The notes beneath the pieces were generated by a model. That model searched no databases. It saw nothing but the letters and a program-made list of their open reading frames with translations, and had not been told where the DNA came from. A stretch of 37,005 bases of DNA from positions 1 to 37,005 of the IMG/VR virus record IMGVR_UViG_3300029171_000027; one strand, given 5' to 3'. Made by a program: the position numbers and the translations under genes. Of this stretch, positions 1 to 37,005 are shown in pieces; positions within the stretch are counted from its first letter, which is position 1; each line of letters starts with the position of its first letter. The DNA comes from a virus (taxonomy: Duplodnaviria > Caudoviricetes).

Positions 1-17
1 GTTTCCCAGTCACGATC
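1..17 (+). other. Random-amplification (SISPA / round A-B) primer tag GTTTCCCAGTCACGATC; library artefact
   Basis: Matches the widely used primer-A tag. It is followed by 9 nt (CGTGGAGAT) that match the genomic copy at 36901 (CGTGGCGAT) with one mismatch, as expected for a random nonamer. Confidence 0.9.
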
Positions 18-122
18 CGTGGAGATCGTGCGGTCGTTACTATCTTTGATTGTTGCTCGAAAGATTGCATATTGCTTGACTGTTTCTAGTTCGATTAAGT
101 CAGTAGTTATTGACCAGTCTGG
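18..122. repeat. Terminal overlap, copy 1 (assembly circularity)
   Basis: 105 bp identical to 36901-37005 apart from one mismatch at position 23. Confidence 0.97.
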
Positions 123-230
123 GTGGTCTTCACGGAGCCATACAATGCGGTGGGCAACTTGCAGATATGGTTTGCCTTTAATGTCCATTAGTGGGAGTTC
201 CGTCCCTTTAGGTGTTTTAAATGTTTTCAT
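18..230 (-). CDS. 5' part of a Rad52/Sak-like single-strand annealing protein (180 aa across the junction, continuing 36900->36571)
   Basis: Manual translation from ATG at 230 (upstream AAAGGA): MKTFKTPKGTELPLMDIKGKPYLQVAHRIVWLREDHPDWSITT...EKAETGSIGRALALCGYG. Lies upstream of the exonuclease. Absent from the ORF track because it is split. Confidence 0.75.
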
Positions 231-250
231 ATATTCCTTTTCTTAGGCTT

Positions 251-526
251 TTAGCCGTCTATTCCTTTAATAAAGTGGTCGGCGTAATGGTCGTCTCCAT
301 AACAGTCGCTCGGCACTCTCTCTCTTAGCCAATCGACCTCTTCTAACAATTCACCGCAACATTGTTCGCTTTTATTAACATCGTGTAGAAGGTCGGCATT
401 GTCTTTTTTTAATTCTGCGTTTTCAGCTTTTAGCTCCCTTATAAATTCTTGGCAGGCTTTCATCGTGGCTAAATAGCTCATTGTGTCGGCGGTGTCTTTG
501 TCGATTGGTGGCGTGGTTACTTTCAT
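251..526 (-). CDS. Hypothetical coiled-coil protein
   Basis: ORF with RBS and ATGA overlap; heptad pattern. Confidence 0.75.
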   Translation of the reverse strand: MKVTTPPIDKDTADTMSYLATMKACQEFIRELKAENAELKKDNADLLHDVNKSEQCCGELLEEVDWLRERVPSDCYGDDHYADHFIKGIDG

Positions 527-738
527 TTAATCCCTTTCTCTTTTTTTATCTTGGCCACGAGGTGGTCAGTTGTTGACCGATAGACCTTGAGCAGACGGTT
601 AGCCTCTCTTAGTTCCTGTTGTGCCTCATCTAATAGCCTCTCGTAGAGCCTAGCAGTGGCTACAAGCGAGGCAACGGCTCGATAGGTGCTAACTAGTAGG
701 TAAGTAAACAAAACGCCTAGAATAATGGTTGTGGTCAT
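523..738 (-). CDS. Hypothetical protein, N-terminal TM helix plus coiled coil
   Basis: Hydrophobic N-terminus; coupled to neighbours. Confidence 0.75.
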   Translation of the reverse strand: MTTTIILGVLFTYLLVSTYRAVASLVATARLYERLLDEAQQELREANRLLKVYRSTTDHLVAKIKKEKGIK

Positions 739-983
739 TATATCGCCTCGTTTAAAGCTGTTCGAACTGCACGGCGTAGTTCGTGAATAGATGAGCTACT
801 GTTACGAATGCCTTTGATAAGCTCTAAATTGAGCGGTTGGCCGTTATCCTGTAGGTAATCCTCGAACATAAATGGCCGTAGGTGATGGAACACTGTTTCC
901 AAAGATTGAATTGACTGTTGAATGCCGACTAAGTTTGCGTCTAGCGCACTAAGGGCCTCGAATTTGTTGTGGTCGTTGTTCAT
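738..983 (-). CDS. Hypothetical protein (probable start ATG 983)
   Basis: GAAAGGTGGACAAAATG ribosome site precedes ATG 983. Confidence 0.7.
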   Translation of the reverse strand: MNNDHNKFEALSALDANLVGIQQSIQSLETVFHHLRPFMFEDYLQDNGQPLNLELIKGIRNSSSSIHELRRAVRTALNEAI

Positions 984-1010
984 TTTGTCCACCTTTCTCT
1001 TTTTACTTAA

Positions 1011-1289
1011 TTAAACGATTTTATAAGTTGCGTTGATACCGGCATATTGTGGTTTGACTGAATACCGATAGCCAATAAACGGGGTCAGTTCCCTGGTTAG
1101 GTAGGCGCTAGCCCGTTGCCATTGCATTGGTGTTAGCGTCTCATAGTGTGCTAGATCTGAGCCGTCAGTATGAGTAAACTTGACCTGCGTTAAATCGATG
1201 ATGTTGGCTTTAGGATAGTCAGACTTATCGAAAACATAAGTAACTATATTAAACCGATAACCTTCTTGTAGCTTCCTCTTTTTAATCAT
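1011..1289 (-). CDS. Hypothetical protein, first early gene
   Basis: ORF with GAAAGGTGG RBS, bracketed by 23-bp direct repeats. Confidence 0.75.
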   Translation of the reverse strand: MIKKRKLQEGYRFNIVTYVFDKSDYPKANIIDLTQVKFTHTDGSDLAHYETLTPMQWQRASAYLTRELTPFIGYRYSVKPQYAGINATYKIV

Positions 1290-1399
1290 CTGTCCACCTT
1301 TCTCTTTTTACTTGGTTGAGATTGCGGTTGGCTATCTGTTAGCTGGCGATATTGTATTTGACCAGTTGCCGAGCTTTTCCGCTTTCTCCTTATGAATTA

Positions 1400-1428
1400 A
1401 TAATAACATAAGATTAGATAAGTGTCAA
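1400..1428 (-). promoter_or_regulatory. Leftward sigma70-type early promoter
   Basis: TTGACA (1428-1423), 17-bp spacer, TATTAT (1405-1400) with extended TG. Confidence 0.75.
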
Positions 1429-1430
1429 TA

Positions 1431-1676
1431 GGTGGATAACTTGACGGCCAGTGTTTGATTATGGTAAGTTTACGAAAAACAGAGCCGAACCATATCATAA
1501 TAGTAATAGGGGTTTGAGGGTCTCGAGAAAGTTACAGGCTCATATTTTTAGGGCTTGTGGATAACTTGGTTAGTCGAACCTGTTAGACGAGGAAAAAGTT
1601 ATCCCCAGATTTAGGGGGTTGCTTGTGGATAAGTCGAGGGTTTTCCACAGGGTCAGGTTCAGGAGCTAGTGGATAA
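1431..1676. promoter_or_regulatory. Cluster of six DnaA-box-like 9-mers; candidate origin
   Basis: TGTGGATAA at 1556 and 1624 (perfect); GGTGGATAA 1431; TTATCCCCA 1599; TTTTCCACA 1641; AGTGGATAA 1668. Confidence 0.7.
1441..1470 (+). promoter_or_regulatory. Putative rightward promoter
   Basis: TTGACG, 18-bp spacer, TAAGTT with extended TG; back to back with the leftward promoter. Confidence 0.45.
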
Positions 1677-1698
1677 GTAAAAAGAGTATAGTAGGGTT

Positions 1699-2115
1699 AT
1701 GATTTGCTTGAGTTGCAAAAGAGAGACGACAAGGGTTGTGACTAGACAAGGCAGGGACTCGTGCGAGTTTTGCGGGGGCCTTTCGCCGTCTGGTCTTTAT
1801 GGCATAGACAATTTACAGGCAGGCGTTAGGCATAGGCTGGATAGCACGATGAACGAGGGCGATATGCTACCATTACACCGCTACAACAGAGACACGAGAC
1901 AGCTTGAGATTAATGAAAGTTTCTTGCAACGGTTCCCAGACACTTTTGACCTTAGCTTGTCTCAGTCAGACCTAGCCACGGCCAACAGCAAGATAAAGAC
2001 CAAAGTCACGGCCAACAAAGAGGCACGAGAGGCCGTCAGACAAGAGATAAATCAAGGGGTAGAGCAAACAGGCCAACTGTCTAATCAAGATATTCAGGGC
2101 GTTGTATATGGCTAA
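1699..2115 (+). CDS. Zn-ribbon protein, possibly leaderless
   Basis: CxxC...CxxC at the N-terminus; TATAGT lies 6 nt before the ATG. Confidence 0.75.
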   Translation: MICLSCKRETTRVVTRQGRDSCEFCGGLSPSGLYGIDNLQAGVRHRLDSTMNEGDMLPLHRYNRDTRQLEINESFLQRFPDTFDLSLSQSDLATANSKIKTKVTANKEAREAVRQEINQGVEQTGQLSNQDIQGVVYG

Positions 2116-2581
2116 TCAGAGCCAAGCCGACCGCTTAGCACAATATATAGAGACGGCTCAGGCTTTAATTAATACCGAGGCTAAGCACAAACCGCCAAAA
2201 GACGGCGACCTCATTGAACTAATTATCTCAGGCATAAGCTCAGGCATTAATCCTAAACAAGTCTGCCAGGCGGTTGGTGTTGATGAGACGAGCCTTAAAA
2301 ACCTATTGAAAAACAATCCAAGGTATTTGAGAGCTATCCGACTGACCAAGCTGCAAAGTGAGATGAGGCTTGTGAAAAAGCTATCAGACTCAAAGGATTG
2401 GAAGGCCCAGATGGCCTTATTGGCAGTGGCTAACCCTAATAAATACAATAAGGTGATCAACAAGGCCGAGATCATCAACAAGGCAGCCAACATTATTGAG
2501 GCCAGGCAGTTTTACAATATTCCAGTCAAGCTAACCGCCGATAGCGTCAAAGAGAGTATACAGAATGAACTCACAGGCTAA
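2108..2581 (+). CDS. Putative terminase small subunit (HTH)
   Basis: HTH-like segment (KQVCQAVGVDETSL) and a DWKA motif; directly upstream of and overlapping TerL. Confidence 0.65.
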   Translation: MANQSQADRLAQYIETAQALINTEAKHKPPKDGDLIELIISGISSGINPKQVCQAVGVDETSLKNLLKNNPRYLRAIRLTKLQSEMRLVKKLSDSKDWKAQMALLAVANPNKYNKVINKAEIINKAANIIEARQFYNIPVKLTADSVKESIQNELTG

Positions 2582-4037
2582 CGTTTGGCAACCTAACAAG
2601 AAACAAGAGTTTGCGTTATCAAGGCCAGAGTTTGAGGTTCTTTATGGTGGTGCAAGAGGCGGTGGCAAGACAGAGGCAGGCATTATCGGCATGCTTGATA
2701 TTATTGACCACGCTAAGGCTAGAGGCCTGGTTATACGTGAGAATTATATTGACCTAGCCGACTGGATAGACAGAGCTGAAAAGGTTTACAGGGACTTCGG
2801 GGCTAAGCTTTACAAGTCGCCAGCTAGGTTTGTTTTTCCGTCAGGGGCTAAGATAGCCCTAGGCCACTTTAAAGACAAGAACAGTTATAAGAAATACCAA
2901 GGCCAAGAGATAACCCGACTCAATATCGAAGAGATAACGCAACAAAAGAGCGAAGCCGATTATGAAAAGCTAATACAGTCTGTCCGCTCATCTATTCCAG
3001 GGCTGTTACCTCAGATATTCTTAACAGGTAACCCTGGAGGCCCTGGCCACGGATGGGTTAAGCGTCGTTTTATTGATAACACGCCAGCTTATACACCTTA
3101 CTTTGACAAGAGAACCAAGACAACCCGTATTTATGTGCCAGCCACAGTTGAAGACAATCCTAACTTACTTGAGAACGACCCTGGCTATATTGCTAGACTA
3201 GAGGGCATTAAAGACGAGGCATTGCGTAGAGCCTGGCGTTACGGTGACTGGTCAGTCTTTGAGGGACAAGCGTTCCCAGAGTTTGATAAAGCCAAGCATA
3301 TAGTAACTAGCCTACCATCAGGCGTTAATAAGAATTGGGTTAGGGTAATAGGGTTTGACTGGGGTTATGCTGATAATGCTTGTGCGATATGGCTTGCTAT
3401 TAGTCCAGACGGTAATAAAGCCGTAGCCTATAGAGAGCTATACGCCAACCAACGCAGACCAAGTGAGTGGGGCGAGATGATTCGTTCAATAGTTGCTCAA
3501 GAGCCGATTAAACACTTAATACTTCCGCACGACTGTTTTGCTGAGGTGCAAGGTAATATTACAATTGCCAAGATATTCCAAGAGAAAACCAAATGCCACA
3601 TAGTAGAGGCCTCAACCTTAGCCAAAGGTGCCAGACTTTTGCGTAAGACAATCCTACACGAATACTTAGCTAACGGAGAGGACGGGCAACCAAAGATGAC
3701 CATATTAAACTGCCCTAACCTAGTCAGAACTTTGCCTGACCTAGTTTACAAGGGTGGAGACAGTAACCCTGAAGACATCGACACGACTCAAGAAGACCAC
3801 GCCTATGACGCTCTGACAGTCGGGTTAACCACTTATCGGCAGATGTATATTTCACTAGCTACACCGTTAAGAATGAAACAAGCTCACAGTCAATTCTTTC
3901 GTAAGTCAGAGGGGCTACAGCGAGAAAGCGACTCACAGTTTGATGAGCTTAATTTGGATACGGTAGCCATTAATGATGTTTTTGTTGGGGCGGACTTTAA
4001 CCGAATTAGCAAGTGGCTTGAGGCTCAAAAAAGATGA
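2565..4037 (+). CDS. terL: Terminase large subunit
   Basis: Walker A GGARGGGKT, Walker B LNIEE, motif III TGNPGG, nuclease GFDWG and EDHAYDAL. Confidence 0.95.
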   Translation: MNSQANVWQPNKKQEFALSRPEFEVLYGGARGGGKTEAGIIGMLDIIDHAKARGLVIRENYIDLADWIDRAEKVYRDFGAKLYKSPARFVFPSGAKIALGHFKDKNSYKKYQGQEITRLNIEEITQQKSEADYEKLIQSVRSSIPGLLPQIFLTGNPGGPGHGWVKRRFIDNTPAYTPYFDKRTKTTRIYVPATVEDNPNLLENDPGYIARLEGIKDEALRRAWRYGDWSVFEGQAFPEFDKAKHIVTSLPSGVNKNWVRVIGFDWGYADNACAIWLAISPDGNKAVAYRELYANQRRPSEWGEMIRSIVAQEPIKHLILPHDCFAEVQGNITIAKIFQEKTKCHIVEASTLAKGARLLRKTILHEYLANGEDGQPKMTILNCPNLVRTLPDLVYKGGDSNPEDIDTTQEDHAYDALTVGLTTYRQMYISLATPLRMKQAHSQFFRKSEGLQRESDSQFDELNLDTVAINDVFVGADFNRISKWLEAQKR

Positions 4038-4354
4038 AACAATATAACGACATTACCGTAGTTTTATCTTTACGGCTTAATGGTAACCAAATTGACACTA
4101 CAGAAAAACGATTTCGCTGTATTAACTGCTCTAAGGTTGTTTTTGCTTATAGTGGTGATATTGTGAAAGTGCAAGATATAGTCAATACTGAAGCTAACGG
4201 CGTGGCTATAGCCTGCTCTGGTCAAACGGTTAGATTTATTGGTGGCATAGACAAACGCAAGAAGTGCCTTGAGTGTAACCGTATGCACGACTACAATATC
4301 GGTGGGGCGATAATAACCGAACAGTGTAACAACCGCTACATAATAAACCCTTAA
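4034..4354 (+). CDS. Cys-rich Zn-binding protein
   Basis: Two CxxC motifs plus single Cys; sits between TerL and portal. Confidence 0.7.
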   Translation: MKQYNDITVVLSLRLNGNQIDTTEKRFRCINCSKVVFAYSGDIVKVQDIVNTEANGVAIACSGQTVRFIGGIDKRKKCLECNRMHDYNIGGAIITEQCNNRYIINP

Positions 4355-4356
4355 AT

Positions 4357-6180
4357 ATGAACCAAAACTTAGATATTTTAGAGATTAACCCTAACATCTC
4401 CTTACCAATAGGCGATGATGAATTAGTTTCTCTTGTTGCCTTACACGAAAAGAGTTACGACCAATATTACTCTTCCGCCGAATACGATCGAAGAGCGAAA
4501 AGTAATACAAATCTTTATTACGGGCGGTTCGGGGCAAATGAGACTAGTGCTATCTCTTTTGCTTTGGCAGGCAGAGAAGCCCCAACACTCCATAAAAACA
4601 ACATCATCTTTAGAAACCTTAATACTCGCCTAACTCTTGCCACCAGTCGTATGCCCGACATTATTGTAAACCCTATGAATGCCTCAAAAGAGGCTATTAC
4701 TTGGGCAAAAGACCTGTCGGCACACTTCAAGAGCCGTTTCGATAAAGGGGCGATTAAACGCCTGATTAAAAAGGGTTTGCGTCATAACGAACTCAAGTTT
4801 ATTGGTATTATTAAAGCCTACTGGTCAGAGACTGAAAATGATTACTGCTTTGAAATTGTTAACCCAGACAATATCAAGCTAGACGCTACAGCCGTTCCAG
4901 TTGAAGAGGGAATGAGTAGCGATAACTGCCAAGTAATCACTGAGTCAATTGCAATTAACACACGCGAACTTATCGCTAGGTATCCTGAAAAAGCTGACGC
5001 TATCCTTAAAGCCGTTGCAACCGAGCTTGAAGAAGCTCCAGCTAAGATAAGCTACAAACAGGTTTGGTTTACTTATTACGTAGGCAAAGAGAGACGTGAG
5101 GGTTACGCTGAGATAATTGGCGATGTCGTCCTAGTCAAGAGAGAGACCCCTTACTTCGACTACAAAGGTGAAGACCAAGAGTTTGGCGAAACCGAAAACG
5201 AGGTAATTGACGAGACGACTGGTGAACTTATGCAAGTCGCCGCTCCAGTAACTTTCAATAAAAAGAATAACTTCTTTAGCTACGCTCACAAACCGTATAT
5301 TCTAATCAACTACCACACTGGCGAAGACGGGCCACTAGACGCTACCAGTATTACTGAACAGGCAGGGTCACTGCAAAAGATGTATAACGCTCGTTGGAAG
5401 CAGATTAGCCGAATTAACGCTGCTAGTATTCCTAGACCAACTTACCTTAATGTTCCAGATGATACAGTTACCAACGCTCATAGAGACGAGAGTTCCTACT
5501 ACGAACCAATCTCGATTAAAGGCGACCTGGGCTCTGACGTTACCAACGTTAATAACATTGTTACTTGGTCTCAAGCTCCAGCTGCCAGCCCTATGCTTTA
5601 CCAAGATTTACTGAATATTAGTAAAGAATTAGACTCACAGTATGCTACGCACTCTACCACTAGAGGTGAAACTATAGGCAACGAAAGCGGTTTATCTAAA
5701 AGTATTACTCGTGAGGGAGACTTGACACTAGCTGACGACCTAGTTGATGTAGTTATTGAGCGAATAGTCTCTGAAATGGCTCAGTGGGGTGCTCAATTCA
5801 TCGCCCTTTATTACGACGAAAAGCGCTCTAGTCTCAATCTAAGTAGCGATGAAGAAGTCAACTCAGTCTCAGTCTCCAGAGAGAACATTAATCCCAATAT
5901 GGCTATTACTGTTAAGGCCTCGACGACCGATGAGAGAGAGCGAAAAGACGCTATTCTTGGTCTGGCTAACTCTGGTAACACCGACCCTTATACTCTTTTT
6001 GAAGAGTTGGGCATTGAGAGACCAAAGGAAAAGGCAAAACGCTTACTAGACTATAATAAGGGTCAATTTAACGCTGATTACGCTGAACTCTTAGGTATCG
6101 AGATACCAGAGCCAGCGGTAGAGCCAGGAGCTCCAGCAGTCCTGCCAGAAGCTGACTCAGAACCTACTATGCCGTTTTAA
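4357..6180 (+). CDS. Portal protein (P22/podovirus-like)
   Basis: 607 aa, after TerL and before scaffold/capsid; GIIKAYW and VNPDNI-type motifs. Confidence 0.8.
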   Translation: MNQNLDILEINPNISLPIGDDELVSLVALHEKSYDQYYSSAEYDRRAKSNTNLYYGRFGANETSAISFALAGREAPTLHKNNIIFRNLNTRLTLATSRMPDIIVNPMNASKEAITWAKDLSAHFKSRFDKGAIKRLIKKGLRHNELKFIGIIKAYWSETENDYCFEIVNPDNIKLDATAVPVEEGMSSDNCQVITESIAINTRELIARYPEKADAILKAVATELEEAPAKISYKQVWFTYYVGKERREGYAEIIGDVVLVKRETPYFDYKGEDQEFGETENEVIDETTGELMQVAAPVTFNKKNNFFSYAHKPYILINYHTGEDGPLDATSITEQAGSLQKMYNARWKQISRINAASIPRPTYLNVPDDTVTNAHRDESSYYEPISIKGDLGSDVTNVNNIVTWSQAPAASPMLYQDLLNISKELDSQYATHSTTRGETIGNESGLSKSITREGDLTLADDLVDVVIERIVSEMAQWGAQFIALYYDEKRSSLNLSSDEEVNSVSVSRENINPNMAITVKASTTDERERKDAILGLANSGNTDPYTLFEELGIERPKEKAKRLLDYNKGQFNADYAELLGIEIPEPAVEPGAPAVLPEADSEPTMPF

Positions 6181-6194
6181 ATAAAGGGGAGAAA

Positions 6195-6965
6195 ATGAAC
6201 AAGAACGAACCACTTGAGTCTCTACTTGAGACTGACAATACCATCATTGACGATACGAACACTCAAGACGACACGAGTCAAAACGATATAGACCAAGACA
6301 CTGAAGAGAAAAAAGCGGTAGAGCCTGAAACCGCTGTAATCTCAGCCGAGGAATTAGAAGAGCTACGCTCAATTAAATCTCGGCAATCTGAAATAGACTC
6401 CGAGTTAGCAGACTTTAGAAAGCTCAAAGAATCACTAGTTCCAGCTGAGACTGAAACCGAGGAAGAGCCAAAGTTTACGAGCTTTAAAGACTTACTGTCT
6501 AGAGTTAAGTCTGAGATTAAAGCTGAAGAGGCGGCGGAAAAAGCAGCGGCAACTCAAGAGCAGAAAGCCATCGAAGAAGAGAATAAGCTCTATATGGCTG
6601 AACTTGATAAAGGTCTCAATGATTTAGCTAAAAACAACCTAATTCCGCCTTTAGACGAAAAAGACCCTGAGAGTAAGGCAGTTAGAGCTGAGATTCTAGC
6701 TTATATGATGAAAGCTCGCAGTAAAGATGTGACAGCAGCAGCTAGCGAATACTTACCACTGCGAGAAGATGGTTGGAAGATAGATGTCAATAATCTTTCA
6801 ATGGTCAAGAAGAGCCGACCTGATTCAGGACTCCGCCTACCTATCGGTGGCAATAGTCGAGTCAGTGGGGCCCCCTCATTAGGCCTTACACCAGAGCAAT
6901 ACTCCAGAATGTCGCTAAGCGAAGTTCAAGCCTACAACAAAAGACGGATTTTAGCAGAGGAATAG
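6195..6965 (+). CDS. Probable capsid scaffolding protein
   Basis: Acidic, coiled-coil; between portal and capsid. Confidence 0.65.
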   Translation: MNKNEPLESLLETDNTIIDDTNTQDDTSQNDIDQDTEEKKAVEPETAVISAEELEELRSIKSRQSEIDSELADFRKLKESLVPAETETEEEPKFTSFKDLLSRVKSEIKAEEAAEKAAATQEQKAIEEENKLYMAELDKGLNDLAKNNLIPPLDEKDPESKAVRAEILAYMMKARSKDVTAAASEYLPLREDGWKIDVNNLSMVKKSRPDSGLRLPIGGNSRVSGAPSLGLTPEQYSRMSLSEVQAYNKRRILAEE

Positions 6966-6972
6966 GTAACGC

Positions 6973-7058
6973 TTGACAATAGTAGACTGCTTGATAAACT
7001 TAACTTAATAATTTATCAACCCATCTATGCTTAAAGCACGAGAAAACTCGTGTTTTTT
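6973..7058 (+). promoter_or_regulatory. Promoter plus leader with terminator-like hairpin before the capsid gene
   Basis: TTGACA-16-TAAACT; ATGCTTAAAGC at 7027; stem GCACGAG/CTCGTGT followed by a T-run. Confidence 0.65.
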
Positions 7059-7076
7059 GTCGAAAGAAAGGAAACA

Positions 7077-8186
7077 ATGGCTCGTTATTCCGATACCAAC
7101 TCTGCAGTTGGAACACTTACCCTCGAAGGTCAGTTACCCAAAGTTACTGATGAAGTCTTTGGTGCTAACGCTTTCACAATGCGTTTAATGGCTCGCCCTA
7201 AGCGTTGGGCTGGTCGAACACTCGACAAAGCAATTAAATATCAGCTAAGCAACTCTATATCTAGCTTTTCTGGTCTTGACGGTATTACCCCAAGCCTACT
7301 GAACACTAAAGTTCGTATGAGCTTTGATTTGCGAGGATTGCATACTGACGTTACTATTGACGGTATCTCGTATGCCCTCAATAACTCAAGTGGTAAAGCC
7401 AAAATCGTTGACTTAGTTAACGAAGCCGTTGAAGAAAAGAAAGCTGAAATGGCTGATTATCTTGGCACGCAGGCTTACGGCACTGGTCTTGGTAACAGCT
7501 CGAAAGACATTGTCGGTTTGGGTGCGTTAATTGATGACGCAACCGATGTAACTACTTACGGCAACCTTAGCCGTTCAACCTACACTGTTCTTAACGCCAC
7601 TCGAACAGCGGTAACTGGTGGAGTCTTTACCCTCTCTGACTTCTCGACTCTCTACAACGCTATTTCTAACGGCACGACTAACTCGACACCAACCGTTGCT
7701 CTTTGTGGCAACACTGTATTCGGCGTCATCGAGGCGACACTAACTCCTCAAATGCGTGCGACTTACGAGCAGATTGGTTATTACACCTACACCAAGAACG
7801 ATATGCTTCCAGCTGGTTCAGGCTCAAATAAGGGTCTTATCGGTAACGGTGGCTTCGTTGCTATGAACATTAAAGGTGTTCCAGTTGTTAAAGACACTAA
7901 AACCACTTCAGGTAACCTGACCTTAGTCAACGACAGTGCAGTCGATTGGTATGGTGCCAGTATGGACAAGTTCGGTGACACGTGGGAAGAGGTCAAGATG
8001 TCGATGAATACAATCGACACTTCGGTTTACAACGACAGCGGTGCTACTTACTTCGGTATGAACTGGTCAGGCTTCAAAACCAACGGCCAAGCCAGCTATG
8101 TAACTAGTGAACTGTCAATCCTGGGTAACATCGTCAGTTTCCGACCAAACTACTTCGGTCGCCTAACTGGTATCACTACTAGCTAA
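7077..8186 (+). CDS. Major capsid protein (HK97 fold)
   Basis: 369 aa from ATG 7077 (GAAAGGA RBS); KDIVGLGALI, IKGVPVVKD and a C-terminal GRLTGI pattern; position after scaffold. Confidence 0.85.
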   Translation: MARYSDTNSAVGTLTLEGQLPKVTDEVFGANAFTMRLMARPKRWAGRTLDKAIKYQLSNSISSFSGLDGITPSLLNTKVRMSFDLRGLHTDVTIDGISYALNNSSGKAKIVDLVNEAVEEKKAEMADYLGTQAYGTGLGNSSKDIVGLGALIDDATDVTTYGNLSRSTYTVLNATRTAVTGGVFTLSDFSTLYNAISNGTTNSTPTVALCGNTVFGVIEATLTPQMRATYEQIGYYTYTKNDMLPAGSGSNKGLIGNGGFVAMNIKGVPVVKDTKTTSGNLTLVNDSAVDWYGASMDKFGDTWEEVKMSMNTIDTSVYNDSGATYFGMNWSGFKTNGQASYVTSELSILGNIVSFRPNYFGRLTGITTS

Positions 8187-8213
8187 TAACTAAAAGTAAG
8201 AAAAGGATTAAAA

Positions 8214-8945
8214 ATGCTTTTGCAAACTAACGCAATCGTAGTCTCGGTAGACCCATACGAGCAAAGCTCGTTAGGTCAAAACACACTAGGCTCACGCACC
8301 ACGGCTGGTGACGCTCGTGAATACACCTACGCTAAGGCTGGTGCCTCAAACATCAGTAAAGGTAAGCTACAACTTTCGCCAGCTCAAAAAACCAACCATC
8401 ACAATATGGCGGTTGGAGCTGCTGCCGCTATCGGTGCGACTGAAGTATCAGTTACTTTAGGTGCCACCGCAGCCGTAGCCGATGAGTATGACGAGGGTTT
8501 ACTGGTAATTTCAGTTACCCCAGGTCAAGGTCAGGTTCTGCGTATCAGTCGTAACCCTGCTATTGCTTCGTCAGGCACAGGAACAATTGTTCTTGCCGAC
8601 CAGTTGGAAGTAGCCCTCACTACATCTTCTAAGGCTAACTTGGTTCACAATGTAGCTAACGGTGTTGTCGAAGCTGCTGTTAAGACTCGTCGAGCCGCTG
8701 GCGTCCCTTACATCGACATTACAACGCTACAGTTTGGTTGGTTAGCTTCCAGAGGCGTCGCTGCTGTTTTAGCAGACCAGACTATTACCCTTGGTGCTCA
8801 ATTATCTCCTTCGGGTTCGGTCGCTGGTGCGGTTATTGAAAACGCTGATGTTACCGCCCCTCAAGCTGAAGTTATTGTCGGTCAAGCCTCAGTAATGGCT
8901 GGCGTTGACGCTGAGTATCGTCCAGTATGTCTGAACATCGCCTAG
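8214..8945 (+). CDS. Probable capsid decoration / minor capsid protein
   Basis: Ala/Gly/Val-rich with REYTYAKAG and FGW motifs; strong RBS; directly after the capsid gene. Confidence 0.6.
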   Translation: MLLQTNAIVVSVDPYEQSSLGQNTLGSRTTAGDAREYTYAKAGASNISKGKLQLSPAQKTNHHNMAVGAAAAIGATEVSVTLGATAAVADEYDEGLLVISVTPGQGQVLRISRNPAIASSGTGTIVLADQLEVALTTSSKANLVHNVANGVVEAAVKTRRAAGVPYIDITTLQFGWLASRGVAAVLADQTITLGAQLSPSGSVAGAVIENADVTAPQAEVIVGQASVMAGVDAEYRPVCLNIA

Positions 8946-8970
8946 TAACCCAATAAAGAAAGGATACCTT

Positions 8971-9162
8971 ATGGCTAAAAAGCACAAAGAGACCTTTGCT
9001 CCTACCAATTGGGTTTGTCCTGATTGTTCAGAGACTGGTTTCGAAAACGGTATTGTCAAAAACGACAGTAAACTCTGCCCAACCTGCGATGGCTCACCAG
9101 TCAGAGTAGTTGAGGGACAGGTCGAAGAAATCGAAGTCTTCGAGACAGTTGAGGAGGAATAA
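8971..9162 (+). CDS. Small Zn-finger protein
   Basis: CPDCSETG...CPTCDG; strong RBS. Confidence 0.75.
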   Translation: MAKKHKETFAPTNWVCPDCSETGFENGIVKNDSKLCPTCDGSPVRVVEGQVEEIEVFETVEEE

Positions 9163-9515
9163 TGGCTTCTTTAGAAAACTTTATTCCGCAACTTAAAAGA
9201 ACACTTGAGTTATTTACCGAAGGCACAGCGACAGCTGCTTCGGGTGCTGCCACCCTTAACGGTAACAAGGGCACAGTAACTTCAGAGGCACTGACGACTG
9301 CTGCTGGTTCTAACTACACGCTGACCTTGACTAACAGTAAAGTTAAGACCACCTCTAATGTTCTTTGCACAGTTGATAATGGAACTAACACCACTGTAGG
9401 ATTGGCTATTAACCGAGTCACTCCTGCTGCTGGCTCAGTCGTTATATTGGTGCGGAACACTCACGCTTCTGCAGCACTAGACGGCACGATTAAAGTTCGC
9501 TTCACTATTAGCTAG
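9162..9515 (+). CDS. Probable virion structural protein
   Basis: Thr/Ala-rich beta composition; GAGGAGG RBS. Confidence 0.65.
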   Translation: MASLENFIPQLKRTLELFTEGTATAASGAATLNGNKGTVTSEALTTAAGSNYTLTLTNSKVKTTSNVLCTVDNGTNTTVGLAINRVTPAAGSVVILVRNTHASAALDGTIKVRFTIS

Positions 9516-9520
9516 ACACT

Positions 9521-9563
9521 AAGCCACTCCAATGTAACTTGCTTGCATTTACGAGTGGCTTTT
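9521..9563 (+). terminator. Intrinsic terminator-like hairpin
   Basis: AAGCCACTC...GAGTGGCTT followed by TT. Confidence 0.6.
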
Positions 9564-9599
9564 GTGTTACAATAAAAACCTAATAATAAAAGGAGAGTA

Positions 9600-10313
9600 A
9601 TGGCAGAGACTGTTTTAGAACACCCAGAAGACACGGTTCGTATCCGTAACATTGATTTTGATTGTGATGAGGTAGAGACGGATGTTATTCCGACCTTTAA
9701 AGGCAGACAGGTTAGCACTCCATCTGGTATAAAAACAATTGCAGTCGAAGTCCACAGAGAAGCCCCAGCCAACTCGCACAGAGAGTTCTTTATGTTCAGA
9801 CACGACAGAACTAAGGTTGTTCGTATTAAGCCTGGCGAAACGGTAGATTTACCTCGCTACTTAGCTAACAAGCTGGCTCTTAAACTAGCTCAACATATAA
9901 TCGGTAAAAAAGCCTTAGCGATTATTAAAGAGGCTCGTAGCAAGAACCAAGAGCCTGGTCGTTTGCCCTTAATAACTGACAGTAACGCCCTTTCAGCCCT
10001 CTATAAAGACATTATTGTTGGAGTTGTTCGTTATCACGAAGCCAATACCATCAGCTACGATAATCTTTTTGCCGAAGAACAAGAAGTAATGAATAAGGTT
10101 GAGCAGTCGTCAGGTGAAATAGGACTAGATTTTGGCAATGTTAACTCAGGGTTAGTTTTTGATACTTCCAGAGATTACAAATACGGCCCAATCCCAGAAC
10201 AGCCTATTGGTGCTAGTTCAGACCTTGAGCTTGAAGCTACAGAGTTTAATGTTCAAGACCGTAAACTTAGTAAACTTAGTAAATCCGATAAATCGACAAT
10301 GGTCGCTCACTAG
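9600..10313 (+). CDS. Hypothetical protein
   Basis: 237-aa ORF with AAAGGAG RBS. Confidence 0.8.
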   Translation: MAETVLEHPEDTVRIRNIDFDCDEVETDVIPTFKGRQVSTPSGIKTIAVEVHREAPANSHREFFMFRHDRTKVVRIKPGETVDLPRYLANKLALKLAQHIIGKKALAIIKEARSKNQEPGRLPLITDSNALSALYKDIIVGVVRYHEANTISYDNLFAEEQEVMNKVEQSSGEIGLDFGNVNSGLVFDTSRDYKYGPIPEQPIGASSDLELEATEFNVQDRKLSKLSKSDKSTMVAH

Positions 10314-10314
10314 C

Positions 10315-10456
10315 TTGACTTACTTTGGCTCTTTGGTAGTATTAGGGTAACAATTTAATCATTTAATGCTTAAAGCTACATGCCCTCGGGTTTGTAGCTT
10401 TTTGCTAGAGAAATCATACTAATCTCACCTTTGCTCGGTAGATTAGTGAGCAAAGG
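10315..10456 (+). promoter_or_regulatory. Promoter, leader terminator and RBS-sequestering pseudoknot
   Basis: TTGACT-16-TAGTAT; ATGCTTAAAGC at 10366; stem AAAGCTACA/TGTAGCTTT; pseudoknot at 10418-10456. Confidence 0.6.
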
Positions 10457-10462
10457 AATATT

Positions 10463-10816
10463 ATGGCTGGTAAATCATCAGACGGCGTAAACTTACGCAA
10501 TCTACCCAGAGATAAAAATCGCATTGCAGTTCAAGCCTGTCAAACTTTTGTTACTCAAGACGAAACAGGAACACCTAAGACTTCTCCACTAAACTATTCA
10601 AGCTCAGTTATCACTCTTGCTGTCCCTCAGAGAGCGGTTAATTTTACGATTATGCCGACAACCGACCTAAAGATTAGTGACGACTCAACTATGACAACTT
10701 ACGACTTTATCCTAGCTTACTCCAAAGAGGTCAAAGAGTGTGCTGGAATGACTAGTATTTACATTGTTCGTAGTGCCTCTGATGGCATTGCTTACTTTAC
10801 CTTTGGGATAGTCTAA
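10463..10816 (+). CDS. Probable virion protein
   Basis: ORF with AAAGGA RBS in the structural module. Confidence 0.7.
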   Translation: MAGKSSDGVNLRNLPRDKNRIAVQACQTFVTQDETGTPKTSPLNYSSSVITLAVPQRAVNFTIMPTTDLKISDDSTMTTYDFILAYSKEVKECAGMTSIYIVRSASDGIAYFTFGIV

Positions 10817-10817
10817 A

Positions 10818-11789
10818 ATGTTTTATACACCCCGTATCTCTAGCCCATCAGGATTTATCGGTGCACCCGTATCAGGTGGGACGGCTGGTTCCGTATTGTT
10901 TCTTGGAACTGGCGGTATCTTAGCCCAAGATAATACCAACCTTTTTTGGGACGACACTAATAATTTTCTAGGTATCGGCACAGCTTCGCCCGCTAACAGA
11001 CTTCACGTTAGACAGACTAGCAACAATGTGGCTGGCGTTTATATTGTTACGGGTGGCGGTTCAGCTTCATCAGGCTTAACCTTAGAACCAAGTGCTGGTG
11101 GCGGTCGTAGTGTTAGCATTGGCTACGACGGCTCGATGATTGCTATGCAAGCTAATAACGCAGGGGCTTCCGCTTTTCAGATTAAAGGAGCTTCGTCTTC
11201 AGTTAGAATCGCCACCGACGCTTCTGGTAATATTGTAGATATTGAACCAAACGCTGTCGTTACTGCTAGAGCCAGTGGTTCAGGCAACGGCACCTTTAAG
11301 GTTAAAAAAGGCGGCACAACTTCCTTAATTAATGTGGGCGGAGTTACTGTTGTCGATACAACACAAACTGGTAATACGGCCGCCACCGAAACAGACGCAT
11401 TTAGCCATTCCGTAGCCGCTTCAACGCTCGGTGCAGATGGTGATAGTTTGAGATTTATGGCTGCAGGAACCTTTGCAGCGACTGCTTCCACTGATAAACG
11501 TATTAAGGTAGTTTTTGGCTCAGACACGCTGTTTGACTCGGGTAGCATTGCAGTTACTACGGCTAAAGACTGGTCTTTAAACGGGCTTATTATCCGAACG
11601 GGTGCAGCCACAACCAAAGCTATCGTCAATTTCCAATCTTCTGAAGCCACACTGACTTCAACCGTTGACTACACTACAGGCACACCAACCCTGGCTAACG
11701 CTAATACACTGAAACTAACCATTAACGGCACAAATGCCAGCGATGTCGTAGCCGAACTATACAAAGAGTGGTTTGACCCAATTCAATAA
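10818..11789 (+). CDS. Fibre-like virion protein
   Basis: GSVLF...LFWDDTNNFLGIGTASP...LHV fibre repeat motif; Gly/Thr/Ala-rich. Confidence 0.7.
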   Translation: MFYTPRISSPSGFIGAPVSGGTAGSVLFLGTGGILAQDNTNLFWDDTNNFLGIGTASPANRLHVRQTSNNVAGVYIVTGGGSASSGLTLEPSAGGGRSVSIGYDGSMIAMQANNAGASAFQIKGASSSVRIATDASGNIVDIEPNAVVTARASGSGNGTFKVKKGGTTSLINVGGVTVVDTTQTGNTAATETDAFSHSVAASTLGADGDSLRFMAAGTFAATASTDKRIKVVFGSDTLFDSGSIAVTTAKDWSLNGLIIRTGAATTKAIVNFQSSEATLTSTVDYTTGTPTLANANTLKLTINGTNASDVVAELYKEWFDPIQ

Positions 11790-11803
11790 AGAAAGGATAC
11801 CTT

Positions 11804-12169
11804 ATGGCGTTTATTAAGCCCCTAACTGACCCCTACGGCACAATTCATAATACTGGGTATTTCGTGCCAACTATCGAGAAACTATCTAAGCACGAAAAGT
11901 TTGTTCGTTTCTATATGCACGGTTACACTGACTCAGCCGTTGCCGACAGAGTTAAGAACGGTGAGGCTATTTTTCCAGCCGTTACCGTAGAGTATGTTGT
12001 CCGCTCTGATAAGTTTGACGATTACTTCAGCACTGCTGCACTACTCGATGGCAATGTCTACAGTGCTTGTTACAACTTCGTTGCTGAAAATCAGTGCTTA
12101 CGAGACGATAAAGGTGAAATTATGTCTGGTGACGAGCCTTTATTTTTTGCAGACGCAGTAGCAGCTTAA
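11804..12169 (+). CDS. Hypothetical protein, possible fibre assembly factor
   Basis: Strong RBS; follows the fibre gene. Confidence 0.7.
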   Translation: MAFIKPLTDPYGTIHNTGYFVPTIEKLSKHEKFVRFYMHGYTDSAVADRVKNGEAIFPAVTVEYVVRSDKFDDYFSTAALLDGNVYSACYNFVAENQCLRDDKGEIMSGDEPLFFADAVAA

Positions 12170-12181
12170 AAGGAGAACCCA

Positions 12182-12403
12182 ATGCAACAACGACCACAAA
12201 ACAACCAAGAGTTTGGTCAGGCTATTATCACAGGGCTTGCTAAACTAGAGACCAGAGTTTTACAGTCAATGCTGTCTGACCTTGCTTTAGAGCATTTGCG
12301 AACGACCAAGAAAATGAGCGTTATTGAGGGCGTGATTAACGCTAGGATTGATAGCGAAGTTTTGAAAGAACTGCACGATGGCCAATCCAAGCAGTTGGAC
12401 TAA
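12182..12403 (+). CDS. Hypothetical helical protein
   Basis: AAGGAG RBS. Confidence 0.7.
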   Translation: MQQRPQNNQEFGQAIITGLAKLETRVLQSMLSDLALEHLRTTKKMSVIEGVINARIDSEVLKELHDGQSKQLD

Positions 12404-12575
12404 TGTAACACTAAATCCGAATGCTTACACGCAGTCAACGGCACTGGGTAACGCAGTCAGAGCTAACAGCACTACAGTCAGTGCCAACAGCACTACAGTT
12501 ACAGCTCAAGGTTTCGCACAAGGTGCCAATTTAATAGATAACGCCAACCCAGCCACCTATACACAAGTAGCCTAA
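12378..12575 (+). CDS. Small structural protein with a repeated ANSTTV motif
   Basis: TAATG coupling to the next gene; internal 21-bp near-repeat. Confidence 0.6.
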   Translation: MANPSSWTNVTLNPNAYTQSTALGNAVRANSTTVSANSTTVTAQGFAQGANLIDNANPATYTQVA

Positions 12576-13327
12576 TGTCTTCACTCTATCCCACTAGCCT
12601 AGATACTAACTCCACAGTTCCAGCTAATACAGCTCCAACGCAGGTTTTAAATGCTTTAGGTGTTATTGGTTTGTCACCAGCTTACAACAATGCGGCAGAG
12701 GCGATATTGGCACTAGAAACCAAACTGGGAACTGGTGCAGCCACTCCAGCTACCAGCCGTTTTCTGGTTGGCACTGGTTCTGGAACTTCCGATTGGTCTA
12801 AAGTCGTTCCAGCAGGCACAGTTGTTGGCACAACTGACACACAAAATCTAACTAATAAAACTGTTACAGACACATTAAATGTTGCAGGTGCTATTACTCA
12901 GGCAGGTTCAGCCGACCATATTACCCTTACTCCAGGGACTAGTAAGTTAGTCAAATCTTCCTATTTAAAGCAAGAAATAACTACCAATACCTATGTGAAC
13001 GGTGTTGTAACTTTGGCTGGTTGGGGATATATGCAAGGCGACGCTGCAAATAAATTAGTGACGACTAGCGTAACTTTTGGCGTGACCTTCACCTCAAGGC
13101 CTACGATTGTTGTTGGTTTGATAGGTAGAAAAGACACCTCTGCACCAACGCACATCGGGGATTTTGGCGATACTGGAGCACTGTCGGATGGCAATGGTAT
13201 CTGGACTTACGGTTCTGCTACATCGACTACAGGGTTCACTGCTAATATGCGAATTGGTGCAGCTGCAGCTGGCTGGACTAGCTCAATTTATCTTGGCTTT
13301 TCTTGGGTAGCGATAGGGCCAATCTAA
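12575..13327 (+). CDS. Tail fibre protein with a gp53/H-lectin-like C-terminus
   Basis: YPTSLD N-terminus, VVGTTDTQNLTNKT repeat motif, VTFGVTFTSRP...FSWVAIG. Confidence 0.7.
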   Translation: MSSLYPTSLDTNSTVPANTAPTQVLNALGVIGLSPAYNNAAEAILALETKLGTGAATPATSRFLVGTGSGTSDWSKVVPAGTVVGTTDTQNLTNKTVTDTLNVAGAITQAGSADHITLTPGTSKLVKSSYLKQEITTNTYVNGVVTLAGWGYMQGDAANKLVTTSVTFGVTFTSRPTIVVGLIGRKDTSAPTHIGDFGDTGALSDGNGIWTYGSATSTTGFTANMRIGAAAAGWTSSIYLGFSWVAIGPI

Positions 13328-14247
13328 TGCTTAGTTTTGATAAAGCTCGACAATACTGCTACGACCAAATAGGCACAGGCTCATCTAACACATCTGCAGT
13401 TACCTATTTCGATACTTTGATGAACTTCAGCTATAAATGGCTTTTAGCGAGGTTTGACCGAACCGAGATTGAAAAGACAGCGACAACTCCAACGGTTGCT
13501 AGTCGGCAGTATTATCAGGTTCCACCTGACTTTAAAAGGTTAATGTCTGCTAAGGTTACTGTCGGCTCAATTGATTACCCTTTAACAGAAGTGCAGTCAC
13601 AAGATGAATGGGACAGATTTAATACCATTACCACATATACTAGCGATATTCCTAGCCATTACTTTGTTAGGGCTAGATTTGGTTTAGGTGGTAGTGAAGT
13701 AGGTATCTTTCCGACACCGACCAGTGCGTCTAATACAATTACTTTTGTTTACAAAGCCACTGAAAGAGACCTTGGTATCGCTAAATACACTACAGGCACT
13801 GTTACTTTAACTAACGGCTCTCAAACCGTTACAGGCTCTGGAACAACCTTTACCAACGCAATGGTGGGTCGTTACCTAACCAGCACAGACGCTGGTGCAG
13901 ACGGTCTAATTTACAGAATTAGTTCTTACGCTTCGGCTACTAGTATCTCACTAGAACAGTATTATGCTGGTTCGACTGTAGCTGGTGCAACTTATGAGAT
14001 ATTCCAAGTATTCAACCTACCTGAAGATATGCAAATGCTACCAGCATATTTTGCCTTAGCCGAATATTACAGAGGCAAGGGCAATACTAATTTATCTGAT
14101 TACTACAAAGGCTTATTTGATAGTGGCTACGCTGACGCTAAAAAGTTTTACGGTGCAAGAACAAGTAACCAGTTAATCAATCTTAATAGTCAAAACACGC
14201 TAGTAGGCGATTTTTATCCTGGTAACTGGCCAGCCCCAACGAGCTAG
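13327..14247 (+). CDS. Head-tail adaptor-like protein with an inserted beta domain
   Basis: YQVPPDF...P..Y...IFPTP adaptor pattern; ATG 13327 overlaps the upstream TAA. Confidence 0.65.
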   Translation: MLSFDKARQYCYDQIGTGSSNTSAVTYFDTLMNFSYKWLLARFDRTEIEKTATTPTVASRQYYQVPPDFKRLMSAKVTVGSIDYPLTEVQSQDEWDRFNTITTYTSDIPSHYFVRARFGLGGSEVGIFPTPTSASNTITFVYKATERDLGIAKYTTGTVTLTNGSQTVTGSGTTFTNAMVGRYLTSTDAGADGLIYRISSYASATSISLEQYYAGSTVAGATYEIFQVFNLPEDMQMLPAYFALAEYYRGKGNTNLSDYYKGLFDSGYADAKKFYGARTSNQLINLNSQNTLVGDFYPGNWPAPTS

Positions 14248-14254
14248 GTAAGAA

Positions 14255-15730
14255 ATGGCTAGAATAGAACTCAATATTGCTCTCTTTAACGGAGGTATTG
14301 CCGAAAGTCTTAAAAGAGGTTCAGCTGGTGCCTGTCGGTTTATTAAACGAGTTAATACTTTAGACGAACCTACGCAAATGTCTGCTATGCCAACGACATC
14401 TAAGGTCTCGGCAACTACTGTAACTGATTTAGTTAAATGGATAGTATCTGGCACACCTTATGACAGTAATACATACGCTATTGGCGATACGGGTCGGTTT
14501 TATAAAATAGACTCTGGTGGCACTTGGTCTTTAATAAAGACAGTTTCTAACTGCAAGGGTCAGGGCTTAGAGCTTTACAACGACTATCTCTACTACACAC
14601 AAAACACACAGATAGGTCGCTACGGCCCTTTAAGTGGGGCTCCAGCCGCTACTGACAACTGGAATACAGGGCTGACTGATACATCAGGCACAGGAATTGG
14701 CCCTATTAAGGTTTTTAAAGAGGGATTTGCTGTAGCTCACGGCCCCTATGTCGCTTGGTATGACGGCTCAACATTTACAGTTAGACGGTTATCTTTTCCA
14801 CCTGATATTTACACTAGGTGTATAAGCCCGTTAGATGAATATCTAGTGTTTGGAGTTTCCAAGGGAACATCTTTAACAGCTTCTGAACAAGGTTTACTCT
14901 TTTACTGGGACGGCTCTGCGACTACATTTAACTTTTTTGCCGAGGTTAATGTCGGCGGTGTCTACTCAATGACCAACTATAGAAATCGCTTAATGTTTGT
15001 AGCAGGTGGCTACGGTGACCTTTACGCTATATCAGCTGGTGGCTATACCTCACCACAACGACTTGAGAGACTTCCCAACATTACAATGGGCAATACGGTA
15101 GAGATAGCGTCTGGGGCGATGACAACCTATAAAGGTCAGCTATATATCGGTGGCGGTCTTAGCACTAATACGACTAGCTTTATTCACGGTGCCTATAGAT
15201 ACGGTTCTTTAGTTGATAGCTATCCAGAGGGCTTATATTACGACGCTACTATAAGCACTGGCACAGAGACTGGAACCTCAGTCAGTATAGGTGCGGTTAA
15301 AGGCATAGGTTCTGCTTTATACATTGCTTGGAAAGACGGTTCTACTTATGGAGTCGATAAGCTAACTGACAGTAACTCTGCTGTCGCAACCTATAGTTAC
15401 GAGTCCTTACTAATAGACGGCGGAAGGCCAACTAAGATTAAAAAACTGCTCAAATTAGTAGTTACTCACTCTGCTTTGGCTAGTGGCCAAAGTATCGCCT
15501 TGGGTTATGACATTAACAGAAGTGGCTCTTACACTGCGACAACTAATAACACGGTTGGCACTACTGAAACCTCTTTCGACTTAACCGTTAACGGCTCTAC
15601 TGTATTCTACGATGTAGGCGTAAGGGTTCTAGCGACGACTAATAGCTCTGCTTTATCGGTTTATGCAATAGCGGTTGTTTACGATGACCAATCTGAGCAG
15701 ATTGAGGGAACTGGTAACGGGACTTTTTAA
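14255..15730 (+). CDS. Tail nozzle / DNA stabilisation protein (beta-propeller-like)
   Basis: 491 aa, FNGG N-terminus, repeated WDG/YDG blades; follows the adaptor. Confidence 0.65.
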   Translation: MARIELNIALFNGGIAESLKRGSAGACRFIKRVNTLDEPTQMSAMPTTSKVSATTVTDLVKWIVSGTPYDSNTYAIGDTGRFYKIDSGGTWSLIKTVSNCKGQGLELYNDYLYYTQNTQIGRYGPLSGAPAATDNWNTGLTDTSGTGIGPIKVFKEGFAVAHGPYVAWYDGSTFTVRRLSFPPDIYTRCISPLDEYLVFGVSKGTSLTASEQGLLFYWDGSATTFNFFAEVNVGGVYSMTNYRNRLMFVAGGYGDLYAISAGGYTSPQRLERLPNITMGNTVEIASGAMTTYKGQLYIGGGLSTNTTSFIHGAYRYGSLVDSYPEGLYYDATISTGTETGTSVSIGAVKGIGSALYIAWKDGSTYGVDKLTDSNSAVATYSYESLLIDGGRPTKIKKLLKLVVTHSALASGQSIALGYDINRSGSYTATTNNTVGTTETSFDLTVNGSTVFYDVGVRVLATTNSSALSVYAIAVVYDDQSEQIEGTGNGTF

Positions 15731-17034
15731 TGAAACAAGATAAGGTAATTATAACTAAGCAAGGCGATGAGCAGTCAGGTAGCTATAAACAAGGCGACAC
15801 AACCATTACAGAGTTTGAATACGATGAGCCAATACCTTACCCAAGCCCCGAAAACCGTAGGCTAGACTCTAAGTATATTCAACAAATTAGAAACTTTACT
15901 ATGACCGAGGAGACTCGTGCCTCTAAGGCTATAGTCTCGGCTCTTAAAGCAGGTGGCGGAGACTTCACGGATATTCAGTCAGCCATTGATTTTGTTAACG
16001 CTCGAGGTGGTGGAACTGTTTTTATTCGTGGTGGAACTTATGTCTTAACTAGCTCACTGACTATTTATTCTAAAGTGGCTCTGGTTGGTGAGGCGTTAGG
16101 TGCAGTTATATTAGTCTTGTCAGGTGCAGTTAAGGTTCAAGGCACTGGCACATCTATATACGAAACAGGCACAGTAGCGGTTACCAAAGGCTCAACAACA
16201 GTAACTGGAACTGGGACGACTTGGACTGGTAACATTACAACAAGCCATAAAATTATTCTTAATGGAGAAATCTTTTCTATTGCCTCAATAGATAGTAATA
16301 CTCAAATAACTCTCTCGACCAAGTATTTTAAAGGAACGCTGTCTGGACTAACTTATACCGCAGCCGTATTTGTCGAAGGAGTGTTTTTACAAAACCTTGT
16401 AATTTCTGGCGGAAACGGCAATCAGGTTGACCTAGACCACCTCAACGGCTTTGCCTTACAAAATGTTATCTGCACTGGTGCTGGGGCTAAGGCGTTTGAA
16501 CTATCAGACTGCGTAAACTTTAATCTATTATCTATTACAGGTAACCAAGCTACGACTAACGGTTTGTATATGGAAGATAGCTTTAACTTTTTAATGCAAT
16601 CTAGTAGCTTTACTACTTCAGCCACTGACGGTATCAAACTTTTAAGGTGTCAGTCTGGTTCTTTACAGGTCTCAAGCTCAGAAAACTCAACTAACGACGG
16701 CTTGGATATGGAAACTTGCTCAAATATTACCTGTGTAGGTTTAGAGCTTGACGAAAATGGAGGTAACGGTGCCTTTATCAACGACTGCGATAGTATTAAC
16801 TTTATCGGTGGTGGCTCTGACGCTAATACTTCTGACGGAATAGAACTCGACGCTGATAGTAATCAGTGCAATGTCAGTAGTTGGCAGGCTAACTCGAATA
16901 CAGGCTATGGAGTCAGAATTAACTCAGCTAACTGCGACGATAACAATGTTATTGGTAACCAACTCCAGAATAATACGGCTGGTGGAGTTTTAGACTCTGG
17001 CACAACCTCAATAGTCGCTAATAACCAGACTTGA
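15730..17034 (+). CDS. Tailspike with a right-handed beta-helix (pectate lyase-like)
   Basis: GDFTDIQSAID...GGGTVFIRGGTY cap followed by Asn/Gly/Cys ladder repeats. Confidence 0.85.
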   Translation: MKQDKVIITKQGDEQSGSYKQGDTTITEFEYDEPIPYPSPENRRLDSKYIQQIRNFTMTEETRASKAIVSALKAGGGDFTDIQSAIDFVNARGGGTVFIRGGTYVLTSSLTIYSKVALVGEALGAVILVLSGAVKVQGTGTSIYETGTVAVTKGSTTVTGTGTTWTGNITTSHKIILNGEIFSIASIDSNTQITLSTKYFKGTLSGLTYTAAVFVEGVFLQNLVISGGNGNQVDLDHLNGFALQNVICTGAGAKAFELSDCVNFNLLSITGNQATTNGLYMEDSFNFLMQSSSFTTSATDGIKLLRCQSGSLQVSSSENSTNDGLDMETCSNITCVGLELDENGGNGAFINDCDSINFIGGGSDANTSDGIELDADSNQCNVSSWQANSNTGYGVRINSANCDDNNVIGNQLQNNTAGGVLDSGTTSIVANNQT

Positions 17035-17096
17035 TAAACTATGGCTAGTAAGTATAATCTAAGTAAGCTAAAAGCAGGTTTCTCCTGCTTATTTTT
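17031..17096 (+). promoter_or_regulatory. Promoter plus leader terminator before the ejection genes
   Basis: TTGATA-16-TATAAT; AAGCTAAAAGC; stem AAGCAGG/CCTGCTT then ATTTTT. Confidence 0.6.
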
Positions 17097-17105
17097 GTGA
17101 GAATT

Positions 17106-18155
17106 ATGCCAACAGACAATGACTTCCAATCCCTATCTAAGCAATTAGCTGAACAGCGAAGACTAGCCACGGAAACGGCTGGTAAGATTTCTGCTGACCG
17201 AATGGCTTTAACAAAGTCTTTACAAGACCGCCAAGACTCTTTGGCTAACGAATATATTTCTAAACTATCGGGTCAGAAACCGCTTCAGCAAGCCTACAAC
17301 GAGCTTTCAGACTCAACTGGTCTCAATACCTATAAACAGCAGTTTAGACTTAACAGAGACCTACTGAGTAAGCTCCCAGACGATGTGACTAACCGAACCA
17401 CTGGAACACTAACAAGCGAGTCTCAAAGACGGAGACAAATCGCCGCTGAGGGCGAACCTATTCAACGCAATCTTTCTGACGCTTCCAGCCGACTACAGGA
17501 CGCTAGTCAAGATGTTGCAACTCAGTTGCAGTTTACAGCTAAAGACCAAGAACGAGAGTTAGAACCAATCAAGCTACGACTTGAGCTGTTTAAAGAGAAC
17601 TCAGCCAGAGAGCTAACAGGTTATGACCAAACTAAACAGCAAGAACTTAACGTATTACTAGGTCAATTAGAAACCGAAGGTCAATTAGCTCAAGCCGAAT
17701 ACAACCGAATGGTCAGCTTAGCCAAAGAAGAACGAGACTTTGAACGCCAAAAATCAGCCATCAAAGAGATTGATTTAGGTGATAAGGTTTTACTAACAGA
17801 CCAGGTTGGTAATGTAATAAGAGTGGAGCAAAAAGGTAAGTTACCTGGCTCTGGTTCTGGCTCTGGTTTGGACTTACAAGGCTTTATTAACTGGCAACAA
17901 CAACAGAACAAACAAACGCCCCCGACTGCAAGCAACGAAGAACTATCTAGGCTCAGAAAAGAAGCTGAGGATAAGTTTAATGCAGAACTAGGAGCTAAGG
18001 CTAAAATTGCTAACGACCAACGAAAAGCCGTTGCTGCTCGAACCTACAAAGAGGCAGAGGCTCAAAGACGCATAGAGGTAGCAAAACAACCTATCAAACC
18101 TGTAAGCAAGCTACCTGCACCAACACAATACCCAACGTTTAAAAGGAATTGGTAA
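17106..18155 (+). CDS. Probable internal virion / DNA ejection protein
   Basis: Gln/Glu-rich coiled coil after the tail module. Confidence 0.55.
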   Translation: MPTDNDFQSLSKQLAEQRRLATETAGKISADRMALTKSLQDRQDSLANEYISKLSGQKPLQQAYNELSDSTGLNTYKQQFRLNRDLLSKLPDDVTNRTTGTLTSESQRRRQIAAEGEPIQRNLSDASSRLQDASQDVATQLQFTAKDQERELEPIKLRLELFKENSARELTGYDQTKQQELNVLLGQLETEGQLAQAEYNRMVSLAKEERDFERQKSAIKEIDLGDKVLLTDQVGNVIRVEQKGKLPGSGSGSGLDLQGFINWQQQQNKQTPPTASNEELSRLRKEAEDKFNAELGAKAKIANDQRKAVAARTYKEAEAQRRIEVAKQPIKPVSKLPAPTQYPTFKRNW

Positions 18156-20521
18156 TGAACGCAGACACCTACTTTATTACCTCAGCTAAAGCTAAGGGTT
18201 ATACTGACGACCAGATTAAACAATTTTTAGCCCAAGAAGAGCAATCACGGCAAGACAGTGCTCCTACTCAAACAACAACAGAGGCTAAGCCAAAGTCTAA
18301 CTTTATAGTAGAAAACTTACCCACTATTGGCTCGGTAGCACTAGGCACGCCAGGTTTAATTTATGGTGGCATTGCAGGTGCAACGGCTGCAGGTGCTGCT
18401 GGTGCTGCAGGTGGTGAGTATCTCAAGCAAAAGATTAAAGGCGAAAAAACTAGCGGCAAGAAAATAGCTTCAGAGGCAATTCAATCTGCAGCGATTGATT
18501 TAGCTACTGCAGGTGCTGGTAAGTTTCTTAAACTTGGTGGAAAGGCAGCTGTTAAAGGTGCTACTAAGGTTGCCGAGGGTGCTGCTAATGTCGGTAAGAC
18601 TGCATTTAAAGCAGGTCTGAATACAGCTAAGAATGCCACAAAAACTATCGGTAAAGAGGGACTAGAAGATATTGGCTATAAAGCAGCGGACTTAATGTCT
18701 GGAGTAGAACCTGGGACTATGCGATATGCCAAAGAAAACGCTGAGGGCGTCAGTAAAGCAGTATCTGGCGATAAGGCTATCTACAACTTAGTAGAGCCAG
18801 CTCGTCAGGCTACAAAAAAGATACTTGACACAGCTCAATCTAACTACGCTAAGAATATAGAACCTATTAACAGGTTACTGATACCAGGACTTGAAGAAGC
18901 CCCAAAGAATGTTTTAGGTAAGGTAAATAGTATTCTAAACAGATATTCAGGGCTAGGCCAAGAGTCTAGTGTGTTTACACCAGCTGTTCTCAACAGCCTA
19001 GACGATTTAGCAACAATGAGCCCAGCTCGAAGACTAGCTCTAGCTCCTCAGTTATCAGGAGCTCGCAGTGCAGAGGATTTACTACAACCTACCTTTGATT
19101 TTTCTCAAGGAGCGTTTGTAAACCGTGTTGAGCAGAATAATATTAAAGAAATTGTTAAAAGTCTGTCTAGTAATAAATCTAACAAAGTTCAAGATTTATT
19201 AGCACTAAGACGCAGACTTCAGCAATATAGTCTAGGGGATTTTAGCAAACCTTACCACGCTGCACTCGGTGAAATAACAGGTGAACTCGACAACGAAATA
19301 ATGAGTCGCTTACCAAAGGCTGCTGCTAAAAAGTTTAAACAGGCTAATTTAGAGTATGAGTCTAAAAGAGTTTTGCACGATGTGTTAGCAAGAACTTTAG
19401 ACTCAAGCAACGCCGAAGGCTTTTTGGCTAACATTATGGGTAAAAACAAAACTGAAAAACAAGCATTTTTGAAAGAACTAGCTAATTATTCTGATAAAAA
19501 CTTTATAAAAGATATTCAAGATGTTTTAGTAGCTAAAGAATTAGGTAGAGACTTTGCTAAGACTGGTAGTCGAAGCCAAGACATTGTAAGAGGTTTATTA
19601 TTCTCTAGTGTAGGTGGATTAAGTTCGGGCCCCCTTGGTGCTTTAGTTGGACTGATGACTTCTTACGGAGTTGCACCTCGACAGCTTGGCGATGTCTTTA
19701 TCTCTCTTGGTAAAGGCGAAACGCCGCAGATTGCTAGATACGCACAGGCTGCAACTGGTGTTGGCAAGGATTTACTAGAAGTTGGTAAGGGTGCGGTTAA
19801 GAATGTTGGCGAGCAAGCTCAAAAGACAGTTTCAGATTTCCTACAAAAACCCGCTACAATCGCCACTGGCAGGGCTATAACTCAAGGAACAGGTGAACTA
19901 TTAACTGGTGGCGGTCAAAGCGGTTACAGTGAGCCTAGCGACTTGGGTGACGAGACTGGAGGACTGACTGTTGAACAGCTACTAAATCCGTCAACAGCTC
20001 AAGCAGCAGGGTCTCGAGCTACATCAGACAGCTCTATTGGACAACAGCAACTCAAGCAATTAGCTGAGTATGACTTTATGAAAACTGGTGGTAAGAACTT
20101 AGATAAGATTATTGCTTACGGCAAAATAGCCTATCCTGAAACGAAACAAACTAAAAAATCAGACGCACAGATTAAGTCAGAGGCTACCGTTAAGCGTGGT
20201 ATTAGCAGCGTTAACAAGGCACAGGAGCTACTGACTAAAGACCCTACTTTGCCGTATAAAAATAGAATTAAGGGGCAGATTTTTTCTAGGGATTACAATA
20301 CAGCTATATTTAGCACTATTGAAGCGTTGCTACGACTAAACTCAGGGGCGGCGGCACCAGAACCAGAATACCGCAGATATTTGGAGTCGCTTATTCCAAA
20401 GCCGTTAGAGTCAACAGCGGTTAGTCAAAGAAAACTAGCGGCACTTAAAGAAGCCCTAAATTATTACAAAGAGGGCTACGAGAATAACGAGTCAGGATTT
20501 GACTTAGGAGCTATACAATGA
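18155..20521 (+). CDS. Probable large DNA ejection protein
   Basis: ~790 aa, helical, with Gly/Ala-rich hydrophobic segments; podovirus-type position. Confidence 0.6.
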   Translation: MNADTYFITSAKAKGYTDDQIKQFLAQEEQSRQDSAPTQTTTEAKPKSNFIVENLPTIGSVALGTPGLIYGGIAGATAAGAAGAAGGEYLKQKIKGEKTSGKKIASEAIQSAAIDLATAGAGKFLKLGGKAAVKGATKVAEGAANVGKTAFKAGLNTAKNATKTIGKEGLEDIGYKAADLMSGVEPGTMRYAKENAEGVSKAVSGDKAIYNLVEPARQATKKILDTAQSNYAKNIEPINRLLIPGLEEAPKNVLGKVNSILNRYSGLGQESSVFTPAVLNSLDDLATMSPARRLALAPQLSGARSAEDLLQPTFDFSQGAFVNRVEQNNIKEIVKSLSSNKSNKVQDLLALRRRLQQYSLGDFSKPYHAALGEITGELDNEIMSRLPKAAAKKFKQANLEYESKRVLHDVLARTLDSSNAEGFLANIMGKNKTEKQAFLKELANYSDKNFIKDIQDVLVAKELGRDFAKTGSRSQDIVRGLLFSSVGGLSSGPLGALVGLMTSYGVAPRQLGDVFISLGKGETPQIARYAQAATGVGKDLLEVGKGAVKNVGEQAQKTVSDFLQKPATIATGRAITQGTGELLTGGGQSGYSEPSDLGDETGGLTVEQLLNPSTAQAAGSRATSDSSIGQQQLKQLAEYDFMKTGGKNLDKIIAYGKIAYPETKQTKKSDAQIKSEATVKRGISSVNKAQELLTKDPTLPYKNRIKGQIFSRDYNTAIFSTIEALLRLNSGAAAPEPEYRRYLESLIPKPLESTAVSQRKLAALKEALNYYKEGYENNESGFDLGAIQ

Positions 20522-20769
20522 ATGAAGAATTATCGCCTCAACAGCTAATTATTGAAGCAATGATGAGACGACAGAAGCCAGGCGGTGGACAAGGTGCTGG
20601 AACCACTATGCCTGTTATGGATAATGTTTCTGGTGCAACTGCTCCCCAAGCTGAAATGTCGGATATGAACAAAATGCAACAAAAAACTGCTGACCCTGTG
20701 GCTTTAGGGAGCGGTGAGCAATCTGGCAAGTTTCGTCAGGTTATTAAACTGATGGCTTCGTTAATGTAA
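20518..20769 (+). CDS. Hypothetical protein
   Basis: AGGAG RBS and ATGA overlap. Confidence 0.7.
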   Translation: MNEELSPQQLIIEAMMRRQKPGGGQGAGTTMPVMDNVSGATAPQAEMSDMNKMQQKTADPVALGSGEQSGKFRQVIKLMASLM

Positions 20770-20770
20770 T

Positions 20771-21154
20771 ATGTCTAACTTGGCTACTTCACTAACGGAA
20801 AAAGAGAGTATCTTAACTGAAGTTCAAGCAGTTCACGACAAGGTCGGCGAAGTTCACAAGGATATGTATCGACAAGACGCAGAGCTGAGTAAATTTAGAG
20901 CTGAATTAAGCCAACACCAAGATGACGACAAAGACAACTTTAATCGAATTGCCGATAAGATTGATAAAAAGTTTTCGGAGCTTATAGCTAGACAAGACGA
21001 GCAGGCGAGTAGGCTAAGGGATAGCTTAGAAAAGATGAGAAGAGACAACGATTTAATTAATAGTGGTCTCAAGGTAGTCGGTGCTGTAGCCATTGTTATT
21101 GCAGGATATTTACGCATACCTTGGACTAAAGTTATAGATATTCTTAGACAATAA
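20771..21154 (+). CDS. Coiled-coil protein with C-terminal TM (holin/XhlA-like lysis accessory)
   Basis: C-terminal hydrophobic helix; directly upstream of the endolysin. Confidence 0.55.
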   Translation: MSNLATSLTEKESILTEVQAVHDKVGEVHKDMYRQDAELSKFRAELSQHQDDDKDNFNRIADKIDKKFSELIARQDEQASRLRDSLEKMRRDNDLINSGLKVVGAVAIVIAGYLRIPWTKVIDILRQ

Positions 21155-21174
21155 CGAAAGCTGTTTGCTATAAT
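21146..21174 (+). promoter_or_regulatory. Promoter for a leaderless endolysin transcript
   Basis: TGcTATAAT (TATAAT at 21169-21174) lies 7 nt before ATG 21182; no Shine-Dalgarno. Confidence 0.6.
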
Positions 21175-21181
21175 TGATAAA

Positions 21182-21910
21182 ATGGCAAGCACCAAAATAA
21201 ATGACTTAATTCCTGCCTTACAGCCTATGGCTGGAGCTTTTTTAATTAAAGCTAAACAAGCTGGGTTCAATATTAGAATTACCTCCACTTATAGAACCTT
21301 AGAGGAACAAGCACAGCTCTACGCTAATGGTAGGGGTTCTTTTGTTTATAATGGGGTGGTTTACAAAGCCTCGGGTAATAAAATAGTTACTAACGCCAAA
21401 CCAGGGCAATCTAAGCACAATCTACGAATGGCTTTTGATGTCGTGGATAAGGATAAAGGTTACAATATTGACTGGGAAGTTTTGGGTAAAATAGGCGAGG
21501 AAATCGGCTTATCTTGGGGTGGTCGATGGAAGTTTCAGGACAAACCTCATTTTGAATATATCAATAAACCAATTAATGAAAGAGGAGTAGAAATGGACAA
21601 TAACACCGTCCCAGCATATATCGTTAAGGAGATATACAAAGCCGTTAGAGGTAGTGAACCTACACCAGACTGGCCAGATTTTCAGGCGGCGACTTCTGAT
21701 AGGCCATTGGCGTTTATTGCTGAAATAGTGCAAGAAGCTAAGAATGTAACTCGAGCCGAACAGTTAGATTTAGTCAGAGGATTACAGGGACAGTTGGAGG
21801 AAAGTTCTAAAAGAGCTAACCAACTGCAAATCCAACTTACAGACGCTCAATCTCATATTAACGGTGACTTTGTGCCGTTAGAGCCAAATCAACTTTACAT
21901 CAAGCGTTAA
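21182..21910 (+). CDS. Endolysin, peptidase M15 (L-Ala-D-Glu type) with C-terminal extension
   Basis: YRT..EQ..LY..GR, SKHN...AFD, WGGRW, DKPHFE motifs. Confidence 0.92.
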   Translation: MASTKINDLIPALQPMAGAFLIKAKQAGFNIRITSTYRTLEEQAQLYANGRGSFVYNGVVYKASGNKIVTNAKPGQSKHNLRMAFDVVDKDKGYNIDWEVLGKIGEEIGLSWGGRWKFQDKPHFEYINKPINERGVEMDNNTVPAYIVKEIYKAVRGSEPTPDWPDFQAATSDRPLAFIAEIVQEAKNVTRAEQLDLVRGLQGQLEESSKRANQLQIQLTDAQSHINGDFVPLEPNQLYIKR

Positions 21911-21928
21911 GTTAAAAAAAGGAGAAAG

Positions 21929-22228
21929 ATGAACAAAACTACATTGGTTCCTGCCGATGGCGTTATCATTATGAAAGATGATACTGGAGAGGGCGAAAAT
22001 AGGGTTATTAGTGTTGCAGATGAAAAAGGATTAGTTGGAATAGCTGTTGCAGTTAGCGATGAGCCTTTTACTTTTAACTTTGGTGGAAAACTTTCAACAA
22101 AGGTTAAGGTAGGCGACAAGATAGTTGTTGAAAGGCACAGCGTCCAGCACTTTCACCACGAGAGAACTCTATACAAGTTGGTTCGTTTTGACGCAGTCTT
22201 AGCAATTATAAAGGAGAGCAATGAGTAA
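21929..22228 (+). CDS. groES: Co-chaperonin GroES (divergent)
   Basis: P.D.V, G.AVAV, VKVGDKIV and VLAII motifs; overlaps groEL. Confidence 0.85.
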   Translation: MNKTTLVPADGVIIMKDDTGEGENRVISVADEKGLVGIAVAVSDEPFTFNFGGKLSTKVKVGDKIVVERHSVQHFHHERTLYKLVRFDAVLAIIKESNE

Positions 22229-23807
22229 ACTAGTTTTAACTGGTGAGCAAGCCAGAGAGAAAATGCTTATCGGTGTTAAAGCAATTAGCAGTATTGTTGG
22301 TTCCACTTTGGGCCCAAAAGGCTCAAACGTTGCTATAGATAGAACTTTCGGTTCACCCTTAGTTGTTCACGATGGCGTAACAGTCGCTCGACAACTCCAA
22401 CTAGACGATGAAGCGGCGAATATGGCGATAGATATACTAGTTGACGGTGCCTCAAGGACTAATGACGAGGCAGGAGACGGCACAACCACAGCAACGGTAT
22501 TAGCAGGTGCAATATACGAGCAGAGCAATAAGGTGATTAAGGCAGGTGCTAACTCAATGATGTTACGTAAAGGCATTGAAGAGGGTAAAAATTTGATGAT
22601 AGCCGAACTTACCAAAATGGCTCGGCCTGTCAAAAAAGAAGATATAGTCGAAGTAGCTACTATATCCGCTCAAGATAGTATTATTGGTCAATGTGTAGCA
22701 GACGCTTTTAATAGACACGGCGAACGCTCAATAGTAACGGTTGACGAGAATAGTGTCCCCATTGTTGACGTAGAGTATAGAGACGGTATGCAGTTTGACA
22801 GAGGTGTTATTAGCCCGTTTATGTGTAATATCCCAGAAAGAATGGAAGTCGACTTAAAAAACGTTAACATTTTAGTTAGTGATAAAAGGGTTGCTTGGCA
22901 AGAGCTGGGTGAGCTTATGGACGGCTTAATTAAAGCTCACAACACGAGACAGCTAGTTATTATTTGTTCAGGTCTTGATGAGATGACCCTGGCTAACATC
23001 ATAGCCAACAAGAAACAGGGTATCTTTAACGCTATTGTTGTTAATGCCCCTGGCTATGGAGACGCACAAAAAGCACTCTTAGAGGACATTGCCATCTATA
23101 CAGGTGGTCGATTTATATCCGCAGACAGCCGAGAGCTATTAAGCGAGATTGAGTTCACAGATTTAGGCTTAGTCGATAGAGTAGTGTCAGGTGAAAAGAA
23201 CACTTTGATTATTAGCAACAACGCTAAAAAGGAATTGTTAGAGGCTAGGATTAAACTTATAAAAGACACGCTAGCTAAACCCGATACATCAGCTGTTGCT
23301 CGTGAAAAACTAGAGGAACGCTTAGCCAAACTTACATCAGGCATTGCTATTGTTAAGGTTGGTGCTAACTCTGAGGTAGAGATGAGAGAACGCAAGGAGC
23401 GAGCAATTGACGCAATCTCAGCAGTTCGTTCTAGTATCGAGCAAGGTATAGTCGCAGGTGGTGAAACGGCATTGCTCAAGGCTTCTAGGGTCTTAGACGA
23501 GCTTATTGCCTCAACAAGTGACGACATTAAGATAGGCGTTCAAGTGCTACAGCGTGCTTGCCATAAGCCGTTTGAACTTTTAATGAGCAATTCAGGGTTA
23601 GACGCTGGTGCAATGAAAGCCGATGTCCTAAAAGACACTAAAAATAGAGGCATAGATGTTATGTCAGGTGAGCTATGCGACCTTATAGCTAAAGGTATTG
23701 TTGACCCAGTTAAGGTGACCAAGTCTGCTTTATCCAACGCAGTGTCAGTTGCCTCTCAGTTAATTACCACAGATACGCTTATTGTAGAATTACCAGAGAA
23801 GAAGTAA
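22221..23807 (+). CDS. groEL: Chaperonin GroEL
   Basis: TLGPKG, DGVTVA, GDGTTTAT, GMQFDRG, APGYGD, ERLAKL, GIVAGG, GIVDP; no GGM tail. Confidence 0.97.
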   Translation: MSKLVLTGEQAREKMLIGVKAISSIVGSTLGPKGSNVAIDRTFGSPLVVHDGVTVARQLQLDDEAANMAIDILVDGASRTNDEAGDGTTTATVLAGAIYEQSNKVIKAGANSMMLRKGIEEGKNLMIAELTKMARPVKKEDIVEVATISAQDSIIGQCVADAFNRHGERSIVTVDENSVPIVDVEYRDGMQFDRGVISPFMCNIPERMEVDLKNVNILVSDKRVAWQELGELMDGLIKAHNTRQLVIICSGLDEMTLANIIANKKQGIFNAIVVNAPGYGDAQKALLEDIAIYTGGRFISADSRELLSEIEFTDLGLVDRVVSGEKNTLIISNNAKKELLEARIKLIKDTLAKPDTSAVAREKLEERLAKLTSGIAIVKVGANSEVEMRERKERAIDAISAVRSSIEQGIVAGGETALLKASRVLDELIASTSDDIKIGVQVLQRACHKPFELLMSNSGLDAGAMKADVLKDTKNRGIDVMSGELCDLIAKGIVDPVKVTKSALSNAVSVASQLITTDTLIVELPEKK

Positions 23808-24025
23808 TGCGTGAGCGTTGGGAAGACCCTGACTACCTCAAGAAACTTCGTAGGGAGGAAGAGACGCAAGACTTGAAGATTACAGCAGTCAAGTTACCTT
23901 GTGCTTGCGATATGAGCCTAGAGATAACAGAACCAAGAGACCAACTAGTTAGATGTCCAAGGTGTTTTAAGCCAGCTTACATTGTTTGGTCAATGGTTAG
24001 TAAGAAAGTTCAATGGAACTCTTAA
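23807..24025 (+). CDS. Small Zn-ribbon protein coupled to groEL
   Basis: CAC...CPRC; TAATG overlap. Confidence 0.7.
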   Translation: MRERWEDPDYLKKLRREEETQDLKITAVKLPCACDMSLEITEPRDQLVRCPRCFKPAYIVWSMVSKKVQWNS

Positions 24026-24264
24026 CCCTCATTGCCTTTGGTTTGTTTTTAATAGCTAGTTACAGCTTTGCTCTTTTTATTGGGTATTCAATTGGTAAGC
24101 AACAGTCGCTGAAAGTTACCAGTAAAGAGATATTCACAACTCCATTGTTCCGTAGTAAAGCCACCGCTAGTTCGCTTGGTGATATTTTAGCCAAAGAAGA
24201 GTATGATAGCTCCAAAAGAGCAACTCACGAAGCCATTAGAGAAGCCAAATTATTAGATTACTAA
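24013..24264 (+). CDS. Membrane protein with N-terminal TM
   Basis: Hydrophobic first ~25 aa. Confidence 0.7.
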   Translation: MELLTLIAFGLFLIASYSFALFIGYSIGKQQSLKVTSKEIFTTPLFRSKATASSLGDILAKEEYDSSKRATHEAIREAKLLDY

Positions 24265-24273
24265 AGGAGTAAG

Positions 24274-24486
24274 ATGAAAATCACTGGATACCGCACCTAC
24301 CTCGCTGGCTTGGTCGCCATTACTATCCCTTTCCTTGAGTGGGTAACGAACAATGAGTTCTTTATCTACACTGAGGACTTTACCAAGAGCGTTCAAGTCG
24401 CCGCTGGCGTCTGTGTCTTTCTGTTTCGCTATCTGTCTAGCCCAAAGTCGATTGACAAACTACTTGACAAGCCTAAAGGTGAGTAA
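24274..24486 (+). CDS. Probable holin (2 TM)
   Basis: GYRTY motif, two hydrophobic helices, basic tail; AAGGAG RBS. Confidence 0.6.
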   Translation: MKITGYRTYLAGLVAITIPFLEWVTNNEFFIYTEDFTKSVQVAAGVCVFLFRYLSSPKSIDKLLDKPKGE

Positions 24487-24550
24487 GCTATACTGGTTAT
24501 AGTCTGGTAAAGAAGACCAGAAGTTCCCTCCTTGGTTTTTTGTTTCGCAC

Positions 24551-24576
24551 AAGCCCCACTCTTGCAGTGGGGTTTT
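24551..24576 (+). terminator. Intrinsic terminator
   Basis: AAGCCCCACT-CTTGC-AGTGGGGTTTT. Confidence 0.75.
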
Positions 24577-24596
24577 GCTTTTAGTAAGCTATATAA

Positions 24597-24791
24597 GCGG
24601 TAGGTTTTGGTTCTTAGTTCTCTATAAACCATTCTCTTTTCCTACCGCACAATGGACTGCCTTCAGCAGTCTGGCGAAATCTTAGCTCTTGCGGACACAG
24701 GTGGTATTACTGCCTTATGAGGCGGTATCACTGCCCTCAAGTCGATTAGTGGAAAAGATAAGCTGGTCTGTGTTAACAAGGCAGTTTTTTT
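24597..24791 (+). ncRNA. Candidate structured small RNA
   Basis: Stems GCGGTAGG/CCTACCGC, GGACTGC/GCAGTCT, GACACAG/CTGTGTT with CTTG/CAAG, TACTGCCT/AGGCGGTA; ends in a T7 run. Confidence 0.45.
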
Positions 24792-24964
24792 GTTAACATC
24801 TTATTGGCACTTGTAAAGCAAACTCAGTAGTTTGTTAACATCTTATTGGTATTTGTAAACGAATTAAATATACATAGTCGTGTATATTACTGTATATTCT
24901 GACCAATTTCCCGACATCAGGAAAATGGTTTTCCACAGTTTGTTAACATCTATTGGCACTTGTA
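24789..24964. repeat. Three ~27-bp iteron-like direct repeats
   Basis: TTTGTTAACATCTTATTGGYAYTTGTA at 24789, 24831 and 24939 (third copy has a 1-nt deletion). Confidence 0.85.
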
Positions 24965-25032
24965 GGTAAAATGGGTGTATTTGTATGTATTTGTAAGTAA
25001 ATTGGGTATATTTATATCAGGAGGGTAGAACC

Positions 25033-25368
25033 TTGAGTTGGTCTAAGGAGACCCGTAGACAGGCACTCGCTATGGCGAGCTACTGTTGCACCATCTGCTG
25101 TCGTGGCTTTCGTTACAAGGAGGGATACCTTGTCTTGCACCACATCTTGTCCAGAAACAAAGGAGAACACACGCTCGGCAACGCCGAAGTCCGCTGTAAG
25201 TCCTGCGAGCGTATCGCACATCAAATCAGCCGAGACGGTAATCTCAGCCCCAGACAGAGGCGAGCTGTCGCCTACGCTACCACTTACCCTTCACGGGTTC
25301 ACTCTCTGGCAACTAATCCAAGCAGTCCGAAGGTTCAACCAAGAGGCCAGACACTGCGTTACCGATGA
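25033..25368 (+). CDS. HNH endonuclease
   Basis: CxxC...HHI...N...CxxC...H; AGGAGG RBS before a TTG start. Confidence 0.8.
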   Translation: MSWSKETRRQALAMASYCCTICCRGFRYKEGYLVLHHILSRNKGEHTLGNAEVRCKSCERIAHQISRDGNLSPRQRRAVAYATTYPSRVHSLATNPSSPKVQPRGQTLRYR

Positions 25369-25395
25369 CCTGCTTGTCAGGTTCATCTAAATCTG

Positions 25396-25423
25396 AGGGG
25401 TGGCCAGTCGGCTGCCCCTTTTT
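25396..25423 (+). terminator. Intrinsic terminator at the convergence point
   Basis: AGGGGTGGCC-AGTC-GGCTGCCCCT followed by a T-run. Confidence 0.75.
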
Positions 25424-25925
25424 ATTGAACTGTTCGGAAATTCCGAACAGTTGGTGTCTTGATTGAGTTGTTCGGAAATTCCGAACACGTGGCTCTTTTT
25501 ATTCTTGTATACGTCTCATAACCCATAATATCTAACTTTGAACTTTCGCTAAGATACTTTGTTTTAATTAAAGTTTTGTAGTAGCGGTTCTTTTTAGTTT
25601 TTTGGCGAGCTAATCGCTTTTTATTAGGTTTACCCTTAATAATATTAAAAAGAGAGCTTGGATATACTGTAGCCAGCTCTGAGCGAGTCAGATATAGCTC
25701 GGTTATACTCATAGCCTCGTAATCTATCGGCTCCTCGTAACATTCTCGTCTAATAATTTCACGATAGAGCTTGAGTTCTAGCTGTAATCTTTTGCCCTCA
25801 ATAAACTCTAGGTAAAAGTTTATCGTATAGGGAGCTAGACAGTCAGGGCAATAGTCCTTAGTAGGCCTAAAACCTGCCTCAAACAGCTCTCTATTAAGCG
25901 GTGTCCATTTGTGGCTGTTTCTCAT
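25422..25925 (-). CDS. Hypothetical basic protein
   Basis: 167-aa ORF with a CPDC motif and Lys-rich segment. Confidence 0.65.
   Translation of the reverse strand: MRNSHKWTPLNRELFEAGFRPTKDYCPDCLAPYTINFYLEFIEGKRLQLELKLYREIIRRECYEEPIDYEAMSITELYLTRSELATVYPSSLFNIIKGKPNKKRLARQKTKKNRYYKTLIKTKYLSESSKLDIMGYETYTRIKRATCSEFPNNSIKTPTVRNFRTVQ
25428..25487. repeat. Two palindromes with core TGTTCGGAA-A-TTCCGAACA
   Basis: 25428-25452 (12-bp arms) and 25469-25487 (9-bp arms). Confidence 0.9.
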
Positions 25926-26157
25926 TATTCTCTCTTATTATTGGGTCTTGCTCTCTAACTAATCGACAAAGATACTTAGCTACCCTGCTAGTTCTAACAT
26001 ACCCGTTACCCTTACCCTCTTTGACCATATAGGCGTTAAGTCTAAGCGAGATAATCGAGAGCTTACGGCTATCTAATCGGCTTATCGGTCGCTCTAGCTT
26101 ATCTATAACTTTTAGGTGGGTTGCGAGTGCTACTAAGTCTTTAAGTCTCTTGTCCAT
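25894..26157 (-). CDS. Hypothetical basic protein
   Basis: Overlaps both neighbours. Confidence 0.65.
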   Translation of the reverse strand: MDKRLKDLVALATHLKVIDKLERPISRLDSRKLSIISLRLNAYMVKEGKGNGYVRTSRVAKYLCRLVREQDPIIRENNEKQPQMDTA

Positions 26158-26539
26158 TTATCTCTCTTTTTAGTTGCTCTTGAAAGTCCTCGGCTAACGG
26201 CTCAATCCGAATAATCAGCCTCGGTTCTTTGTCGGTAAGACGTCTTATTCGGTCGCAATCGAATTGGCTATCATCGGCAATAATTATGCCTTTAAGGCTA
26301 TCCAGTATCATCTTAAAGCTATTGTCGATGTCGCGGCGTCTATTATCCCCATAACAGACGATAATATCCACAGAGAGCCTACCTGTCAGGAGTGGCTTAT
26401 TCCACTTAGTTTTAGCCATTAACCCCAAGGTATTTTTGAACTGAACAGCCTCAGGTTTGAGATAGTTTTGACCACCCCAAGTCCTGCCGTAAAGATGATT
26501 AACCGAGGGCGGTTTTAATCCACAATCCAAATAAAACAT
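26141..26539 (-). CDS. rusA: RusA-family Holliday junction resolvase
   Basis: PPSVN, RRRDIDN..K...D.L and ADDSQ motifs. Confidence 0.9.
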   Translation of the reverse strand: MFYLDCGLKPPSVNHLYGRTWGGQNYLKPEAVQFKNTLGLMAKTKWNKPLLTGRLSVDIIVCYGDNRRRDIDNSFKMILDSLKGIIIADDSQFDCDRIRRLTDKEPRLIIRIEPLAEDFQEQLKREINGQET

Positions 26540-26548
26540 TATGCTAAT

Positions 26549-27028
26549 ATGTTAACATATCCACCAATAATCGTAGTAGCTACCAACCCTGTCTGCAGAT
26601 TATTCTTTCGCTCTACTCCCCATAGACTACGAGATAGAGGCTATATCAGATACTTCGGTATTTGGCTCATACTAGGAGCGATACTCGCTCCGACCTACAC
26701 TAGCGGTTACGAGGCGGTAGCCACCCCACAATGGCAACAACCAAACTTCGGGATAGTATTATCCCCCCCAGAGCCTCTAGATGAGGCTACAGTCGTCTCA
26801 ATCATTGAGAGGGATATTTCCCAAGTCTGGTATTCAGGCGATGAATTAGAGGCCTTTCTGTCGCTAATTCAAGGGGAGTACAAGTCGGAGTACAAGTCGG
26901 AGTACAAGTCAGGTGATAGTGTTATCGACCTAGCGGTCAAGCTATCTAAGAAAAAAGATTATATTCAAAAGTATTATAAGTTGCCCAGTCGGGCTTTGAG
27001 CTATAAAGAAAAAAGAGGGCGATACTAA
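26549..27028 (+). CDS. Membrane-anchored protein with a degenerate lysozyme-like (APF/SLT-type) C-terminus
   Basis: TM at ~aa 33-50; C-terminal YIQKYYKLPSRALSYKEKRGRY; EYKS repeated three times. Confidence 0.5.
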   Translation: MLTYPPIIVVATNPVCRLFFRSTPHRLRDRGYIRYFGIWLILGAILAPTYTSGYEAVATPQWQQPNFGIVLSPPEPLDEATVVSIIERDISQVWYSGDELEAFLSLIQGEYKSEYKSEYKSGDSVIDLAVKLSKKKDYIQKYYKLPSRALSYKEKRGRY

Positions 27029-27029
27029 G

Positions 27030-27227
27030 GTGGCAAAGATAAAGTTCCCTAAGCCACAGAAAGTAGGTCGGATAGACCTTGGAGGCGGTATTGTTATTAC
27101 TGATAATTCTAGACTTAAATCTACTAGTCCCTGTATACCAACTAAGCAAGCGATACAAGCATTAACAGACGCAATGGGTAAGGGTTATTTTGGTGAGGAC
27201 AAAAATGTCCCTACCAAGTATGAATAA
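27030..27227 (+). CDS. Hypothetical small protein
   Basis: GTG start 1 nt after the upstream stop. Confidence 0.5.
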   Translation: MAKIKFPKPQKVGRIDLGGGIVITDNSRLKSTSPCIPTKQAIQALTDAMGKGYFGEDKNVPTKYE

Positions 27228-27565
27228 GAGCATATAGCGACGACTAGATTACATATTCGTCGAATCCGTAATTTACCCTATCAACAATACATGATGTAGT
27301 TCGGAAATTTTTATAATATAGCTAGGTTTCGAACCTGTTAATGCTTTTTAGGTAATACATGAGTAATACATGATGTAAAGGTTACCTAGATACCTGATGG
27401 CGTTATCTAGGTTTAAGGTAGTTTAACCTAGATAAGTATAGACAAACATTTACTACTAATCGGCTCTAAATTAGTAGCAATTAGTAGTTAAGCAGAAGTT
27501 CAGTGACTTAGAGCTAACAGGTTAATACCAGTGGTTTATGCAGGGTAAGCAGAAGTTCAGTCACA

Positions 27566-27701
27566 TAAACAAAACGACGCTTCTGGGTGAAAAAGAAAAC
27601 GTCGTTTAGCGCTGAAAAACCCTCGTCCGTTTCTTGGCTTAGGTGAATAAACTAACCAAGGGACATTCACCTTGGTCGGTTCTAGGGCAAGCCCCACGGA
27701 C
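27566..27701 (-). ncRNA. Candidate sRNA 4 with pseudoknot or alternative pairing and a terminator
   Basis: TGtTATAAT plus 6 nt; closing stem GTCCGT/ACGGAC; ACCAAGG/CCTTGGT; GGTGAAT/ATTCACC; terminator AAACGACG...CGTCGTTTT. Confidence 0.55.
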
Positions 27702-27720
27702 ACTCTGATTATAACAAAAT

Positions 27721-27810
27721 TAGCCCTTTATAAGCTAGACTCTGACGAGTGCAAGGCGTAAGCCTACTTTTACTTATGAAGGACTAATCTGTAGATAAAC
27801 TTCCAGGCAC
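27721..27810 (-). ncRNA. Candidate sRNA 3
   Basis: TATACT at 27820-27815; AGTGC/GCACT closing stem; AGGC-TTAC-GCCT hairpin. Confidence 0.35.
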
Positions 27811-27820
27811 TTTAAGTATA

Positions 27821-27877
27821 AACAAAAAACGGCCCGAGGTAAACCCTAGACCGTTTCTTGTATGCGAGGTTATCGCT
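27821..27877 (-). ncRNA. Candidate sRNA 2 (~55 nt)
   Basis: TATAAT at 27889-27884 plus 6 nt; GCGA/TCGC hairpin; terminator AAACGGTC...GGCCGTTTTTT. Confidence 0.5.
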
Positions 27878-27911
27878 AACTTAATTATACATCATATCCG
27901 CTTAAAAATGA

Positions 27912-27975
27912 CCTCTCCGACTACCCATATCTTTTCAGATATAGCAGAGCCCAGGGGCTCTTGTCATCGGAGAGG
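27912..27975 (-). ncRNA. Three-way-junction RNA element downstream of the tRNA-like RNA
   Basis: CCTCTCCGA/TCGGAGAGG encloses AGAGCC/GGCTCT and ATATCT-GAAA-AGATAT; the GNRA loop is on the - strand. Confidence 0.55.
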
Positions 27976-27988
27976 AACGTTTCGACTT

Positions 27989-28146
27989 TGCTATCGGTCA
28001 GGATTTACACCTGACATGGTAATCAACCTCGTGGACAGACTCTCTACCTGTAGGAGCTCTCACTCTTAAGAAGCCTGAGTTGATGTGTCGCTTCCTACCC
28101 CTGACTGTCGATTGACTCTAGCGTCTACTTATTCCGCCACGATAGC
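27989..28146 (-). ncRNA. tRNA-like RNA (Leu-type D arm; anticodon arm replaced by a long hairpin)
   Basis: Acceptor GCTATCG/CGATAGC plus A; TGGCGGAATAAGTAGACGC D arm; T arm GTCAGG-TGTAAAT-CCTGAC; TATAAT 6 nt upstream. Confidence 0.75.
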
Positions 28147-28214
28147 AACTTTATTATACATCAATCTACGTGGTTTCTACGTGTTTAAGCCACTTTTACT
28201 CACATTTATACACA

Positions 28215-28821
28215 TCATATCCACCTAATTATGGGCTCACCAGCGTAACCCTTTTGCCAGACGAACCACGCATAGGCAGCTGCACTCGATCCTATGCTGG
28301 CGAAATCCCCGTTCATCGCACAAGCCAGTCTAGCGCTAGATACATACACCACCTTGGGCGGATGAACTTCAAAGAAAGATCGCCGTTTCTGTCCCTCGAG
28401 AAAAGTGAGCTTTAGGAATAGACAGACTAAGTGTCCATCCGTTACCGTCTCGATAGCCTTCTCTGCGAATTCTTGAGCGTATTTATACGGGGGGTTGGTG
28501 ATAATATCTCCATCAAAACTATCGGGTTGGTTCACCGTTAGGAAATCAATTAGCTCGCAATCAAACCCCCTATTTATAATATCGGAGTTCTTAACAGATA
28601 GGTGGGGTAGCAACTCCTGCATACGAGCTGTTAAATGCCCCCCCCCCACAGGCGGGCTCCCAGATTGACGCAGACAATTCAGACCCCAACGCCCCGAATA
28701 ACTTATCTATGGCTACTGGTTCAGTGGCGTAGTAGTCGTTAGCCTCTCTATCGTGGGCAGAGTGAGCGCTCGATCCGAGCGTACTAAAGGTGGACTTACT
28801 ATTACCTACCCAATCTTTCAT
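28215..28821 (-). pseudogene. N6-adenine DNA methyltransferase frameshifted at a G10 tract
   Basis: The upstream ORF carries DYYAT and WEPACGGG; the downstream frame carries DIITNPPY. G9 would give a 201-aa protein. Confidence 0.85.
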
Positions 28822-29312
28822 TTCACCCTCTTAGGTGCAAGCTTAACATACCACTTAGCACAGTCTGTGAACCCTCTGAGATAGCGAATATAATCACAGG
28901 TATATTCAACAGTCCCTTGGTAAGCTCCTTGCCTACACATTTCCCCAATCTCTCGCTTGGCAAAGTCCAATGCGTTCCAAGCGTTACCAGTCTCGAGCTG
29001 ACTAGCAGAGAACCAATCAGCAATCATCTCGTAAATGTATCTTTTAGGCATAAGGAAACTTCCTCTATGCCACTGCCAGTATTGCCAGTGGTGTCTTTGG
29101 CTACGAATATGATACTCCGAGAAGTCAGTCGGCTCACCAGTCTCAAACCGATACTTGACACTAGGTAGGTGCAGGAACTTGTCGCTGTCGTGGCAGAGAA
29201 AGATAACTAGAGCCTCCCAACGGTTAATACACCAAGGGAAGTAGCGTCTAGCGTAGTAGGCGACCTGTAACTTATGGACTATTAGGCGGTAGATAACTTG
29301 GGCGTAGCTCAT
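28818..29312 (-). CDS. HD-like domain protein (DUF5662-like)
   Basis: HK...HDSDK...HHWQYW...MP..YIYEMIADW. Confidence 0.7.
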   Translation of the reverse strand: MSYAQVIYRLIVHKLQVAYYARRYFPWCINRWEALVIFLCHDSDKFLHLPSVKYRFETGEPTDFSEYHIRSQRHHWQYWQWHRGSFLMPKRYIYEMIADWFSASQLETGNAWNALDFAKREIGEMCRQGAYQGTVEYTCDYIRYLRGFTDCAKWYVKLAPKRVK

Positions 29313-29449
29313 CGGATACTATCCAGCCAACGGGAAGCAAAGGTAAGCATAAGGATACCCCAGCCTATCCGCCAGTCCACTAGGTATAGGAGAAAGAAGC
29401 CGGTTATTATCAGCAGAAAGGCAAGGATTAGCTGTAAAGTATTGTTCAT
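29309..29449 (-). CDS. 46-aa membrane peptide (not in ORF track)
   Basis: MNNTLQLILAFLLIITGFFLLYLVDWRIGWGILMLTFASRWLDSIR; ATGA overlaps at both ends. Confidence 0.75.
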   Translation of the reverse strand: MNNTLQLILAFLLIITGFFLLYLVDWRIGWGILMLTFASRWLDSIR

Positions 29450-29691
29450 TCTATTACCTTATAATCACGGTCAAAGATATCGCCATCTATTTCTGCTAAA
29501 TGTGCTTGACAGTCAGGGCAAAGGTAGGAATCACCTCTTCCTCTGATGACACTTTCTAGCCGCTCATAGGCGATGTGGCAGGGATAGCACAACCATAACG
29601 CCCTCTCGATATAGTTAGGTAAGAATATATCCCATTCGGTAGGCTTAATTTTATGCGATTGCCCACGCCTTTTCTTAGTAAACTTAATCAT
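29446..29691 (-). CDS. Zn-ribbon protein, paralogue A
   Basis: ALWLCxxCxIAYE...YLCPxC...DYxVIE. Confidence 0.75.
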   Translation of the reverse strand: MIKFTKKRRGQSHKIKPTEWDIFLPNYIERALWLCYPCHIAYERLESVIRGRGDSYLCPDCQAHLAEIDGDIFDRDYKVIE

Positions 29692-29903
29692 TCTATTACC
29701 TCGTAGTCTTCATTGAATTGCTTTCTAGGGCGCCAATCCAGATTCCAATCGCATCTAGGACAAAGATACTTATAGCGACCATCTTTGACAGTGTCGCCTT
29801 CTTCGTAAGCAATATTACAGGTCTCGCATAGCCATAATGCCAAGCCCGCGCTTGGTGGCAAGACGATACCATTCTTTATAGGTTTCGCTTTAAATTTAAA
29901 CAT
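29688..29903 (-). CDS. Zn-ribbon protein, paralogue B
   Basis: Same motifs as the adjacent gene. Confidence 0.75.
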   Translation of the reverse strand: MFKFKAKPIKNGIVLPPSAGLALWLCETCNIAYEEGDTVKDGRYKYLCPRCDWNLDWRPRKQFNEDYEVIE

Positions 29904-29917
29904 TCTATTCTCCTTGA

Positions 29918-30010
29918 TTACATTGATATAACTATCATATGGATTGCTCCGACTATCAGGGCTAACCGCCAGTCGACAACAGCAAGTATTATGTAGGCTA
30001 GAACTATCAT
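29918..30010 (-). CDS. 30-aa membrane peptide (not in ORF track)
   Basis: MIVLAYIILAVVDWRLALIVGAIHMIVISM; AGGAG just upstream. Confidence 0.55.
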   Translation of the reverse strand: MIVLAYIILAVVDWRLALIVGAIHMIVISM

Positions 30011-30019
30011 CACTCCTAA

Positions 30020-30280
30020 TTAACCTGCTCTAAACGACTTTAATATTATAGGCTCCTCTAAGCCTTCCTTGGCCTCTCCGATGTATTCTACTTTTAGATA
30101 TTCAATCGGTGCCCAGTAATTGGCGACATCAGACCTTGCATACTCTGGACTCATAGCCCCTGAACTCACAGCCTCTATACTCATAGCCTTAGCAGCGTCC
30201 TCTGATTCAGCACAAATAATCATACTGTCGTAGGTATCGTAATCATAGTTAACTTCTTGCCATACTTTAAATAGTTTCAT
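30020..30280 (-). CDS. Phage hypothetical protein
   Basis: YDTYDSMII.AESE...VEYIGEA...SFRAG; AGGAG RBS. Confidence 0.75.
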   Translation of the reverse strand: MKLFKVWQEVNYDYDTYDSMIICAESEDAAKAMSIEAVSSGAMSPEYARSDVANYWAPIEYLKVEYIGEAKEGLEEPIILKSFRAG

Positions 30281-30288
30281 TTTAACTC

Positions 30289-30678
30289 CTAATTTATGTC
30301 TTTAAATAAATTGATTAAGTCTTGAGCCGTTGACCATTCGGGAGCGATAAAGCGGATTACTGTTTTTTCTATACCTGTAATCAAAGTAAGAGCAAGGCCT
30401 ATGCCGAATACAGACCCAACTATCATCTGGACTACGTCAAATTCCTCTAAGGTCAGCGTATCTTTCTCAAAGAGGGTGGCTAAGCGTTTTACTATCGCTA
30501 CCAATATACCGAGACAGATTAGCCAAGTTAATAGTTCTGATACCGCTATGGCATAGTTATGCTTGATGGCGATAGTCCAGATTGATTCGATTGGGACTTG
30601 TAGTTTCTCTGCTAATGGCGTTAAGCCATCAACGAGTGCCTGTAACGAGGCCTTGATAGTCTCTGGAACATTATTCAT
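30289..30678 (-). CDS. Membrane protein (2 TM)
   Basis: Two hydrophobic helices; AGGAG RBS. Confidence 0.75.
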   Translation of the reverse strand: MNNVPETIKASLQALVDGLTPLAEKLQVPIESIWTIAIKHNYAIAVSELLTWLICLGILVAIVKRLATLFEKDTLTLEEFDVVQMIVGSVFGIGLALTLITGIEKTVIRFIAPEWSTAQDLINLFKDIN

Positions 30679-30764
30679 TCTTTACTCCTGATTATAAGTA
30701 TTATTACGGCTGTAGCGATTATTATGTGAATTATTACTGTTTCAAGCAGGTCTAAGTCGGTCAT
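30675..30764 (-). CDS. 29-aa membrane peptide (not in ORF track)
   Basis: MTDLDLLETVIIHIIIATAVIILIIRSKE; AGGAG RBS; ATGA overlap. Confidence 0.65.
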   Translation of the reverse strand: MTDLDLLETVIIHIIIATAVIILIIRSKE

Positions 30765-30766
30765 TT

Positions 30767-30829
30767 TCAACTCCTGATTATTTTGATTACGAATATGATT
30801 ACGATTATAAAGATTAGCGTTTCAATCAT
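30767..30829 (-). CDS. 20-aa membrane peptide (not in ORF track)
   Basis: MIETLIFIIVIIFVIKIIRS; AAGGAG RBS. Confidence 0.6.
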   Translation of the reverse strand: MIETLIFIIVIIFVIKIIRS

Positions 30830-30838
30830 TTTGTCTCC

Positions 30839-31237
30839 TTAATTCCCGACTACGAAAGTGTAAATGAATAGTAAGGCAAGTTTAATTAATAAGAACCACC
30901 CAGCACAGAATACAACTAACCCCACCGCACACCCCCCCAGATCTACCGAAATCGAACGGTTATAAGTTACGCTATACACCCCATTACCCAGTGGCAATTC
31001 GCCGTGTCTTGAGCTAACAAACCTAGAAGAAAAGCCTCCAAAGCTGTAAAGGAGTTGACCCTCAAACTCGTAAACCTCAACAGGTAGGAGAGAGCCGACA
31101 ACCTCGTAAGTTTCTTCCTCTGTCTTTAGAATAATCACTGGTTCTTCGTCAAGCACTTTAATAAGTGTTGCTTTTCTTGGCAAATAATCTTCAGGTTCAA
31201 GGATTATATCTCCTAATCTAACTGGCCTAGGTTTCAT
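30839..31237 (-). CDS. Hypothetical protein with C-terminal TM
   Basis: AAGGAG RBS; hydrophobic C-terminus. Confidence 0.7.
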   Translation of the reverse strand: MKPRPVRLGDIILEPEDYLPRKATLIKVLDEEPVIILKTEEETYEVVGSLLPVEVYEFEGQLLYSFGGFSSRFVSSRHGELPLGNGVYSVTYNRSISVDLGGCAVGLVVFCAGWFLLIKLALLFIYTFVVGN

Positions 31238-31246
31238 TCTGACTCC

Positions 31247-31522
31247 TTAGTTTTTTTGTTCTAACTGTTTTAATCGGTCGATAATAGCATAAGTGCTAGA
31301 CTCACTAATTCTCACTAAAAGTTTCGCCATATTCTCGAAGTCGAACATTTGGAACATATACATAAAATTACTGCCGATATTCTCTAGCCCTTTGACCTTT
31401 TCAATTTTTTCGGTGGCATAACCAAATTCGTCATCGTAGGTTTGCCATATCTTGATAGCCTCAGACCTAACATTTTCAAAGATTTCATCAGTTGGTGGCG
31501 TGTCCCATAGTAAGTCGCTCAC
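31247..31522 (-). CDS. Hypothetical protein
   Basis: GTG start after GGGGTGA; fits the operon. Confidence 0.7.
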   Translation of the reverse strand: MSDLLWDTPPTDEIFENVRSEAIKIWQTYDDEFGYATEKIEKVKGLENIGSNFMYMFQMFDFENMAKLLVRISESSTYAIIDRLKQLEQKN

Positions 31523-31525
31523 AAC

Positions 31526-32044
31526 TCACCCCCACACTTCTGTGTGTATTAGTTTTTCGCCATAGCGTTGCCAATCGGCTGTATTGGCGGCTGACCAAAT
31601 AAGTAAGTCGGCGTTTGGATTGGCTGACATGACGGCTGTCTTGGCGGCTGACCATGTGGCTAAGTAGGCGGCTGAATTGGCTGACCCGATTGTCAAATTG
31701 GCTGACCAAATGGCTGTCTTGGCGGCTAAGTAAGCGGCTGACCATGCGGCTTTCCATTTGGCCTCACCACCTCGTTTGCCTGTCTTTATCGCTTTGAGGT
31801 GTAGGTCTAGCACTTCTTGGATAGCCGAGATGACCTGTTCCTGGAGTCTTATATCAATGTCTAGCCCCTTAACTCGCTCTAAGTTCTCTTCTAGTAAATA
31901 GGTTTGAAACTTATACCTGACAGGCTCAAAGTCAACTCCCTCTGGAATAGCTTTGTCTAATCGCTCCTTCCACTCTTTATGGTTCGGTATATTATGCTCA
32001 ATGAATTTAACTAATAAGGCTAGCCACTCTGGTAATACACTCAC
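31526..32044 (-). CDS. Hypothetical protein with Ala-rich WSAA repeats
   Basis: GGAGG RBS; degenerate 12-bp repeats at ~31575-31760. Confidence 0.7.
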   Translation of the reverse strand: MSVLPEWLALLVKFIEHNIPNHKEWKERLDKAIPEGVDFEPVRYKFQTYLLEENLERVKGLDIDIRLQEQVISAIQEVLDLHLKAIKTGKRGGEAKWKAAWSAAYLAAKTAIWSANLTIGSANSAAYLATWSAAKTAVMSANPNADLLIWSAANTADWQRYGEKLIHTEVWG

Positions 32045-32238
32045 AGCTCACCTCCACACTTCTGCGTGTATGCTCCGAACCCGTCTAGGTAGATAGCACA
32101 TTTACCCACTGGCGATGTGTTGGTTCGCTCTATCCGCTCGCTCTCAGCTCTTAGGTTATCTTTGCCCCGTAAGTAAGCTGTAATAGCTACAAAGGCTAGT
32201 ATGATGATTAGTGTAAGTATTGACGCTTTTTCGTTCAT
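32041..32238 (-). CDS. Small N-terminal TM protein
   Basis: Hydrophobic N-terminus; AGGAG RBS. Confidence 0.7.
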   Translation of the reverse strand: MNEKASILTLIIILAFVAITAYLRGKDNLRAESERIERTNTSPVGKCAIYLDGFGAYTQKCGGEL

Positions 32239-32239
32239 T

Positions 32240-32683
32240 TCATTCTCCTAACTCTTTTTTGGTCTTGGCTAATTCCAGTTCGAGTCCTTCAATTCGTGCC
32301 TTCAACTCTTTGTGGTCATCGGTAGGCAAGCCAGTCTCGGTTACATCGCCGTAACAGACTACGCCGCCCTCTAGCTTACCGCAGGTAATAGTCTTCATTT
32401 CGTCTACAATAGTGCGATAAACAGATGTTCCTGCAAATAGCCGATACTTAAACGATAGGGTGCCTTTGCATTTGATTCCCTCACCAGCTTCGATTCCCTC
32501 ACCAGCTTCGATTCCCGAACCAGCTTTAGCGTATATGTAGCCAGCGGCTTTAAGAGACCCACCAAACCTGACACAACCTAGTTTTTCGTCAATCTGAATG
32601 TTGCCCTCGAAGTTGGTTACATCCTCTTTACCAATATAGAGACCGTCTTTAAGGTCTTTGCTAGTGATGTTTAGTGTTTTCAT
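32240..32683 (-). CDS. Hexapeptide (AGEGIE) repeat protein
   Basis: 18-bp tandem repeats at ~32474-32526. Confidence 0.75.
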   Translation of the reverse strand: MKTLNITSKDLKDGLYIGKEDVTNFEGNIQIDEKLGCVRFGGSLKAAGYIYAKAGSGIEAGEGIEAGEGIKCKGTLSFKYRLFAGTSVYRTIVDEMKTITCGKLEGGVVCYGDVTETGLPTDDHKELKARIEGLELELAKTKKELGE

Positions 32684-32684
32684 T

Positions 32685-32828
32685 TTATTCTCCTTTTTCT
32701 AAGTCTGCTAATGTTTCTTCAAGTATCTTTTTGACACGGCCAATAATGTCTTTGGCAAGTGCTAGATTGCTTTTGTCATCGGCCTTTAGTATATCCATTC
32801 CTGCCTCGCAAATAGCTCCGTGAACCAT
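32685..32828 (-). CDS. 47-aa hypothetical protein (not in ORF track)
   Basis: MVHGAICEAGMDILKADD...; TAATG coupling; fills the gap exactly. Confidence 0.6.
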   Translation of the reverse strand: MVHGAICEAGMDILKADDKSNLALAKDIIGRVKKILEETLADLEKGE

Positions 32829-33001
32829 TAAAGGAATCTAATCTCCTCGGCTCTAAAGCCAAACTCAGGTGTCTTAGGCTTCTCTGGGTCATCGACTAGG
32901 AAATAGTGGAAACCGTGGTCTTGCCCGTTAAACTGACTGGTGAGATAAACCGCTCCGTCAGGGACATATTCGTGTTCAGTAAACCAAACTATCTTTTTCA
33001 T
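32828..33001 (-). CDS. Hypothetical protein
   Basis: ATG 33001 overlaps the upstream TAA. Confidence 0.65.
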   Translation of the reverse strand: MKKIVWFTEHEYVPDGAVYLTSQFNGQDHGFHYFLVDDPEKPKTPEFGFRAEEIRFL

Positions 33002-33444
33002 TATGCCCACCCACCAGCTTCGGCTACCACTTCAGCTTCTTTGTGATGTAGTTTGCTCTGCTCAATTAGGTCGGCTAGTAGCTTATCATTGCCTTTGTAA
33101 ACTCTCTTAGAGTGTTCTTTGAGATACGGGTTGGCGTTTCGCTCTCTTTCAGTGATATAAACAACCTCACCATATTCATTCTGGTAAAAGTATTTTCGGC
33201 TGTCTCTCGCATTCTGCGTGGTTTTAGTCCTAGCCTCTTTAACCTCTTGGCTTCGTTCTGGGGTTCGGCGTAAAGCTACCAGCTTAAAGTGGAGCTTGCC
33301 GACTGCGTTAAGTAACTCTTCACCTTGTTCTGCTGTTGGTTTAAATAGGTCAAGATAGCCGCACGCGTGCTTAATCTCTCCTAGTATTGTTTTAAAGGCA
33401 CTATAAGGCAGTTCTTTATAGGGTAGTTTTTTAGTTTTAATCAT
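33001..33444 (-). CDS. Hypothetical protein
   Basis: GAGGAG RBS. Confidence 0.75.
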   Translation of the reverse strand: MIKTKKLPYKELPYSAFKTILGEIKHACGYLDLFKPTAEQGEELLNAVGKLHFKLVALRRTPERSQEVKEARTKTTQNARDSRKYFYQNEYGEVVYITERERNANPYLKEHSKRVYKGNDKLLADLIEQSKLHHKEAEVVAEAGGWA

Positions 33445-33455
33445 TTTATTCTCCT

Positions 33456-33815
33456 CTAAAAAGGTATCGAATCCAGACTTATTTCATCTTCATCGCTGAC
33501 TGGTGCTTGTTCTGTCTGATTGTCAGCTCTCTTTGTTACAACAAGTTCAAAACCTGAAACACTTTGGTCGTGAAAAACTTTGCCTTGGTCTGTAGTTCGA
33601 GTCCTAACGGACACTTGCCCGATAAAGAAGACTTCAGAGCCCTCTCCTGCCTCGTTAAGCGTGTTGGCACATTCCTTAAGAACGACACAGCCAACTGGCA
33701 CTGAGCCGGCTCGCTTGTCCTCGACCATAAGATTAAAGCGACAGTAGGTAGTTCCGTTTTGGCTCTGACCGTAGTTTAGGTCTTTAGCGACTCCAGATAA
33801 GATTACTTGGTTCAT
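33456..33815 (-). CDS. ssb: Single-stranded DNA-binding protein
   Basis: MNQVILSG OB-fold start; acidic tail ending DSIPF. Confidence 0.88.
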   Translation of the reverse strand: MNQVILSGVAKDLNYGQSQNGTTYCRFNLMVEDKRAGSVPVGCVVLKECANTLNEAGEGSEVFFIGQVSVRTRTTDQGKVFHDQSVSGFELVVTKRADNQTEQAPVSDEDEISLDSIPF

Positions 33816-34129
33816 TTCGTCTCCTTTAATAGTTCGGCCATTGATGGATATTCCTTAAGGATTTCTTTGTAATATTCGTCTACCATTGCTTGAGCCACTT
33901 CTCGGAACTTTAGTTGAAATTCCGTGACTCGCTGTATTTCTGCAGTGTCGTTTTTGAATATGTCGGCGTAGATGTCTGGCTGATAATTAACCATTCCTAT
34001 AGTCGCTATACAAAGAGCTTTTAGTCTTTCGGCTGTTGGAAAGATTTTCAATTCTCCTGCTTCATCAAGATTCTTTATTGTAGCCAAAACATACATCATG
34101 TTTTCCTTGAGTCTTTCTGGTTCGTTCAT
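33812..34129 (-). CDS. Hypothetical protein
   Basis: AAGGAG RBS and ATGA coupling. Confidence 0.75.
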   Translation of the reverse strand: MNEPERLKENMMYVLATIKNLDEAGELKIFPTAERLKALCIATIGMVNYQPDIYADIFKNDTAEIQRVTEFQLKFREVAQAMVDEYYKEILKEYPSMAELLKETK

Positions 34130-34290
34130 TTGTTCTCCTTAGTTATTGATGGGAATTTTGCAATGATTAGTTCGCTTGCTGCGTCCGCTACTGTTTCGGC
34201 GTGCCTCTGAAACCCTAGCTTACTAAGACTCGAAACAGTGGCTAGGATTAGTATAATCTGTTCTTTTAGCTTTGCGGTTCCATCGTTCAT
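34126..34290 (-). CDS. Hypothetical protein (probable start ATG 34290)
   Basis: GAAGGAATAATATG junction identical to that of the upstream gene. Confidence 0.65.
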   Translation of the reverse strand: MNDGTAKLKEQIILILATVSSLSKLGFQRHAETVADAASELIIAKFPSITKENK

Positions 34291-34291
34291 A

Positions 34292-34636
34292 TTATTCCTT
34301 CTCTTTCTCATTTACGCTCAATACTAACTTGAGAAGACTTGAACTAAGCTCATCGGCTTGTTTTTTTAATAGTCCATTCGTAACCTTAGATAGTTTTAAG
34401 TCCTCTTCTTCGCTAGCCAAAAGAAGGATTAGGTAAAGGGGCACATTCAGACTACTTGAGAGTTTCTCGAATATCTGGACAGAGGGAATTCTTCCGGCGT
34501 CTTTCGCACCATCTTTTTTATCAGATGATTCGATACGCGAAACGTAAGAAGCGTCTACGTCCAATAGTTTAGCCAAGTCCTTCTGGGTAATGCCCTTGAC
34601 CGCCCTGATTGTCCGAAATGCTTTAGCGTAGTTCAT
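34292..34636 (-). CDS. XRE/Cro-C1-type HTH regulator
   Basis: IRAVKGITQKDLAKLLDVDASYVSRIE...PS...LNV. Confidence 0.9.
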   Translation of the reverse strand: MNYAKAFRTIRAVKGITQKDLAKLLDVDASYVSRIESSDKKDGAKDAGRIPSVQIFEKLSSSLNVPLYLILLLASEEEDLKLSKVTNGLLKKQADELSSSLLKLVLSVNEKEKE

Positions 34637-34637
34637 A

Positions 34638-34832
34638 TTATTCCTTCTCTTTTTTGGCTTGGTTGCGGTCGGCTAACCAGCTAACTAGGTAGGCGTATTC
34701 GTGCTGTCCCATTCTGCCACCAACATACATCTCGAAAGCACTGCGTAAAGCTGATACATAAGGTGCGGTTAGCAGATACTGTTTTTCTTCATCGCTTAGG
34801 TTCTGGATTGTGATTTTAGTTAGCTCGCTCAT
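34638..34832 (-). CDS. Hypothetical protein
   Basis: AAGGAGG RBS. Confidence 0.7.
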   Translation of the reverse strand: MSELTKITIQNLSDEEKQYLLTAPYVSALRSAFEMYVGGRMGQHEYAYLVSWLADRNQAKKEKE

Positions 34833-35188
34833 TTTACCTCCTTGAGTAGCTCTGGATTTTCGTAGAGGTTCCCGATTACTTCACGCCTCTCGATATTTAA
34901 AAACTCTCTGTCGTCCCATTCGTCTCTTATAACGCAGCCGAATCTAGCCGACCGTTTGTCCCACCTGACTGTAAAACCGCCGTGAATTATATCGCCCTCA
35001 TAAATCTCTTTGCCGAGACGGTCAGACAAGCCTGTAAACTGCATAAGGGCAGGGTGGCCAGTAGTTAGTTGGCTATCCGCAAAAACTATGTTCGCGGTTA
35101 TTCGGCCACTTTCGGCCCAGACTAAGCAATCGACCAACCCCATTCTTTTAGTTCTCGGTTCCCACGCTCGGAACTTAATCTCCCTCAT
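34829..35188 (-). CDS. YopX-family protein, copy 2
   Basis: MREIKFRAW...MQFTGL.D..GKEIYEGDI...IGNLYENPELL. Confidence 0.92.
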   Translation of the reverse strand: MREIKFRAWEPRTKRMGLVDCLVWAESGRITANIVFADSQLTTGHPALMQFTGLSDRLGKEIYEGDIIHGGFTVRWDKRSARFGCVIRDEWDDREFLNIERREVIGNLYENPELLKEVK

Positions 35189-35556
35189 TCTGTCTCCTTG
35201 AGTAGCTCTGGATTTTCGTAGATATTCCCAATTATCTCGTCATTGTCATCGTGAAAAAGTGCTGGCCCATTTTCTAGCCTGAAGCAAGCGTTTCGGCTAT
35301 CCCAAGCTACTACAAACGATTTGGAATAGTTGAAGTCTATTAAAGACCTTTTAATGATATCGCCCTCGTAAATCTCTTTGCCGTTTTTATCTATTAAGTT
35401 TGTAAACTGCATAAGTTCAGGGTAGGTAGTAGTTACTTGTTCGTCCACATAAACTATGTTCGCGGTTATTTGGCCACTTTCGCCCCAGACTAAGCAATCA
35501 ACCAACCCTAGTCTTTTAATTGCCAAGTCCCACGCTCTAAACTTAATCTCTCTCAT
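35185..35556 (-). CDS. YopX-family protein, copy 1
   Basis: Same motifs; tandem paralogue. Confidence 0.92.
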   Translation of the reverse strand: MREIKFRAWDLAIKRLGLVDCLVWGESGQITANIVYVDEQVTTTYPELMQFTNLIDKNGKEIYEGDIIKRSLIDFNYSKSFVVAWDSRNACFRLENGPALFHDDNDEIIGNIYENPELLKETE

Positions 35557-36365
35557 TCTGTCTCCTTAGTTTCTAGTAAATCTTCAATCTTTTTTATCGT
35601 GTGTCGGACATAACACAACATCATAAAAGTATCCTCGCTGTCCTTTAGTTCGTCTCTCTGGTAGGTCTGCGTAGTCAGTTCACCCGTCTCTTTATTAAAG
35701 TGGCAGATAATAACCTGTTCAATTAATGGGTTTTCTTTCTCTTCGGCATACGCCATTAGGTAGCCGGCACACTGTAAAACAGCTTCAGGGTATATCTTAG
35801 AGCCTGTCTTGTAGTCGATTAAGGTTACCTTGCCGTCAACTTCAGCGATAACATCGAGTTTCCCTGCGTATATCGGCTTGCCCTCATCGTTACGGGCTAA
35901 GACTAAGCGTTCAGCTTGCATAAACTTCGGTTTTAGGGTTTTCATCAATGTAGCGAAAGCGGTAATGCCTCGTAAAACATTCTGGTCATCGCTCTCCACT
36001 GGTGGTATTACCAGACCCTCTATTTGAGCCTTAGCGTAGAGTTCGGCGTAATCGTGGACTTTCTTACCAATGTTGGCTGCTTCGTCCTTCTTGGCTTTGT
36101 GAGCGGTTCTAGCCAGCTCTAGGATTGGTAGTATCTCGTCAATGTGCCAGTCGGTTTTGTCTCCAATAGCTTCTAATGCTTTATCGTAGCCAAGCTTCGT
36201 TGCCCAATGGATTAACGGAGTAGATTTATCCAGTAAGCCAGAGATTGAGGTAACGGAGGGGATTGCCCCACCTCGCTTGACCTCGTTCAGGTGGTATTGG
36301 TGGTAGGTCGTCAGGATTAGCGTATCCTCGCCAATCGTTTGGCGTAGTTCGACTTTTTCACTCAT
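35553..36365 (-). CDS. PD-(D/E)XK exonuclease (recombination partner of the SSAP)
   Basis: PSVT, G..VH, E, YAGKLD, IDYKTG and Q..GY motifs. Confidence 0.88.
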   Translation of the reverse strand: MSEKVELRQTIGEDTLILTTYHQYHLNEVKRGGAIPSVTSISGLLDKSTPLIHWATKLGYDKALEAIGDKTDWHIDEILPILELARTAHKAKKDEAANIGKKVHDYAELYAKAQIEGLVIPPVESDDQNVLRGITAFATLMKTLKPKFMQAERLVLARNDEGKPIYAGKLDVIAEVDGKVTLIDYKTGSKIYPEAVLQCAGYLMAYAEEKENPLIEQVIICHFNKETGELTTQTYQRDELKDSEDTFMMLCYVRHTIKKIEDLLETKETE

Positions 36366-36541
36366 TCTGTCTCCTTAGTTTCTTCGACTAGCTTATCGCC
36401 AGAAAAATGACAAAGACTACAGAGCCAGAGTTGTTTGTCGCCTCTTTGATAAAGCCTAAGTTTGTAATCATTCTTGCACTCATTGGGTTCGTGGCCACTG
36501 AATGAGTAGAGCCCGAGTGTTGGGCATTCACATTTGTTCAT
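36362..36541 (-). CDS. 59-aa Cys-rich protein (not in ORF track)
   Basis: MNKCECPT...LWLCSLCH...KETE; GAGAGG RBS; ATGA overlap. Confidence 0.7.
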   Translation of the reverse strand: MNKCECPTLGLYSFSGHEPNECKNDYKLRLYQRGDKQLWLCSLCHFSGDKLVEETKETE

Positions 36542-36570
36542 TTTGTCCTCTCTTTTTTAAATTTTGTGGT

Positions 36571-36900
36571 TTACGAGTTTAGGAGATTGTTGACTTCGTC
36601 AGCGGTTACAGGAGCTGTCTGGACTGCTTGACCTTTAACGGTTTGGTTGTATTCCTCGACTAGTCTCTGGGCTTCAGTAAGGTTGCCTGACTGTTTAGCT
36701 TGAGCAATTCGGCTAACAAAATCTGCCTTGACCTTGTTTTTAGCAGGGTATACTGGGCTGTCAGCTAAGCGGTTGCCCTCGTCTAATTCTGGGGCAAACT
36801 GCGTGCCATAACCGCATAGGGCTAAGGCTCGACCGATACTGCCTGTTTCAGCTTTCTCTAAATAGTCTGCAAAGCCAGACTTGGTTTCGACTTTGGTAGC
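36571..36900 (-). CDS. 3' part of the Rad52/Sak-like SSAP
   Basis: In-frame continuation across the junction; stop TAA at 36573-36571. Confidence 0.75.
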   Translation of the reverse strand, partial: ATKVETKSGFADYLEKAETGSIGRALALCGYGTQFAPELDEGNRLADSPVYPAKNKVKADFVSRIAQAKQSGNLTEAQRLVEEYNQTVKGQAVQTAPVTADEVNNLLNS

Positions 36901-37005
36901 CGTGGCGATCGTGCGGTCGTTACTATCTTTGATTGTTGCTCGAAAGATTGCATATTGCTTGACTGTTTCTAGTTCGATTAAGTCAGTAGTTATTGACCAG
37001 TCTGG
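36901..37005. repeat. Terminal overlap, copy 2
   Basis: Matches 18-122. Confidence 0.97.

Follow-up and report, generated by a model that had tools for sequence, protein, structure and literature searches.

A minus-strand gene for a predicted RNA of 158 nt in the window (the whole stretch of DNA analyzed, a complete virus record of 37,005 bases) belongs to a phage family of oversized, non-decoding RNAs that share only the body of a tRNA. The signature of the family is sharp: an acceptor/T helix in a 7/6 arrangement, a non-canonical elbow that covaries, and insertion slots in the D loop, the center, and the T loop. The class as such is known from T5 RNA1 and T4 species 1, whose function is unknown; what is added here is a family of large size whose elbow covaries, whose T loop offers a slot, and some of whose members occur in phages of B. 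subtilis. Members without annotation were found in the tractable Bacillus subtilis phages SPP1, phi3T, and SBSphiJ1, which makes the question of function directly testable, and the 7/6 geometry together with helices inserted in the T loop widens the range of forms known for a tRNA fold.

The gene content of the window is that of a phage (terminase, tail, endolysin, GroES/GroEL, RusA, and YopX). The tRNA-body RNA gene reads from 28146 to 27989, and its parts and nearest neighboring elements are as follows.

27989..28146, minus strand: whole tRNA-body RNA gene, 158 nt with the discriminator counted in
28140..28146, minus strand: 5' strand of the acceptor stem, pair probability 0.95-1.0, covarying over 111 clusters
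28121..28139, minus strand: U8-G9 and Leu-type D arm, with the A18 equivalent at 28130 and the position-19 equivalent at 28129 (A in the window, G in most family members)
28016..28120, minus strand: central insert of 105 nt replacing the anticodon and variable arms and terminating in the conserved A-U48
28117-28110/28028-28021, minus strand: insert helix 1
28109-28105/28038-28034, minus strand: insert helix 2
28098-28090/28057-28050, minus strand: insert helix 3
28079-28076/28062-28059, minus strand: terminal hairpin of the insert
27997..28015, minus strand: T arm with a 6-bp stem and a TGTAAAT loop, including G55 and U56 (at 28007)
27990..27996, minus strand: 3' strand of the acceptor stem (pair probabilities below)
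27989..27989, minus strand: discriminator A, with no encoded CCA after it; the A is not conserved in the family
28153..28163, minus strand: promoter-like 11-mer, with a -10 hexamer at 28158-28153 whose end lies 6 nt ahead of the RNA's first base
27912..27975, minus strand: three-way hairpin domain, rich in GC and located 14 nt downstream of the RNA, in a 256-nt region with z = -3.17 (0/200 shuffles)

A sequence-only reading had described, with no strand named, a 7-bp acceptor, a Leu-like D arm, and a 6-bp T stem, and folding of the minus strand agrees with it: the acceptor (7 bp), the D stem (3 bp), and the T stem (6 bp) form with pair probabilities of 0.86-1.0. The acceptor/T helix has the 13 bp that had been claimed, arranged as 7+6 and not as the 7/5 of decoding tRNA-Leu, and the discriminator A without an encoded CCA was correctly read for the window copy. 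The full 158 nt reach a minimum free energy (MFE) of -48.9 kcal/mol (z = -2.05; 7 of 200 shuffles are equally good), and the insert by itself is no more stable than its shuffles (z = -0.36). The insert helices of the sequence-only reading have pair probabilities of 0.2-0.55, and the fold that contains them, at -42.0 vs. -48.9 for the MFE, lies 6.9 kcal/mol higher. ARAGORN did not call the element with default settings, with introns allowed (a check that had been proposed), or with the score lowered to 90%, and Rfam gave no match on it at gathering thresholds or at E values up to 10.

The family was delimited by sequence patterns and not by a covariance model, so that its counts miss divergent members. 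In IMG/VR, a paired D-arm/T-arm pattern returned 12 loci, the D-arm pattern alone 77 loci (plus 13 GTDB contigs, chiefly in Bacillota and Patescibacteria bins), and the T-arm pattern alone at least 120 loci, with ∼1,500 stretches estimated. Of 120 loci located through their T arm only, 113 also have a D-arm start and a paired acceptor, vs. 3 of 120 when the upstream DNA is reversed, and five of the seven loci without a frame had <60 nt of upstream DNA; by these sequence counts, the frame is far above chance. Among window-type D-arm matches, 49 of 53 combine the family loop with a T stem of 6 perfect bp, as counted by eye. A pattern filter left 150 distinct frames, whose inserts form 111 clusters; the filter demands the 6-bp T stem and the loop, so these are not independent findings in the 111 clusters, and the statistics of the family are shaped in part by the selection of its members. 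Acceptor positions 2-7 are paired in 108-111 of the 111 clusters with all four pair types, compared with 96 at position 1, 65 at position -1, and 40-45 at positions -3/-4. The inserts, 23-232 nt in length, fall into 111 mutually unrelated sequence clusters, which together with the framed T-arm loci bears out the earlier claim of a conserved frame around a variable insert. The smallest inserts (L123, L128) consist of a short linker and one hairpin, thus the frame is the sole shared part. In 59 of 111 clusters (19-36 in shuffles), exactly 2 nt separate the last helix of the insert from the T stem, and in 92 (54-75 in shuffles) at least 3 nt on the 5' side of the insert are unpaired; this suggests a typical loss of the anticodon arm together with an expansion of the variable-arm slot. 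In the window subfamily, a single irregular helix occupies both the anticodon-arm and the variable-arm positions.

Members, none of them annotated as RNA, occur in the cultured phages SPP1, phi3T, SBSphiJ1, Leuconostoc Ln-9, Listeria LP-101, Enterococcus EFDG1, and Weissella WC29P3. The listed hosts of members are nearly all Bacillota or Tenericutes, with few Gram-negative matches, each covering one short piece. Of two phylum samples of 401 genomes each, one contained the full frame in 2 genomes and the other in 1, seed genomes counted in, which argues that it is not a core host gene; one short member used as query had no match in E. coli genomes. The T stem is preceded by an invariant ATG, which frequently forms a start-stop but is followed by other codons in many members and is taken as a by-product of the stem. 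A sister group (L017, L067, L073, and others) comprises oversized Leu-framed RNAs that share A18 with the family and differ in having a canonical T loop on a T stem of 5 bp.

The elbow of these RNAs is non-canonical. Most members combine AGG in the D loop with TGCAAAT in the T loop, and the window combines AAG with TGTAAAT. The middle purine of the D-loop triplet covaries with base 56 (where 56 is T, the purine is A in 32 and G in 1; where 56 is another base, it is A in 11 and G in 66; P = 3×10−17, Fisher’s exact test, a value that overstates independence given shared descent and the enrichment of A-type members by the D-arm scan). This covariation identifies the middle purine as the position-19 partner and places the invariant A before it at position 18, opposite G55. 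The resulting 19-56 pair is mostly G:C in the family and A:U in the window. The “AG where GG is usual” of the sequence-only reading therefore had the right bases in the wrong register, as the invariant preceding A is the position-18 equivalent and it is the next base that covaries with 56. U8-A14, A15-U48 (110 of 110), and the Watson-Crick 19-56 pair of tRNA-Leu are present, but its G18-U55 is not: A18 stands in 109 of 110 members opposite a G55 that the filter requires. Taken together, these patterns show, as far as sequence comparison can, that a tRNA-Leu-derived core (U8-A14, A15-U48, the 19-56 pair, and U54-A58) is under structural selection. The intact elbow that had been claimed is thus kept, but in non-canonical form, and the closest relatives of the window RNA even carry a helix in its T loop. 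The exact T arm of the window had no match in IMG/VR.

A T-loop insertion of 57-60 nt is found in both of these relatives (L233, minus strand, about 1230-1440; L234, minus strand, about 1018-1228), which belong to a subfamily of at least 15 distinct framed members with a helix of 43-70 nt between G55 and C56. A scan for such inserts returned 28 loci (L252-L279); with L233 and L234 included, 15 of 27 distinct matches had the frame by a strict test and 17 of 28 by a looser one. The T-loop inserts share a conserved 5-nt linker at their start and a closing helix, and their last base is G in 9, T in 5, and A in 1. A likeness of their start to the R element of group I introns was dropped given the length of 43-70 nt and a last G that is not invariant. 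In 10 frames (L102, two in L110, L121, L149, L150, L164, L165, L185, and L196), hairpins of 39-118 nt are inserted between the position-19 base and the remaining D loop. With D-loop, central, and T-loop inserts, the frame can be described as having three slots.

Of six metagenome matches, three are due to chance, one is a member with a different insert, and two (L233 and L234) have the insert of the window at 82-83% identity within unrelated flanks. In an alignment limited to these three sequences, all 15 cells of the invariant helix 2 are paired, helix 1 is paired in 22 of 24 cells with two breaks and no covariation, and helix 3 has both sides changed in 4 of 6 pairs, i.e., compensatory changes. 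The innermost helix is variable, and the register ACTC/GAGT (5 of 12 cells paired) is disfavored relative to CTCA/TGAG one base over (9 of 12). Of the four nested helices that had been proposed, the comparison thus recovers most, with the innermost shifted by one base. The unpaired loops of the insert are invariant across the three phages with their unrelated flanks. The aligned sequences indicate that the insert of the window is itself under structural selection, which, with the invariant unpaired loops, fits a working cargo. When the insert alone was searched in IMG/VR, two chance matches in coding DNA were returned. Inserts were not found outside frames, and no antisense target of more than 11 perfect nucleotides was found within the window genome.

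A canonical anticodon arm (5 bp, 7 nt) is found by a loose test in 2 of 111 clusters and is absent in the window, which together with the 7/6 helix supports the earlier idea of a non-decoding tRNA mimic. Y32-U33 after a 5-nt strand occurs in 12 clusters, three of which pass a loose splice test; the window lacks it. The discriminator is A73 in 63 of 111 clusters, compared with a 41% background of A (P = 0.001) and with 21 of 21 true tRNA-Leu genes in the same loci. CCA is encoded in 1 of 111 clusters, and the member lacks it in all seven loci where neighboring tRNAs encode it. In 74 of 111 clusters the RNA begins with U or A, whereas 21 of 21 true tRNA-Leu of the same loci begin with G or C. 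To judge from these comparisons, neither the leucine discriminator nor CCA appears to be under selection. The determinants of LeuRS comprise A73 and the 18-55/19-56 core, the anticodon arm being dispensable (PMC2377443). The family is likely uncharged, and the suggestion that the RNA could be charged finds no support at the family level; the window copy has A73, a LeuRS determinant, and might be charged.

T5 RNA1 (AY543070.1, 30501-30644), annotated as “tRNA-like stable RNA with unknown functions” alongside RNA2 and RNA3, resembles the window RNA in being oversized (144 nt), in its Leu-type D arm, acceptor, and T arm, in lacking an encoded CCA, and in the long helix that stands where the anticodon arm would be. 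It differs in that its D loop has the canonical GG, its T arm a stem of 5 bp and a TTC-type loop, and its variable arm is separate, as opposed to the 7/6 helix, the A18 opposite G55, the shifted 19-56 pair, and the extra slots of this family; judged by these features, the T5 RNA1-type oversized RNAs are of the same class and a different family. T4 species 1 (rnaC, NC_000866, 70908-71046) is likewise a stable phage RNA encoded within a tRNA cluster, its ends resembling those of a tRNA and its middle part being large, but has no Leu-type D arm and a canonical 5-bp T arm. Class II tRNA-Leu genes with A18 and a TGCAAGT loop (L021, L031, L033, L048, L079) share the D-arm sequence, A15-U48, and A18/G55, and differ by A73, a T stem of 5 bp, a D-loop 5' side that is one base longer, and the presence of a normal anticodon arm. 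Since A18/G55 occurs in 6 of 21 true tRNA-Leu of the same loci (a set enriched by the D-arm scan), a class II tRNA-Leu is the likely ancestor of the family.

The tRNA-like domain of tmRNA and the Y-RNA-like mimics such as YrlA have a long helix in the place of the anticodon arm. The window RNA differs from both in keeping a D stem and open acceptor ends and in having no Rfam match, and from tmRNA further in U3-A70 instead of G3-U70, the lack of a tag frame, and the lack of an ARAGORN match; no Ro60 gene was found among 73 neighboring ORFs scanned. YrlA is mentioned as a tRNA mimic in a passage of PMC12282133. Bacterial tRNA-Sec also has a 13-bp acceptor/T helix, but as 8/5; tRNA-Sec (8/5 or 9/4 with a UCA anticodon) and allo-tRNAs (a 12-bp branch as 8/4 or 9/3, with an anticodon) are unlike the element, which is 7/6, has no anticodon, and is not matched in Rfam. 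The non-7/5 geometries given for these tRNAs in the relevant section of PMC7609411 are 8/5, 9/4, 8/4, and 9/3, all with anticodons, and 7/6 is not among them. No description of a 7/6 family was found in the literature searched, a coverage that stops short of subscription journals. Six supplementary files of PMC10690425 hold no match to the family, which may still be among the 10,006 candidates of that study.

The genomic surroundings of members vary. Within 1 kb, tRNA or tmRNA genes are present in 36 of 110 loci, and all 75 such genes lie on the strand of the member; in the other 74 loci this interval contains no tRNA. In four loci, a gap of just 2-7 nt separates the member from a tRNA gene (on both sides in L037), and a member lies directly after tmRNA in L002 and L227. 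ROOL, rli62, or mcrA RNAs or tmRNA adjoin members in L174, L128, L226, L227, and L002. A complete tRNA-Ile(GAU) lies inside the frame in L066 (1494-1680) and in L091 (Lentilactobacillus sunkii), and a tRNA-Lys(UUU) call is nested inside the frame of L199. Among 1,396 ORFs near the 111 representatives, no recurring partner protein was found (the largest cluster covers six loci), and a Pfam search of the 73 longest of 90 neighboring ORFs returned generic phage genes.

In the window, the promoter-like 11-mer has a second copy at 27894-27884; two matches compare with 0.62 expected and are reached by 17 of 100 shuffles, a weak signal alone. Across the family, a -10-like hexamer lies 4-9 nt upstream of the frame in 10 of 111 clusters, vs. 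2 with a 12-nt shift. Such a hexamer would place the transcription start at or near the first base of the RNA; a sigma-70 scan of the window did not list the element at 28153..28163. The three-way hairpin domain possibly shares a transcript with the tRNA-body RNA, and is absent behind the closest relatives L233 and L234. The second 11-mer copy heads a terminator-like hairpin (27894-27820, minus strand), and the stretch 27230-27900 contains no ORF of 50 aa and several additional hairpins. Upstream, an adenine-methyltransferase-like gene occupies two overlapping frames (28821-28591 and 28649-28215, minus strand), as it does in both contigs compared. These contigs, which may stem from the very source of the window, show no variants or joints. 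The window phage encodes its own GroES and GroEL at 21929-23807 (plus strand). A blastn search of the region against cultured phages gave weak matches to the upstream methyltransferase and one 35-nt match in Gordonia phages, and none to T5.

We tentatively favor, at somewhat less than even chances, an explanation of the family as a non-decoding, likely uncharged tRNA-body decoy that ties up a host tRNA-recognizing protein, because the tRNA body is the only part shared and no partner protein accompanies it. Transcription would begin from the adjacent -10 element, or, in other members, host RNase P and 3' nucleases might cut the RNA out of transcripts of tRNA arrays; the RNA would fold into a tRNA-like corner, would be kept out of translation by the missing anticodon, the extra base pair, and the unselected 3' end, and would bind a host tRNA-recognizing protein, most plausibly a tRNA-attacking defense enzyme, for which the sequence-only reading had also suggested a bait. 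Anti-phage tRNases are common (PMC13056530). However, Schlafen, PARIS AriB, and PrrC cut the anticodon arm (PMC13056530), which is absent here, so the RNA could act on such tRNases only as a non-cleavable binder. Inserts in the T loop (at least 15 members) and D loop (10) would moreover crowd the flat elbow face used by most tRNA-binding machines (PMC4810234), and structural selection on the insert of the window also counts against a decoy. A broader version, somewhat unlikely as a whole, sees one of the most common phage RNA families without annotation as a purpose-made, translation-proof tRNA chassis (7/6 helix, elbow in a new register, three slots) that phages of Bacillota and Patescibacteria would use as RNA anti-defense against tRNA-targeting immunity, the slots tuning which host protein is trapped. 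The conserved insert fits the main rival, a natural tRNA scaffold, in which the frame would give end processing and stability and the slots would hold subfamily-specific cargo. The central insert retained in three phages with a covarying helix 3 and invariant unpaired loops, the conserved start and closing helix of the T-loop inserts, and the whole tRNAs nested in L066 and L199 all speak for such a scaffold. It is possible, on the doubtful side, since the minimal members are nearly cargo-free (23-31 nt), the inserts typically exceed their shuffles in stability by little (median z = -0.48; below -2 in 17 of 111), Rfam matched no insert in 60 loci scanned except the tRNA-Ile of L066/L091, and neither long antisense targets in the window genome nor inserts outside frames were found.

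Members that abut tRNA genes or adjoin tmRNA, ROOL, rli62, and mcrA, as well as the structured domain downstream in the window, would suit a cis signal whose tRNA shape supplies RNase P/RNase Z cuts and an exonuclease roadblock for neighboring RNAs. This second serious rival is unlikely given that two-thirds of the loci (74 of 110) have no tRNA within 1 kb, that the -10 element of the window points at the first base and makes a 5' cut unnecessary, and that the near-invariant D- and T-loop sequence goes beyond the known needs of processing. If CCA were added and the RNA leucylated (or serylated), it could serve as a sponge for an amino acid or a synthetase: the window has A73, which is weakly enriched in the family, LeuRS does without the anticodon arm, the last helix is placed 2 nt before the T stem like a Leu variable arm, and A18/G55 is shared with some true tRNA-Leu. 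With 48 of 111 clusters lacking A73, a first base seen in none of the 21 tRNA-Leu prevailing, CCA missing even beside CCA-encoding neighbors, and a helix that is one pair longer, we consider the sponge very unlikely. Introns in phage tRNAs do exist, as in Lak phages (10.1101/356790), and helices inserted at discrete sites, with both halves of the loop left intact by the T-loop inserts, would be expected of a tRNA-Leu gene whose unusual intron is spliced out to yield a decoding tRNA. The sequence-only reading had held an intron less likely, and rightly so: no predicted splice restores an anticodon arm in the window, which lacks Y32-U33, the smallest members are too short for an arm plus an intron, the T-loop inserts do not end in the invariant terminal G of group I introns, and the T stem would have 6 bp regardless of splicing, which makes this highly improbable. 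A decayed or neutral tRNA pseudogene is the least likely of all, as covariation extends to all stems and a tertiary pair over 111 clusters.

Further RNA-like elements were observed near the members of two unrelated Bacillus phages. A GC-rich element of ∼25 nt, without a match in Rfam, lies directly 5' of the member in SPP1 (L229, about 1468-1493) and in SBSphiJ1 (L230, about 2476-2498). The accessible text of the SPP1 genome paper (PMC6316719) does not contain the word “tRNA” and lists for this region an ORF 10 to which it assigns no function. RNAs without annotation that have an acceptor and a canonical T arm and no Leu-type D arm are located in L229 (about 1617-1662) and L230 (about 2890-2975), and the latter, in SBSphiJ1, resembles by eye the two ends of T4 rnaC.
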